Under the pieces are notes generated by a model that was not told the DNA's origin, searched no databases, and worked only from the letters and a program-made list of their open reading frames with translations. A program made the translations under genes and the position numbers. A stretch of 51,207 nucleotides of DNA from a virus (Duplodnaviria; Caudoviricetes), in the IMG/VR virus record IMGVR_UViG_3300020407_000005, positions 1 to 51,207 of that record. One strand, 5' to 3'. Below, piece by piece: positions 1 through 51,207 of this stretch (position 1 is its first letter; each line of letters opens with the position of its first letter).

Positions 1-77
1 GGTGGCTGTAGCTCAGTTGGTAGAGTCCCAGATTGTGATTCTGGTCGTCGTGGGTTCGAGTCCCATCAGCCACCCCA
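1..77 (+). tRNA. tRNA-His (GTG), integration target
   Basis: GGTGGCTG...CAGCCACC-CCA acceptor stem with G-1:C73, D loop AGCTCAGTTGGTAGAG, anticodon loop TTGTGAT, T loop GGTTCGAGTCC. Confidence 0.97.
31..77 (+). repeat. attL core (47 bp, 3' part of tRNA-His)
   Basis: GATTGTGATTCTGGTCGTCGTGGGTTCGAGTCCCATCAGCCACCCCA is identical to 50136-50182. Confidence 0.95.
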
Positions 78-102
78 AAAAACGCAACGCCGACAAGGAC
101 TT

Positions 103-128
103 AGGCCCTTCGGGGCCTTTGTCGTTTT
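103..128 (+). terminator. Putative intrinsic terminator after the tRNA
   Basis: AGGCCC-TTCG-GGGCCT hairpin followed by a T-rich tract. Confidence 0.6.
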
Positions 129-132
129 TGGG

Positions 133-163
133 CCGTGGGAAAATAAAGCGGCCCCGTGGGAAA
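133..163. promoter_or_regulatory. Putative integrase arm-type sites
   Basis: CCGTGGGAAA at 133-142 and 154-163; inverted near-copy TATTCCCACGG at 50085-50095 next to attR. Confidence 0.55.
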
Positions 164-478
164 TCAACTGTGCCCCGAGTGAGCGAAGCAATACCCGCCA
201 CGCGAACAGGCTTCCAGCCATTCAGGCACGTTGTCCACAGGTTGGCCTGGCACACGGCCCAGGCAAGGCTTGCCTTTTGATGTCCTAGACGAGCATGGAA
301 CCAAGCCACCAGCTGCAAGCCACGCCGCGTGCTGTACCTCGGTGAATCCGAATGCCTCGGCGAATACTGCGCCGGGCTCCAGTTCGTAGCGTTTCGCCTG
401 TTCGTGCGTCAAGGTGGCAACCGGGCCGTCTCCGTGGAGCCCTTGAGTTGCGATGCAACAGGACAGCCGGTGACGCAT
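164..478 (-). CDS. Small hypothetical protein with a C-x-T-x-KG-x-PC...YC-x-x-H zinc-finger-like motif
   Basis: ATG at 478 with GGAGG upstream, directly after the integrase stop; PCSSRTSKGKPC...GGYCFAH. Confidence 0.5.
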   Translation of the reverse strand: MRHRLSCCIATQGLHGDGPVATLTHEQAKRYELEPGAVFAEAFGFTEVQHAAWLAAGGLVPCSSRTSKGKPCLGRVPGQPVDNVPEWLEACSRGGYCFAHSGHS

Positions 479-480
479 CG

Positions 481-1512
481 TCACAGTGACCTCCGCTTTA
501 TGTGCCTCGTCCGGTCGTAGACCCGGGCCGTGGTGCCAGGATCGGCGTGCATCTCGGGTAGGGCACCGTGCTCGAGCTTGTGGTACGTCGTGTAGTGCGC
601 CCGCAGGTCGTGGAAGGTGAAGCGCTCGAGCACCACCCGCTCGGCCAGCGCCTTGTCCATCAGCCGCGCCCACATGGCCTTGAACCCCGGCTCGCTGTAC
701 GGGTTGCCGGTCCGAGGTGCGGCGAACACCGGCCCCATCGGGTTGAACTCCGGCCGGGCCCGCATCCGCTCGAGCACCACGCGCAGGCGGTCGCTGATCG
801 CCACCAGCTCGCGCTTTCCCCTCGAGCCTCGCTGCTTGGCCCGCTGCAGCCTGACCAGCTCGTCGTCCACCTGCGGCCAGTGCAGGCGCAGGAACTCAGC
901 GCGGCGGTTGCCGGCCAGGGCAGCAAACTCGGCCATCGACACCAGCACCACGGCGCTGTCGCCCTGCCGCAGCGCCCAGGCGGCGAACGCCTCGAGTTCG
1001 TCTCGCTCCACCAGCCGGCCGCGCGGTTCCTCGCGGTTGCGGCGCACCTCTTTGCACGGGTTGCGGTCGATGTCGCCCCGCTCGACCGCCAGGTTGAACA
1101 GGTTCGACAGCAGGGCCACTTCCCGGTTCGCAGACACCGGCGCGTCGGCACGCTCCACGCGCAGGTACTTGGCCACGTCGGCCGGCCGCACGGCGCTCAC
1201 CACGGCGCCGGCCCACACCTTCTCCACGATGCGCCACTGCTCGGCGTAGACCCGGCGCGTGCTCTCGGCCAGACGCTTCCACTGCGCGCTGTCCTGGTAC
1301 AGGCGCCACATCTGGCCGATGGTGCCCTGGTCCGTGGCCCGAGCGTTCAGGTCCAGCACCTGGCGCAGCGCGGCTTCCCGGTCGGTGCCCAGGCGCAACC
1401 ATTTGCCGTCGTGCTGCAGGAACCGGTAGGTGATCAGCCCGTCCTTGCGCGGGCGGGCCTCCATGCGCGGCAGCAGGCCGGCGCTGCTCGAGCGGTCGCG
1501 GGGGCGGGTCAT
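481..1512 (-). CDS. int: Phage tyrosine integrase
   Basis: GNRRAE (catalytic R), FHDLRAHY (HxxR), HADPGTTARVY (catalytic Y); adjacent to attL; start trimmed to MTRPRDR. Confidence 0.92.
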   Translation of the reverse strand: MTRPRDRSSSAGLLPRMEARPRKDGLITYRFLQHDGKWLRLGTDREAALRQVLDLNARATDQGTIGQMWRLYQDSAQWKRLAESTRRVYAEQWRIVEKVWAGAVVSAVRPADVAKYLRVERADAPVSANREVALLSNLFNLAVERGDIDRNPCKEVRRNREEPRGRLVERDELEAFAAWALRQGDSAVVLVSMAEFAALAGNRRAEFLRLHWPQVDDELVRLQRAKQRGSRGKRELVAISDRLRVVLERMRARPEFNPMGPVFAAPRTGNPYSEPGFKAMWARLMDKALAERVVLERFTFHDLRAHYTTYHKLEHGALPEMHADPGTTARVYDRTRHIKRRSL

Positions 1513-1730
1513 GCTGCTCTGCGGCTCCAATTGATGCCGTTGGCGGCCTGCTGCGGCGCCGCGATGCCGCTGATGGCGGCTTGGAAGGCGGCGCGGCCGA
1601 CCAGCAGTGTGCCATCCGGCCGGCGCCGGTACGGCACGCCCCAGCGCGCCAGCACTTTGGCCTGCGATGTGGGCCGGCGGCGCGCCGTGGCCGCTGCCAG
1701 TTCGTCGTCGCTCAGGAACAGGTCGGTCAC
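1509..1730 (-). CDS. Excisionase (DUF4224-like)
   Basis: FLSDDELAAATARRRPTSQAKVLARWGVPYRRRPDG pattern; overlaps the integrase start. Confidence 0.8.
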   Translation of the reverse strand: MTDLFLSDDELAAATARRRPTSQAKVLARWGVPYRRRPDGTLLVGRAAFQAAISGIAAPQQAANGINWSRRAA

Positions 1731-1966
1731 TGCATCCCCTCCCTGCTCGGCGGCGGCTCATCCCTTTCGGGCACGTCCTTGGCCTCGATGTCGTCATCTC
1801 GCTCTTCCTGCCACGGTGCCCAGCGCTCGGCGTCGCGCTGCTGGCGCTGCTCGCGGATGTCCCTTTTGCGCATCATTCGCTCCCTTGCCCGGCCACGTAT
1901 CCAATCAGGAATGCCAGCGCCACAAGGAAGATCAAGAACGCAATCTGGTCGCTCGTAAAGTCCATC

Positions 1967-2455
1967 TCAATCCCCTTCCTTGCGAGCGTTGTTGATCAGC
2001 GTTTGCGCGCGGATCAGCGCTTTGCAGGCCATGCAGCCGTTGTCGCGCGACTCGTGGCCGGTCATGTGGTCCGGGCACAGACTCACGAAATCATGCTGGA
2101 GGCGGCCAGAGCCAACGGCGATCAGGTCTTCAAGGGCAAGCGACGTTTCCGCCGCATCAGCCCGCAGCGCCTCTACCTGCGCCTGCAGCTCGTCACGCTC
2201 TGCTGTGAGTGACGCAATGGCATCGTGGAGGGTCTGTGCGAGCTTGTGCTTTTCACCGGGCCATGCATGCTCGCGCAGCACATAGCCATTCCTTGCCACG
2301 TAGTCGGCTTGATCGCGCATCCAGGCGTCCGCTTCATGCTTGTAAGAAAACCCAATGCAGTACGCCGACTCGTCGGGCGTCATCACGTACCAGCGCCTTG
2401 CCGGCGCCGTGATTTCCAGCAGCCTCAGTGCTGCCTGTGTGGTGGTGTCGGTCAT
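1967..2455 (-). CDS. Phage hypothetical protein
   Basis: ORF in the leftward operon with overlapping start/stop coupling; coiled-coil segment and C-terminal CxxC. Confidence 0.6.
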   Translation of the reverse strand: MTDTTTQAALRLLEITAPARRWYVMTPDESAYCIGFSYKHEADAWMRDQADYVARNGYVLREHAWPGEKHKLAQTLHDAIASLTAERDELQAQVEALRADAAETSLALEDLIAVGSGRLQHDFVSLCPDHMTGHESRDNGCMACKALIRAQTLINNARKEGD

Positions 2456-2697
2456 TGCACGGTCTCCAGGCGCTGCGGGAACTGCGGGCCGTTCTTGCGG
2501 ATGAAGGCGGCGGTTCCTTCCAGCCGCTGCGCCGCGATCTCCCGCCCTTCGTTGCAGGCCATGAGCAGGCCGGTCACGCTGGCCAGCTTCATGAGCACGT
2601 TGCCGATGTCTTCCCTGGACTGCATGTCGCAGGCGTTCAGGTACTCGGTGATGGCCTTCGTGGCGAGGGCCTCGGCCTGTTGCTGGGTAACGGTCAT
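2452..2697 (-). CDS. Phage hypothetical protein
   Basis: 81 aa, AGGAG RBS, coupled to neighbours. Confidence 0.65.
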   Translation of the reverse strand: MTVTQQQAEALATKAITEYLNACDMQSREDIGNVLMKLASVTGLLMACNEGREIAAQRLEGTAAFIRKNGPQFPQRLETVQ

Positions 2698-2879
2698 GTC
2701 GTCTCCTTGATGCTGGGCGCCGGGTGCTGGGATCGGTCATCAACCCGGTGACAGTGGAACGTCTTGCGCCCGACGAAGAAGCTGCCCAAGTGCTCGCACT
2801 CGCTGGCGATGGTGCTGTGAGCCCAAAGCCAGCCGACAAAGACGCCAATGGCAAACGTTGCGATCAGCCATCCCATCAC
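2694..2879 (-). CDS. Small membrane-anchored phage protein
   Basis: N-terminal hydrophobic helix, ECEHLGSFFVG motif, coupled to neighbours. Confidence 0.6.
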   Translation of the reverse strand: MMGWLIATFAIGVFVGWLWAHSTIASECEHLGSFFVGRKTFHCHRVDDRSQHPAPSIKETT

Positions 2880-3775
2880 CGCTCTCCTTCGCCGTGCGGG
2901 GCTGCGTCAGCCTCATGCAGCGGTCCTGTGCAGTACGGGTCGCGCTGCAGGCGGGCCATTGCTTCGCGGATGGCCTGCCGTGGATCGTCCCGGTACACCT
3001 CACTCGCCACGCGCTCCGCTGGTCGGCCCTGATGGTGCTGCACCGTCCGCCAGCCCACGTCGTCGTCGCCCAGGCTGAAGCAGCGCAAGTCCAGCGACTC
3101 AGAGCCCAGGAAGTCCAGCAGCTGCGAGTCCTCTGCCTGCGGCACTTGTGCGGCCCCCTGCGCAGCAGAGCGTGCTGCCAGCAGAGCCTTGCGCAGCTGA
3201 GGGATGCGCTTGTCGCGGAGGTTGGTGAACGTCTCGTACACGTCGTCCGGCATCGCCTTGCCCATGTACTCGGCGTGCAGCTGTGTGCGGTAGCCGGACG
3301 CCTGCTCAAAGTCCGTCAGCAGTTGCTCGAACGCCTCTCGCTCTCCCTGCGCCACAGGCTGCGCAGCTACACCGGCGGCGATGGCCCGCGCCTCGTCCAC
3401 CTTGGACTGCGTGACATGGCCGGCCGCCACCAGCAGCTGCGGCACGTAGGCATCGCCGGCAGGCTGCGCAGCGGGTGGGTGGGCGTAGAGCGATGTGACC
3501 ACCAGCGCAGGCAGGGGAAAGCCGCCTTGGGTCGTCGCAAACCGCACGTCCTCATCGGTGGGCCTGGTGGTCCACAGGGCCTGCTGCTTGATGGGCTCGC
3601 CCGGGAGGCCGACAGCCCAAGCCACAGGCTGCTGCTCCCCGAGCCGCGCCAGTAGTGCGCGCTCGGTGGCCCGGATCAGGTCAGCACCGGTAGACCCATC
3701 GGTTCCGTACCACTCGATTTCAAGCGCTTCAACCTCGGCCGCGGTCAGCAGCTCTGCGTGTGGGGTGGGGGTCAT
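2876..3775 (-). CDS. Modular phage early protein (EaA/Ead-like architecture)
   Basis: QPVAW...LYAHP linker motifs typical of mosaic phage early genes. Confidence 0.6.
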   Translation of the reverse strand: MTPTPHAELLTAAEVEALEIEWYGTDGSTGADLIRATERALLARLGEQQPVAWAVGLPGEPIKQQALWTTRPTDEDVRFATTQGGFPLPALVVTSLYAHPPAAQPAGDAYVPQLLVAAGHVTQSKVDEARAIAAGVAAQPVAQGEREAFEQLLTDFEQASGYRTQLHAEYMGKAMPDDVYETFTNLRDKRIPQLRKALLAARSAAQGAAQVPQAEDSQLLDFLGSESLDLRCFSLGDDDVGWRTVQHHQGRPAERVASEVYRDDPRQAIREAMARLQRDPYCTGPLHEADAAPHGEGER

Positions 3776-4047
3776 TGCGGTGCCTCCCAAGGGCGATTGA
3801 GGTTGCAGGCCGGCCCGGTCACTGGCTTGTCGGTCAGCAGCCCTTGCCGCTTGCAGAGGTGGCGTAGGTAGGCAATCGCCTCGGAGCCCTTGACGACGAA
3901 GATCGCCGCCTCGGTGTCTGCCACAGTGCAGCCGCCCATGAACACGCTCACCGCGTCGGTGTCCTTCTCGGCCGCCTCAAGAAGCTGCGTCACCGTTCTG
4001 CGGTCGCTGCGCAAAACGCTTTCGCGGCTCGTCTTGTCTGTGCTCAT
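3772..4047 (-). CDS. Phage hypothetical protein
   Basis: 91-aa ORF coupled within the operon. Confidence 0.55.
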   Translation of the reverse strand: MSTDKTSRESVLRSDRRTVTQLLEAAEKDTDAVSVFMGGCTVADTEAAIFVVKGSEAIAYLRHLCKRQGLLTDKPVTGPACNLNRPWEAPQ

Positions 4048-4274
4048 GATTGCACCTTGGTGGCGTCGATCTTCTCGACGGTGATGCGGTAGGTGGGCAC
4101 GCCGTTGACCGACACGTCAACCGACTTGCCGCTGTGCAGGACGTGCTCGATGACTGCGCCGCAGGCCGGGCCTGTCACGTCCTGTTTGCTCGCCCAGGTG
4201 GCTCCATCCTTGGCCACGGTCCCCGCGTAGATGCGGCCGGTAAGCGGCGATGTGCCGACATGCAGGGGCTTCAT
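4044..4274 (-). CDS. Phage hypothetical protein
   Basis: MKPLHVGTSPLTGRIYAG, AAGGAG RBS, coupled to the upstream stop. Confidence 0.65.
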   Translation of the reverse strand: MKPLHVGTSPLTGRIYAGTVAKDGATWASKQDVTGPACGAVIEHVLHSGKSVDVSVNGVPTYRITVEKIDATKVQS

Positions 4275-6055
4275 TGCTGCTCCTTGGGGGTGGTACCGGC
4301 AGGGGTGATGCCACGCAGCCCTGCGCGCACTTCCATCCACAGCTTGCCGAGCATGTTCTGGCCGTCGCGGTTCGGCCCCCAGCCCCAATAGTCGTCGCGC
4401 CAGGAGTCTTCGATCAACTCGCGGTCGCCGGTCTCCAGCAGCTTGCGGCGCACGTACTCGTGCTGCGACGCCTTCGCGCGGAGGATCTCCCGCATGATGT
4501 CCACCTTGACCGCATCCCAGTCGGCGCGGCGGTAGCCCTTCCAGCGCTCAGCGAGCTTGAATGCCCAGTGGGCTGAGGGTGCTTCCTTGATGGACATGGC
4601 GAGGTTGCGGCGCTGGAAAGCGTCGTTGACGGATTCGCCGACCCGCTCATAGGCGAACTTCTCGTAGTGGTAGGCGTGCTCGCTCGTCGGGAACGTCAAG
4701 CCGTTGAACTTCAGGTTGAAGGCGCTGAAGTTGGACAGGACGTAGAAGTCCTGCTCGTAGAAGAAAACCTGCTGGTCGTTGTCCAGCTTGTGGTGATCGG
4801 TCAGCGGCACCAGCGCGGGTGCCTGCGGGCTTGGTGCGGTGTCCACAAGGGCCAGCCCACCGCATACGTCCAACACCATCATCGCCATGTTGGCCACATC
4901 GGCGCTGTACTCCTGAATGCCGGGGCCGTCGTTGTTCTTGACGGCTTTCTGCAGCTTGGCGAGGTGGTGGTACACCTCCAGAAGCGCGGTGCTGGCCGAC
5001 ATCTGAAGCCACCCTGGGCGGTCGCCCTTGCCGCTGTTGGCGTGCAGCTCGCGGCGCATCAGAGACAGGAACGGCATCAGCACGTCGTCGTACTTGTCGC
5101 CCACCGGCTGCGCTGCAGTGGGTGCGGCCTGGGGTGCGGGAGGGGCAGCGAGATCGTCATGCCGCGGCCCGATGAGCGATTCGGGGTCACCTCCGGCAAA
5201 GCGGATCACCTGGCGCCACACGCCATCCAGTGTCCGGCGGTGCACGTTCTGGATGGGCCGGTCCTGCACCTGCTCTTTCCAGCGGCCAACGGCCCAATCC
5301 ACCACGTCCGCTGGCATCGGGTGCACGGGCGTCACCGCGCCAGTGCCGGGGATCGGCAGCCAGCCGATGGGCTTGCCCTCGCCACGGCAGTAGCAGTCAT
5401 GGTGCCAGGACCAGCCGGCAAAGTGCCACGCCGGATCTTCCTTGGGGCCGCCATCGACGCCGTAGGAACCGATACTGACGCTCATCGTCTCGTCGTAAAG
5501 CGGGTGCTCGTTGTCATCGATCAGCAGCAGCACGGGCGTGCCGTCCGTCGGTGCCGTTGCCATCGGATTCCACGGCACCGTGGCCGCTGCATCCTGCGCA
5601 GGGGTGGGCTGGGATGCGCGGGCGGCGCGCAGAGCCTCTCGATAGGCAAACGCACCGTCTAGGAATGCCCCGGTGAACTTAGCGGCCATGTTCTGGCACT
5701 CCACCTCACGCCCCCGATAGAGCTGCTGCTTCCCGTCGCCCGCAACCACCGCATGCCTGTGGAACATGCTTTGGTCCGAGGCCACGGCCTGGTATCGATG
5801 GGCGGCTTCAGCCTCTAGGGCCCGCATCGGATCGCGCAAAGCATCCTCGTAGAGCGGAAGCCCGGCCGGCGCATCCTGTGCTGCTGACAGTGCAGCGCGG
5901 GCGGCTTCGCGCACTCGCCGGATGGCGAGGCTCACAGCCGTCGGCATGCGCATCGCGTACGGGTCGAAACCGGATCGCGTCGGCTGCTCCTCCAGCACGC
6001 GATCGAGTTCTTGAGCGGCCAGAAGCAGCTCAGGAGTTGAGGTGGCGTCGCTCAT
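4271..6055 (-). CDS. Multidomain protein: DUF551-like + MazG-like helical domain + C-terminal NADAR (YbiA) domain
   Basis: WNPMATAPTDGTPVLL...PIGWLPIP; KGDRPGW...EYSADVANMAMM; LSNF...TSEHAYHYEKF...KASQH...LLETGDRELIEDS..DDYWG...GQNMLGKLWMEVR. Confidence 0.85.
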   Translation of the reverse strand: MSDATSTPELLLAAQELDRVLEEQPTRSGFDPYAMRMPTAVSLAIRRVREAARAALSAAQDAPAGLPLYEDALRDPMRALEAEAAHRYQAVASDQSMFHRHAVVAGDGKQQLYRGREVECQNMAAKFTGAFLDGAFAYREALRAARASQPTPAQDAAATVPWNPMATAPTDGTPVLLLIDDNEHPLYDETMSVSIGSYGVDGGPKEDPAWHFAGWSWHHDCYCRGEGKPIGWLPIPGTGAVTPVHPMPADVVDWAVGRWKEQVQDRPIQNVHRRTLDGVWRQVIRFAGGDPESLIGPRHDDLAAPPAPQAAPTAAQPVGDKYDDVLMPFLSLMRRELHANSGKGDRPGWLQMSASTALLEVYHHLAKLQKAVKNNDGPGIQEYSADVANMAMMVLDVCGGLALVDTAPSPQAPALVPLTDHHKLDNDQQVFFYEQDFYVLSNFSAFNLKFNGLTFPTSEHAYHYEKFAYERVGESVNDAFQRRNLAMSIKEAPSAHWAFKLAERWKGYRRADWDAVKVDIMREILRAKASQHEYVRRKLLETGDRELIEDSWRDDYWGWGPNRDGQNMLGKLWMEVRAGLRGITPAGTTPKEQQ

Positions 6056-6645
6056 GGCAGAGCCTTTCGGTATGCGTCGTTGATCTCGGCCATGCGCGCC
6101 GGGTCGCCACCGCGGTCCGGGTGGTGCTGGCTGGCCAGGCGGCGGTAGGCGTCGCGGATCTCGGTCGGCGTGGCGCCGGCGGGCACGCCCAGCACCTCCC
6201 ACCAGCTGCGCGCCGCACCCGGTGCCGGCAGCGCGGTGAAGCCGGTGAACGCGGCTTCAAGCATGTCGCCCGTGCCCCAGCGCGCGATGCCGCGCAGCGC
6301 CTCGATGGTCTTCGCGATGGCCTGCATGTTGTGCTCGATGCGGTCCCACCGGTCGCACGCGAACGACATCTGGCGCTTCTTGTGGAGGAAGTAGACGGCC
6401 ACGCCCGGGTCGTCCGGCTGGCGCTGGTTGGCCAGCGGCAGGCCGTCGCGGCGCAGCGCGATGTTCGTGCTGATCACGACCTCGGGGTCGCGCGCGAACC
6501 GGCCGCCGGCGAGCAGGGTGACCTCCCGCACGATGTTGTCGCGCGCCCGGGCGAACGTCGTTTCGAACTTGGCGCGCTCGCGGCGCCAAGCCTCGGTGCG
6601 GGGCCGGCCTGCGGGCCAGGCCAGGGGGTAGGCCTCGACGGTCAT
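6052..6645 (-). CDS. Phage J-domain (DnaJ-like) protein
   Basis: C-terminal WWEVLGV...IRDAYRRLASQHHPDRGG...INDAY with HPD motif. Confidence 0.88.
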   Translation of the reverse strand: MTVEAYPLAWPAGRPRTEAWRRERAKFETTFARARDNIVREVTLLAGGRFARDPEVVISTNIALRRDGLPLANQRQPDDPGVAVYFLHKKRQMSFACDRWDRIEHNMQAIAKTIEALRGIARWGTGDMLEAAFTGFTALPAPGAARSWWEVLGVPAGATPTEIRDAYRRLASQHHPDRGGDPARMAEINDAYRKALP

Positions 6646-6836
6646 GACACGACGTCCAGCTCGCCGCCCTCGCTGTCGCTCTCGTCGTGCTCGGGCCCGG
6701 CGGCCTCATGCACGGCTTCCGGCGACAGCCCTAGGGCCTGGGCTACGGCCAGGGCTGCCGCATCGCGGTCCGGGACCAGCTCCAGCGCGCGGGTCATGGC
6801 GGCTTGCACGGTGGTGCGTTCGACGATCTGCACCAT
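6642..6836 (-). CDS. Phage hypothetical protein
   Basis: 64-aa ORF coupled to the J-domain gene. Confidence 0.55.
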   Translation of the reverse strand: MVQIVERTTVQAAMTRALELVPDRDAAALAVAQALGLSPEAVHEAAGPEHDESDSEGGELDVVS

Positions 6837-6839
6837 GGG

Positions 6840-7526
6840 TCAGCCCTCCGCGCTGTCGTCGTCGCCGCGCGCGCCCGGCAGGTCCAGGAAAGCCCGAGTC
6901 GCACGGTCGGCCGCAACGCTGGCCGGGTCTTCATCGAACAGGCTGCCCGTGTCATCGCCACCGGTGGTGCCATCAGCGCCCGGATGATCGGCGTGGAATG
7001 CCGCCAGGCTGCCGTCGATGGCATCCGGCTTGCGCTCGGGGGCCAGCAGCTTCAGCTGGATCTCGTGCTTGTTCAGCATGGCCAGCCGGCCGGCCTTGAG
7101 CTCGTCCAGGTCGCTGCTGCCGATACGCAGGCCCAGTTCAATGCTGCCGCCCTCGTGTGGCGTGACGACAAAGCCGTCAATCTTGGCGCCGCCCAGCTTG
7201 ATGTCGCTGGTTTCGTCGATGCCGAAGTCGATGATGACCGTGTAGCCGTTCAGTTCGCCCTTGAGCGCCAGGCGGTCGATGACGTTGTCACGCCGCAGCG
7301 GCAGCGCGATCCGCTCCATGCCGTCAAACTCCGGCTGCGGTTCCGGTTCCTCGGGCGACTTGTAGAGCTGGGCGCACAGGCCCTGGCTCAGCTGGTCCAG
7401 CAGCGTGTTGGCGGTGGTGATACGGATGCCGAGGGTAACGGCCGGCACGTCCTGGTCGCCGTGCTTTTCGGTGCGGTTGGTGACGGTGGCCAGCTTGGCC
7501 GGGGTGGCGTCGAGCAGTTGGAACAT
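6840..7526 (-). CDS. Phage hypothetical protein
   Basis: 228-aa ORF with AAAGG RBS and protein-like composition. Confidence 0.7.
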   Translation of the reverse strand: MFQLLDATPAKLATVTNRTEKHGDQDVPAVTLGIRITTANTLLDQLSQGLCAQLYKSPEEPEPQPEFDGMERIALPLRRDNVIDRLALKGELNGYTVIIDFGIDETSDIKLGGAKIDGFVVTPHEGGSIELGLRIGSSDLDELKAGRLAMLNKHEIQLKLLAPERKPDAIDGSLAAFHADHPGADGTTGGDDTGSLFDEDPASVAADRATRAFLDLPGARGDDDSAEG

Positions 7527-7528
7527 GA

Positions 7529-8077
7529 TCAGCCTTTCGGGATGGTGGTGCTTTGGTCGCGGGGCGTTTTGAGCAGGTTGTGGGCGGTGGTGACGCTTAC
7601 GGAAAGGGCTGCAGCGATCTGCCTCAGCACGGCGCCCGAGGCGCGCATAGCACGCGCGCGCTCCTGGTACGCGGGTGGAAGGCGCCGATAGGTGCGGAGG
7701 CCTGTCTCAACGGCATGCCTGTTGTTGTGCGCGCGGTCGCACCACTCAAGGTTGGATGCTCGGCAGTCCGCTCGATCACCGTTCAAGTGATTCACATCGG
7801 TGAAAGTCTCAGGTGATGCGTTTGGCACCCAAGCCAGAGCAACGGCCCGGTGAACGCGACACATACATTGGCGCTGTCCGATGAACAGTGCGACCGTGGG
7901 GTAGCCGTGGGAGAGAGCCGCACGCAGCCAGCGGCCTCCGTGCCTGCTCTTTCCCATGGTCTTGGCAAACGACCAAATGCGTCCGCACTCGGTTACGGCA
8001 TAGCGACCTTCAAAGCCGGGGATCGTGCGAACCGGCATGTCTGGCTCAACGATGGGTATGTGCTTGCGCTTGGTCAT
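7529..8077 (-). CDS. NUMOD4-like/HNH homing endonuclease
   Basis: IPGFEGRYAVTECGRIWS; VHRAVALAWV...VNHLNGDRADCRASNLEWC..AHN; C-terminal HTH. Confidence 0.88.
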   Translation of the reverse strand: MTKRKHIPIVEPDMPVRTIPGFEGRYAVTECGRIWSFAKTMGKSRHGGRWLRAALSHGYPTVALFIGQRQCMCRVHRAVALAWVPNASPETFTDVNHLNGDRADCRASNLEWCDRAHNNRHAVETGLRTYRRLPPAYQERARAMRASGAVLRQIAAALSVSVTTAHNLLKTPRDQSTTIPKG

Positions 8078-8078
8078 A

Positions 8079-8291
8079 TCAACGCGCCGGCATGCCCAGA
8101 CGGGCCCAGCCGACGATCTCTTCCTGGTGCTGGTGCAGCACCTTCCGCGGCTTGTCCGACACCGCGCAGTCGCTGATGACCTGCTGGCTGCCGGCCACGA
8201 AGGCACGCTGCAGCCAGCGCTCGATCTCCTCGGGCTTGACCACCGGAGAGACCTCGGCCGCGTACTGCCGGGCGCTGTCGATGAGGGTCAT
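8079..8291 (-). CDS. Phage hypothetical protein
   Basis: 70-aa ORF coupled to the exonuclease. Confidence 0.5.
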   Translation of the reverse strand: MTLIDSARQYAAEVSPVVKPEEIERWLQRAFVAGSQQVISDCAVSDKPRKVLHQHQEEIVGWARLGMPAR

Positions 8292-8887
8292 GCGGCCCTC
8301 CGTTCGACCTCTGCGACCATCGCCTGCAGCTCGCCCTCGAACTGGCGGCAGGCCGCGATCAGCCGCGCGATGTAGGCGTCGTCACGCTCGATGCGCTGGG
8401 TGTAGAGGCGGAAGCGCTCGCTCTGCCGCGGGTCGTAGCTGGTGAAGAGCCACCAGCTGCGGCCGTGCACAGCCATGTTCCCCTGCACCTGGGCGCGGTG
8501 ATCGGCCGGCATGCCGTCCAGCCACGTGGCGATGTGCACCGCCTCGTCGTGCGGGCACTTGTTCTCCCATCCGCCGTCGGGCTCGATGAGGCCGTCAGCG
8601 CTGGCGCCGATGAACGGGTACGCCGGGTGCAGCTTGAACGCGGCAGCTTCGATGATGTGGCCGGTGGCCAGCTCTGCCGCGGCCTTGGCGAAGGGCTCCA
8701 GGTCGGTGCCCCAGGCCAGGGCCTTGCCGGTCACCGAGTGCTTGGCTGCAGCGGCCAGGCGCTCGAAGCACAGCTCACGCATGTACTTCTGGCGCGCGGC
8801 CGGCGAGCCCAGTACGTCGTTGAACCGGCTGGCTGTGATCTTGCCGGCACGCTGCAGGTGCCAGTCCTCGGTGCGCTGCTCGATCAC
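8288..8887 (-). CDS. YqaJ/lambda-type exonuclease
   Basis: QRTEDWHLQRAGKITAS, WGTDLEP, GASADGL, ENKCP, QVQGNM motifs. Confidence 0.92.
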   Translation of the reverse strand: MIEQRTEDWHLQRAGKITASRFNDVLGSPAARQKYMRELCFERLAAAAKHSVTGKALAWGTDLEPFAKAAAELATGHIIEAAAFKLHPAYPFIGASADGLIEPDGGWENKCPHDEAVHIATWLDGMPADHRAQVQGNMAVHGRSWWLFTSYDPRQSERFRLYTQRIERDDAYIARLIAACRQFEGELQAMVAEVERRAA

Positions 8888-9876
8888 GATGCGGCGCCCT
8901 CGCCAGTGGCGCCCGCAGCTGCAGCATCGGCTGCGGCCACCTCGGCCATCTTGCGGTCGGTTTCCTGACCGATGGCGCCGATGCGGTCACGCTCGCCCAG
9001 GCCGATGGCGGCGCGGTCTTCCTTGGGCAGCTTGCCCCAGGCTGCCTTGAATGCCTCGAAGCCGTTGTTGTAGGCCTCCAGCTCCAGCTGCTCGATGATC
9101 TTGTCGTGGGCCGGCGTGCGGTCGGGCTTGGACGCGGCGGCAGCAGCACCGACCACGGCGGCCGGTGCGTTGCGCGGCGGCGGTGCGGTGGTGGCGCCGA
9201 TGCCCGCTGCAGCGCCTTCCTCCAGCTCGTCGGGGGTGTACACGCCCAGGATGACGTCGGGCGCATGCAGGCGGCCCCAGCGCTTGGCGGCCAGGTAGGC
9301 GATCTGCTGGCGCGGGTCGGCTGCCCAGTTCGGCGAGTTGCGCACGCTGCCCACCTGGGCCATCGTGACTTCCAGCAGCCGCGGCTTGCCCTCGCCGCGC
9401 ATCGTGGCCCACACGCGCACGCCGCGGTCTGCGCTCTTGTCGGCCTTGCCGTCGACGTTGGTCCAGGTGCCGAACCACTCGAAGTCCAGCCGGGTGGCCA
9501 GGGCCTTGCTGTTGTTCAGCACCGCGATGATGAGCTGCGCCTCGTAGCCGAGGGCGCCGTTCACCAGGTGCGTCTTCTGCGCGACGGCGTTGTGATCCAT
9601 GCCCCAGCGCATGGCCTGGCCGATGACGGCCGCGCAGTCGCCGACGTTGCCCTGCAGGTGCTTCGGGCAGGTGATGCGGCTGGAGGCCATCACCTCGGCC
9701 AGGCGCATCACCTTGTCCAGCATGTCGTCCTGCAGCAGGTCGCGCACGCTGAAAGGCTGCTGGCGCAGCAGGCGGTCGAGTTCGGACGAGGCACCGGTGG
9801 CCTCGTGTGCAGCGGCGGCGATCTCGCCGGTCTTCGGGTCAGCCTGCTGTGCGGCGGTCATGGTGGCGGTGGTCAT
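8884..9876 (-). CDS. RecT-family single-strand annealing protein
   Basis: PKHLQG..GDC.AV..QAMRWGMD...VAQKTHLVNG.LGYEAQL...PDVILGVYTPDEL; adjacent to the exonuclease. Confidence 0.82.
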   Translation of the reverse strand: MTTATMTAAQQADPKTGEIAAAAHEATGASSELDRLLRQQPFSVRDLLQDDMLDKVMRLAEVMASSRITCPKHLQGNVGDCAAVIGQAMRWGMDHNAVAQKTHLVNGALGYEAQLIIAVLNNSKALATRLDFEWFGTWTNVDGKADKSADRGVRVWATMRGEGKPRLLEVTMAQVGSVRNSPNWAADPRQQIAYLAAKRWGRLHAPDVILGVYTPDELEEGAAAGIGATTAPPPRNAPAAVVGAAAAASKPDRTPAHDKIIEQLELEAYNNGFEAFKAAWGKLPKEDRAAIGLGERDRIGAIGQETDRKMAEVAAADAAAAGATGEGAAS

Positions 9877-9923
9877 CGTGGTAGCTCCATGCCCGGAGAC
9901 TCAGCCCGGGCGTCGGTTGGGAT

Positions 9924-11093
9924 TCAGTAGGCGAGGGTGTCCAGGTCGTCGGCGACCGTGGCGGCGGCGATGGCTTCTTCGCGGGCGTGGCGGGCGTTCT
10001 GCAGTTCGTCGGCATCGCCGCTGGCATCGGCGGCCTGCCACTGCTTCAGCGCGTCCAGCATCAGCGGCGCGGCATCGCGCACGCGGCGGCAGGCGGCTTC
10101 CTCGGCCTCGCGCTTCGCGCGCGCCGCAGCTTCGGCCGCTTCACGCTCGGCCCGGGCCTTGGCCTCGGCGGCTTCACGTGCGGCACGCTCGCGGGCTTCC
10201 TGCTCTTCGCGCAGGCGGCGCAGCTCAGCGGCTTCAGCATCGAGTCGGCGCTGCTCGGCTTCGTGGGCTTCACGGGCCATGCGGTCGGCCTCGGCGCGCT
10301 CCGCAGCCGCCTTGCGGTCGGCTTCCTCGCGGGCGGCGCGGGCCTCGGCCTGCTCACGCTCGAACGCCGCGCGCTCTTCGGCCAGGCGCTGGCGCTCGGC
10401 TGCGGCTTCGGCAGCCTGACGCTCACGCTCCACACGCTCGCGCTCGGCCTGCTCGGCGCGCAGTCGGTCCAGCTCGGCACGCTCGGCCGCCGCGCGGGCC
10501 GCATCGGCTTCGCGCTGCACCGCGGCGGCATGCTGGGCGCGCAGGCTGGCCAGCACCTTCGTGCGCGAGGCCTCGGCCTGCTGCTCGAATTCCTGGAAGC
10601 TTTCGTCGATCTTCAGCGCCACCAGGGCGGTGATGCGCTGTTCGATGTCGCAGGCTTCGCCGTCGCCCACCAGGGCCATGTCGGCGATCTCGGCGACGCG
10701 CTGCTGCAAGGCCGCCACGCGGCGCTGTTCCTCGGCCGCCTTGCGCTGGCGCTCGGCTTCCTTGCGCTGCTCTTCGGCCTTGATGGCTGCATCGACCGGG
10801 CCTTCCAGCTTCTCGATCTCGCCGGTGATGCGCTTGGCCTCGTCGTTGCGAGCCTTGATGCGCGCCTGGTCGTCGGCGTTGAGCTGCAGGCGCATTTTGT
10901 CGAGCGAGGTGCGCAGGCTCACCAGTTCTTTGCGCACGGCCCGCGCGTCACGGTCACCGCTGGCGGTGCTGCAGTCCCACACCACACCGGCATACCGGCG
11001 CTGCAGGTCGGCCAGCGCCGCCGCGGTGCGGGTGTACTCGGCAATCTGGGTGGTGGTGGCCGAGTCGTCGGCCTCGATGACGGTCTGTTCCAT
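9924..11093 (-). CDS. Coiled-coil phage protein of the recombination module
   Basis: 389 aa with Ala/Glu/Arg-rich heptads, directly upstream of recT. Confidence 0.7.
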   Translation of the reverse strand: MEQTVIEADDSATTTQIAEYTRTAAALADLQRRYAGVVWDCSTASGDRDARAVRKELVSLRTSLDKMRLQLNADDQARIKARNDEAKRITGEIEKLEGPVDAAIKAEEQRKEAERQRKAAEEQRRVAALQQRVAEIADMALVGDGEACDIEQRITALVALKIDESFQEFEQQAEASRTKVLASLRAQHAAAVQREADAARAAAERAELDRLRAEQAERERVERERQAAEAAAERQRLAEERAAFEREQAEARAAREEADRKAAAERAEADRMAREAHEAEQRRLDAEAAELRRLREEQEARERAAREAAEAKARAEREAAEAAARAKREAEEAACRRVRDAAPLMLDALKQWQAADASGDADELQNARHAREEAIAAATVADDLDTLAY

Positions 11094-11096
11094 AGG

Positions 11097-11360
11097 TCAG
11101 TCCTTGGTGATGGAGTTGTTCTCTGCCGCCCGCTGCGCAGCGAAGCGCTCGGCCTGCCGGCGCGCGCGCTCGTCCCACTGCTCGGGCGTCAACATCGCGT
11201 AGCCCTTGCGGTTGCCCAGGCGCGGGTGGCACAGCTCGGTGATCTGCTCCAGCAGCTCGCCGAAGCACAGCTGCTGCGTCTCGCGGCCGTACTCGTCGAT
11301 GACGTTGAAGCTGTGGCCGCCGAACTCATTGGTGCCGGCCTCGATGACAAAGCGCCGCAT
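11097..11360 (-). CDS. Phage hypothetical protein
   Basis: ORF in the operon (MRRFVIEAG...). Confidence 0.55.
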   Translation of the reverse strand: MRRFVIEAGTNEFGGHSFNVIDEYGRETQQLCFGELLEQITELCHPRLGNRKGYAMLTPEQWDERARRQAERFAAQRAAENNSITKD

Positions 11361-11665
11361 CACCACCCCCACCGAAACGTGTCGCGCCAGGCGCTGCGCA
11401 CGGCATCCGCGGCCAGCCGCAAGAACGACGGCCGGAGGTAGATCTCGACCGCAGCGGCGCGCTCATCGGCAAAGGCTTCGCTGGTGGACCGTGGATAGCG
11501 CCGCGTCGTCGGGCAGCCGTAGCGCTCGGCGATGTGCCGATCGACGTCGGCTTCGGTGAGCGCGCCGATGCCGCAGTCGCACGGGCCGCGGCCCTGGCTG
11601 CAGGTGCCGCCGCAGGCGGGGAGGGTGGCCACGCGGTGCGTGGACAGGGTGTAGACGGTTCCCAT
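11360..11665 (-). CDS. Phage hypothetical protein with a CxxxCxQGRxxCxC motif
   Basis: CGGTCSQGRGPCDC; GGAG RBS. Confidence 0.55.
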   Translation of the reverse strand: MGTVYTLSTHRVATLPACGGTCSQGRGPCDCGIGALTEADVDRHIAERYGCPTTRRYPRSTSEAFADERAAAVEIYLRPSFLRLAADAVRSAWRDTFRWGW

Positions 11666-11943
11666 GTCAGGCTCCAAACCACGGGCCGGGCCTGGCAGCC
11701 GAGCCCGCGATGGTTGCGAGGAAGACGAACAGGCCAAGGGCGGCCTGCCCGCGGCGCTGCCACACGAAGCGGCCGACGGCGACCAGCGCCACCAGCAGCA
11801 ATTCCAGGAAGAGGGCCACCTTCACAGCGACCACCACACGCCCGCGAGGGCAAGGGCAACGGCCGCCAGGGCCTGGGCCACGGTCAGCGCGATGTCGCGC
11901 ACGCGGCGGTGATGGGCCATGAAGCGCAGGTCTTGGTCGGTGG

Positions 11944-12414
11944 TCATGCCTTAAACCGCGCCCGCTGCGCGTCCTCGTAGGCCTTCTCCAGCGTCGGCAG
12001 CATCTCCGCATGCCGGCGCTTCGCTTCGTCCAGCGCGATGTCGGCGTTGTGCGCCTTGATGCGCTCGCGCAGCACCACCACGGCCGGCAGCACCTGGTCG
12101 TTCGTGCCGCCGCCCACGATGGCCAGCAGCGTGTCGAAGGACTGCGCGGCCATGTCGGTGATGCCGTCGAGCTTCACCGCGTCAGTGGTGTCGGTGCACA
12201 GCTTGCTGATGGTCCAGGCCACCAGGTCGGGCGTGCGCAGCTGCTCGTCGGCCACGTCCTCGGCCAGCTGCTCGACGGTGGGCACCGAGGCCTCGATGTC
12301 GTCGGCGTCGTTGCGCGGGTCGTTCGGGTTCATGGTCGGCGCCGCGTGCAGGTCAGCGTCGAAGCAGTGCGGGCCGCGCCAGGCCAGCATGGCGCTGGTG
12401 AGGATGGCGCTCAT
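11944..12414 (-). CDS. Phage hypothetical protein
   Basis: 156-aa ORF with start/stop overlaps on both sides. Confidence 0.65.
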   Translation of the reverse strand: MSAILTSAMLAWRGPHCFDADLHAAPTMNPNDPRNDADDIEASVPTVEQLAEDVADEQLRTPDLVAWTISKLCTDTTDAVKLDGITDMAAQSFDTLLAIVGGGTNDQVLPAVVVLRERIKAHNADIALDEAKRRHAEMLPTLEKAYEDAQRARFKA

Positions 12415-12605
12415 TGCAGCCGCTCCAGGCCGTTGTGGGGCACGAAGCGGTAGCGGCGCTGCTCGTTCTTGCCCAGGCCAACCAGGATGTACGCGTCAGG
12501 CTTGTAGTCGCCCGGCGTGGCTTCCTTGGCCGCCACGCGCAGGCTGAGGAAGCCCACGCGCACGGTCTCGCCGATCTCCCATGTCTGCTTGCTGTTGCTG
12601 ATCAC
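12411..12605 (-). CDS. First gene of the leftward early operon, hypothetical
   Basis: GGAGAG RBS downstream of the PL-like promoter. Confidence 0.65.
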   Translation of the reverse strand: MISNSKQTWEIGETVRVGFLSLRVAAKEATPGDYKPDAYILVGLGKNEQRRYRFVPHNGLERLQ

Positions 12606-12637
12606 AGTGCTCTCTCCATCGGGGTGTCGATGTCGAG

Positions 12638-12677
12638 AGGTTAAGCGCGCCGCTTCTACAAGTCAAGCGCGCCGCTT
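12638..12677 (-). promoter_or_regulatory. PL-like promoter with two operators (OL)
   Basis: Minus strand TTGACT-17 nt-TAACCT; AAGCGCGCCGCTT at 12643-12655 and 12665-12677. Confidence 0.85.
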
Positions 12678-12730
12678 ATGACTTGGGCAAAAAATATCCG
12701 CCCGCAGGCGGATGGGCTGCAGCGTGTCCG

Positions 12731-13030
12731 CTACAGCAGCGTGCGAATTTCCGGCGCTCCGGCGGCGCTGAACATGCAGCAGAGCAGGGCGGCCCAGAAG
12801 AACGCCGAAGGCCCCAGGGCCGGCTGCGTGCCCCGCCAGCGTTGCACCGCGTTGGCGAAGGCCATGATGCCCAGCACCAGCAGCGCCAGCGCAACAGCCT
12901 TCACCGAGTGAAACACCAGCAGTTCAGCCCAGTGCACGCGGTCGGTGGCGTCGCCGCGCATGCCGGCGGCCGAGGTGATGGCGGCAAAGAAGACCAGAAC
13001 GGCCGCGGTGTGGATGGCACGCAGCGTCAT
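12731..13030 (-). CDS. Small multi-pass membrane protein downstream of the repressor
   Basis: Three hydrophobic segments in 99 aa; lysogeny-expressed position. Confidence 0.5.
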   Translation of the reverse strand: MTLRAIHTAAVLVFFAAITSAAGMRGDATDRVHWAELLVFHSVKAVALALLVLGIMAFANAVQRWRGTQPALGPSAFFWAALLCCMFSAAGAPEIRTLL

Positions 13031-13180
13031 GACTTCAGGCTCTGGTGCGGGCGGGCGGCGCCTGCCGCGTGCCGCAGTCGTTGCACCGCCCGTGCTCGGT
13101 TAGGCACCACGAGAACCACATGCACCCCCTAGAAGCTTGGTGAAAAGTGGCGTTGTGGGGTTTGTGCGTCACAAGTAACC

Positions 13181-13675
13181 TCAAGTTGGGCCACCTGTTG
13201 CCGACGCGCGACTGCCTTTTTCTGTAGACCGCCGCTGCGCTGCCAGCGCCTGGTACTGCTCGACCAGCCCGCGCAGCCGGCCCTGGATCTCAAGGATGTC
13301 GTTGTGGGACAACCCCTCAAACGCCTCTGGGCCCAAGTCGGGGAAGGGCCATCCCGGTAGCTGGTTGATCCGCCGCAGCGGGATAGGCGCCGCTGGTGCC
13401 GGTGAAAAACCTCCCAGCACCGCCTGCATCGGCTCCGCCAGCTCGCGCGGGCTGTCCATCCAGCCGGCGGGCTTGCCCATGCACGCCTCCAGCTTGCGCG
13501 CCATGCGGCTGCCCATCTCGCGCTCGCGGCCCGTCTTGGTGTCCCGCGCGCGGTTGCGGATCTGGCTGAGGTAGACGGCATTTGTGTTGGCCAAGTCGGC
13601 CAGCCGCTCGGCCGAGCCAACCTCGTTGATCAGGATCTCCAGCGCTTGGCGGCGGTATTCGGCAGTGGTGCTCAC
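13181..13675 (-). CDS. CI-like prophage repressor (HTH, no S24 peptidase domain)
   Basis: RRQALEILINEVGSAERLADLANTNAVYLSQI...MARKLEACMGKPAGWMD; divergent from cro with operators between. Confidence 0.8.
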   Translation of the reverse strand: MSTTAEYRRQALEILINEVGSAERLADLANTNAVYLSQIRNRARDTKTGREREMGSRMARKLEACMGKPAGWMDSPRELAEPMQAVLGGFSPAPAAPIPLRRINQLPGWPFPDLGPEAFEGLSHNDILEIQGRLRGLVEQYQALAAQRRSTEKGSRASATGGPT

Positions 13676-13711
13676 CCGTGCATTGCAACCAGCGCGCTTA
13701 AACGACGCCAC

Positions 13712-13757
13712 AAGCGTCACGCTTGCCATAGCAAAGCGACGCGCTTAAGATAAGCGC
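13712..13757 (+). promoter_or_regulatory. PR-like promoter with two operators (OR)
   Basis: TTGCCA-17 nt-TAAGAT; AAGCGTCACGCTT at 13712-13724 and AAGCGACGCGCTT at 13734-13746. Confidence 0.85.
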
Positions 13758-14051
13758 ATGGACCTGCACACATACGCATCAGAGCGCGGACGCCTGAGCG
13801 CCCTCGCACAAGAGATCGGCGCGCAGCCGCAACTCGTTTGGCAGTGGGCGAATGCCGTGCGGCGTGTGCCGCAAGAGCGGTGCCCGCTGATCGAGCGTGC
13901 GACCGGCGGACAGGTGACCTGCATGGACCTGCGCCCAGACGTTGCCTGGCACCGCATCCCGTGTGCGGATTGGCCGTGGCATCCCGAAGGTAAGCCGCTG
14001 ATCGACCCGACGGCGGCCGTCCCCACCGCTGAAGCGCAGCAGGCGGCCTGA
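13758..14051 (+). CDS. Cro/YdaS-like HTH regulator
   Basis: LAQEIGAQPQLVWQWA...VPQERCPLIERATGGQVTCMDLRPDV. Confidence 0.88.
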   Translation: MDLHTYASERGRLSALAQEIGAQPQLVWQWANAVRRVPQERCPLIERATGGQVTCMDLRPDVAWHRIPCADWPWHPEGKPLIDPTAAVPTAEAQQAA

Positions 14052-14128
14052 CATGGACAACTGTGCGCGTTGCCGCTTCGCCGCCCTGTACGCCGACGTC
14101 GGGCTGATCGACACCTCACGTCGCGGTG

Positions 14129-14368
14129 CTACCCCACAAGAAAGCGGCGCATGTGCGTCGCTTGCTCCTCCAGGTACTCGAGGTACTTGTCTTTGCGACC
14201 GTCCTTCTTCGCCTGTGGGTACATGGACAGGACTGCTTCGTCGAACTCGTTCAGCGCTGCGCTCTTGTTTGGCAGGTGCTGCGCAACGACTGCGATCGCT
14301 AGTCGCTGCACTTCGAGATGCGCGTCGATCCGGTCGAAGCGAGAAATGAACTCGTCGGCGTTTTCCAT
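14129..14368 (-). CDS. Antisense-oriented accessory hypothetical protein
   Basis: MENADEFISRFD..., GGAGGG RBS, lower GC than the flanks. Confidence 0.55.
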   Translation of the reverse strand: MENADEFISRFDRIDAHLEVQRLAIAVVAQHLPNKSAALNEFDEAVLSMYPQAKKDGRKDKYLEYLEEQATHMRRFLVG

Positions 14369-14561
14369 GGGTGCCCTCCGTGGGCTGGTGGCTGTAGGGG
14401 CGACCAGCGTAGCCGCGGCAGGGCACCCGCCCATCCCCACGCGGGCGGCAACTTTTCACCGGGGGGCCTGACATGGGCGCCCTCCTGTTCCTCATGGTGG
14501 TGTTCTGGCCCGTCATCGAGCTGGCCTTCCTGGCCGGCCTGGTGCCGTCGCGGGGTGCGCG

Positions 14562-14783
14562 ATGACCGGCGCCCTTGACGCTCAGATCCTGGCCGCCGTG
14601 CGCCACACGCCCGTGAGCGCCCAGCGCCTGGCCAGCACCCTGGCCGACCACATCCAGCCCGTCGCCCGCGCAGCCGGCGCCCGGCCCACCGATGTCCTCG
14701 CGCAGCACCTGCTCCAGCTCAACGACGCCGGCCGCATCCGCTACCTCGCCAAGGCCGAGGGGTGGGTGCAGGTGCGCGGCTGA
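14562..14783 (+). CDS. Small winged-helix-like hypothetical protein
   Basis: LQLNDAGRIRY...GW C-terminal pattern. Confidence 0.5.
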   Translation: MTGALDAQILAAVRHTPVSAQRLASTLADHIQPVARAAGARPTDVLAQHLLQLNDAGRIRYLAKAEGWVQVRG

Positions 14784-14813
14784 TCCACCGACCCCCACGA
14801 AAGGCCCATCGCC

Positions 14814-15110
14814 ATGCAGCAGCAACGCAAGTCCTTCCGCCAACACGTGGCCAACATGCTGGCCACCACCATGCAGCGCGCACCCACCGTGCCGCTGCAC
14901 CAGCCGGAGCGCGGCGCCACCGAGTCGCTGGCCGACTACCACCAGCGCCGCCGCGACAGCCAGGCCGCCGTGAAGGCGCTGCAGAACCTGGGGCCGTCGG
15001 CGCCCGCGAGCCGCGAGCGCATCCAGCGCCGTCGCATGGTCCGGGCCTATGGCCGCAGATACCTGCGACGGAACTACATCCGGGTGCTGCAGGCGGCCTC
15101 GCCGTTCTGA
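14814..15110 (+). CDS. Phage hypothetical protein
   Basis: 98-aa ORF with GAAAGG RBS. Confidence 0.55.
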   Translation: MQQQRKSFRQHVANMLATTMQRAPTVPLHQPERGATESLADYHQRRRDSQAAVKALQNLGPSAPASRERIQRRRMVRAYGRRYLRRNYIRVLQAASPF

Positions 15111-15124
15111 CCCATGAATGTCTC

Positions 15125-15426
15125 CGGCGCGCGCACCCAAACCGCGGATCTCCTCCCCGCGGCCGCGCGCCTTCGCCTGGGGCTCCGGCCCCGGGCCTTT
15201 TCTCAAGACGGCTCGCTGCGGATGCGCATGGCAGATGCGCGCAGCGTGCTGCGCCCCGGGCATTGGGCGACCAAGGACACCCCCGTACAGGGTGACGAAT
15301 CTGCCGGTACCCGGGGCGCGGCGGATACGCGCACCAACAACCGCTTCCTGATGAGTCTGCTCGCAATGCCCGCTTCGGCGGGGGCCTCCGCTGTTGTGGG
15401 TGGTGTGGGTCGGGCTCATCAGGAAG
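15125..15426 (+). ncRNA. Candidate structured non-coding RNA block
   Basis: Long closing stems (15248/15322 and 15344/15426) enclosing GCGA- and UUCG-capped hairpins. Confidence 0.45.
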
Positions 15427-15530
15427 GGCTGTCTCTGCTGGTTCACGGTCCCTTCAGCTTCGCCCCTGTGCGACCGGTGCATCAACCGGTTCGGCCATGG
15501 GATTTTTCAATCTGCTCCCCGGAGGCCCCC

Positions 15531-15884
15531 GTGGAACAAGCGTTCCTGCCGCTGCTGGGACGGATCGACGCACCAGCTGTCGTTCCGCCCGACCTGTTCA
15601 AGACCATCCGCACCTATCGCGCTGCCGTCCGCCTGTGCTGGGCGCTGCGTCGCGCCAAGGGCCTGCGCCCCATCGACCTGGGCCGCGACTTCGGCTTCAC
15701 GCGCCAGCACGTGACCGACTACCTGCACGACGACGACGCGCCAACCCGCCGCAGCCTGCCTGCCGAGCGCATCGCCGAGTTTGAAGACATCTGCGGCAAC
15801 ACCGCCATCACGCAGTGGCTCGCCCAGCGCGCGCAGCTGACGGTGCTGGAAGAGATGCAGGCTGCAAGGCGGGCTGCAGCATGA
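15531..15884 (+). CDS. XRE/CII-like HTH regulator
   Basis: GTG start with GGAGG RBS; LGRDFGFTRQHVTDYL HTH; GNTAITQWLA. Confidence 0.65.
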   Translation: MEQAFLPLLGRIDAPAVVPPDLFKTIRTYRAAVRLCWALRRAKGLRPIDLGRDFGFTRQHVTDYLHDDDAPTRRSLPAERIAEFEDICGNTAITQWLAQRAQLTVLEEMQAARRAAA

Positions 15885-16666
15885 GGACGCCGCAATTCAT
15901 CCTGCCCCTGGCCGACGAGCTGGTGGTTGACTTGTTCGCTGGTGGCGGCGGCGCCAGCACTGGCATCGAGGCCGCAATCGGCCGACACGTGGACATCGCC
16001 GTCAACCACGACCCGGAGGCCGTCAGCCTGCACCAGGTCAACCACCCGCAGACCGAGCACCACGTCAGCAATGTGTGGGAGGTGGACCCGCGCACCGTGT
16101 GCCGCGGCCGGCCGATCGGCCTGCTGTGGGCCAGCCCGGACTGCACTTTCCACAGCAAGGCCCGCGGCGGCAAACCGCACCGAGACCGCAACAAGGCGCG
16201 CCGGCGCCGCGGCCTGGCCAGCGTGGTGGTCAAGTGGGTGCGGCTGCTGAAGCCCACCGACCAGCACCCGCGCGTGATCCACCTTGAGAACGTCGAAGAG
16301 TTTCAGTTCTGGGGGCCTCTGCTGCCCGATGGCACGCCCTGCCCCGAGCGGCGCGGCACCAGCTTCCAGCGCTGGGTGGCGCAGCTGCGCAACCTGGGCT
16401 ACCAGGTCGAGAACCCCGCCGAAGGGCCGGCCGAGGCTTCGTATGAGGCCTATCTCTGCCGCGGCCTGCTGCAGCTGCTGACGTGCGACACCGTGGCGCT
16501 GTTGCCGGGCTGGGAGCGCTCGCGCGGCGCCCGTATCGAGCACCAGGTGGCACGGGCGCTGGGCATGCGCATCGAGACGCTCAGCGGGGTTGTGCCGCAG
16601 CCCGTGTGCGCACCGGTGGTCTTGGCCCCCGCATCTCGGCTCTTCATGTCGTCGACAGCGGCCTGA
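15881..16666 (+). pseudogene. Chimeric truncated C5 cytosine methyltransferase fused to a DUF4406-like C-terminus
   Basis: DLFAGGGG (motif I), ASPDC (IV), LENVEEF (VI), then NPAE...LLTCDTVALLPGWERSRGARIEHQVA; motifs VIII-X and the TRD are absent. Confidence 0.7.
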
Positions 16667-16690
16667 GCATCGGCGTAGAGGAGACGTGCC

Positions 16691-16891
16691 GTGATCGATC
16701 TGGATGCCATCAAGGCCTCGGGCCTGAATAGCGATGCGGTGTCGGTGCGCATGCTGGCCGATCACGAGTATCGGCAGCGCATCGAGCTGCTGGCGGCCAT
16801 GGTGCAGGAGCACCGGCGCTGCCACCCCGAGGCGACCGACAAAGACATTGAGCAGTACCGCCTGCGGGCTGCTGTGGAGGTAGGGCTTTGA
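16691..16891 (+). CDS. Phage hypothetical protein
   Basis: GAGGAG RBS, coupled to the replication gene. Confidence 0.55.
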   Translation: MIDLDAIKASGLNSDAVSVRMLADHEYRQRIELLAAMVQEHRRCHPEATDKDIEQYRLRAAVEVGL

Positions 16892-17730
16892 GCGACAAGC
16901 CTGACAAGCGGCCGGCGTTCCAGTTCTACCCGGGCGACTGGCGAAAGGACGTGCAGCTGCGTTCGTGCTCGCTGGCGGCCCGTGGGCTGTGGATAGACCT
17001 GATGTGCGTCATGCACGACTGCGAGCCGTACGGGCACTTGGTGCTGAACGGCCACCCGATGACGCCCGCCAAGATCAGCGGCCAGATCGGCGTGGCGCCG
17101 TCCGTGATCAAGAAGCTGCTGGCTGAGCTGTTGGAGAACGGTGTGGCCAGGGAGACGCCAGAAGGCGTGATCTACAGCAAGCGCATGGTCGACGACGAGC
17201 GCAAGCGGAACGCCCGCGCGGCAGGTGGTGCGGCAGGTGCCGAACACGGATCGAAGGGCGCAGAACACGGCAAGAAGGGGGGGCGTCCAGCCGCTTCAAA
17301 GGGGGGTTCTGAAACCCCCCTTCTAACCCCCCTTGAGGACGCAAAAAAACCCCCCCCTTCATCTTCATCTTCATCTTCAGAAGAAAGAAAGGATGGTTCT
17401 GATGCGCAAGCTGAGGCTCGCGCTGGGCTCGACGACGAGCCGCCGGAGACCGTCGGGCACCAGCCGACCGCTGCCGGAGCGGCGTGCCGAGCCATGCGGA
17501 TGCAGGGCCTGTCCTCGACGAACCCCAGCGACCCGAGGCTGAAGGCGTTGATCGATCAGGGAGCCACTGCCGACGAGTTCGCGGCAGTGGCCAAGGAGGC
17601 TGTGGAGCGGGGCATTGCCAACGGCTGGGCATGGGTGCTGAAGGTGGTCGAAGCCCGCCGCGCTGATGCCGCGCGGGTCCGCCTCGCGCCAAAGCCGGAG
17701 TCCAAGCCGGCATGGGAAGGCGCGGCATGA
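16888..17730 (+). CDS. Phage replication initiator protein
   Basis: PAFQFYPGDW...SLAARGLWIDLMC.MH...YSKRMV; low-complexity linker; upstream of the helicase. Confidence 0.75.
   Translation: MSDKPDKRPAFQFYPGDWRKDVQLRSCSLAARGLWIDLMCVMHDCEPYGHLVLNGHPMTPAKISGQIGVAPSVIKKLLAELLENGVARETPEGVIYSKRMVDDERKRNARAAGGAAGAEHGSKGAEHGKKGGRPAASKGGSETPLLTPLEDAKKPPPSSSSSSSEERKDGSDAQAEARAGLDDEPPETVGHQPTAAGAACRAMRMQGLSSTNPSDPRLKALIDQGATADEFAAVAKEAVERGIANGWAWVLKVVEARRADAARVRLAPKPESKPAWEGAA
17275..17390. repeat. Putative replication origin (iterons) inside the initiator gene
   Basis: AAGGGGGG x2 and AAC6-8TT x3, including the inverted pair 17299-17322, followed by TTCATC repeats and an A-rich tract. Confidence 0.6.
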
Positions 17731-18065
17731 AGGGGCACCACGCGCTCATCTCCATGCGGCTGCGCGGCCGCCATCCGAGGGCTGTGTTCATCGAGCCCGA
17801 CGAAGACATCGGCGGCATCTCGAAGCACTGGCAGGAGCACGGCACCGGCATCGCCACGCTGGTGCTGGAGCCCGGCGAAAACATCGGCCGGCTGGACCTG
17901 CGCTGCGTGATGGGCCTGCGGGTTCACCTGCACACGACGACGGAACAACGCATCACGGCGCTGGTGACCGCCTGCCTCGAAGCCGGGGCGGCGCAGGTCA
18001 TCGGCATCACCGACGAAGAGGCGATCGTGATCGCCACGGAAGGAGCAACGACATGGCACAGATGA
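17727..18065 (+). CDS. Phage hypothetical protein
   Basis: ATGA-coupled ORF containing LDLRCVMGLRVH. Confidence 0.65.
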   Translation: MKGHHALISMRLRGRHPRAVFIEPDEDIGGISKHWQEHGTGIATLVLEPGENIGRLDLRCVMGLRVHLHTTTEQRITALVTACLEAGAAQVIGITDEEAIVIATEGATTWHR

Positions 18066-19003
18066 TCGACGAGCGGGACATCGACTTCGCGGGCTACTAC
18101 CGCGAGACCGAGCCGAAGGTGAAGGTGCGCCGGGCATCGGTCTTCATCGACGAGCTGAAGGCCGAGTTCGACCACAGCGCCCGCAAGAAGGCGGCCTCGA
18201 TGACCAGCACGAAGCTGGGCCGCGTGATCGAGTTCCGGTCTGGCGAGGTGACTGCCTGGGCCGGCTACAACGGCCACCGCAAGAGCATGTTCACCGGCCA
18301 GGCGGCGCTCGACCTGTGCATGGCCGACGAGCCGACGCTCATCGTCAGCCTGGAGATGCAGCCGGCCCGCACGCTGGCCCGCATGGCGCGGCAGGCCTAC
18401 GGGCTGCCGAAGCCGCCCACCTGGTGGCTGGAGCAGTTCGCGACGTGGACCGACGGCCGCCTGTGGCTGTTCGACCACCTGGGGCGAATCACGCCGGATC
18501 TGTGCATTGCCGTGCTGCGGTACTTCGCCGAGGAACTGCACGGCCGTCACGTGTTCATCGACTCGATGATGATGGTCTGCGCCAGCGAAGAGAAGATGGA
18601 CGAGCAGAAGCAGCTCATCACCGACCTGGTTCGCGTGGCGCAGGAAACCGGGCTGCACATCCACCTGGTGACGCACTGCCGCAAGCCGCAAACGGGTGAG
18701 GACAAGCCGCCGACCAAGTACGACCTGCGGGGCTCCGCGGCGATCAGCGACCAGGTGGCCAACGTCATCACGGTGTGGAAGAACGGCACGAAGAAGGTCA
18801 AGCGCGACGAGGCCCGTGCGGCCCGTCGTGACCTGAACGAGCACGACATTGCCGACCAGCCCGACGCCCTGGTGTCGGTCGAGAAGCAGCGAAACGGCGA
18901 CTGGGAAGGCAAGCTGCAGATGTGGTTCGACGAGGGCAGCCTGCGGTTCATGAACGACCGCAGCAGCCCGGTGGAGGCGTATGCGATTGGGGCGCCGCTG
19001 TGA
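18053..19003 (+). CDS. DnaB/T7 gp4-like SF4 replicative helicase (no primase domain)
   Basis: GEVTAWAGYNGHRKS (Walker A variant), SLEM, VFIDSMM, HLVTHCRK, DLRGSAAISDQVANV, EKQRNG. Confidence 0.88.
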   Translation: MAQMIDERDIDFAGYYRETEPKVKVRRASVFIDELKAEFDHSARKKAASMTSTKLGRVIEFRSGEVTAWAGYNGHRKSMFTGQAALDLCMADEPTLIVSLEMQPARTLARMARQAYGLPKPPTWWLEQFATWTDGRLWLFDHLGRITPDLCIAVLRYFAEELHGRHVFIDSMMMVCASEEKMDEQKQLITDLVRVAQETGLHIHLVTHCRKPQTGEDKPPTKYDLRGSAAISDQVANVITVWKNGTKKVKRDEARAARRDLNEHDIADQPDALVSVEKQRNGDWEGKLQMWFDEGSLRFMNDRSSPVEAYAIGAPL

Positions 19004-19070
19004 TCGCCGCTTCGAGCGCGCGCGCGCATTTGCCCCTGCCCAACGCAACCCGACAAACGGAGGCCGCCCA

Positions 19071-19547
19071 GTGAGAAAGCGCAGCACCTACCGACCCAAG
19101 CCGGTGAGTCTCAACCCGCTGGGCTTCATGCAGCCGGCGCCGGCCGCTGATCGCGAGGCCGTCATGGCCCGGTTCCTGACCGCGCTGGACGCCATGGCCC
19201 GTGGCGATCACCCGGGCACCGCCGAGTGGCAGGACCTGTCCGACGCCATCAACACCGTCGAGACGATGGCCCTGCACCTGCGCATGCTGGACCCGGCCGA
19301 GGTCATGCCGACCGTGAACGCGGCCATCGCCGCAATGGTGGAGGCGGCACGCCGGCACCAGGCTGGCCAGCGCATGGGGCTGAGCGGTCCGGGCCTGCAG
19401 ACGCTGCGCGACGTGCTGGCGATCTACGAGCAGTGCCTGGAGGGCTACACGGCCCACCAAATGGCCAAGGCGCAGGCCGAGACGCAGCGCCGGCTCAATG
19501 CGATCCTGCACGGGCATCGCGATGACCGCACTGTGGTGGCGCTGTGA
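19071..19547 (+). CDS. Phage hypothetical protein
   Basis: GTG start with GGAGG RBS, RKRSTYRPKPV N-terminus. Confidence 0.65.
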   Translation: MRKRSTYRPKPVSLNPLGFMQPAPAADREAVMARFLTALDAMARGDHPGTAEWQDLSDAINTVETMALHLRMLDPAEVMPTVNAAIAAMVEAARRHQAGQRMGLSGPGLQTLRDVLAIYEQCLEGYTAHQMAKAQAETQRRLNAILHGHRDDRTVVAL

Positions 19548-20089
19548 TCGCCTGGGGCATCGACATCGGACTGACGGGCGCACTGGCCCGCATCGACCAC
19601 CGCGGCGCTGTCGTGGTGCTGGACATGCCCGTGACGGCCGACGGCGCCAAGGGCAACCGCATCAGCGGCCGCCAGCTGGCTCGGCTGATCCGCCTGCACA
19701 CGCCGGCCGACGAGGCCGTGACCATCGTCATGGAAGACGTGCGGCCGCGGCCCAACCCGCTGCGAGGAACCAGCATCGTGACCGAGGGCAGTCTCATGCG
19801 CAGTCGCGGCGCCATCGAGTCTGTGCTCGACGTGCTGGGTGTGCGTGGGCACGTGGTGCAGCCGCAGACCTGGAAGCGGCACTTCGGCTTGCTCAAGGCC
19901 GAGAAGGACGCCAGCCGCCAGAAGGCGCTGGTGCTGTACCCGGCCGCCAGTCACGACCTGGCGCGCAAGAAGGACCACAACCGAGCCGAGGCCGTGCTGC
20001 TGGCGCACTACGCCATGACGGTGGTGGCTGGTGTGCCGGTGCGAGGTGAACTGGTGGCGCAGCGAGAGCTGCAGGAGGCTGCGGCGTGA
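19544..20089 (+). CDS. RuvC-like Holliday junction resolvase
   Basis: GIDIGLTGA, MEDV, VQPQTWK, KDHNRAEAVLLA. Confidence 0.85.
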   Translation: MIAWGIDIGLTGALARIDHRGAVVVLDMPVTADGAKGNRISGRQLARLIRLHTPADEAVTIVMEDVRPRPNPLRGTSIVTEGSLMRSRGAIESVLDVLGVRGHVVQPQTWKRHFGLLKAEKDASRQKALVLYPAASHDLARKKDHNRAEAVLLAHYAMTVVAGVPVRGELVAQRELQEAAA

Positions 20090-20334
20090 CTCAACCGAAA
20101 CGTGCGAATGACCTCAACACGGTCCCTTGCTGGAAAGTCCGTGTGTGCCTAAAGGGAGGCGGCATGCTGCACTTCCTTGCAAAGACCGAGCCTGTGGTTG
20201 TCCGCGATGGGGCCGCACTGATGGACGTTCGGATGGACTGCATCACGGACACAGAACACGGCGATGCCCTGGGATTCATTGACTGGACCTCGGTGTCTGC
20301 CGTGACGTGGCGCTACGCGCCTTTGGCGTTATGA
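20086..20334 (+). CDS. Phage hypothetical protein
   Basis: GTGA-coupled 82-aa ORF. Confidence 0.55.
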   Translation: MTQPKRANDLNTVPCWKVRVCLKGGGMLHFLAKTEPVVVRDGAALMDVRMDCITDTEHGDALGFIDWTSVSAVTWRYAPLAL

Positions 20335-20395
20335 CCAGCCACGACTGCACCACCGCCATGCCTGCACCGCAGCACCAACCCGAGGACCAATCGAC

Positions 20396-20797
20396 ATGAA
20401 CAAGGGAGTTAGGAGCCTGCAGCAATACGCCCGCGTGGTGCGCGACGTGGTACGCGACGAACCGCCGGACCCCATCGAGATCCGGGCGTGTCACCGCATC
20501 CTTCGCAGCGACCTGCGGAACTTGCGCATGCGCCCCGACCGGGACACGCTCGAGTACTTGGCGTGGGTGAAGCGGGACCTCTGCGCGCAGCTCGTGGATG
20601 AGCTGGTCAAGAAGCTGGACCTGCTGAGCGACGACCGGCTGATGAACGGCGGGGAAATGATCGAGGTCGGCGTGGTGCTCCACGACCTCAACGCCTATGA
20701 GCGCTGGCACGCCCGCGGCTCAATGGAGGGCGCCGCGGACGAGCGCAAGCGGCAGGAGGCGGCGCGGCCTTACGGCCTGGACGAGGTCTACGAATGA
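20396..20797 (+). CDS. Phage hypothetical protein
   Basis: GAGGA RBS, 133 aa. Confidence 0.6.
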   Translation: MNKGVRSLQQYARVVRDVVRDEPPDPIEIRACHRILRSDLRNLRMRPDRDTLEYLAWVKRDLCAQLVDELVKKLDLLSDDRLMNGGEMIEVGVVLHDLNAYERWHARGSMEGAADERKRQEAARPYGLDEVYE

Positions 20798-21072
20798 AGG
20801 TCATCACCCCCGGCCTGCTGCTGTGGACGCCGAGCGAGGGCCTGCATCTTAGTGGCTGGTGCTTTGATGGCGAGGGCGTCTGCTATGAGAGCAGCGCTGC
20901 CATGCAGCGAGCCGCGGCATCGGCGGCCCTGGTGCACATTGCGCGGTCCTGCCAGCTGCAGGGCGTGGCTGTCGAGCAGCCGGCCGCCGAGCCCGAGCCG
21001 ATGGACCTGGACAGCGAGCGCGCGGCGCTGGACGTGATCGCGATGGCGCGGCGGCGGGAGCAGGGCACGTGA
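20794..21072 (+). CDS. Phage hypothetical protein
   Basis: ATGA-coupled 92-aa ORF. Confidence 0.55.
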   Translation: MKVITPGLLLWTPSEGLHLSGWCFDGEGVCYESSAAMQRAAASAALVHIARSCQLQGVAVEQPAAEPEPMDLDSERAALDVIAMARRREQGT

Positions 21073-21233
21073 CCGTGATCCTCAAGCCCACCGGCCGCGG
21101 CAACTGGAAGCCGATGCGCCTGCACTACGACGGCCAGCACCTGGTGCCGCTGTTCGTGCGCGTCGGCGCGCTGCTGGACTTCGGCGGCCTCAAGTGGCGC
21201 GTGTGCCAGGTACTCGATGGAGGCAAGGACTGA
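21069..21233 (+). CDS. Small phage hypothetical protein (54 aa)
   Basis: Read from the sequence: MTVILKPTGRGNWKPMRLHYDG...; coupled on both sides. Confidence 0.5.
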   Translation: MTVILKPTGRGNWKPMRLHYDGQHLVPLFVRVGALLDFGGLKWRVCQVLDGGKD

Positions 21234-21664
21234 TGGCAAAACAGCGCCAGTCCGATCCGCGTCAACTGGACATGTTTGGCATGCCCAGAGGGACGGAACT
21301 CGCGCTGCCCAACAAGCGGCTCAAGGCGTCTAAGCCGCCACCAACGACCAACTTCGCACTGCGCTCAGTGTTTGAGTTCGGGCTTGCCGAGCTGGTCAAG
21401 ATCGTCAAGGAGCGGTGGATTGGACCGAAGCGGCGCAGTGGCATCAACTGGTCGCAAATGATCCGCGACCTAGAGCATGCAGGCATGAAGTTGAGCGACA
21501 TCGGCATGCGCTGCGGACAGAAGAAAGCGAACGCCCGTTCCTGGGCACACAGGATCAAAAACCTTCCTGGGACGGAACCCAGAATCCTTCACGGCGCTGC
21601 CCTGCTGGTGCTGTGGATGGAGAAGACTGGCCAGCAGGCGGCGGATGCGCCGAAGGAAGACTGA
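21233..21664 (+). CDS. HTH regulator, candidate late-gene activator
   Basis: INWSQMIRDLEHAGMKLSDIG...W...EPRILHGAALLVLW; sits near the end of the early operon. Confidence 0.55.
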   Translation: MAKQRQSDPRQLDMFGMPRGTELALPNKRLKASKPPPTTNFALRSVFEFGLAELVKIVKERWIGPKRRSGINWSQMIRDLEHAGMKLSDIGMRCGQKKANARSWAHRIKNLPGTEPRILHGAALLVLWMEKTGQQAADAPKED

Positions 21665-21667
21665 ACG

Positions 21668-22525
21668 ATGCAACTCGCGATGACCCGGTACCGCCGCTAC
21701 AGCGGCAACGACAGGCACTTCGGCCCGTTCATCACCCTGAGCCGACACGGCAATGAACACTGGCGCCCGTTTGGCGTGGTGCTCGACAGCGGCGACGGCG
21801 ACGACTACAAGGGCTGCAACCTCGCCTTCCATGCCTGCGGCCGCACACTGATCATCGAGCTGCCGCCCATCCTGAAGCCGTGGCGACAGTGGGTGCCCAC
21901 GGGACACTACCACTGGGCGAAGTCTCCCGATGACGGCTACTGGGACACGCATCGCCGCGAGTTCGGGTTCCGCTACAGCGGCGACACGGGATTCCTGCAG
22001 GTGTTCCTCGGCGCGCAGACCCACGACAGCACAACCACGAAGAGCTGGTGCAAGTCGCTGCCGTGGAAGCAATGGCGGCACGTGCGGCACAGCATGTACG
22101 GCCTCGGCGGCGAGCATCACTTCACCCAACTGGATGCCGACCGGCGCAAGGGCGGCGATCACTGGGACGCGCGCCAGGCCGCCGAGAAGTCCTGCCCCAC
22201 CGCCAAGTTCCTGTTCCGCGACTTCGACGGCATGTTCATCGTCGCCACCGCCCGGATGGAAGAACGCGAGTGGCACTTCGGCGAAGGCTGGTTCAAGTGG
22301 CTGTCGGTGTTCCGCAAGCCGCGCGTGCACCGGTCGCTGGACCTGGAGTTCAGCCAGGAGGTGGGCAAGGACAAGGGCTCATGGAAAGGCGGCACGCTGG
22401 GCCACGGCATCGAGATGCTGCCCGGCGAGGATCACGAGGCCGCATTCCGCCGGTACTGCGCGGCGGGGTCCACGTCGAAGCATGGGCCCGGCGAGCTGAC
22501 GTTTGTGCGGCGGCTGGAGGAATGA
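21668..22525 (+). CDS. Trp-rich phage hypothetical protein
   Basis: 285-aa ORF with strong GC3 bias. Confidence 0.7.
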   Translation: MQLAMTRYRRYSGNDRHFGPFITLSRHGNEHWRPFGVVLDSGDGDDYKGCNLAFHACGRTLIIELPPILKPWRQWVPTGHYHWAKSPDDGYWDTHRREFGFRYSGDTGFLQVFLGAQTHDSTTTKSWCKSLPWKQWRHVRHSMYGLGGEHHFTQLDADRRKGGDHWDARQAAEKSCPTAKFLFRDFDGMFIVATARMEEREWHFGEGWFKWLSVFRKPRVHRSLDLEFSQEVGKDKGSWKGGTLGHGIEMLPGEDHEAAFRRYCAAGSTSKHGPGELTFVRRLEE

Positions 22526-22719
22526 TGGTGGAGGGCCTCTATGCCGCCATGGCGCAATTGGTGCTGTCTGCGGCAATCCGAAAGCCGCGCATCTACAGGA
22601 ACCCGAGCCAGTCGATAGGCCGGCAGTGGGTGTGTGTTGGCAGCGGGTACGTAGGCTTCGGATGCACCCCGGCCGACGCTTACGCCGAGTGGGCCGTTGC
22701 GAAGAGGCTGCTGCGATGA
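22522..22719 (+). CDS. Phage hypothetical protein
   Basis: GGAGG RBS; WVCVGSG..GFGCTPADAYAEW. Confidence 0.5.
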   Translation: MMVEGLYAAMAQLVLSAAIRKPRIYRNPSQSIGRQWVCVGSGYVGFGCTPADAYAEWAVAKRLLR

Positions 22720-23063
22720 GACAACCCGGCTACGAAGACCGAGAAGAGGTCATCGCGCAGATCCGCTTCGGCAACCTCTCCCGAGGCGATCAGCATGCCC
22801 TGCTGCAGGCTTATGCGCTGCGCCAGCAGGCCCAAGGCCACCAGCGGCTGGCTGACCTCGTGGGCCGCCGCGTCACCGTCGAGTTCGCGCTGCCGCTGTC
22901 TGAGTGGCCGTTCCCCGGCACGCCGGCCCACCTGCACGTCTACGGCGTCGAAGGCCCGCTGATCAGCCTGGAGTATTCGCCGTCCTACGGCTCCACGCCG
23001 CCGCAGCCGAAGTGGTTCTCGCTGGGCATCATCAAGTCGATCACGGCCTTCGGCCAGCAGTAG
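22716..23063 (+). CDS. Phage hypothetical protein
   Basis: ATGA-coupled ORF. Confidence 0.55.
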   Translation: MRQPGYEDREEVIAQIRFGNLSRGDQHALLQAYALRQQAQGHQRLADLVGRRVTVEFALPLSEWPFPGTPAHLHVYGVEGPLISLEYSPSYGSTPPQPKWFSLGIIKSITAFGQQ

Positions 23064-23125
23064 CCCCACCCACTCACCCCACCCAGGCCCGCCCAGCGCG
23101 GGCCTTGTCGTTCCCAGCCCCGATT

Positions 23126-23160
23126 TGTCCGGGATTCACGACGCTCAGCCGTCCGATGCT
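23126..23160 (+). promoter_or_regulatory. Late-promoter box 1
   Basis: TGTCCGGGATTCACGACGC, identical at 29570 and 45023. Confidence 0.7.
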
Positions 23161-23201
23161 CCGCGCCGACCGCAACAGCGGCAAACGCAGGAGCCAGCCC
23201 C

Positions 23202-23771
23202 GTGACGACGAACACGCAACGACGCATCCAGACGCCCGGCGCCCCCACGCCGGCTGCGGCACCCACCCAGGCCGAGCAGGCCGCCGCCGCGGCTGCAGCT
23301 GCTGGCGATGACCTGGACCAGTACGACGGCGACGAGCTGCCGCCGGCCACCGGTGCGGTCGAGACCAAGGCCTATGCCGACGGCACCACGGCCACCGGCA
23401 CCGCGCCGCTGCCCGAGCAGTCGCCGACGGCCGACAAGCCCAAGACCCGGAGCCGCGCCGCCAGCGCCCCCGCCGCGCAGCCGGTGGCCAGCGCTGCCGA
23501 ATTCACGCCCGAGCAGCAGGCGCTGATCGCGCAGATGATCGACAGCGCCGTGCGTGCCAGCAAGGCCAGCCAGAACCCGCGCACCGCCGCGATGCTCGCG
23601 GCCGGCGCCGACCGCACGAAGGCCGTGCCGCTCGACGTGGCCGTGGCCACCGCCGAGAACAGCGTGGCCGCCGGCCAGCGCCCGCGGCCCATCCTGACGC
23701 CGGAAGGCTGGTACGTCCACCCGGATTACGCCCGGGTCGCCAACCCCGACGTGGCCCGCCTGGGCGGCTGA
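23202..23771 (+). CDS. First gene of the virion operon, hypothetical
   Basis: AGGAG RBS; C-terminal ILTPEGWYV. Confidence 0.7.
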   Translation: MTTNTQRRIQTPGAPTPAAAPTQAEQAAAAAAAAGDDLDQYDGDELPPATGAVETKAYADGTTATGTAPLPEQSPTADKPKTRSRAASAPAAQPVASAAEFTPEQQALIAQMIDSAVRASKASQNPRTAAMLAAGADRTKAVPLDVAVATAENSVAAGQRPRPILTPEGWYVHPDYARVANPDVARLGG

Positions 23772-23788
23772 GCGCGAGGACGGCCGCC

Positions 23789-24073
23789 ATGTGCATCTCT
23801 GCAGCCGCAATCGGTCTTCTGACCGCTGGCGTCACCGCTGCCAGCTCCATCTACGCGGCCCGTCAAAACGCCAAGGCCGCCGACTCGCAAGCCGGCGCCG
23901 CCGCCAAGTCGGACACGATGGCCGCGCAGAGCAGCAACGCCCGGCTGGCCATGCGCCGCCGGGCGCTGGCCGCCAACAGCCTGGCCACCGGCGCCAGCGA
24001 CCCGACCACGGGCAGCGGCACCGGCGCCAGCGGCGTGATGGGTGGCATGGGTCAGCAGACGCTGGGCGGGTGA
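23789..24073 (+). CDS. Small virion-associated protein upstream of the portal
   Basis: MC... start, Ala/Gly-rich, ends TLGG as in podovirus pre-portal genes. Confidence 0.65.
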   Translation: MCISAAAIGLLTAGVTAASSIYAARQNAKAADSQAGAAAKSDTMAAQSSNARLAMRRRALAANSLATGASDPTTGSGTGASGVMGGMGQQTLGG

Positions 24074-24077
24074 GCGT

Positions 24078-25691
24078 GTGGCAGTCGACACCGCCAAGCT
24101 CAAGGCCCGGCTGAACGCCAAGAAGGGCGAGCGCGCACCGCACGAGCAGATCTGGCGCGACTGCGCCGACTACAGCCATCCGCATCTGGGCGCGGGCTTT
24201 AGCGGCCAGATCCTCGGCGCCACCGAACTGCAGACCAAGAAGGCCCGGCTGCTCAACGGCGCGGGCACCGATGGCGTGACCACCTCGGCCGACGGCTTCA
24301 TGGGCGGCATGACGCCGGCCAATGCGCTGTGGTTCGGCCTGGACGCGGGCCGCGAGACGGACGAAGAGAAGTCCTGGCTCAGCGACTCGGCCATGACGAT
24401 CTGGGAAAACATCCACGCGTCCAACTTCGATGCCGAAGGCTACGACGCCGTGCTGACGTTCATCGTCTGCGGGTGGTTCGCGCTCTACATCGACGAGGAC
24501 GACAACGGCGGCTACTACTTCGAGAACTGGCCGCTGAGCCAGTGCTACATCGGCAGCTCGCGCCCGGGCAAGCCGGTGGACACGATCTACCGCGAGTGGG
24601 AGGCCACGGTCTCCGAGCTGGTCGAGCAGTACGGCATGGCCGGCGTCAGCGAGACCGTGCGCCGCCTGGCCGAGGCCGGCAAGGTGGATGCCACGGTGCC
24701 CGTGCTGTGGGCCATCGAGCCGCGGCGCGACTGGCTGCCCGGTGCCGCGGTCTCCACGCGGCTGCCGTTCGCCAGCGTGAAGATGGAGCTCAACACCGGG
24801 CACATGCTCAGCGAGAGCGGCTTCCACGAGTTCCCCTGCATCGTGCCGCGCTGGCGCCGCATCCCCGGCACGCCCTACGCGCTGGGCCCGATGAGCGATG
24901 CGCTGCCCGACTGCAAGAGCGCCAATGAGGTGGCCCGCTGGGAGTTCGCGGCGGCCGAGACCGCCATCGCGCCACCCATGATCGCCGAAGACGACGGCGT
25001 GCTGAACCCGCGCACGATCAAGCTGGGCCCGCGCAAGATCATCGTGGCCAACAGCGTCAACAGCATCAAGCCGCTGGTCACCGGCGCCAACGTGCAGTTC
25101 GGCCAGATGAAGGTGACCGAGCTGGAAGCCAAGGTGCGCCGCGCGCTGATGGCCGACCTGTTCGACAAGGTGCTGAACGACCCGCGGATGACGGCCACGC
25201 AGGTGCAGGCCATCCTGGGCATGCTGCGCCAGCGCATGGGCCCGCGCTTCGGCCGCCTGCAAGCCGAGTGGCTGCAGCCGCTGGTCGAGCGCTGCTATGG
25301 CCTGGCGCTGCGTGCCGGCGCACTGGGCCGGCCGCCCGAGACGCTGCTGCAGCGCAACTACACGATCCGCTACCTGTCGCCGCTGGCGCGCGCCCAGAAG
25401 CTGGACGAGGTGGCGTCGATCGAGACGCACGAAGCCTCACTGCTGCAGGAGGCGCAGGCCGTGCCGCAGGTGATGGACACCTACGACTGGGAAAGCGGCG
25501 CCCGCAAGAAGGCCGAGCTGCGCGGCGTGCCCGCCGACCTCGTGCCGTCGCGCCGCGCCGTCGAGCAGATGCGCGAGCAGCGCGCGCAAGCACAGGCCGC
25601 CGCACAGCAGGCGGCACAGCAACAACAGGTTGGCCAGGCCGCGCAGATGGCGTCGGCTGAGGCCATGGCTTCGCAACTGGCGCAGGCCTGA
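24078..25691 (+). CDS. Portal (head-tail connector), T7/BPP-1 type
   Basis: ESGFHEFPCIVPRW...YALGP...ALPD, MTATQV, GPRFGRLQAEWLQPLVER, YLSPLARAQK. Confidence 0.93.
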   Translation: MAVDTAKLKARLNAKKGERAPHEQIWRDCADYSHPHLGAGFSGQILGATELQTKKARLLNGAGTDGVTTSADGFMGGMTPANALWFGLDAGRETDEEKSWLSDSAMTIWENIHASNFDAEGYDAVLTFIVCGWFALYIDEDDNGGYYFENWPLSQCYIGSSRPGKPVDTIYREWEATVSELVEQYGMAGVSETVRRLAEAGKVDATVPVLWAIEPRRDWLPGAAVSTRLPFASVKMELNTGHMLSESGFHEFPCIVPRWRRIPGTPYALGPMSDALPDCKSANEVARWEFAAAETAIAPPMIAEDDGVLNPRTIKLGPRKIIVANSVNSIKPLVTGANVQFGQMKVTELEAKVRRALMADLFDKVLNDPRMTATQVQAILGMLRQRMGPRFGRLQAEWLQPLVERCYGLALRAGALGRPPETLLQRNYTIRYLSPLARAQKLDEVASIETHEASLLQEAQAVPQVMDTYDWESGARKKAELRGVPADLVPSRRAVEQMREQRAQAQAAAQQAAQQQQVGQAAQMASAEAMASQLAQA

Positions 25692-25727
25692 CAGCACCAC
25701 TGAACCACACCACCACAGGGAAACACC

Positions 25728-28319
25728 ATGGGACGCCGCGGAGATTTCGGCTCTGGCATCACGCAGAAGCCTCGCGCAAACACCGACGTATGGGTCAATT
25801 CAATCGGAGATTTCGTCGATCAATCGGGGACCGTCGTCGGCGGGTTGCGCGATTTCCGAGACCTTCAACGAGCCGCCGCCGATCTGTTCAATGCCGACAC
25901 TGTGGTGCCGCTGACGGTGGCAAAGGGCTCTGCGATCACGCTGGAGTCCCCGCTGGTAGTAAACCACGCCACTCTGAATCTGGACCTCGCCGGCAGCACT
26001 GTCGAGGCCGGCAACATTGACGGGAACTACAAGGCGATTACCGCTGGCAACTCGTTCAACGATTACACGGGATACCGGAAGTACGACTTCTCGCGACCGT
26101 TCCTGCGCAACGGCACGATCAAGGGCCGTGGTCCCAGCGCCAACTTCGCCAGCCTGATCCGCAACGGTAAAGGCACCGCAGGCCTGTACTTCAACGGCAC
26201 CCGAGGCACGCCCAACAAGGTCATCCGGCCGACCACCGAAAACTTGGTCATCACGGGGTTCGACACCGGCATTGACGGCAAGACTGGCTTCTTCTTGGGC
26301 AACTTCAGCCGCACCGTGGTCTATGACTGTGCGCTGGGGTTCCGCCAACGCCGCGGCCTCGACGCTGGCGAGCGCATTGTGTTCAGCAATCGCTGCCTCA
26401 TGCAGCGCGTCCGCCTGGCTTTCCTGCTGGAAGACGATTCGTCTGAACTGCATTACGACGGCTCGCTCGACTACCTGATGCAGTGGATCATTGCGAATCC
26501 CGCATCCGGGTGGTGTCGAGCCACTTTCGACATCCACTACGAGACCTACTACACCAACAGCGGCAACGACAGCGGTTGGTATGTCGCCCAGGGCCGCGGC
26601 AATGACAACCGGCTGATCTACCCGTGGCTGGATAGCCCGGTTGACATGAACGGGGATGGGTCAGCGATCTGGATTCGCGCCGGTAGCTCGCTGGATCACA
26701 ACACCAACAACCTGGATGTGCCTATCGTCGGCACCACACCCAGCGCGACCAACGACCACTTCATCCATCTTCGCCATCGCAACAGCTGGGGTGTGATCGA
26801 CAAGGTGTCGGCGCAGAGCCTGAGCAACATCAGCAACACGCTGAAGCGGGGACCTGGCGTGCTGCGCAAGGAGTTTGTGGCACCGGCTTTCCCCAGCCGG
26901 CTGACCATCCCCTCCAAGGTGTCGAACAACCCGATGGATAACATGTTTGTCAGCCCGGCAATCAGCGATCTGTCGAGCGACCTGCTGTCTATTACGCACG
27001 ACGGCAAGGAAATTACCGATCGCTTCACTGGCTTGAACCTCACCCTGACCAGGGACAACACCGTGCGTCCCGGCGGGCAGGGCGATGGCACCGTTGGTGC
27101 CGTCACGTTGTCGGTCGATCCGGCGACTCAGATCACCACCTACATCACCGCGGCGGCCCCGATCTCCGGCAACAGCTGTGTGCTCACCGAGCCCTGGGCA
27201 TACCCCACCGGGACTTACACGCTGACCTTCTCCAACGGCGCCACGCGCACTGTGACGCTCAACAATGATTCGTCCGCCGTCAGCTGGGGTGGTGGTGGGG
27301 TGGTGGCCGACGCAGATATCGACGTGTCTGGCGGCATTCCGTCAGTGCAGCCGGCCGATGGATCGGTCCCTGCAGATGGCACCTACCGCGTGGTCTTCTA
27401 TGGCGACTCGGCCGGCACCTTCTGGCTGGAGACGGCAAACTATGAGTGTCTGGGCGTCGGTGTGGCCGGCACTCCGTTCGCAACCCGTGGCTTTGCATTT
27501 ACGGTGACCGCCGGCTCCATCCCGTTCGGCCCCTACGACACGGTGACCATCACGGTGGCCGGCGGTGTGGCAACTCGCAACGGAAGCCCAGCCGGCAAGC
27601 CAACTTCGAGCGGCGCTTCTCTCAAGGTCACGAAGAACGCGCAGACCTCTCTCACCTTTACGGGCGCTCTGTCCGCTGCCACCAGCGGCACGCTGACGGC
27701 GGCCTGGGCCGGGGCAACCGGGGTGTACGCAGTGACCTTCAGCGACAACTCGGTCAGGTCGGCCGTGCTGACCAACGGCAGCACCGCGGTCACCTGGACC
27801 GGTGGCGCCGTCACAGCCACTGCCAGCGCGACGATCCGCAACGATGCGAAGTGGAGCTGGATTCTGCCGGTGCAAAGGGGGCGAATGGTCTCGTTCGAGA
27901 TCCTGTCGCTGGTCCCTTCTGTCGGTGGTGCATCCGGTCCGGTGTCCCTGGCCTACCGTTTCGTCAAGCTCGGAACGCAGAAGGTCGGGGCGCTCACGGC
28001 GACGGCGACGGATGGCGCCGTTCGCGCTGGCCACAGCCAGCTGGTGCCGTCATTCGGGGCGCCCGACACCGGCTCCGCTGGGGGCTTCGACCTGGGCTTT
28101 TCGCGTTCCGGCGGCGACGTGCGCCTAGTCACCATCGACAGCAGCGCTGGCAATCTGGATCGTTGGACCGTCAACTATCTGACCATCGGCAATCCCTCGG
28201 TCAGCACCAGCGACATGGTGTGTCCCGACTGGGCTGATGCTGTGCAGGTGATCGGTGGCCATGACAACGCCGTGTCCGGGGCAGTGCACTTCGCATTGCC
28301 AAACGGTGCTCCGCTGTAG
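25728..28319 (+). CDS. Beta-helix spike/depolymerase-like protein with C-terminal beta-sandwich modules
   Basis: Beta-helix-like repeats (ENLVITGFDTGI, VVYDCALGF, GERIVFSN, GSLDY); Thr/Gly-rich C-terminal half with a duplicated module. Confidence 0.65.
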   Translation: MGRRGDFGSGITQKPRANTDVWVNSIGDFVDQSGTVVGGLRDFRDLQRAAADLFNADTVVPLTVAKGSAITLESPLVVNHATLNLDLAGSTVEAGNIDGNYKAITAGNSFNDYTGYRKYDFSRPFLRNGTIKGRGPSANFASLIRNGKGTAGLYFNGTRGTPNKVIRPTTENLVITGFDTGIDGKTGFFLGNFSRTVVYDCALGFRQRRGLDAGERIVFSNRCLMQRVRLAFLLEDDSSELHYDGSLDYLMQWIIANPASGWCRATFDIHYETYYTNSGNDSGWYVAQGRGNDNRLIYPWLDSPVDMNGDGSAIWIRAGSSLDHNTNNLDVPIVGTTPSATNDHFIHLRHRNSWGVIDKVSAQSLSNISNTLKRGPGVLRKEFVAPAFPSRLTIPSKVSNNPMDNMFVSPAISDLSSDLLSITHDGKEITDRFTGLNLTLTRDNTVRPGGQGDGTVGAVTLSVDPATQITTYITAAAPISGNSCVLTEPWAYPTGTYTLTFSNGATRTVTLNNDSSAVSWGGGGVVADADIDVSGGIPSVQPADGSVPADGTYRVVFYGDSAGTFWLETANYECLGVGVAGTPFATRGFAFTVTAGSIPFGPYDTVTITVAGGVATRNGSPAGKPTSSGASLKVTKNAQTSLTFTGALSAATSGTLTAAWAGATGVYAVTFSDNSVRSAVLTNGSTAVTWTGGAVTATASATIRNDAKWSWILPVQRGRMVSFEILSLVPSVGGASGPVSLAYRFVKLGTQKVGALTATATDGAVRAGHSQLVPSFGAPDTGSAGGFDLGFSRSGGDVRLVTIDSSAGNLDRWTVNYLTIGNPSVSTSDMVCPDWADAVQVIGGHDNAVSGAVHFALPNGAPL

Positions 28320-28346
28320 ATCCCGGCCGCTGCAATTCAACGCTTT

Positions 28347-28601
28347 ATGAGCGCAGACCTTGCCCCCCTCTACCGCGACATCTTCGATCTCGACCGCCGC
28401 GGTACCGCCATCCTGGAAGACCTGGTGCAGCGCTTCGGCGGCGCCCGTGTCTACACGGAAGGCGGCACCGACGCGGTGCTGAAGACCTACCAAGCCGCTG
28501 GCCGGCGCGAGGTCGTGGACTACATCCTGCGCCAGATCAACAACGCGAACGGCGCCCCAGATCCCCAACCCCCTGAAGAAGGAGACCCCAGCCATGAGTG
28601 A
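28347..28601 (+). CDS. Bbp19-like head-associated protein
   Basis: YRDIF...G.AILEDLVQRF...GRREVVDYILRQI, between portal and scaffold. Confidence 0.75.
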   Translation: MSADLAPLYRDIFDLDRRGTAILEDLVQRFGGARVYTEGGTDAVLKTYQAAGRREVVDYILRQINNANGAPDPQPPEEGDPSHE

Positions 28602-29502
28602 AGCCGCCACCGCTCCCGCCGCTGCGCCGGCACCTGCCCCCGCTCCCGATGCTGGCGCCGCTGCGCCGGCTGCAGCACCTGCTGCGCCTGCCGCTGGCGC
28701 GCCTGCAGCTGCACCAGCACCTGCCGCCCCGGAAAGCCTGATCCACGGCGACCCGGCAGCAGCACCGCCGGCCAGCCCCGACGGCAAGACCGACACGCCG
28801 CCGGCCGGCACGCCCGACCCGCTGGCCGACCTGCTGGCCAAGCTGCCCGAGAAGTTCCAGGTCAAGGCCGGCGACAAGCTGGACGCGGCGGCCAGCCTGG
28901 CCAAGGCGCTGGAGCACCGCGACCACCTGGAGAAGCGGCTGGGGGCCGGTGACCTGCCGCCCAAGAGCGAGGCCGAGTACGCGTTCCAGCCGCCCGAGGA
29001 GTTCAAGGACTTCACCTTCAAGGAAGACCGCCTCAACGCCTTCAAGAAGGAAGCCCTGGCGGCTGGCGTGACCGGCAAGCAGTACGAGTTCATGATGAAC
29101 TCCTACCTCAAGGCCTTGCCCGACCTGATGGAAGGCGCCGCGGCCATGAGTGCCGCCGAGGCCCGGGCCGAGCTGGGCAAGGTGTGGACCACGCCCGACC
29201 AGTTGCAGACCGGCCTGGCCGATGCGCAGCGCGCACTGCGCGGCTTGCCGGCCGACCTGCAGGAAGCCACGCGCGAGTTCGGCACCAACCCCGCCTTCCT
29301 GCGCGCCATGGCCCACATGGGCGCACAGATGCGCGAGGACCGGCCGCCGGCCAGCACCTCGGCGCCGACCGCCGCAGCCGCTGACGTGCAGACCCTCATG
29401 AAGCACCCGGCGTACACGGACCCCAAGCACCCCGAGCACGCGACCGTCAGCGCCAAGGTGCGCCAGTTCTACGCCCAGGCCCACGGCACGCAGCCGCTGT
29501 AG
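28594..29502 (+). CDS. Capsid scaffolding/assembly protein
   Basis: Pro/Ala-rich N-terminus, LEKRLGAGDLPP, C-terminal AYTDPKHPEH; precedes the capsid gene. Confidence 0.8.
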   Translation: MSEAATAPAAAPAPAPAPDAGAAAPAAAPAAPAAGAPAAAPAPAAPESLIHGDPAAAPPASPDGKTDTPPAGTPDPLADLLAKLPEKFQVKAGDKLDAAASLAKALEHRDHLEKRLGAGDLPPKSEAEYAFQPPEEFKDFTFKEDRLNAFKKEALAAGVTGKQYEFMMNSYLKALPDLMEGAAAMSAAEARAELGKVWTTPDQLQTGLADAQRALRGLPADLQEATREFGTNPAFLRAMAHMGAQMREDRPPASTSAPTAAAADVQTLMKHPAYTDPKHPEHATVSAKVRQFYAQAHGTQPL

Positions 29503-29523
29503 CCCAGGCCGCACCCCAGCACC

Positions 29524-29549
29524 AAGCCGCCCACCGAGGCGGCTTTTTC
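29524..29549 (+). terminator. Intrinsic terminator
   Basis: AAGCCGCC-CACCGA-GGCGGCTT followed by TTTC. Confidence 0.75.
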
Positions 29550-29569
29550 ACGTCCGCTCAACGCGCATT

Positions 29570-29604
29570 TGTCCGGGATTCACGACGCCCCCCGGCAAGA
29601 CCAT
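29570..29604 (+). promoter_or_regulatory. Late-promoter box 2 (capsid)
   Basis: TGTCCGGGATTCACGACGC immediately after a terminator. Confidence 0.7.
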
Positions 29605-29616
29605 GCCGGCCATCGA

Positions 29617-29727
29617 CAGGCCCGCCATGGCAAGCGGATCACCTGCAACCCGCCCGCGGCAGCGCTTCACAAGGCAGAGCGCACAGCCCGTAGAGCAGGC
29701 CCGAAGCGCAGTGCGACGGATCACCTG
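29617..29727 (+). ncRNA. Tandem cis-regulatory hairpin motif in the capsid leader
   Basis: Two copies of CAGGCCCG-variable loop-CGGATCACCTG (29617-29645 and 29696-29727). Confidence 0.55.
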
Positions 29728-29765
29728 AAAGCCGAACGCCGGAACCACTTTCAGGAGCACTCAAC

Positions 29766-30638
29766 GTGTCCGATTCGATCCCGCAAAGCTTTGTCCAGCA
29801 GTTCGACACTTCGCTGCGACTGCTGGCCGCCCAGATGGACAGCCGGCTCAAGCCGTGTGTCACCGACCGCGGCATGATCACCGGTGAATCCTTCACCATC
29901 GCCAACATCGACCCGAGCGGCGACCTGCCGGCGGACAACGTGCGCCACGGCGACACGGAGTTCTCGGACATCGCGCACACCACCCGCGTGGTGCCCATGA
30001 AGGACTTCTTCGATGCGCTGCCGCTGGACCGCAGCGACATCCCGAAGATGCTGGTCAACCCGGTGACGGGCGGCCACTACATGCAGACCCTGGTGGGCAA
30101 GCGCAACCGCAAGGTCGACAACCTGATCTATCGCGCCTGCCGCGATGCGCAGCTGCTCAAGGACGGCACCAGCCAGGCGCTGCCCAGCGGCCAGAAGATC
30201 GCTGCCGGCGGCACGGGCTTCACCAAGGCCAAGGCCATCCAGGCCCGCAAGCTGTTCCGCGCGAACGAGAAGGACCAGCACGGCATGCCCGGCGAGAAGC
30301 TGTTCATCGCCTACACCGCCGACATGGTCGAGGACATCATGTCCGACACCACGCTGACCAGCGCCGACTATCTGGCCAACAAGTTCCTGCAGCAGGGCGA
30401 CGTCAGCGGCGACTGGCTGGGCTTCACCTGGATCCCGTTCGAGAGCATCGACGTGTCCGGCGGCACCTACTACACGGTGGCCTGGGCCAAGTCGGCGATC
30501 CACTACGGCGAAGGCTCCTTCGAGGGCCGTGTCGACCGCCGGCCCGACAAGAAGAACCTGTGGCAAACCGCCATGAACTGCTCGATGGCGGCTGGCCGCC
30601 AGGACGAGAAGGGCGTGGTCGAGATCGCCTACGTCTGA
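29766..30638 (+). CDS. Major capsid protein
   Basis: FVQQF...QMDSRL, TLTSADY, WLGFTWI, RQDEKGVVEI; AGGAG RBS; position after the scaffold. Confidence 0.88.
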   Translation: MSDSIPQSFVQQFDTSLRLLAAQMDSRLKPCVTDRGMITGESFTIANIDPSGDLPADNVRHGDTEFSDIAHTTRVVPMKDFFDALPLDRSDIPKMLVNPVTGGHYMQTLVGKRNRKVDNLIYRACRDAQLLKDGTSQALPSGQKIAAGGTGFTKAKAIQARKLFRANEKDQHGMPGEKLFIAYTADMVEDIMSDTTLTSADYLANKFLQQGDVSGDWLGFTWIPFESIDVSGGTYYTVAWAKSAIHYGEGSFEGRVDRRPDKKNLWQTAMNCSMAAGRQDEKGVVEIAYV

Positions 30639-30659
30639 CCCTGAAGGAGCACAAGCACC

Positions 30660-31118
30660 ATGGCTGAAATCACTTCCCGTCAAGCCGCCGCGATTGCCTC
30701 GCGCGGCAAGATGAGCCCGTCGAGCGCTGGCGTGATGCGCGTCAGCGTCATCCGCAGCCCGGCCACCGTCACCTGGGCGCAGAACGACACCTGCGGCAAT
30801 CGCGACCGCATCCCGGCGGGCTCGCGCATCCTGGGCTCGTTCATCAGTTCGGCTGCCGCCGGTGCCAGCGTCACGCTGAGCGTCGGCCTGCGCGCCTGGA
30901 CCGCGGACGGCTCCGGCACCGTGGTGGACGCAGCGGCGATCAACAACGCTGTGGCGGCCAGTTCGGCCATCAACGGCTTCAACGCCGGCGGTGTGCTGGT
31001 CACGTCCGGCGCCGAGTACGTGACCACGCAGGACACCGAGCCGTTCTTCACGCTGGGCGGTGCCACCCCCACCGCCAACGCCCAGGTGGTGGTGACCGTC
31101 GTCTACATCGCCCCCTGA
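30660..31118 (+). CDS. Capsid cement/decoration protein
   Basis: Beta-rich 152 aa (RIPAGSRI, TLSVG) directly after the capsid gene. Confidence 0.65.
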   Translation: MAEITSRQAAAIASRGKMSPSSAGVMRVSVIRSPATVTWAQNDTCGNRDRIPAGSRILGSFISSAAAGASVTLSVGLRAWTADGSGTVVDAAAINNAVAASSAINGFNAGGVLVTSGAEYVTTQDTEPFFTLGGATPTANAQVVVTVVYIAP

Positions 31119-31164
31119 TCGCAGGAGCACGGCCGGCGCTGGATGGGGATGCTGGCCGAGGCAT

Positions 31165-31200
31165 TGAGAGGGGGCCCACGCGGTCCCCTCTCTTTTTTTT
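31165..31200 (+). terminator. Intrinsic terminator
   Basis: GAGAGGGG...CCCCTCTC stem followed by a T8 run. Confidence 0.8.
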
Positions 31201-31214
31201 GAGAGGCCCGCCGC

Positions 31215-31784
31215 ATGTCTTCGTCCGCCGTCTCGATTTGCTCGAATGCCCTGCTGGAGCTGGGCGACAAGCCGATCGCCTCGTTCAGCTACAGCGAGGG
31301 CGAGCGCGCCCGCACCGCTGGCAATCTGTGGCCCCAGGTGCGCGACTACCTGCTGCGCAAGCACGCATGGCCCTGCGCACGCCGCCGACTGATCCTGGCG
31401 CCCGAGAGCACCACGCCCGACTTTGACTGGGGCTACAGCTTCGCGTTGCCCGGCGACTGGCTGCGCACGCTGCAGGTCGGCAAGCGCGGCGAGCGGCTGG
31501 ATTACGAGGTGGAGGGCCGGAAGATCCTGGCCAACACCAACGTGCTGCCGCTGGTGTACGTGTGGCGCAACGAAGACCCGGCACTGTGGGACACCTCGCT
31601 GTGCGATGCGGCGGCGGCCGAGATGGCGGCGCGCCTGGCCTACCCGATCACGCAGAGCGCCAGCCTGGTGCAGCTCAAGCGGCAGATCGCCGACCAGGCG
31701 CTGAAGGAAGCCAAGGCGCTGGCGGGCCAGGACAACGAGCCCGAGGATTGGGGCGACAGCCCCTTCACTGACGTGCGGTACTGA
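31215..31784 (+). CDS. Tail tubular protein A/adaptor
   Basis: SICSNALLELG..PIASF...LLRKHAWP...FALPGDWLR pattern. Confidence 0.82.
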   Translation: MSSSAVSICSNALLELGDKPIASFSYSEGERARTAGNLWPQVRDYLLRKHAWPCARRRLILAPESTTPDFDWGYSFALPGDWLRTLQVGKRGERLDYEVEGRKILANTNVLPLVYVWRNEDPALWDTSLCDAAAAEMAARLAYPITQSASLVQLKRQIADQALKEAKALAGQDNEPEDWGDSPFTDVRY

Positions 31785-31785
31785 C

Positions 31786-33951
31786 ATGCCGCGCCAGGAC
31801 ACTCTCCAGACCGGCTTTACCTCCGGTGAGCTGACCCCGCGGCTGGCTGGCCGCGTGGACGTGGCCAAGTACGCGCAGGGCGTCAAGCGCGGCCGCGACG
31901 TGGTGATCTACCAGCACGGTGGCGCCACGCGCCGGCCCGGCTCGGACCTGCTGGCCAGCACCAGGAGCGACGGCCAGGCCCGCCTGGTGCCGTTCGTGGC
32001 CAGCTCCACTGCTGCCTACATGCTCGAGTTCGGGGCGGGCTACATCCGCTTCTGGCGCAACGGCGCGCTGCTGGGTGCACCTTACGAGGTGGCCACGCCC
32101 TACAGCATCGATCAGGTGTGGACCCTGGACTTCACGCAGGGCGCGGACACCATGTTCATCTTCCACCCAGCCCTGCAGCCCTACCGGCTGCGGCGCTTCG
32201 GTGACACGCGCTGGTCGCTGGAGGTGGCGCCCATCGACCCACTGCCGTTCGACGAGATCGGCCGGCGCCAGGCCACCGCCATCACGCTCGGTGCGACGGG
32301 CACCGGCAGCACGTCGGCCACGGCCGGCGCCGCGGCTTTCCTGGCCGCCGACGTGGGCCGCACGATCACGCACAACGGCGGCGAAGCGACCATCACCGCG
32401 GTGGGCAGCAGCACCGGCGCCACGGTCAACGTCACCTCGCCATTCGCCGGCGCCACACTGCCAGCCAGCGAGTGGGTGATGACCGGCAGCCCGCAGACGG
32501 CGTGCAAGCCCTCCGACAAGGAGCCCATCGGCAAGATCACCACGCTGACGCTGACCGACGCTGGCTGGCGCAGCGACGACGTGGGCCGCTTCGTCAGCCT
32601 CAACGACGGCTTGCTGCGCATCACCGCGGTGTCATCCGACACCATCGCATCGGCCCGCATCGAGCAGGTGCTGGCCTCCGACATCGCGGCCGAGGCCAGC
32701 GCCTGGACGCTGGAATCTGCGGTGTGGAACGCGCAGGACGGCTACCCCTGCACCGGCACGCTGCACCAGCAGCGCCTGGTGGCCGGCGGCACGCCGCGCT
32801 ATCCGCAGACCATCTGGGGCTCGCGCGTCGGCCTGTACCTGGACTTCCAGAAGGGCACGCTCGACGATGACGCCTACAGCCACGAGCTGGGCAGCGACGA
32901 GATCCAGCCCATCCGCTACCTGCAGAGTGCTCGCGACCTGATGGCCATCACCTACGGCGGCTGCTGGACGCTCAGCGGCGGCATCGAAAAGCCGATCACC
33001 GCCACCAACGTGCGGGCCATGCAGCAGAGCAACGTGGGCGCCGCCGGCTGCCGGCCCGAGCAGGTCGACAACGACCTGTTCTACGTGCAGCGCGGCAAGT
33101 CCCATCTGCGCAGCGTGTTCTACAGCGTGGAACTGGCAGGCTACGACGCCGACGAGATGAGCACGCTGAGCGAGCACCTGGTGCAGGGAGGCATCATGGC
33201 GATGACGTTCCAGCAGAGCCCCGAGCGGGTGCTGTGGATGGTCAAGGCCGACGGCACGTTGGTGACGTTGACGCACTCGCGCAAGCAGCAGATCAGCGCT
33301 TTCGTGGCCGGCAGCATGGCCGGCGGTGGCGTCATCGAGTCCATGGCCACCATCCCCGAGGGCGGCGAGGACCAGACCTACATGGTGGTGCGCCGCACGA
33401 TCAACGGCAGCACGCGCCGCTACGTCGAGCGCATGAACTGGGCGGCCTGCCAGGACTGCCGCACGGTGCGCGCGCTGTCACCGGCCAGCGCCACCATCAC
33501 CGGGCTGACGGCTTACGCCGGCGCCAGCGTGGCGGTGGTGGCCGACGACGTGGACCTGGGTGACTTCACGGTGACGGCCGGCGGCCAGATCACGCTGCCG
33601 CGCACTGCCTCGCAGGTCACGGTCGGGTTCCGGTCCACGCCCACCATCAAACTGCTGCCCCCAGAAGTGGGCACCGGGATGGGGGCATCGTCTGGCCGGT
33701 CGGTGCACAACGGCAAAACGTCGGTGCTGTTCCAGCACACGCTGGGCTGCGAGGTCAACGGCCAGGCGCTGGGCTTCCGGCAGCTGGGCGAAGGAATCAT
33801 CGGCAACCCCATCGACCCCATTGACGGTTGGATCAACGTGTCCGACGCTGGCTGGGACATCGATGCCGGCGAAGTCGAGATCACGCAGCCGCGCTGCTAC
33901 CCCTGGACCATCCTCGCGGTGGTCCGCCGCATCACCTCCAACCCCGGATGA
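31786..33951 (+). CDS. Tail tubular protein B/nozzle
   Basis: QTGFTSGELTPRL.GRVD..KY, GGATRRPG, GYPCTGTLHQQRL; 721 aa. Confidence 0.88.
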   Translation: MPRQDTLQTGFTSGELTPRLAGRVDVAKYAQGVKRGRDVVIYQHGGATRRPGSDLLASTRSDGQARLVPFVASSTAAYMLEFGAGYIRFWRNGALLGAPYEVATPYSIDQVWTLDFTQGADTMFIFHPALQPYRLRRFGDTRWSLEVAPIDPLPFDEIGRRQATAITLGATGTGSTSATAGAAAFLAADVGRTITHNGGEATITAVGSSTGATVNVTSPFAGATLPASEWVMTGSPQTACKPSDKEPIGKITTLTLTDAGWRSDDVGRFVSLNDGLLRITAVSSDTIASARIEQVLASDIAAEASAWTLESAVWNAQDGYPCTGTLHQQRLVAGGTPRYPQTIWGSRVGLYLDFQKGTLDDDAYSHELGSDEIQPIRYLQSARDLMAITYGGCWTLSGGIEKPITATNVRAMQQSNVGAAGCRPEQVDNDLFYVQRGKSHLRSVFYSVELAGYDADEMSTLSEHLVQGGIMAMTFQQSPERVLWMVKADGTLVTLTHSRKQQISAFVAGSMAGGGVIESMATIPEGGEDQTYMVVRRTINGSTRRYVERMNWAACQDCRTVRALSPASATITGLTAYAGASVAVVADDVDLGDFTVTAGGQITLPRTASQVTVGFRSTPTIKLLPPEVGTGMGASSGRSVHNGKTSVLFQHTLGCEVNGQALGFRQLGEGIIGNPIDPIDGWINVSDAGWDIDAGEVEITQPRCYPWTILAVVRRITSNPG

Positions 33952-34412
33952 TCCCCACCATGATCAGAGAAGCCATCCCCTCCGACATCCCGCGCATGGT
34001 CGACCTGGGCCGCGTCATGCACGCCGAGAGCCCACGCTTCAGCCGCATGGCGTTCGACGGCGATCGAGCCGCGGCCACCATCGCGCGGCTGATCGACATG
34101 CCCGAGGGCTTCGCCTGGGTCTACGAAGATGCCGACGGCCAGGTGGTGGGCGGCCTGCTGGGGCTGGTCATGCCGCAGTGGTTCAGCCACGAGCTGACGG
34201 CCTGCGACATCGCGCTGTTCATCGAGCCCGCGCACCGCGGCAGCATGGCGGCCGTGCGGTTGGTCAACACCTACCGGGCCTGGGCGCATGACCAAGGCGT
34301 CGAGCCGGGCATGGTGCAGATCGGCATCCTCACCGGTGTGGAGGTGGAGGGCACCGAGCGCCTGCTGCAGCGCCTGGGCTGGCAGCGCGCCGGCCTGGTG
34401 ATGGAGGCCTGA
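33948..34412 (+). CDS. GNAT-family acetyltransferase in the tail module
   Basis: MIREAIPSDIP, LFIEPAHRGSMAAVRL, LLQRLGW. Confidence 0.8.
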   Translation: MIPTMIREAIPSDIPRMVDLGRVMHAESPRFSRMAFDGDRAAATIARLIDMPEGFAWVYEDADGQVVGGLLGLVMPQWFSHELTACDIALFIEPAHRGSMAAVRLVNTYRAWAHDQGVEPGMVQIGILTGVEVEGTERLLQRLGWQRAGLVMEA

Positions 34413-34414
34413 CC

Positions 34415-34951
34415 ATGTGCGTGCAACTTGCAAACGCCGCGATGGCGATGGGCGGCGACCTGGCCGGCGCCAACGGCGCCATCCAGCAGGGCGGCACCAT
34501 GCAGGCGCTGTCGGGCGGGCTGGGTGCGCTGGGTGACCTGGCCATGGGCGCCACGCGCGCCAAGGCTGCCCGGGCCGATGCCGCCGCTGAACGCGCCGCG
34601 GGTCAGCAGCGCGCGAGCCGCATCCGCGATGCCGGCGCTGAGACGCTGGGCGCCGCCCGCGCGCAGCTGGCCGCCAGTGGCGTCAAGGTCGGCGCCGGGT
34701 CCGCGCTGGACATCGAACGCCGCATCGTGCGCAATGTCGAGCAGGATGCAGGCGTGGCCATCCTCACCGGCGAGCGGCGGGCGCAGGCCCTGGATGCACA
34801 GGCCCGCTACAGCCAGGCCGCCGGCATCAACAGCGCGCTGGACGGCCTGGGCGGCGCGGTGGACAACTGGAAGCGCAGCCGGCGGGCCACCGAAGGCCCG
34901 GGCGGGTCCGCGCTCGATGCGTTCTGGCGCACCGGCACCACGGGGGATTGA
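34415..34951 (+). CDS. Internal virion (ejection) protein
   Basis: MC start, ARAQLAASGV..GAGSALDI motif of T7 gp14-like proteins. Confidence 0.7.
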   Translation: MCVQLANAAMAMGGDLAGANGAIQQGGTMQALSGGLGALGDLAMGATRAKAARADAAAERAAGQQRASRIRDAGAETLGAARAQLAASGVKVGAGSALDIERRIVRNVEQDAGVAILTGERRAQALDAQARYSQAAGINSALDGLGGAVDNWKRSRRATEGPGGSALDAFWRTGTTGD

Positions 34952-34954
34952 GGC

Positions 34955-36997
34955 ATGGCACGGATCGATGCAGGCGGCCAGTTCGGCCGCGACGTGGCGC
35001 CCGCCACCAACCTGGCCAGCGTGCCGACGCCGCGGGCCGCCTTCGGCTCCACGCAGTCGATGGACCAGGCCGGCCAGCAGGTGATGAACGAGGGCCTGCG
35101 GCAAGAGCGCCAGCAACTGCACGAAGCGGACATGGCGCGCAAGGCCGCCGACCGGTTACAGGCCCAAGCTCAGTTCTACACGTACAAAGACCGTCTTGAC
35201 GACGCGATGAAGCAGCTTGGATCTGATATCCAGCAGGGCGCCATCGACAAGACCAAAGCTGCAAACGAGTGGAACGCCCGCTCCAAGGACATCTTGGCTG
35301 GCGCGCTCGATGGCGTTCCTGATCGGGAACGAGAGGCTGTTGGCCTCGAACTGCAGACCCATGCACAGCGCATCACCAGCAAGGTTGGTGATCTGGTTCG
35401 CGAGCGTGATCAGCAGGATGTGGTTACCGCGATCAACACGACCCTGGAATACACGCAGCGGCTGGCGGTCACGGATCCAGAGATGGCACGGTCGATCGTG
35501 CAAAAAACGCTTGCTGCTGCCGGCCCATTCTCCGGATTGAAACCCGACCAGCTGCGCAAAGCGGAACAGGGCTGGGTCGAAGAGACGGCCTACACGCGGG
35601 CCTTCACGGCGGTCAACGCGGCCAAGAGCGACAACAAGGCGCTGTCCACGGTGGAGCAGGGCCTGGCGCAGAACACCGACCTGGACCCGCAGCGCAAGGC
35701 GGCGCTGCTGGCGCAGATCGACGGATACCGCGCCAACAACGAGGCGCGCGCCATCCGCGAAGCGCAGCGTGCCGAGATCGCCGCGCAGCGCGCACAGCGT
35801 GAGTCGTCGCAGGCCTTCAGCGTGCTGTCGAGCTGGGCGCTGTCGGGCAAGGCCGCGAACCCCGACGCCAACGCCAGCCTGGTCGCGCGGCTGACGCCGG
35901 CCGACCGCGAGGCGTACAAGGCCCTGGCCGCCGAAGTGCCGATGCGCGCCGCGGCTGCGATGCTGCCGCTGGACACGCAGCAGCAGCAGATTGACACCCT
36001 CAAGGCACAGCGCAACCAGTTCGGCACCGATCAGCGGCTGGAGCAGGAGATCAACCGCCGCGAGCAGGTGCTGAACGATGCCCGGCGCGAGTACCAGCAA
36101 GACCCGCTGCGGGCAGCGCAAGAGCGCGGCATCCTCGACCAGCCGCTGCAGCCGCTGCGCACCGACAGCATTGACGGCTTGGTGTCAGGCATGGCCGTGC
36201 GCGTGCAGCAGGCCCAGACCACGGCCACGCGCGTGGGCCGGCCGGTGTCGCCGCTGCTGAGCGAAGAAGCCGGCCGCCTGGGCGACATGCTGAACGCCCT
36301 GGCGCCGGCCCAGCGCTCACGAAGCATCGCTTCGCTCGCCGCAGTGATGCCGCCATCCATGGCACAGGCGCTTGCCGAGCAAATGAACGACAAGGACCGC
36401 GCGACTGCGCTGGCATTCAGCATGGCTGGAAGCCGCACCACCAACAACCGATTTGCTTCGGAGCTGCTGCTGCGCGGCGCACAGGCCAAGAAGGACGGCA
36501 CGAGCACCAAGGGCGAGAAGGAGCCGGCGCTCAAGGCTGCCCAGTGGCAGGCCAACATCGCCGCGCAGCTCGAAGGAGTGTTTCCCCAGCAGACCTTCAC
36601 CGACCAGGCCCGGGATGCCGCGGTGCTGGTGGCCCACGGGATCGCGGCAGAGCAGGGTGGGGCGTTGAGCAAGGATGACCTTCAGCGTGCCGTGCGCTTG
36701 GCCATCGGTGGCTCGCTCGAGGAGGTCAACGGGCGCCGTGTCCCAATCCCGGCCGGCTTCTCGCGGGCCGATTTGGAGAAGAGGCTCCGCACTGTCTCAA
36801 CGGAGGAAATCAGGGCGCAGGCGGGCCCTACGGTGCGCGCCGCAGGAGCAGAAATTCCGGTTGCCGAGTTCGTGAAACGGCTGCCGGCCGCTGAGCTGAT
36901 GCCGATGAAGCCGGGGCAGTACGTGGTGCTGGCCGAAGGGCGCCCGGTGGTGTCGCCAACCGGCCGGCCGGTGGTGATTGGACTTGGGGTGCGCTGA
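34955..36997 (+). CDS. Internal virion (ejection) protein
   Basis: 680 aa, helical, in the ejectosome position. Confidence 0.7.
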   Translation: MARIDAGGQFGRDVAPATNLASVPTPRAAFGSTQSMDQAGQQVMNEGLRQERQQLHEADMARKAADRLQAQAQFYTYKDRLDDAMKQLGSDIQQGAIDKTKAANEWNARSKDILAGALDGVPDREREAVGLELQTHAQRITSKVGDLVRERDQQDVVTAINTTLEYTQRLAVTDPEMARSIVQKTLAAAGPFSGLKPDQLRKAEQGWVEETAYTRAFTAVNAAKSDNKALSTVEQGLAQNTDLDPQRKAALLAQIDGYRANNEARAIREAQRAEIAAQRAQRESSQAFSVLSSWALSGKAANPDANASLVARLTPADREAYKALAAEVPMRAAAAMLPLDTQQQQIDTLKAQRNQFGTDQRLEQEINRREQVLNDARREYQQDPLRAAQERGILDQPLQPLRTDSIDGLVSGMAVRVQQAQTTATRVGRPVSPLLSEEAGRLGDMLNALAPAQRSRSIASLAAVMPPSMAQALAEQMNDKDRATALAFSMAGSRTTNNRFASELLLRGAQAKKDGTSTKGEKEPALKAAQWQANIAAQLEGVFPQQTFTDQARDAAVLVAHGIAAEQGGALSKDDLQRAVRLAIGGSLEEVNGRRVPIPAGFSRADLEKRLRTVSTEEIRAQAGPTVRAAGAEIPVAEFVKRLPAAELMPMKPGQYVVLAEGRPVVSPTGRPVVIGLGVR

Positions 36998-38148
36998 TGG
37001 ACTTCGACAACACGCAGGCGATCAATGAGCTGATCGCCAACCCGCCGCCGCTGAAGCCTGTGGCCACTACCCAGAAGTGGAACGCCTGGACCGCGCCACT
37101 ACGGGCTGTGGCTGCCGGCGTGGCAGAAATGGCGGGCACCCTCTCTTCGGTGCAGCCGCAGATGGACGCCAACCGGCCCATGCCGGAGATCCTCCTGGAA
37201 GAGCAGCGGCGGTGGCAGCAGCGCTACGGTGACCGAACCGAGTCGCAGGTCATGCGGGACGTCGCGCGCGATCTGAGGCCCGATCCAAACACAGCTGGCG
37301 TCGCAGAGAACATCGTCTTTGGCCTGGGCCGAGGCCTGACCAAGGGTGCGCTGTACCTGGGGGCGGGTGGTCCGATCCTGGGCGCCGCCGCCTTTGGCGT
37401 TGACGAAGGCGCGACCACCATGGCTGACCTGCAACAGCAGGGCGTCGATGCCAACACCGCGCTGAAGGCAGGTGTTGCTGCTGGCGTTGGTGGCACCGTA
37501 GGTTTGGCGCTGCCCATGGCCGGCTCTACCGTGGGGCGCACAGTCGGGCTATGGGCCGTGGGCGGTCCCGGCGCCTTCGTTGCCCAGCAGGCAGCGACGC
37601 AGAAGATCCTGCGTGATGCCGATTACGGGCGCATCGCGGAAAGCTACGATCCGCTGGACCCGGTAGGGCTGGCTGTCGCGGCACTGGTGCCAGGCGTCTT
37701 CGCCGGCCTGCATATCAGGGGACTGCGAAGACCTGGAGAGGCCGCGCCGACGCCAGAGGCCGCCCCACCCCGCCCAGCCGTGGACCTGGATGCCGTCGAC
37801 GCCGCGATGACGCACAACCTGACCGCTCAGGCAGACGCACTGGCAAAACTGCCGCCGGAAACCTTGCCGGACGATGCCCCGCTCCCAGGTCCTGTCGCAA
37901 AGCTGAAGCCTGAGCCGGAACAGGGGCTGACGCCAGAAGCGGCCCGGCCTGCCGCTGAGCAAGCCATCGACCTGCAGACCGTTTCGCCAGACTTGCCTGT
38001 GCGGGTGTCCGATGACGGGCGTCTGGTGACGGTGGACGAAGAGATGAACGCGGTGCGCCAAGACGCCCGCAACGGGTCCGACTTTGAGCTGGGCCACGAC
38101 GACGCGCCGCTGCTGCAGGTCGCGGCGGAGTGCTTTCTTACGCTGTGA
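36997..38148 (+). CDS. Internal virion/structural protein with hydrophobic Gly-rich segments
   Basis: 383 aa, coupled to the upstream gene. Confidence 0.65.
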   Translation: MDFDNTQAINELIANPPPLKPVATTQKWNAWTAPLRAVAAGVAEMAGTLSSVQPQMDANRPMPEILLEEQRRWQQRYGDRTESQVMRDVARDLRPDPNTAGVAENIVFGLGRGLTKGALYLGAGGPILGAAAFGVDEGATTMADLQQQGVDANTALKAGVAAGVGGTVGLALPMAGSTVGRTVGLWAVGGPGAFVAQQAATQKILRDADYGRIAESYDPLDPVGLAVAALVPGVFAGLHIRGLRRPGEAAPTPEAAPPRPAVDLDAVDAAMTHNLTAQADALAKLPPETLPDDAPLPGPVAKLKPEPEQGLTPEAARPAAEQAIDLQTVSPDLPVRVSDDGRLVTVDEEMNAVRQDARNGSDFELGHDDAPLLQVAAECFLTL

Positions 38149-38335
38149 GCAAGAAAGGTAAGGCCAAGATCAGCATCAGGACACAGAGCGCCAGCAGCAC
38201 ACCGACGAAGAGGCCGTATTCCTTGATGGCACTGATAGCGCCCTTCATCGAATTGCCGCCTGCAAGATAGCCAAGGAATGCAATCCACAGCACCCCGACA
38301 AGGGCCGCTCCACCGAATATGAGGAATTGACGCAT
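38138..38335 (-). CDS. Small two-TM membrane protein, antisense within the virion operon
   Basis: MRQFLIFGGAALVGVLWIAFLGYLAGG...LFVGVLLALCVLMLILALPFLLTA fills the gap between two + strand genes; lower GC. Confidence 0.6.
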   Translation of the reverse strand: MRQFLIFGGAALVGVLWIAFLGYLAGGNSMKGAISAIKEYGLFVGVLLALCVLMLILALPFLLTA

Positions 38336-40877
38336 GGCCATGGATCCGAAGTGTAGGGCCGCCGTCCGCGCGGCCGCTGCAGGGCGCCAAATCAGCGACG
38401 CGAAGATCGATCTGATCGAGCAGCAACTGAGAGAGACAGGGCAGATGCTGGCCCGCCAAGACCCAGAGCGCTGGATCGGCCTGACGACGGCCCAGCGAAC
38501 GCGCGAGATTGCAGCGGCAGCCATGGACCAAGTCAAAGCCGAGGCGCTGCGGAAGGAGTGGCGCGCCTCTCTGCAGGTCACGCGGTCCGCGCAGGCCGGC
38601 GCGCGCATAGAGGCCGCAATGGCGCTGAACCAGCTGACGCGCTCGCAAGGCCTGATCCGCGACATCGAGAACACCGGCCACAACATCGAAGCGGTGCGCA
38701 ACGAAGCCATGTCAGGCCTGGGCGACATGATCGACGCCGCCGAGTCGGCCGACGGCACCGGGGCGCTGCGCCGCCTGGGCATGCGCTTGTTCGACCTGGA
38801 CAACCCTCGCATGACCGCCGACGTGGTGCGCGAGATCTTCCGCAACGCCGACGGATCAACTGGCAATGCGGCGGCGCGCGCGGGGGCCAAGGCCTGGTTG
38901 GCCACGATCGAGCGCATGCGCGTCCGCTTCAACGAGAGCGGCGGCAACATCGGGCGCTTGGCCTACGGCTACCTGTCGCAGGCTCACGATCAGGTGAAGG
39001 TGCTGACCGCCGGTGCCGAGGCCTGGGCTGACGCGGTGCTGCCGCTGCTGGACCGCCGGCAGTACGTGAACGCCGACGGCTCGCGCATGACCGACGCGCA
39101 GGTGGGTGAACTGCTGCGCAACGCCTGGAAGACCCTGGCCACCGGTGGAGACAACAAGGTGGATCCCGGGCAGTTTCGCGGCCAGGGTGCGCGTGCCAAC
39201 CGTGGCAGCGATCACCGCGTGCTGCACTTCGCGGACGGCGATGCGTGGATGCGGTACATGGAGCAGTTCGGCCAGGGCTCGCTCTACGACGCCATGGTGG
39301 GGCACGTCGGACGCATGGCGCGGGACATTGGCTTGGTCGAGGCTTATGGGCCAAACCCCGAGCAGACGTTCCGCGTGTTGAACGACCTGGCCCGCCGCGA
39401 CGATGCCAAGGGCAAAATCGGTGACTTCCTTTCCAACCGCAGCGCCGGCAACACCCCGCAGGCCTACTGGGATCTGGTGTCCGGCGTGACGGGCACGCCA
39501 GTCAATCCGGCGCTGGCGCGAGCCGGCCAGAGCACTCGCAACGTTTTGACGGCCGCAAAGCTGGGCGGCGCGGTGATCAGCTCGTTGACGGATGTGGCCA
39601 CCATCGCCCAGGCGCTGCACTTCAACCGCCTCGGCTATTTCGAGATGCTGCAGAACGTGAAGGGCCAGGCGGATCCGCAAGTGCGCGATTTCCTCCAGGC
39701 ACACGGGATCATCGCCGAATCGCTGGCCAGCTCTTTGGGGCGATGGAGTGGAGAGGCTGTGACCAGCGGCATTTCTGCGCGCTTTGCAGGAGCTGTGATG
39801 AAGGTGCAACTGCTGGGCGTGTGGACCGACGGGCTCCGCGGCGCCTTCTCGCAGACGCTGATGGCAGGCCTCGCGCGCACCGCGAAGAAGAACTGGGCGC
39901 AGCTGGACGAGTGGGATCGCTACCTGCTGCAGCGAAAAGGCTTGACCGAGGACGACTGGAACATCATCAGCAAGGCCCAGCCGACTGAGTTCGAGGGGCG
40001 CACCTACCTGACCGGTGAGGCAGTGCGGGCAACCGGCCTGCCCGGCGCCGACCAGGCGGCCACCAAGCTGCTCGGCTTCATCGTGGACGAAGGCCAGTTC
40101 GCTGTGACGAACCCGGACATGGCAACGCGAGCCATCACCACGGCCGGCGGCCGGCCGGCTGGCACGGTGGGCGGGGAGCTTGCGCGCAGCGTGGCTCAGT
40201 TCAAGAGCTTCCCGCTGGCGCAAATCACCCGCCACTGGCGCCGCATGTTGGAGACCCCGCAGGGCCTGGAGGGCGCGCCAGCGTTGTACGGTGCGAACAC
40301 GCGCATGGGTGCACTGAGCAACCGCATGATGCTGCTGGCCGTGGCGAACGTCACAGGCATGATGCTGGGCGCCGTGGTGTTGCAGGTGAAGTCGCTGCTG
40401 CAAGGCAAAGACCCGGCCGACATGACCGAGGGCAAGTTCTGGCTTCGCTCGCTGGCGCAAGGCGGTGGCATGGGGTACCCCGGCGACCTCCTGCTGAAGG
40501 ATCCGACCGAGTCGCGGTCCAACACTGCGCAGCAGGCGGTCGGCTCGGTGCTGGGGCCGACGGCCGGGACTGCTGCCGGCATCTTGGGCGACCTGGTTGT
40601 CACCAATGCCTGGCAAGCGGCCAAGGGCAAGGACACGGATCTTGGCGCTGAAGCGCTGCGGATGGGTATTGGTCTGGTGCCAGGCAACAACCTGTGGTGG
40701 AGCCGACCGCTGTTCGATCGCTGGTTTTTGTTCGCTGCGCAAGAAGCGTTGAATCCAGGCTACTTGGGGCGCATGCAGCAGCGCGCGATGAAAGACTACG
40801 GCCAAGGCTTCTGGTGGTCTCCAGACGAGGCCTTGCCGGACCGCGCCCCGAACTTCGAGGGCATGGTCGGGCAGTGA
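38334..40877 (+). CDS. Large internal virion (DNA ejection) protein
   Basis: 847 aa; GTVGGELARSVAQFKSFP, QGGGMGYPGD, NPGYLGRM motifs; position. Confidence 0.75.
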   Translation: MAMDPKCRAAVRAAAAGRQISDAKIDLIEQQLRETGQMLARQDPERWIGLTTAQRTREIAAAAMDQVKAEALRKEWRASLQVTRSAQAGARIEAAMALNQLTRSQGLIRDIENTGHNIEAVRNEAMSGLGDMIDAAESADGTGALRRLGMRLFDLDNPRMTADVVREIFRNADGSTGNAAARAGAKAWLATIERMRVRFNESGGNIGRLAYGYLSQAHDQVKVLTAGAEAWADAVLPLLDRRQYVNADGSRMTDAQVGELLRNAWKTLATGGDNKVDPGQFRGQGARANRGSDHRVLHFADGDAWMRYMEQFGQGSLYDAMVGHVGRMARDIGLVEAYGPNPEQTFRVLNDLARRDDAKGKIGDFLSNRSAGNTPQAYWDLVSGVTGTPVNPALARAGQSTRNVLTAAKLGGAVISSLTDVATIAQALHFNRLGYFEMLQNVKGQADPQVRDFLQAHGIIAESLASSLGRWSGEAVTSGISARFAGAVMKVQLLGVWTDGLRGAFSQTLMAGLARTAKKNWAQLDEWDRYLLQRKGLTEDDWNIISKAQPTEFEGRTYLTGEAVRATGLPGADQAATKLLGFIVDEGQFAVTNPDMATRAITTAGGRPAGTVGGELARSVAQFKSFPLAQITRHWRRMLETPQGLEGAPALYGANTRMGALSNRMMLLAVANVTGMMLGAVVLQVKSLLQGKDPADMTEGKFWLRSLAQGGGMGYPGDLLLKDPTESRSNTAQQAVGSVLGPTAGTAAGILGDLVVTNAWQAAKGKDTDLGAEALRMGIGLVPGNNLWWSRPLFDRWFLFAAQEALNPGYLGRMQQRAMKDYGQGFWWSPDEALPDRAPNFEGMVGQ

Positions 40878-41435
40878 CTAAGGAAGCTTTGGAGGCTTTG
40901 GAGGCTTTGGAGGCTTTGGCTGCGCTGCGCGGTCAGCTCTCAAAGTATCGATCATGGCTTGGCGCCCGAGCTTCGCGTAGCGCTGCACCCCACGCTCCAT
41001 CATCTCCCGAAGATCCTCTGGGGTGTTGGGCGGCAAACGTCCAGTGCTGGCCTCGAGGGACTTGCTCAAGGCCTGCCGCCGCACTGCCTCATTGAGCTCT
41101 CGCCACTGCGGGATGTCTTTGGCAAATCGCGTCAAGGCTTCGGAGCTTGGCGGCAGGGCCTCAAGGATGCGTTCAAAGTGCATCGCGATCAAACCAGCCA
41201 AATACAACCCGCCCTCTGTGCGCGACTTCTCAACTTCCAGGGCGCGCTCAAGATCCTCAACGCGGGAAGCGTCGGCGCGCCCATCCAGTGACGCTTGAAG
41301 CCGGGCGACGATCTCCGAGTTCATCGATCGGCCCGCCGCCTTGGCGGCATCTGCGATGCGTTCGCGCATCCCATCCGGAAGCCGGAGCATGAACTTGTCC
41401 GCAGCGTCAGAGGGAAATGTTTTGGAGGTAGCCAC
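40878..41435 (-). CDS. Arc/Mnt-family repressor with C-terminal extension
   Basis: [35 protein letters not shown] (Arc ribbon-helix-helix). Confidence 0.88.
40886..40919. repeat. 9-bp tandem repeat GCTTTGGAG (about 3.8 copies)
   Basis: Encodes the [11 protein letters not shown] tail of the Arc/Mnt protein. Confidence 0.85.
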
Positions 41436-41442
41436 AGCCTAT

Positions 41443-41551
41443 TGTAGTGGCGACTCGCTATAGCTAAAAACGATAGCGATTCGCCACCATCAGACGTGGA
41501 CTCAATAGAGTCAAGTCGCTATCATGAAAGCGTGTCGAGTCGCTACCACTT
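41443..41551. promoter_or_regulatory. Divergent promoter/operator region between the two Arc genes
   Basis: Repeated TGGCGACTCGCTA / TAGCGATTCGCCA / AGTCGCTA motifs in an AT-richer spacer. Confidence 0.6.
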
Positions 41552-41564
41552 CGAAGGAGAGAAC

Positions 41565-41738
41565 ATGGCAACCAGCGCAACCCAAGACGACTACGCAAAG
41601 ACCGCGCTTCGACTTCCCCGCGACCTGCACAGGGCCGTGCATGAGGCGGCCAAGCAGCAGGACCGCAGCTTCAACGGCCAGATCGTGGCGCTGCTGCGCG
41701 CCGCGCTCGCGCCGGTGAAGCAAGGGGCTTCGCAATGA
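41565..41738 (+). CDS. Arc-family repressor
   Basis: KTALRLPRDLHRAVHEAAKQQDRSFNGQIVALL; AAGGAG RBS. Confidence 0.85.
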   Translation: MATSATQDDYAKTALRLPRDLHRAVHEAAKQQDRSFNGQIVALLRAALAPVKQGASQ

Positions 41739-41992
41739 AGCCCACCAAGATCAACCCCAGCGCCTTCATCGAGTTCGATGCTGAGGGCGACGACGCGGCC
41801 AACGGCAACGTTGTGGGCATGGATGCATGGACGAGCCTGGCTGAAGGCAAGACGCCAGACGAAGCCGCGAAGGCCATGACCGAGGCGCTCATGGAGGCGG
41901 CGATGTTCGAAGAACGTCCCACGGCCGCCGCCGTGATCTACGGCGCCGTGCATCTGCTGCTCGAGGTCGCCCAACGCCCGAAGGTGGCTTGA
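41735..41992 (+). CDS. Hypothetical protein
   Basis: ATGA-coupled to arc. Confidence 0.55.
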   Translation: MKPTKINPSAFIEFDAEGDDAANGNVVGMDAWTSLAEGKTPDEAAKAMTEALMEAAMFEERPTAAAVIYGAVHLLLEVAQRPKVA

Positions 41993-42519
41993 TGAACCCC
42001 CTCACCATCGCGGGCACCGAGATCCGGATGGACGGTGACGGACGGTTTTGCCTGAATGACCTGCACCGAGCCGCCGGCCGTGCACGGAAGGACCAGCCGA
42101 ACCACTTCCTTGCGCGCAAGGAAACCCAAGACATGGTGGCCGAGTTGCTGTCCGAGCAAGGCTCGGAGGGGCCTCCCGGAATTCCGGGAGGCCCCATCAA
42201 TGTCCTCAATGACGGGCACAACAACGGCACCTACGTGGTCAAGGAGCTGGTCTACGCCTACGCGATGTGGATCAGCCCCAAGTTCAGCCTCCAGGTCATC
42301 CGGGCTTACGACTCCATGGTCATGGACGAGTTGGGCCGACTGAACGGACTCCAGTGCAAGGCGATGCGCGCTGAGCTCGAATTCCTGAAGGGCATGCAGG
42401 AAGCCAGCCGGTGCGGCTTGGCGCTGCGCCGGTGGCAGCAGTCCAAGCCAGCGCTCGAGCAGACGATGGAAGAACTGCTCAACGAGCTGCAGCCCGGCCT
42501 GTTTCGGGCAGACCACTGA
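41992..42519 (+). CDS. KilA-N domain antirepressor-like protein
   Basis: IRMDGDGRFCLNDLHRAAG...GTYVVKELVYAYAMWISPKFSLQVIRAYD. Confidence 0.9.
   Translation: MNPLTIAGTEIRMDGDGRFCLNDLHRAAGRARKDQPNHFLARKETQDMVAELLSEQGSEGPPGIPGGPINVLNDGHNNGTYVVKELVYAYAMWISPKFSLQVIRAYDSMVMDELGRLNGLQCKAMRAELEFLKGMQEASRCGLALRRWQQSKPALEQTMEELLNELQPGLFRADH
42168..42195. repeat. Perfect 28-bp palindrome inside the KilA-N gene
   Basis: GGGGCCTCCCGGAATTCCGGGAGGCCCC equals its own reverse complement. Confidence 0.95.
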
Positions 42520-42599
42520 TGCCCCAAAAGGAGAAGCCCCGGCGCTGGCAGGCGTCGAGGCTTCGAGGTGAAACCACTCTGACGAGAGAAGGAATCGAC

Positions 42600-42905
42600 A
42601 TGGAAAGTACCACAAACGTGATCGCGCTGCCAACGGCGGCCCCAGAACGGGTCGTCAACCAGGTTCCCAGAGGCCGGCGCGCGCGCGGCGGCAAGGTGAC
42701 GCTGGCCTGCGACCTGGTGCGCCGCCGCTACCAGCGCACACAGGCCGCGCGCAAGGCTGAAACGACGAGCGAGGCGGCCGATGCCTTCAAGCGCGGCTAT
42801 GAGATGCAGAAGCTGGAATCCGCGCTCGCTGCGGCGCTGCTGGGTGATCCCGTTGTTCGCCGCGTTGTCATGGACATTGTCGGCGGCAACCTGCGATTCA
42901 ACTGA
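42600..42905 (+). CDS. Hypothetical protein
   Basis: AAGGA RBS; MESTTNVIALPT. Confidence 0.55.
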   Translation: MESTTNVIALPTAAPERVVNQVPRGRRARGGKVTLACDLVRRRYQRTQAARKAETTSEAADAFKRGYEMQKLESALAAALLGDPVVRRVVMDIVGGNLRFN

Positions 42906-43007
42906 GGTATGCACATAGCCACCACAGAGACCGAGCCCGAAACCTCCACTCCTTCTTTCTTGCTCCCTGCGGCCCGACAATCCAGCCGGTGACAAGGAGC
43001 GTGTGAC

Positions 43008-43409
43008 ATGCGTGCTGACCAGTTCGAGAAGCTGCAGCGGCTGGAAGAAAAGCTGATCGACGTGTTCATCGAAGAGGCCGACCCGGCCGGCTGGCCTGGC
43101 CAGGGCCTGAAGCTGGGCGCCATGGATTCGCAGACGCGAGGTGATCTGTACTGGACCCGCAAGACCGCCGCGTCGGTGCTGGTGCTGGCGCAGAAGGTCG
43201 GTGGCCTGGTGTCCACCGCGCAGCAGCGCGCCGCCGGCACATTGCCGCCGGCAGGCGAGGGCGGCGAACAGCCGGCCGGCGAGGACGAAGGCGCCCAGCT
43301 CGACACGCTGGTCGACAGCGCCGAGCGCGAGGCCCTGCGCCTGATGCGCGAGCTGCAGGGCGCCGGTGGCAAAGCAGCCTTCGACCGGAAGGTGCATGGC
43401 CGAGGCTGA
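43008..43409 (+). CDS. Probable terminase small subunit
   Basis: AAGGAG RBS; EADP.GWPG...RGDLYWTRK; overlaps the terL start. Confidence 0.6.
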   Translation: MRADQFEKLQRLEEKLIDVFIEEADPAGWPGQGLKLGAMDSQTRGDLYWTRKTAASVLVLAQKVGGLVSTAQQRAAGTLPPAGEGGEQPAGEDEGAQLDTLVDSAEREALRLMRELQGAGGKAAFDRKVHGRG

Positions 43410-45105
43410 AGCCCCGGCACCTGACGCGCCGGCCGCACCACGGCCGCCGGTGAGCTTTCTCACGTTCTTCGTGCTGTGGGCGCGGCACATGGGCTGGACC
43501 GTGCCTCTGCTGCACGTGCGCATCTGCCTGTGGCTGGAGACCTGCACGGCGCCCGAGCGGGTGCTCATGGTCTTCCGCGGCGCGGCCAAGTCTACGATCT
43601 ATGCGGTCTACAAGGCCTGGAAGCTGTACCGCAACCCGTCGCGCCGCTCGCTGGTCTGGTCGGCTGACGGCCCCACCGCCGAGATGCTGACGGCCGACGT
43701 GATCAACGTGCTGCGCAACCACCCGCTGACCGGGCACCTGCTGGGAGGCCGCAAGCCGGGCCGCAAGCGCTTCTGGGTGAACGGCGCCAGCGACATGCGC
43801 AATGCAAGCATGCGGTCGGTGGGCGTGGACTCCAACGCCACCGGCGCGCGGGCCGACGATGTGGACTTCGATGACATCGAGGTGCCCGGCAACATCGAGA
43901 CGCCCGAGGCGCGCCAGAAGCTGCGGTACCGGATCAGCGACAGCACGCACATCCTGGTGCCGGGCGGCCAGGCGACGTACATCGGCACGCCGCACACCAT
44001 GGACTCGATCTACCCCGAGCAGATCGCCGGCGGGGCCGAGGTGCTGACGATCCCGCTGTTCGAGCACATGGTGCGGCACAGCGAGACGGCCGAGCGCACG
44101 CGGTACCGCTTCGACTTCACGCCTGGTGCTGACGGCCTGTACGTGATGACCGGCATCTACCAGGGCGCCAAGCTGCTGGTGCAGGGCCGTGATTACCTCG
44201 TCGAGGGCAACGAGGTGGTGTTCCCGGCGCCGCCTGGCGCAGTGGTCGACATCTGCGCGGGCTGCGCCTGGCCGGAGCGCTTCACGCGCGACGAGATCCA
44301 GCTGCGCCGCCGCAAGACGCGCACGCTGAACGCCTGGGACAGCCAATACTTCCTCAAGGCCAAGCCGCTGACCGACATCCGGCTGGACCCGGACCGCCTG
44401 CCGCTGTACGACTGCGAGCCCGAGTTCCGCACCGCCAACAAGCGGCTGCAGCTGTGGCTGGGCACGGCGCGCATCGTCGGCGCCGCGCTGCGGTGGGACC
44501 CGTCCAGCGGCAAGACCAAGAGCGACGTGAGCGCGCTGGCCCTGGTGCTGCAAGACGACCGCGGCTGCCGGTACTGGCACCGTGCCATCGCGCTGGAGGG
44601 CAACGTCGCCGACTACGACGAGCGCACCGGCAAAGAGATCGTCGGCGGCCAGGTGTGGGCCATCTGCGGGGTGGTGGCCAAGTTCGGCGTGCGCCGCATC
44701 ACCGTGGAGACAAACGGCGCCGGCACCTTCGCGCCGGCCGTGCTCAAGGCGGCGCTCAAGCAGCTCGGGCTGGTGTGCGGGGTCAAGGAGATCCACGCCA
44801 CCGAGAACAAGAACCGGCGCATCTTGGAGGCCATGGAAGGCCCGATCCAGTCCGCCATGCTGTGGGCGCACGTCAGCGTGGCCGACGGCCCGGCGTTCCC
44901 GCAGATGCGCAGCTGGAACCCCGCGGTGCGCGAGCAGCCCGACGATCACCTGGACGCCTGCGCGGGCGCGATCGACGACCAGCCCGAGCGCCTGATCCCG
45001 CAGGCTGGCGCGGCCGGGCAAATGTCCGGGATTCACGACGCGCCCCAAAACGAGGATTGGCGCCCGGCAACCGGGGTGTTCGAGGCCGAGCTGGAAATGG
45101 ACTGA
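43396..45105 (+). CDS. terL: Terminase large subunit
   Basis: VFRGAAKST (Walker A), TGARAD..DFDDIEVP (Walker B), YIGTPH, WDPSSG nuclease motif, DDHLDA. Confidence 0.92.
   Translation: MAEAEAPAPDAPAAPRPPVSFLTFFVLWARHMGWTVPLLHVRICLWLETCTAPERVLMVFRGAAKSTIYAVYKAWKLYRNPSRRSLVWSADGPTAEMLTADVINVLRNHPLTGHLLGGRKPGRKRFWVNGASDMRNASMRSVGVDSNATGARADDVDFDDIEVPGNIETPEARQKLRYRISDSTHILVPGGQATYIGTPHTMDSIYPEQIAGGAEVLTIPLFEHMVRHSETAERTRYRFDFTPGADGLYVMTGIYQGAKLLVQGRDYLVEGNEVVFPAPPGAVVDICAGCAWPERFTRDEIQLRRRKTRTLNAWDSQYFLKAKPLTDIRLDPDRLPLYDCEPEFRTANKRLQLWLGTARIVGAALRWDPSSGKTKSDVSALALVLQDDRGCRYWHRAIALEGNVADYDERTGKEIVGGQVWAICGVVAKFGVRRITVETNGAGTFAPAVLKAALKQLGLVCGVKEIHATENKNRRILEAMEGPIQSAMLWAHVSVADGPAFPQMRSWNPAVREQPDDHLDACAGAIDDQPERLIPQAGAAGQMSGIHDAPQNEDWRPATGVFEAELEMD
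45023..45057 (+). promoter_or_regulatory. Late-promoter box 3 (inside the terL 3' end, upstream of tail spike and lysis genes)
   Basis: TGTCCGGGATTCACGACGC. Confidence 0.65.
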
Positions 45106-45150
45106 TCCGACAGCGCCTGCCCCGCGCGCCACAGCGCACAAGGGCACAAC

Positions 45151-47337
45151 ATGGCGGTCGGATCGGGCACCCCGTACAACATTCACATCGGCAACGGCGT
45201 CACCAGGACGTTCGGCTACGGCTTCACGCTGCTGGATGCCGACGACCTGGTGGTCACCATCGACGGTGTGGCCACCAGCGCCTACACCATCACGGGCCTG
45301 GGCGTGGCTGCCGGCGGCACGGTGGTGTTCAGCACGGCACCGGCCAGCGGCGCCAAGATCATCCTGCAGCGCGTCATCCAGCTGGTGCGCGCCACCGACT
45401 ACCAGGACGACGGCGACCTGCTGGCCGACACGCTGAACGACGACTTCAACCGCCTGTGGATGGCGGTGCAGGGGGTCAGCGCAGGAGACGCCCGCTCGAT
45501 TCGAGCGCCGTTCCCCGAGGTGCTCAACGACCTGCCCGCGGCGGTGGATCGGGCCGACAAGATCCTGACGTTCAACTCCGCCGGGCAGCCCATCTTGACG
45601 GCACCAGTGGCTGGGACCGCGGGCGCATTGGCCACCGACTTGGCCAGCACCGCCAGCGCCACCAAGGGCGCCGGCATGGTGTACCTCAACGTTGCGCTGT
45701 CGTACCCCGCCGGCTCTCTGGGCGCGCACGCCTGGAACAAGGTGTATGTCAGCAGTTTCCCGTTCTTGGCGACTGGTGATGGAACCACTGACGACTCGGC
45801 CGCTTTTGCATCCGCTGTAGCTTTTGTCGCAGCCAACGGCGGGGATCTCCATCTGGACCGTGGCAAGAACTACAAGATCACGACTGGCAACATCGAAGGC
45901 AGCCATGTTGCGCGCCTGATTGGCGACGAATCTCGCTCGTCGCGCATCACCTTCACCGGTTCAGGAACGCTGTTTCATAACCTAGGCGGCGCTTACGGAT
46001 TCAGCATCTACGGCAACAACAAAGCTGGCGCGCAAATCGGCATCAAAAACGAAGACTGGTATCGCGAGCGAATCAGCAACTGTGAATTTCACCTGCTTGG
46101 CAAGGGCATCCAGATTTCAGGCTCCGGCCAAACAGTAGAAGATAACTACTTCAGTTATTGCGGCATCGGTCTGCATGTGTATCGGCAGACAAGCCTGGCG
46201 GCTGCGACCACCACGTTCACGTCACGGAAGAACTGGTTTGAAGGGAACAACAAGGGCTTGTGGTTCGACTCTGCCGGCTTGGCTGACGGGGTGCTCGCAT
46301 GCCAATCCGTTGACGACATCTTCCAGCTCAATACCGGCTATGGCTTGCTGATCGACAAGGCGAACTTCCCCTTCATCCTCATCAACCCATACACGGAGCA
46401 GAACTGCACAACGCCGGGCTGGTACGCCATCGCCTGCACGGATGCAAGTTACATCATCTGGGACGGCGGCTACCAGATGGCCGGCGATGTGAACAGCTTT
46501 GGAACGACCTCGGTCGTCATTCGCCGCACGATCGACGGCATTTCAGCCAAGGGTCGCTATCGCATCACCAACGCGGACGGAACAAAGGTTTTCGTGGATG
46601 TGCAGCCCGATGTGAATCTCACGACGCTGCTGGCCAAGACTGGTACTCAGCGGATGCTGTTCTCCGGCGGCGCATACTCCGAGACGGGGACCGGCCGCGT
46701 GGAGATCCAGGGCGGCATCGGTGACGTTGGTTTCCGATACGGCAACTATTGGCAAAGCGCACGCACCAGCACGACCAGCGACGGCTGTGTGATGTCGCTA
46801 GGTGTCATCACGCGCGGCTCTGTCACCGACAGCTACACCGACCTGCTTGCCATTGATGACGCAGGCCCGGTGTACCCCGGATTCGACAACTCGCAGACCC
46901 TGGGCAAGTCCGGCAAACGCTGGTCTCAGCTTTACGCCGGCACGGCCACGATCAACACGTCGGACGAACGCGAGAAGCAGGACATCGGTGCCATTCCCGA
47001 CGCGTGGCTTGATGCGTGGGCTGATGTGCAGTGGGTCCGGTTCAAGTTCAAAGACGCGGCAGTCAGCAAGGGTGCTGATGGTGCGCGCTGGCACATCGGC
47101 ATGGTGGCCCAGCGGGTTCGAGATGCGTTTGCTGCCCGCGGGATCGATGCACTTGCCATCGGCCTACTGTGCTACGACGAGTGGCCGGGCTCACCTGAGG
47201 TGCTGGACGACGAGGGCACCGTCACCATGCCCGCCGCGCCTGCCGGCAACCGCTGGGGCATCCGCTACGAAGAAGCGCTGGCGATGGAAGCCGCGTTGAT
47301 GCGCCGCGAACTGAATCGGCTGAAGGCTCAACACTGA
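45151..47337 (+). CDS. Tail spike/fibre: T7-type N-terminal adaptor, pectate-lyase-like beta-helix, C-terminal intramolecular chaperone (S74-like)
   Basis: GNGVTRTFGYGF...TDYQDDGDLLADTLNDDFNRLW; ATGDGTTDDSAAF; TINTSDEREKQDI...HIGMVAQ...GIRYEE. Confidence 0.9.
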   Translation: MAVGSGTPYNIHIGNGVTRTFGYGFTLLDADDLVVTIDGVATSAYTITGLGVAAGGTVVFSTAPASGAKIILQRVIQLVRATDYQDDGDLLADTLNDDFNRLWMAVQGVSAGDARSIRAPFPEVLNDLPAAVDRADKILTFNSAGQPILTAPVAGTAGALATDLASTASATKGAGMVYLNVALSYPAGSLGAHAWNKVYVSSFPFLATGDGTTDDSAAFASAVAFVAANGGDLHLDRGKNYKITTGNIEGSHVARLIGDESRSSRITFTGSGTLFHNLGGAYGFSIYGNNKAGAQIGIKNEDWYRERISNCEFHLLGKGIQISGSGQTVEDNYFSYCGIGLHVYRQTSLAAATTTFTSRKNWFEGNNKGLWFDSAGLADGVLACQSVDDIFQLNTGYGLLIDKANFPFILINPYTEQNCTTPGWYAIACTDASYIIWDGGYQMAGDVNSFGTTSVVIRRTIDGISAKGRYRITNADGTKVFVDVQPDVNLTTLLAKTGTQRMLFSGGAYSETGTGRVEIQGGIGDVGFRYGNYWQSARTSTTSDGCVMSLGVITRGSVTDSYTDLLAIDDAGPVYPGFDNSQTLGKSGKRWSQLYAGTATINTSDEREKQDIGAIPDAWLDAWADVQWVRFKFKDAAVSKGADGARWHIGMVAQRVRDAFAARGIDALAIGLLCYDEWPGSPEVLDDEGTVTMPAAPAGNRWGIRYEEALAMEAALMRRELNRLKAQH

Positions 47338-47346
47338 GAGGCAAGC

Positions 47347-47496
47347 ATGCTCACCTACATCCTGATCGCATCCGCATCCGCCCTAGTCGGCGGTGGCATC
47401 GTGGCCTGGCGCCTGCGCGGTGACCGCTCCCTGATGGAAACCGGCAAGGCCGTGATCCTCGGCGGCGGTGGCCCTGGCCCGAGGCAGCCGAAGTGA
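47347..47496 (+). CDS. Small membrane protein (49 aa)
   Basis: MLTYILIASASALVGGGIVAW...; GAGG RBS; coupled to the next gene. Confidence 0.5.
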   Translation: MLTYILIASASALVGGGIVAWRLRGDRSLMETGKAVILGGGGPGPRQPK

Positions 47497-47864
47497 GCGC
47501 GCTGCTGCTGCTGGTCGGCGTGTGGTGGGCGCATTACGCCTACTACCGCTGGCCCAGCTCTGGCGATCAGCAGTGGGCGCACTACATCGGCTCGCATGCG
47601 CTGCTGGTGCTTGCCCTGGTGCTGCTGGTGCCGCAGGCGGCCCGGTCACGCTGGGCGGTAGCCGCGGTGATCGGTCCCATCGCCTGCTGGTGGGGCGCCA
47701 TCGAGTCCGCGCAGGCCGCTGTGTGCGGCTACATGCAGTGGGGCACGCTGCCCGCCGCTGACCTGTGCGTGTCAGCGCTGGGCGTGTGGCCCTATGCCCT
47801 GGCCGCGGCCCTGTCCATCGCCACCCTGGTGGTGGCCCATGTCTGGAGGCGCCGTCATGGCTGA
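47493..47864 (+). CDS. Multi-pass membrane protein
   Basis: About four hydrophobic segments in 123 aa. Confidence 0.6.
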   Translation: MSALLLLVGVWWAHYAYYRWPSSGDQQWAHYIGSHALLVLALVLLVPQAARSRWAVAAVIGPIACWWGAIESAQAAVCGYMQWGTLPAADLCVSALGVWPYALAAALSIATLVVAHVWRRRHG

Positions 47865-48204
47865 GCCACACGCAACCGGCGGCGCGGCGCTGCTCGTCGT
47901 CGCCACCGCGGCCCTCGGCCCCATCGCGGGCGAGTGGACGCTGATCCTGGTGGGCGGCTTCCTCGGCGGCTGCCTCGCGGCCACGTCGGCAGAGACGGCC
48001 GGCCTGCGCGCCGCGGTGACCGTCCTGGCGCGCGGCATGGTCGCTGCCACGCTCTTCACCAGCATCGCGGCTGTTGTAGCCGCATCGCTGACAAGCATTT
48101 CGGTGGACGCACTGCTGCTGCCTGTCTCCGGCGCCATGGCCTGGCAGTTCGACCGGCTCAAGGATCTGGCGCTGGGCTTTCTCGGCCGCCGCGGAGGTGC
48201 CTGA
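47857..48204 (+). CDS. Holin-like membrane protein
   Basis: MAEP start, about three TM segments, basic C-terminus, lysis cassette. Confidence 0.6.
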   Translation: MAEPHATGGAALLVVATAALGPIAGEWTLILVGGFLGGCLAATSAETAGLRAAVTVLARGMVAATLFTSIAAVVAASLTSISVDALLLPVSGAMAWQFDRLKDLALGFLGRRGGA

Positions 48205-48533
48205 TGGACTGGATCAACATCATGTTAGGCGCCGGGATCATCTGGACCTGCCTCTGCCGGATCAAGCGCATGAGCGCCGCAAGCACGCTGGCCACCGTGC
48301 GCTACAGCGTGTCGCTGCTGGCTGCGGCCGGCCTGGTGCTAATCCTGGCCGCCACGGTGCGCCCGCACTGGCACGACACGGCGCTGACGTTCTTGGCGCT
48401 GGCGATGCTCTGCGTACAGGCCAGCACATCGCGCCTGTGGCGCCATCGAGTGCCCGAGCCATTCAGCCGGCCCGGCGGCCTGGACGAGATCGATTCGGAC
48501 TGGCTGCCCAGCATCACCGGAGGCAAGAAGTGA
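48204..48533 (+). CDS. Holin-like membrane protein
   Basis: CLCRIKRMS...T...VR...W...VPEPF pattern, three TM segments, directly before the endolysin. Confidence 0.6.
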   Translation: MDWINIMLGAGIIWTCLCRIKRMSAASTLATVRYSVSLLAAAGLVLILAATVRPHWHDTALTFLALAMLCVQASTSRLWRHRVPEPFSRPGGLDEIDSDWLPSITGGKK

Positions 48534-48892
48534 AGCTCAACGACCGAAGTGAAGACCGCCTGAAAGGCGTCAACGACGACTTGGTGCGCGTGGTGCGTCG
48601 GGCCGCCGAAATCACCGACGTGGATTTCGTGGTCACCGAAGGCCTGCGCACGAAGGAGCGGCAGGCGCAACTGGTGGCCAAGGGTGCCAGCCGCACCATG
48701 AACAGCAAACACATCGTCGGCCGGGCCGTTGACTTGGCCGCCGTGGTGGACGGCGAAGTGCGCTGGGACTGGCCGCTGTACCACAAGCTGGCCGACATCA
48801 TGAAGCGCGCGGCGGCTGAACTGAGCGTGCACATCGCCTGGGGCGGTGACTGGGTGACGTTCAAGGACGGCCCGCACTTCGAGCTGCCATGA
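48530..48892 (+). CDS. Endolysin, peptidase M15 (L-Ala-D-Glu peptidase type)
   Basis: RLKGVNDDL, EGLRTKERQ, SKHIVGRAVD, WGGDW..FKDGPHFEL. Confidence 0.92.
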   Translation: MKLNDRSEDRLKGVNDDLVRVVRRAAEITDVDFVVTEGLRTKERQAQLVAKGASRTMNSKHIVGRAVDLAAVVDGEVRWDWPLYHKLADIMKRAAAELSVHIAWGGDWVTFKDGPHFELP

Positions 48893-49392
48893 CCCCGCTG
48901 CGCTACGCCGCCGCCGGCCTGCTGGTGCTGCTGCTGGGCCTGCTGGCCGTGCAGACCGGCCGCCTGCAGCGCGCCGAGACCGCGATCCAGACCGAGCGCG
49001 CCGGCCGCGCGCAGGACAAGGCCGCCGCTGCCATGGCCGCCGCGAGTGCCGTGATGGCCGCCCGGGCCGAGGAACAGCGGCGCACCGCCGCGCAACAGGA
49101 GGCCGCCCATGCTGCCCAGACCGATGCCGCGCGTGCGCGCGCTGATGCCGTTGCTGCTGCTGGCAGCGCTGACCGGCTGCGCCAGCACGTCGCCGCCCTT
49201 GCCGCCAGTTGTGGTGACGCCGCCAGCGATTCCGCCGCTGCCGCGGGAAGCGCGCCAGCCGCCGGTGCCGGCCTGGTGCTCGCCGACCTGTTCCGCAGGG
49301 CTGACGAGCGCTCGGGACAGCTGGCTGAGTACGCCGATCAAGCTCGGATCGCCGGCCAGGCCTGCGAGCGGGCCTATGACGCCCTGAGGTAG
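48889..49392 (+). CDS. Rz-like i-spanin (DUF2514-like)
   Basis: N-terminal TM, coiled coil, LAEYADQARIAGQACERAYDAL. Confidence 0.85.
   Translation: MTPLRYAAAGLLVLLLGLLAVQTGRLQRAETAIQTERAGRAQDKAAAAMAAASAVMAARAEEQRRTAAQQEAAHAAQTDAARARADAVAAAGSADRLRQHVAALAASCGDAASDSAAAAGSAPAAGAGLVLADLFRRADERSGQLAEYADQARIAGQACERAYDALR
49124..49387 (+). CDS. Rz1-like o-spanin lipoprotein embedded in the +1 frame
   Basis: Lipobox LTGC followed by a Pro-rich segment, nested in Rz; exact start uncertain. Confidence 0.75.
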   Translation: MPRVRALMPLLLLAALTGCASTSPPLPPVVVTPPAIPPLPREARQPPVPAWCSPTCSAGLTSARDSWLSTPIKLGSPARPASGPMTP

Positions 49393-49549
49393 CCATGCCC
49401 TGCGCGCTCTGCGGTTCCTGGGAGCAGAACCGGTCGTCGTGCCCACTGGAGTGCGGCCTGCCGCGCGCAGACGACTTGCTGGACCTGATCGAACTGGGCG
49501 AGGTACTCGACGCCCCGCCGGCCCCGCCGCCAGACCGTCAGGAGAAACC

Positions 49550-49894
49550 ATGCCGATGATCCGGCACGAGGTGACCACCTCCATCCTGCGGTTCTACGAA
49601 CGGGAGAGCAGCGCCAGCACGCCGCCGTTCGACGCCACGTGCGTGGTGCAGTGGGAGACGCCCCGCATCGTGTGGCTGAAAGCGTTCCACGGCCGGCTGA
49701 CGCGCTCGCTGCTGCGCTGCCTGCTGGAGTGGCTTGCCGAGAACGGCATCCACACCGTGAAGGCGTACCGCGATGCGGCCCACCACCTGCCCTTTGGGCG
49801 GCTGCAAGACGATGGGTCTACGGTAATCGACGTGGCCGACCTCGTGGACCGCTTCACGCGGCGCACGGCCAGCACCTGGGGCGACCTGACGTGA
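49550..49894 (+). CDS. Hypothetical protein
   Basis: AGGAG RBS, 114 aa. Confidence 0.55.
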   Translation: MPMIRHEVTTSILRFYERESSASTPPFDATCVVQWETPRIVWLKAFHGRLTRSLLRCLLEWLAENGIHTVKAYRDAAHHLPFGRLQDDGSTVIDVADLVDRFTRRTASTWGDLT

Positions 49895-50135
49895 TGCCTG
49901 ACCGGGATGCGGTGCGCCAGGCCACCGAAGCCGCGGCGCGCGAGGGCCGTCCGTACTGCCCGCACGATGCCTGGGCTGTGAGCCGGGCGGCGCTGCTGGC
50001 TGAGATGTGGGCGGCGCGGCGGTGATTTCACCGGGAAAGCCACCTCGCGAGGCCGCATGAATGCTCGGCCCCATCGCGCGTCTGTATTCCCACGGACAGC
50101 CCGCAAACCCGCATGGATGCTCGATCCATGCCTTT

Positions 50136-50182
50136 GATTGTGATTCTGGTCGTCGTGGGTTCGAGTCCCATCAGCCACCCCA
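50136..50182 (+). repeat. attR core (3' fragment of tRNA-His)
   Basis: Exact 47-bp copy of 31-77. Confidence 0.95.
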
Positions 50183-50227
50183 TCCCAGCGTTTCATCAGG
50201 TCCCATGCCGGACCGAACTTCCCGCTA

Positions 50228-50355
50228 AATCAACGACTTAGACAGTCGCTTGAGTCAGGAAGGCTCCTGCCGTCCCACGGCAGCGCAGCGAAGTTGGGGG
50301 AACATCTGGGGGAACAAATGGCGTGTTCGCAGCCATTTGATGTTTTGTTCCCCCA
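50228..50355. promoter_or_regulatory. att-arm region of a second element: IHF-consensus site and arm repeats
   Basis: AATCAACGACTTA matches WATCAANNNNTTR; TGGGGGAACA at 50295 and 50307, inverted at 50346. Confidence 0.6.
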
Positions 50356-51207
50356 TGCTCACCGACAAGCAGTGCAAGAACGCGAGTTGCGACGCGGGTA
50401 GGCCCCGCGTGCGCCTGGCCGATTCCGGCGGTCTGTACCTGGAGGTCTCGCCCTCTGGGTCCAAGCGCTGGTTCTGGAAGTACCGCTTCGACGGGAAGGA
50501 GAAGCGCCTTGCCCTCGGGGGCTATCCAGATCTGGGTCTGAAGGAGGCCAGAGTCGCACGTGATGATGCGCGCAAGCAACATCAGTCGGGCGCAGATCCG
50601 GTGCTCTCGCGGCAGGTGGAGCGCCTCAGTTCCCGGTTCGACGCCAACGCCAGCTTCGAGGTGACCGCGCGCGAGTTCCACGCGACAAAGAAGGTCGGCT
50701 GGAGCGATCACTACGCCAAGCGCTGGATGGAGCGCCTCGAGAAGGACATCTTCCCCTGGCTGGGCAAGCTTCCGCTCTCCCAGATCGGCGCACCGATGCT
50801 GCTGCAGACGCTGCGGCGCGTCGAGGCACGTGGCACGCGCGAACTGCCTCACTCTCTGCTGGAAGCCTGCGGGCAAGTGTTTCGATACGGCGTTGCGACC
50901 GGGCGTTGTGAGCGCAGCCCCGCTTCGGATCTGCGCGGCGCACTGAAGCCGGTGCTGACGAGGCACGTCTCGGCGATCGTCGAACCGGATCAGGTCGGCG
51001 ACTTGATGCGCGCGATCGACGGCTACCACGGTCACCCCGTCACCCGGGCGGCACTGCTTCTGTCGGCGCTGCTCTTCCAGCGGCCAGGGAACATCCGGCA
51101 GATGGAGTGGGCCGAGCTGGATCTCGAGGCAAGGATGTGGGCGATACCCTCCGCCAAGATGAAGCGGACAAAGCGGGAGAAGATCAACGGAAGGCCGCAT
51201 CTGGTTC
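50355..51207 (+). CDS. P4-like tyrosine integrase (partial, runs off the window)
   Basis: Translated by hand: MLTDKQCKNA...RLADSGGLYLEVSPSGSKRWFWKYRFDGKEKRLALGGYPDLGLKEAR...FQRPGNIRQMEW. Confidence 0.92.
   Translation, partial: MLTDKQCKNASCDAGRPRVRLADSGGLYLEVSPSGSKRWFWKYRFDGKEKRLALGGYPDLGLKEARVARDDARKQHQSGADPVLSRQVERLSSRFDANASFEVTAREFHATKKVGWSDHYAKRWMERLEKDIFPWLGKLPLSQIGAPMLLQTLRRVEARGTRELPHSLLEACGQVFRYGVATGRCERSPASDLRGALKPVLTRHVSAIVEPDQVGDLMRAIDGYHGHPVTRAALLLSALLFQRPGNIRQMEWAELDLEARMWAIPSAKMKRTKREKINGRPHLV

Follow-up and report, generated by a model that had tools for sequence, protein, structure and literature searches.

A six-module phage protein ending in a YbiA-type NADAR domain: organisation, relatives and candidate functions

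A 594-codon gene of a complete 51-kb phage (the window analysed here, 51,207 bases, is the whole virus record) encodes a chain of six modules that ends in a NADAR domain, of the YbiA type as judged by the published sequence signature. The arrangement of the six modules is new, whereas the kind of gene, a phage accessory gene, is known. A chemistry can be predicted for the NADAR module alone, and four of the six are without an inferable function. The explanation considered best, which in our judgement stands about an even chance of being right, is that of a mosaic, beads-on-a-string early accessory protein whose NADAR bead reverses nucleobase ADP-ribosylation by a host defence or toxin. We infer for this bead both an enzymatic substrate and a role in counter-defence, and a nucleobase de-ADP-ribosylase with such a role is plausible.

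Genomic setting and module composition

The open frame extends over 4271-6202 of the minus strand in the ORF scan, and the sequence indicates the ATG at 6055-6053 as the likely start codon, for a product of 594 aa; the first-pass coordinates (4271-6055) agree exactly with this gene. The ATG shares an ATGA with the TGA stop codon of the J-domain ORF upstream, and the TGA of the gene itself (4273-4271) overlaps in the same manner with the downstream ATG, which is immediately preceded by AAGGAG. The upstream protein matches PF00226 (E 7.7e-11) and phrog_9210. The order of genes on the minus strand is RecT, YqaJ, HNH (an HNH/NUMOD4 protein), two ORFs, the J-domain gene, the 594-aa gene, the DUF7446 gene, three ORFs and the integrase. 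This location between exo/RecT and int agrees with the early position proposed at first pass, and we infer early expression from a leftward operon running from recombination genes to integrase. In the loci L004, L010, L014, L019 and L030, too, a YqaJ homologue precedes the NADAR gene at a distance of 2-4 kb. No close cultured relatives were found among 50,697 phage records, where no DNA match extends over more than 9% of the 5.2-kb query, and identity to the closest phage NADARs does not exceed 38.8%.

Table 1. Positions of the gene, its operon neighbours and the modules of its product
Feature	Residues	Positions	Strand	Description
Candidate gene		4271..6055	minus	594 codons + stop
Upstream gene, same operon		6052..6645	minus	197 aa, C-terminal J domain
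Downstream gene, same operon		4044..4274	minus	DUF7446 protein, PF24233 E 5.1e-18
Module A0	1-75	5831..6055	minus	helical hairpin, few relatives
Module A1	about 76-148	5612..5830	minus	conserved core 80-136
Linker A1/B	149-161	5573..5611	minus
Module B	162-242	5330..5572	minus	five-stranded beta, DUF551-like at the level of the fold
Module C	about 249-302	5150..5311	minus	small helical module
Module D	about 317-405	about 4841..5107	minus	helical bundle, AF_0060/MazG-like fold
Module E	421-594	4274..4795	minus	YbiA-type NADAR, Pfam match 431-581

The modules are separated by stretches rich in Pro, Ala and Gln, so that the linkers described at first pass are confirmed. Modules A0, A1 and C did not feature in that annotation, nor did the loss of the canonical glutamates in module D. 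Relatives of module A0 were found in P0133, P0135, P0240 and P0171. Module A1, modelled as a helix, three strands and a long helix (pLDDT 81-96), is the only shared module in 111 of the 120 proteins of one homologue set. Stand-alone homologues of module B are 88-153 aa long, and module C is common to BcepNY3gp60, P0207, P0223, P0227 and P0083. Modules A0, A1 and C, modelled as parts of one 320-residue model, gave no Foldseek match to solved structures at E≤0.001, and their best Z of 5.7 in VIA-align over 48,161 chains equals the helix background, so no fold can be named for them; nor did any of the three match a named family. In the ESM Atlas, module A1 had no usable feature match and only weak PH-like structural rows, while neither A1 nor D matched a PHROG family at E≤0.01. 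Module B matches phrog_924 weakly and P0207 matches phrog_6851 outside module C, both families being without assigned function. Neither Ea22 nor any other Pfam family was matched in the N-terminal 422 residues.

The DUF551-like character proposed at first pass for module B holds in part. The PF04448 (DUF551) profile has no match in the 594-aa protein, and a stand-alone homologue of the module (P0127) scores 14.9 bits, short of the cut-off of 22, in a match confined to 15 C-terminal residues. Among the best 50 BFVD matches, about 20 are named DUF551 (E 2.5e-3 to 0.2, with a multi-domain query and aligned ranges unlisted). Module B thus appears DUF551-like at the level of the fold only, by comparison with predicted viral structures, and a profile match does not accompany this likeness.

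Recombination of the modules and reality of the fusion

BLAST maps show the modules matching separate sets of proteins at 45-80% identity, the largest coverage of the 594-aa protein by any match being 49%. Every module recurs elsewhere, alone or recombined, and the module orders vary among proteins (D-B, A1-D, A1-C, D-C); the modules therefore most likely act independently. NADAR copies that are 93-99% identical follow unrelated N-termini in P0003-P0006 and P0243, and the Lar restriction-alleviation domain is a fusion partner in P0003, P0029, P0118 and P0227. Modules D and E share a polypeptide just twice, in P0007 and P0008 (2 of the 120 proteins of a second homologue set and none of the 122 new proteins of a third), and a functional pairing of the two was dropped on this ground.

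Domain swapping, a survey of which was proposed at first pass, is evident in this recurrence and also at the level of DNA, since contigs of two other organisms preserve the linker DNA at 5573-5611, 5105-5145 and 5863-5903 but carry different modules between these linkers. Linker DNA was also considered as a general recombination site and rejected, because in searches with 45-base windows the linkers matched none of 114 viral and genomic loci, compared with up to 42 of the 114 for windows over the NADAR motifs; conservation of the linkers is thus confined to a narrow lineage. No internal DNA repeats involving the linkers were found in 1900-12500.

The fusion itself is real, because the module junctions are identical in run X2 of an independent study, which rules out an assembly chimera. 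The contigs of that run cover 4205-5182 and 5245-5976 with zero differences (5183-5244 and 5977-6136 lie outside the listed contigs) and bridge the E-D, D-C, C-B and B-A1 junctions. None of the datasets listed as containing the sequence is recorded as RNA. The term polyprotein, used at first pass, implies processing, and nothing was found to support it.

The NADAR domain and the MazG-like module

The NADAR domain, read at first pass at about 4320-4770, is placed by PF08719 at residues 431-581 (4313-4765; E 3e-30, 106.1 bits against a cut-off of 35.1) over profile positions 1-163 of 163. TIGR02464, a broad domain model, is also matched above its cut-off (95.5 against 73.7 bits), and NF053876, a NADAR-containing defence family, scores 59.9 bits, well below its cut-off of 240. 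The best solved relative is E. coli YbiA (2b3w, E 5.9e-19), followed by the P. nicotianae NADAR (8bau, E 7.7e-6); the solved structures with a match at E≤1 do not include the DarT-linked G. lovleyi NADAR. Identity to E. coli YbiA is 35% and to T4 gp30.3 21%. Glu459 and Lys466, which are invariant in all 44 clade rows and present in both YbiA and T4 gp30.3, correspond to the catalytic pair E88 and K95 of the E. coli C7 NADAR and E43 and K50 of the P. nicotianae NADAR (extract of PMC11543638); the full motif set reported at first pass is therefore in place, with neither catalytic residue missing on alignment. The position of the last-strand signature is occupied by Glu549, which is likewise Glu in every one of the 44 clade rows, and a last-strand Glu (E125 of the P. 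nicotianae NADAR) is the signature of the YbiA type; the controls in the alignment, Glu in YbiA and His in T4 gp30.3, are as published (extracts of PMC11543638 and PMC11125620). Glu549 thus stands in place of the Asp of DarT1 antitoxins (D171 of the E. coli C7 NADAR) and of the His of the T4 type (AdfN). Module E also carries Asp554 and Trp557, and its Pfam match begins about 10 residues past the Pro/Ala linker. By the published signature, then, module E is classed on sequence as a YbiA-type NADAR. The clade comprises 3066 short proteins at E≤0.001, and 26 of the 42 NADAR ORFs in viral loci are stand-alone in size (≤205 aa). A 2022 survey counted NADAR in about 1% of non-myovirus phages and described viral NADARs as typically stand-alone.

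As far as the extracts go, guanosine-ADPr is hydrolysed in vitro by every NADAR tested, including YbiA, T4 gp30.3, Bas32 and Bas60 (PMC11125620, PMC11257639), guanosine-ADPr of RNA is also a substrate (PMC11833690) and YbiA-type enzymes act on cytidine-ADPr as well (PMC12945103). The YbiA signature brings the domain near the riboflavin-intermediate YbiA enzymes, clustering with which alone was named at first pass as refuting its proposal; however, YbiA-type enzymes are described in the extracts as hydrolysing guanosine- and cytidine-ADPr.

The helical stretch KG..GW...E.ADVAN.AMM noticed at first pass is real and belongs to a conserved module at residues about 315-405, with a family of 924 cluster representatives at E≤1e-3. 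The model of module D (pLDDT 81) resembles AF_0060 (PDB 2p06) in Foldseek (E 0.033, TM 0.77 by target) and in VIA (Z 12.2; 85 of 88 residues superposed at an rmsd of 2.3 A), the next Z being 7.5 and the next structural matches being MazG, PRA-PH and dCTPase entries, although middling Z-scores come easily for helical bundles. In a weak sequence alignment with AF_0060 (E 0.73), which agrees with the structural range, HHLAK (family consensus YHLAK) lies opposite EExxE and EYSAD (ExxxD) opposite DELLD (ExxD). Near-invariant residues of the module are Glu336, Glu360, His364, Lys367, Glu382 and Asp386. The MazG, PRA-PH and MazG-like Pfam models have no match in residues 1-422 at E≤10, and a module D profile of 347 positions, flanking modules included, has none among PDB sequences at E≤10. 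The replacement of EExxE by HHxxK makes (d)NTP pyrophosphatase activity doubtful. Of the likeness to NTP pyrophosphohydrolases proposed at first pass, the fold is thus retained and the catalytic motif is not; module D probably keeps the fold and not the classical Mg-dependent site of these enzymes, and may bind nucleotides or use other residues.

Functional interpretation and significance

According to the explanation preferred here, a temperate phage would make the protein early, from the leftward operon between the recombination genes and the integrase, as six autonomous modules fused in frame through Pro/Ala/Gln-rich linkers, the fusion arising by recombination and not as a functional unit. 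The NADAR bead would cleave the N-glycosidic bond that joins ADP-ribose to guanine, and possibly to cytosine, in DNA or RNA, and would thereby reverse the modification of phage nucleic acid by an ADP-ribosyltransferase that serves in the host as a defence or toxin. To our knowledge, thymidine-ADPr is not reversed by NADARs. Of the first-pass proposal that the protein counters DNA ADP-ribosylation, a nucleobase de-ADP-ribosylase remains plausible, and a specific action against DarT1 finds little in its favour.

That more specific role, in which the NADAR would be an anti-DarTG1 factor removing the ADP-ribose placed by DarT1 on guanine in phage DNA, is rather improbable. The catalytic residues are present and the NADAR is an orphan, because the phage has no DarT: PF14487 has no match in the 51,207-base record, as was noted at first pass, in a search that had no positive control of its own but used the model that found DarT in 27 of 401 genomes sampled from the likely host order (that of G011, Variovorax; the 27 include one unpublished genome, G042). 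The occurrence of the DarT family in that order favours such a role, as does the neutralisation of DarT1 by divergent, non-DarG1-like phage NADARs, those of Bas32 and Bas60 (extract of PMC11257639). Against it stand the signature Glu, which is neither the DarT1-linked Asp nor the T4-type His, the absence of the G. lovleyi NADAR among the solved matches, and the failure, in the extract of PMC11125620, of E. coli YbiA to relieve the toxicity of DarT1 or YarT in vivo and of the T4 NADAR to relieve that of DarT1. The genomic survey points the same way: DarT occurs in none of the 16 genomes bearing this NADAR clade, none of the 10 best DarT loci has a NADAR within 1.5 kb, and the 26 DarT-positive genomes examined from the likely host order yielded no DarT-NADAR gene pair. 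The only one of the 26 with a NADAR nearby is G175, where a Macro-domain DarG comes after DarT and the NADAR forms part of a fusion with a type I R-M specificity subunit. It is unlikely, too, that the NADAR acts on small molecules, such as ADPr-derived immune signals, NAD-derived products or, like plant and bacterial YbiA, riboflavin intermediates. Soluble ADPr derivatives, and not macromolecules, have been argued to be the main targets of phage NADARs (PMC9503650), and the YbiA-type signature, the TIGR02464 score and a possibly 'naked' core, with its Pfam match soon after the linker, fit this argument, DarT1-linked NADARs having a DNA-binding N-terminal extension (extract of PMC11543638). The same phage also encodes a full-length homologue of Acb3, a CBASS inhibitor, which places interference with nucleotide signals within its repertoire. 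However, TIGR02464 is a broad model, riboflavin genes were not found nearby, and all NADARs tested, YbiA included, are active on nucleobase-ADPr (extracts of PMC11125620 and PMC11833690).

The position of the gene, between exo and int/xis like that of lambda ea22, the J-domain gene directly upstream and the mosaic nature of ea22 genes, with portable C-terminal domains including DUF551 (extract of PMC10834534), raise the alternative of a regulator of life cycle or host physiology, comparable to lambda Ea22 and the exo-xis genes, whose modules bind host proteins and have no counter-defence role. Ea22 similarity is lacking, however, the N-terminal 422 residues being without a Pfam match, the fusion partners include Lar restriction-alleviation domains, and the active site is intact in all 44 clade members, which argues for catalysis; such a regulator is accordingly quite unlikely. 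A two-enzyme anti-defence tool, with module D as an active (d)NTP or signal-nucleotide pyrophosphohydrolase working with the NADAR, is doubtful: it would draw on the AF_0060 match and the MazG, PRA-PH and dCTPase entries behind it, on the near-invariance of Glu336, Glu360, His364, Glu382 and Asp386 and on the joining of D and E in two proteins, but the two modules co-occur in no other protein of the sets compared, the superfamily Pfam models are unmatched even at E≤10, the weak alignment puts HHLAK opposite EExxE and ExxxD opposite ExxD, and helical bundles reach middling Z easily. A bolder extension, to which only a small probability is given, regards the exo-to-int operon as a combinatorial workshop in which short conserved stretches of linker DNA permit in-frame swaps, many different multi-tool early proteins result and each bead disarms a different defence. 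On this view, module D may represent a new lineage within the MazG superfamily whose site, altered by His/Lys substitutions, degrades or sequesters a nucleotide, A1 and C may be new families of counter-defence modules, and the NADAR may guard DNA or RNA against an undescribed guanine- or cytosine-directed ADP-ribosyltransferase in Burkholderiales.

The preferred reading, a mosaic accessory protein with a de-ADP-ribosylating NADAR bead, has partial parallels in several known systems. Polyvalent proteins, described by Iyer, Burroughs and Aravind, are said to be strings of independent counter-defence and host-manipulation domains in one polypeptide, reportedly thousands of residues long and delivered with the DNA; the present protein differs in having 594 aa and in being encoded in an early operon and not among virion genes. 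The NADAR shares the Glu, the Lys and the last-strand Glu with E. coli YbiA, but YbiA is a stand-alone chromosomal protein of a LexA-controlled operon with dinG (extract of PMC11125620), whereas the present NADAR forms the C-terminal end of a mosaic protein encoded by a phage. Like T4 AdfN (gp30.3), Bas32 and Bas60, it is a phage-encoded NADAR without a cognate toxin; for these, early expression, guanine-ADPr glycohydrolase activity and anti-DarTG1 action have been shown (extract of PMC11257639), but they are stand-alone proteins of virulent phages (Bas32 and Bas60 by description). Myxobacterial YarT-YbiA is alike in that a YbiA-type NADAR, as antitoxin of YarT, is able to neutralise a non-DarT ART toxin (extract of PMC11125620); that NADAR adjoins its toxin gene, while no ART gene was seen beside the 594-aa gene. 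The exo-xis/ea22 region of lambda offers the same exonuclease-to-integration position in a leftward early operon with mosaic genes (extract of PMC10834534), yet Ea22 has 182 aa with a coiled coil, in contrast to six modules and an enzyme domain here. Module D superposes on AF_0060, ahead of MazG, PRA-PH and dCTPase entries, but carries HHxxK at the site of the canonical EExxE.

It was not until 2024-2025 that orphan phage NADARs were shown to defeat DarTG1, and the proteins concerned were all stand-alone and from virulent coliphages. Here, a large YbiA-type clade is seen in temperate phages and prophages of Proteobacteria, often at the end of mosaic proteins. Three abundant module families without Pfam or PHROG annotation provide candidates for a cheap counter-defence screen. 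Should the NADAR bead prove active on ADP-ribosylated bases, it would be worth looking for targets other than DarT1, and the ADP-ribosylation of nucleic acids would act as a pressure on temperate phages far outside E. coli.

Gene structure and genomic setting

The longest reading frame across the finding extends over 4271-6202 (-), its first 49 codons overlapping the end of the J-domain ORF in a different reading frame. The ATG at 6055-6053 overlaps the TGA of that ORF as ATGA and gives a product of 594 amino acids (P0002), in agreement with the coordinates assigned in the first-pass annotation (4271-6055). The stop codon (TGA, 4273-4271) likewise shares an ATGA with the start codon of the DUF7446 gene, and AAGGAG stands shortly before this start. 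Therefore, with such overlaps at both ends, the gene is a translationally coupled operon member.

The window constitutes the whole virus record (51,207 bases, completeness rating 100%, G+C about 67%). The minus-strand genes are transcribed in the order of their listing in the table, from RecT to the tyrosine integrase, and the plus strand carries a DnaB-like helicase, a T7-type portal and a tail fibre with an S74 chaperone. The phage is temperate, and the NADAR gene occupies the position corresponding to the exo-xis genes of lambda, described as early, non-essential and mosaic (PMC10834534). No close cultured phage was found, the best DNA matches covering at most 9% of the 5.2-kb query. Relatives of the J-domain protein sit just downstream of module-D genes in two other loci (L056 and L067). 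The Acb3-like ORF, which precedes the T7-type portal gene by about 1.5 kb, is likely to be a second counter-defence gene of the same phage.

Features of the phage record, of the protein P0002 and of a DarT-positive genome
Feature	Position	Strand	Remarks
RecT	8884-9876	-	
YqaJ exonuclease	8288-8887	-	
HNH_3/NUMOD4 homing-endonuclease-like ORF	7529-8206	-	between recombination and accessory genes
Two small ORFs		-	between HNH/NUMOD4 and J-domain genes
J-domain protein	6052-6645	-	197 aa, J domain C-terminal; phrog_9210 full-length match, E 6.6e-58
NADAR gene	4271-6055	-	
DUF7446 gene		-	directly downstream of NADAR gene
Three family-less ORFs		-	between DUF7446 and integrase
Tyrosine integrase	481-1797	-	
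Putative ORF, C-5 cytosine DNA methylase N-terminal part + DUF4406	15815-16666	+	PF00145 E 1.6e-9; DUF4406 E 6.8e-18
CBASS inhibitor Acb3-like ORF	21668-22525	+	285 aa; PF25187 whole profile, E 8.9e-78
Linker-coding stretches kept in two other organisms	5105-5145, 5573-5627, 5863-5903		
Module A0	residues 1-75		rare
Module A1	residues 76-160		core 80-136
Module B	residues 162-242		
Module C	residues 250-312		
Module D	residues 305-412		
Module E (NADAR)	residues 420-594		
NADAR + type I R-M specificity protein	2853-5039 of L133 (G175:C42:3000-11500)	+	

Modular architecture of the protein

Pfam recognised one family in the protein, NADAR (residues 431-581, E 3e-30), and residues 1-422 gave no Pfam match even at E<=10. 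BLAST maps of 240 database relatives resolved six blocks, each matching different sets of proteins. The highest coverage by any match was 49% (P0007, modules D and E), and none of these matches reproduces the whole arrangement. The order of the modules varies across proteins (D-B, A1-D, A1-C, D-C), and modules B, D and E are each known as stand-alone proteins. In P0003-P0006 and P0243, a NADAR 93-99% identical to that of P0002 lies behind quite different N-termini. Fusion partners in relatives include Lar restriction alleviation (P0003, P0029, P0118, P0227), HNH_3 plus AP2 fused directly to NADAR (P0036), R67-type DHFR (P0063), a DnaJ zinc finger (P0018) and WDGH (P0009). The fusion in P0002 is real: six contigs of the metagenome run X2, from another study, span 4205-5182 and 5245-5976 with zero differences, so that the E-D, D-C, C-B and B-A1 junctions are bridged. 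A different run, X1, may be the one from which the record derives.

A peptide ending in AAATVP precedes nine different downstream modules in seven close relatives. In contigs of two other organisms, similarity to the gene is limited to the NADAR part and three linker-coding stretches; what lies between these stretches is replaced, which fits an in-frame exchange of modules at the linkers. None of the 114 wider loci keeps any of the linker windows at the DNA level, so the linker effect is confined to one lineage. The N-terminus of the neighbouring ORF 2876-3790 (-) resembles, by eye, that of P0243, whose C-terminus is a NADAR with 99% identity, which suggests that modules pass between adjacent genes too. 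Processing into separate proteins, implied by the earlier term "polyprotein", is unsupported.

The all-helical model of module D (58 aligned sequences, mean pLDDT 81) matched AF_0060 (2p06) first in Foldseek (E 0.033, TM 0.77 by target), ahead of MazG-related, PRA-PH, dCTPase and MazG entries, and VIA-align superposed 85 of 88 residues on AF_0060 (Z 12.2, rmsd 2.3 A; next entry Z 7.5). Atlas leads also agree with a MazG-like fold. Thus, the MazG-like domain proposed earlier stands as a fold, but its site is non-canonical: in a weak sequence alignment with AF_0060 (E 0.73), HHLAK (family consensus YHLAK) lies opposite EExxE and EYSAD opposite DELLD, which suggests that the classical carboxylate cluster is mostly missing. 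No Pfam or PHROG model covers this family, which numbers 924 cluster representatives (E<=1e-3) and in which Glu336, Glu360, His364, Lys367, Glu382 and Asp386 are near-invariant.

In a 320-residue model (pLDDT 73), module B is a five-stranded beta module. When this model was compared with predicted viral structures, about 20 of the best 50 rows carried the name DUF551 (E 2.5e-3 to 0.2); ranked first was a protein of an Achromobacter phage, with 38% identity over 81 columns (E 1e-4). By sequence, the DUF551 profile was touched by one stand-alone module-B homologue only, below the cut-off; thus, "DUF551-like" is fair at the fold level only. Modules A0, A1 and C showed no match above background.

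The NADAR module and its possible target

The NADAR module passed TIGR02464 (95.5 bits vs cut-off 73.7) and failed the anti-phage NADAR model NF053876 (59.9 vs 240). The solved structures matched were E. coli YbiA (E 5.9e-19) and P. nicotianae NADAR (7.7e-6), with no other NADAR at E<=1. As described in PMC11543638, a Glu and a Lys are catalytic and a third position sorts the subfamilies: YbiA types have Glu there, DarT1-linked NADARs Asp and T4-type phage NADARs His. When E. coli YbiA and T4 gp30.3, both taken from annotated records, were aligned with 44 clade members, Glu459 and Lys466 proved invariant, leaving the domain intact as previously claimed. The sorting position is Glu549 in 44/44 clade rows, and the controls carry E (YbiA) and H (T4 gp30.3) as published; the module is hence YbiA-type by this signature. 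The clade comprises 3066 proteins of <=325 aa at E<=0.001, from viral contigs and genomes of Beta-, Alpha- and Gammaproteobacteria. Stand-alone size (<=205 aa) applies to 26 of 42 ORFs from viral contigs, the other 16 being longer; these lengths are counted from the first possible start codon and hence overestimated in G+C-rich DNA.

The first-pass annotation linked the module to DarT1 and to DNA ADP-ribosylation. In the assays of PMC11125620, YbiA, T4 gp30.3, sigma70-linked and DarT1-linked NADARs removed guanosine-ADP-ribose from DNA in vitro and none of them removed thymidine-ADP-ribose; DarT1 toxicity was rescued only by the DarT1-linked NADAR and partly by the sigma70-linked one, and YarT, an ART toxin, has a myxobacterial YbiA as its antitoxin. 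Neutralisation of DarT1 is reported for two phage NADARs that are not DarG1-like, those of Bas32 and Bas60 (PMC11257639). NADARs are also described as reversing guanosine-ADP-ribosylation of RNA (PMC11833690), and YbiA types that of cytidine (PMC12945103). With these published activities, the chemistry expected by analogy for a YbiA-type NADAR, as distinct from its physiological target, is well grounded.

As noted earlier, no DarT (PF14487) was found in the 51,207-base record, and none was found in the 16 genomes carrying this NADAR clade. Judging by how the closest module relatives are named (Aquincola, Piscinibacter, Variovorax, Rhodoferax, Delftia), the host probably belongs to the order of Variovorax. 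DarT was detected in 27/401 genomes sampled from this order (that of G011, a Variovorax), including one unpublished genome, G042; further analysis covered the 26 published ones. No NADAR of the clade profile lies within 1.5 kb of any of the ten best DarT loci. NADAR is present in five of the 26 genomes and lies near DarT only in G175, where a Macro-domain protein (DarG) follows DarT, which makes this a DarTG2-type system. The G175 NADAR, which has the YbiA-type Glu signature, occupies the N-terminal end of a 728-aa protein that also contains a type I R-M specificity domain; this fusion adjoins KwaB-like and PRTase-CE genes, with the DarT-Macro pair on the other side, in a defence island. No DarT-NADAR pair was detected in the genomes searched, and together with Glu549 this leaves the link to DarT1 weak.

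The earlier interpretation is thus supported in part, in its fold-level domain calls and intact NADAR; against it stand the YbiA type of the NADAR, the non-canonical MazG-like site, the unsupported processing and the weak DarT1 link. The underlying observation is confirmed and extended, and what is rated as new is the architectural and genomic setting of a phage NADAR joined to three unannotated module families.
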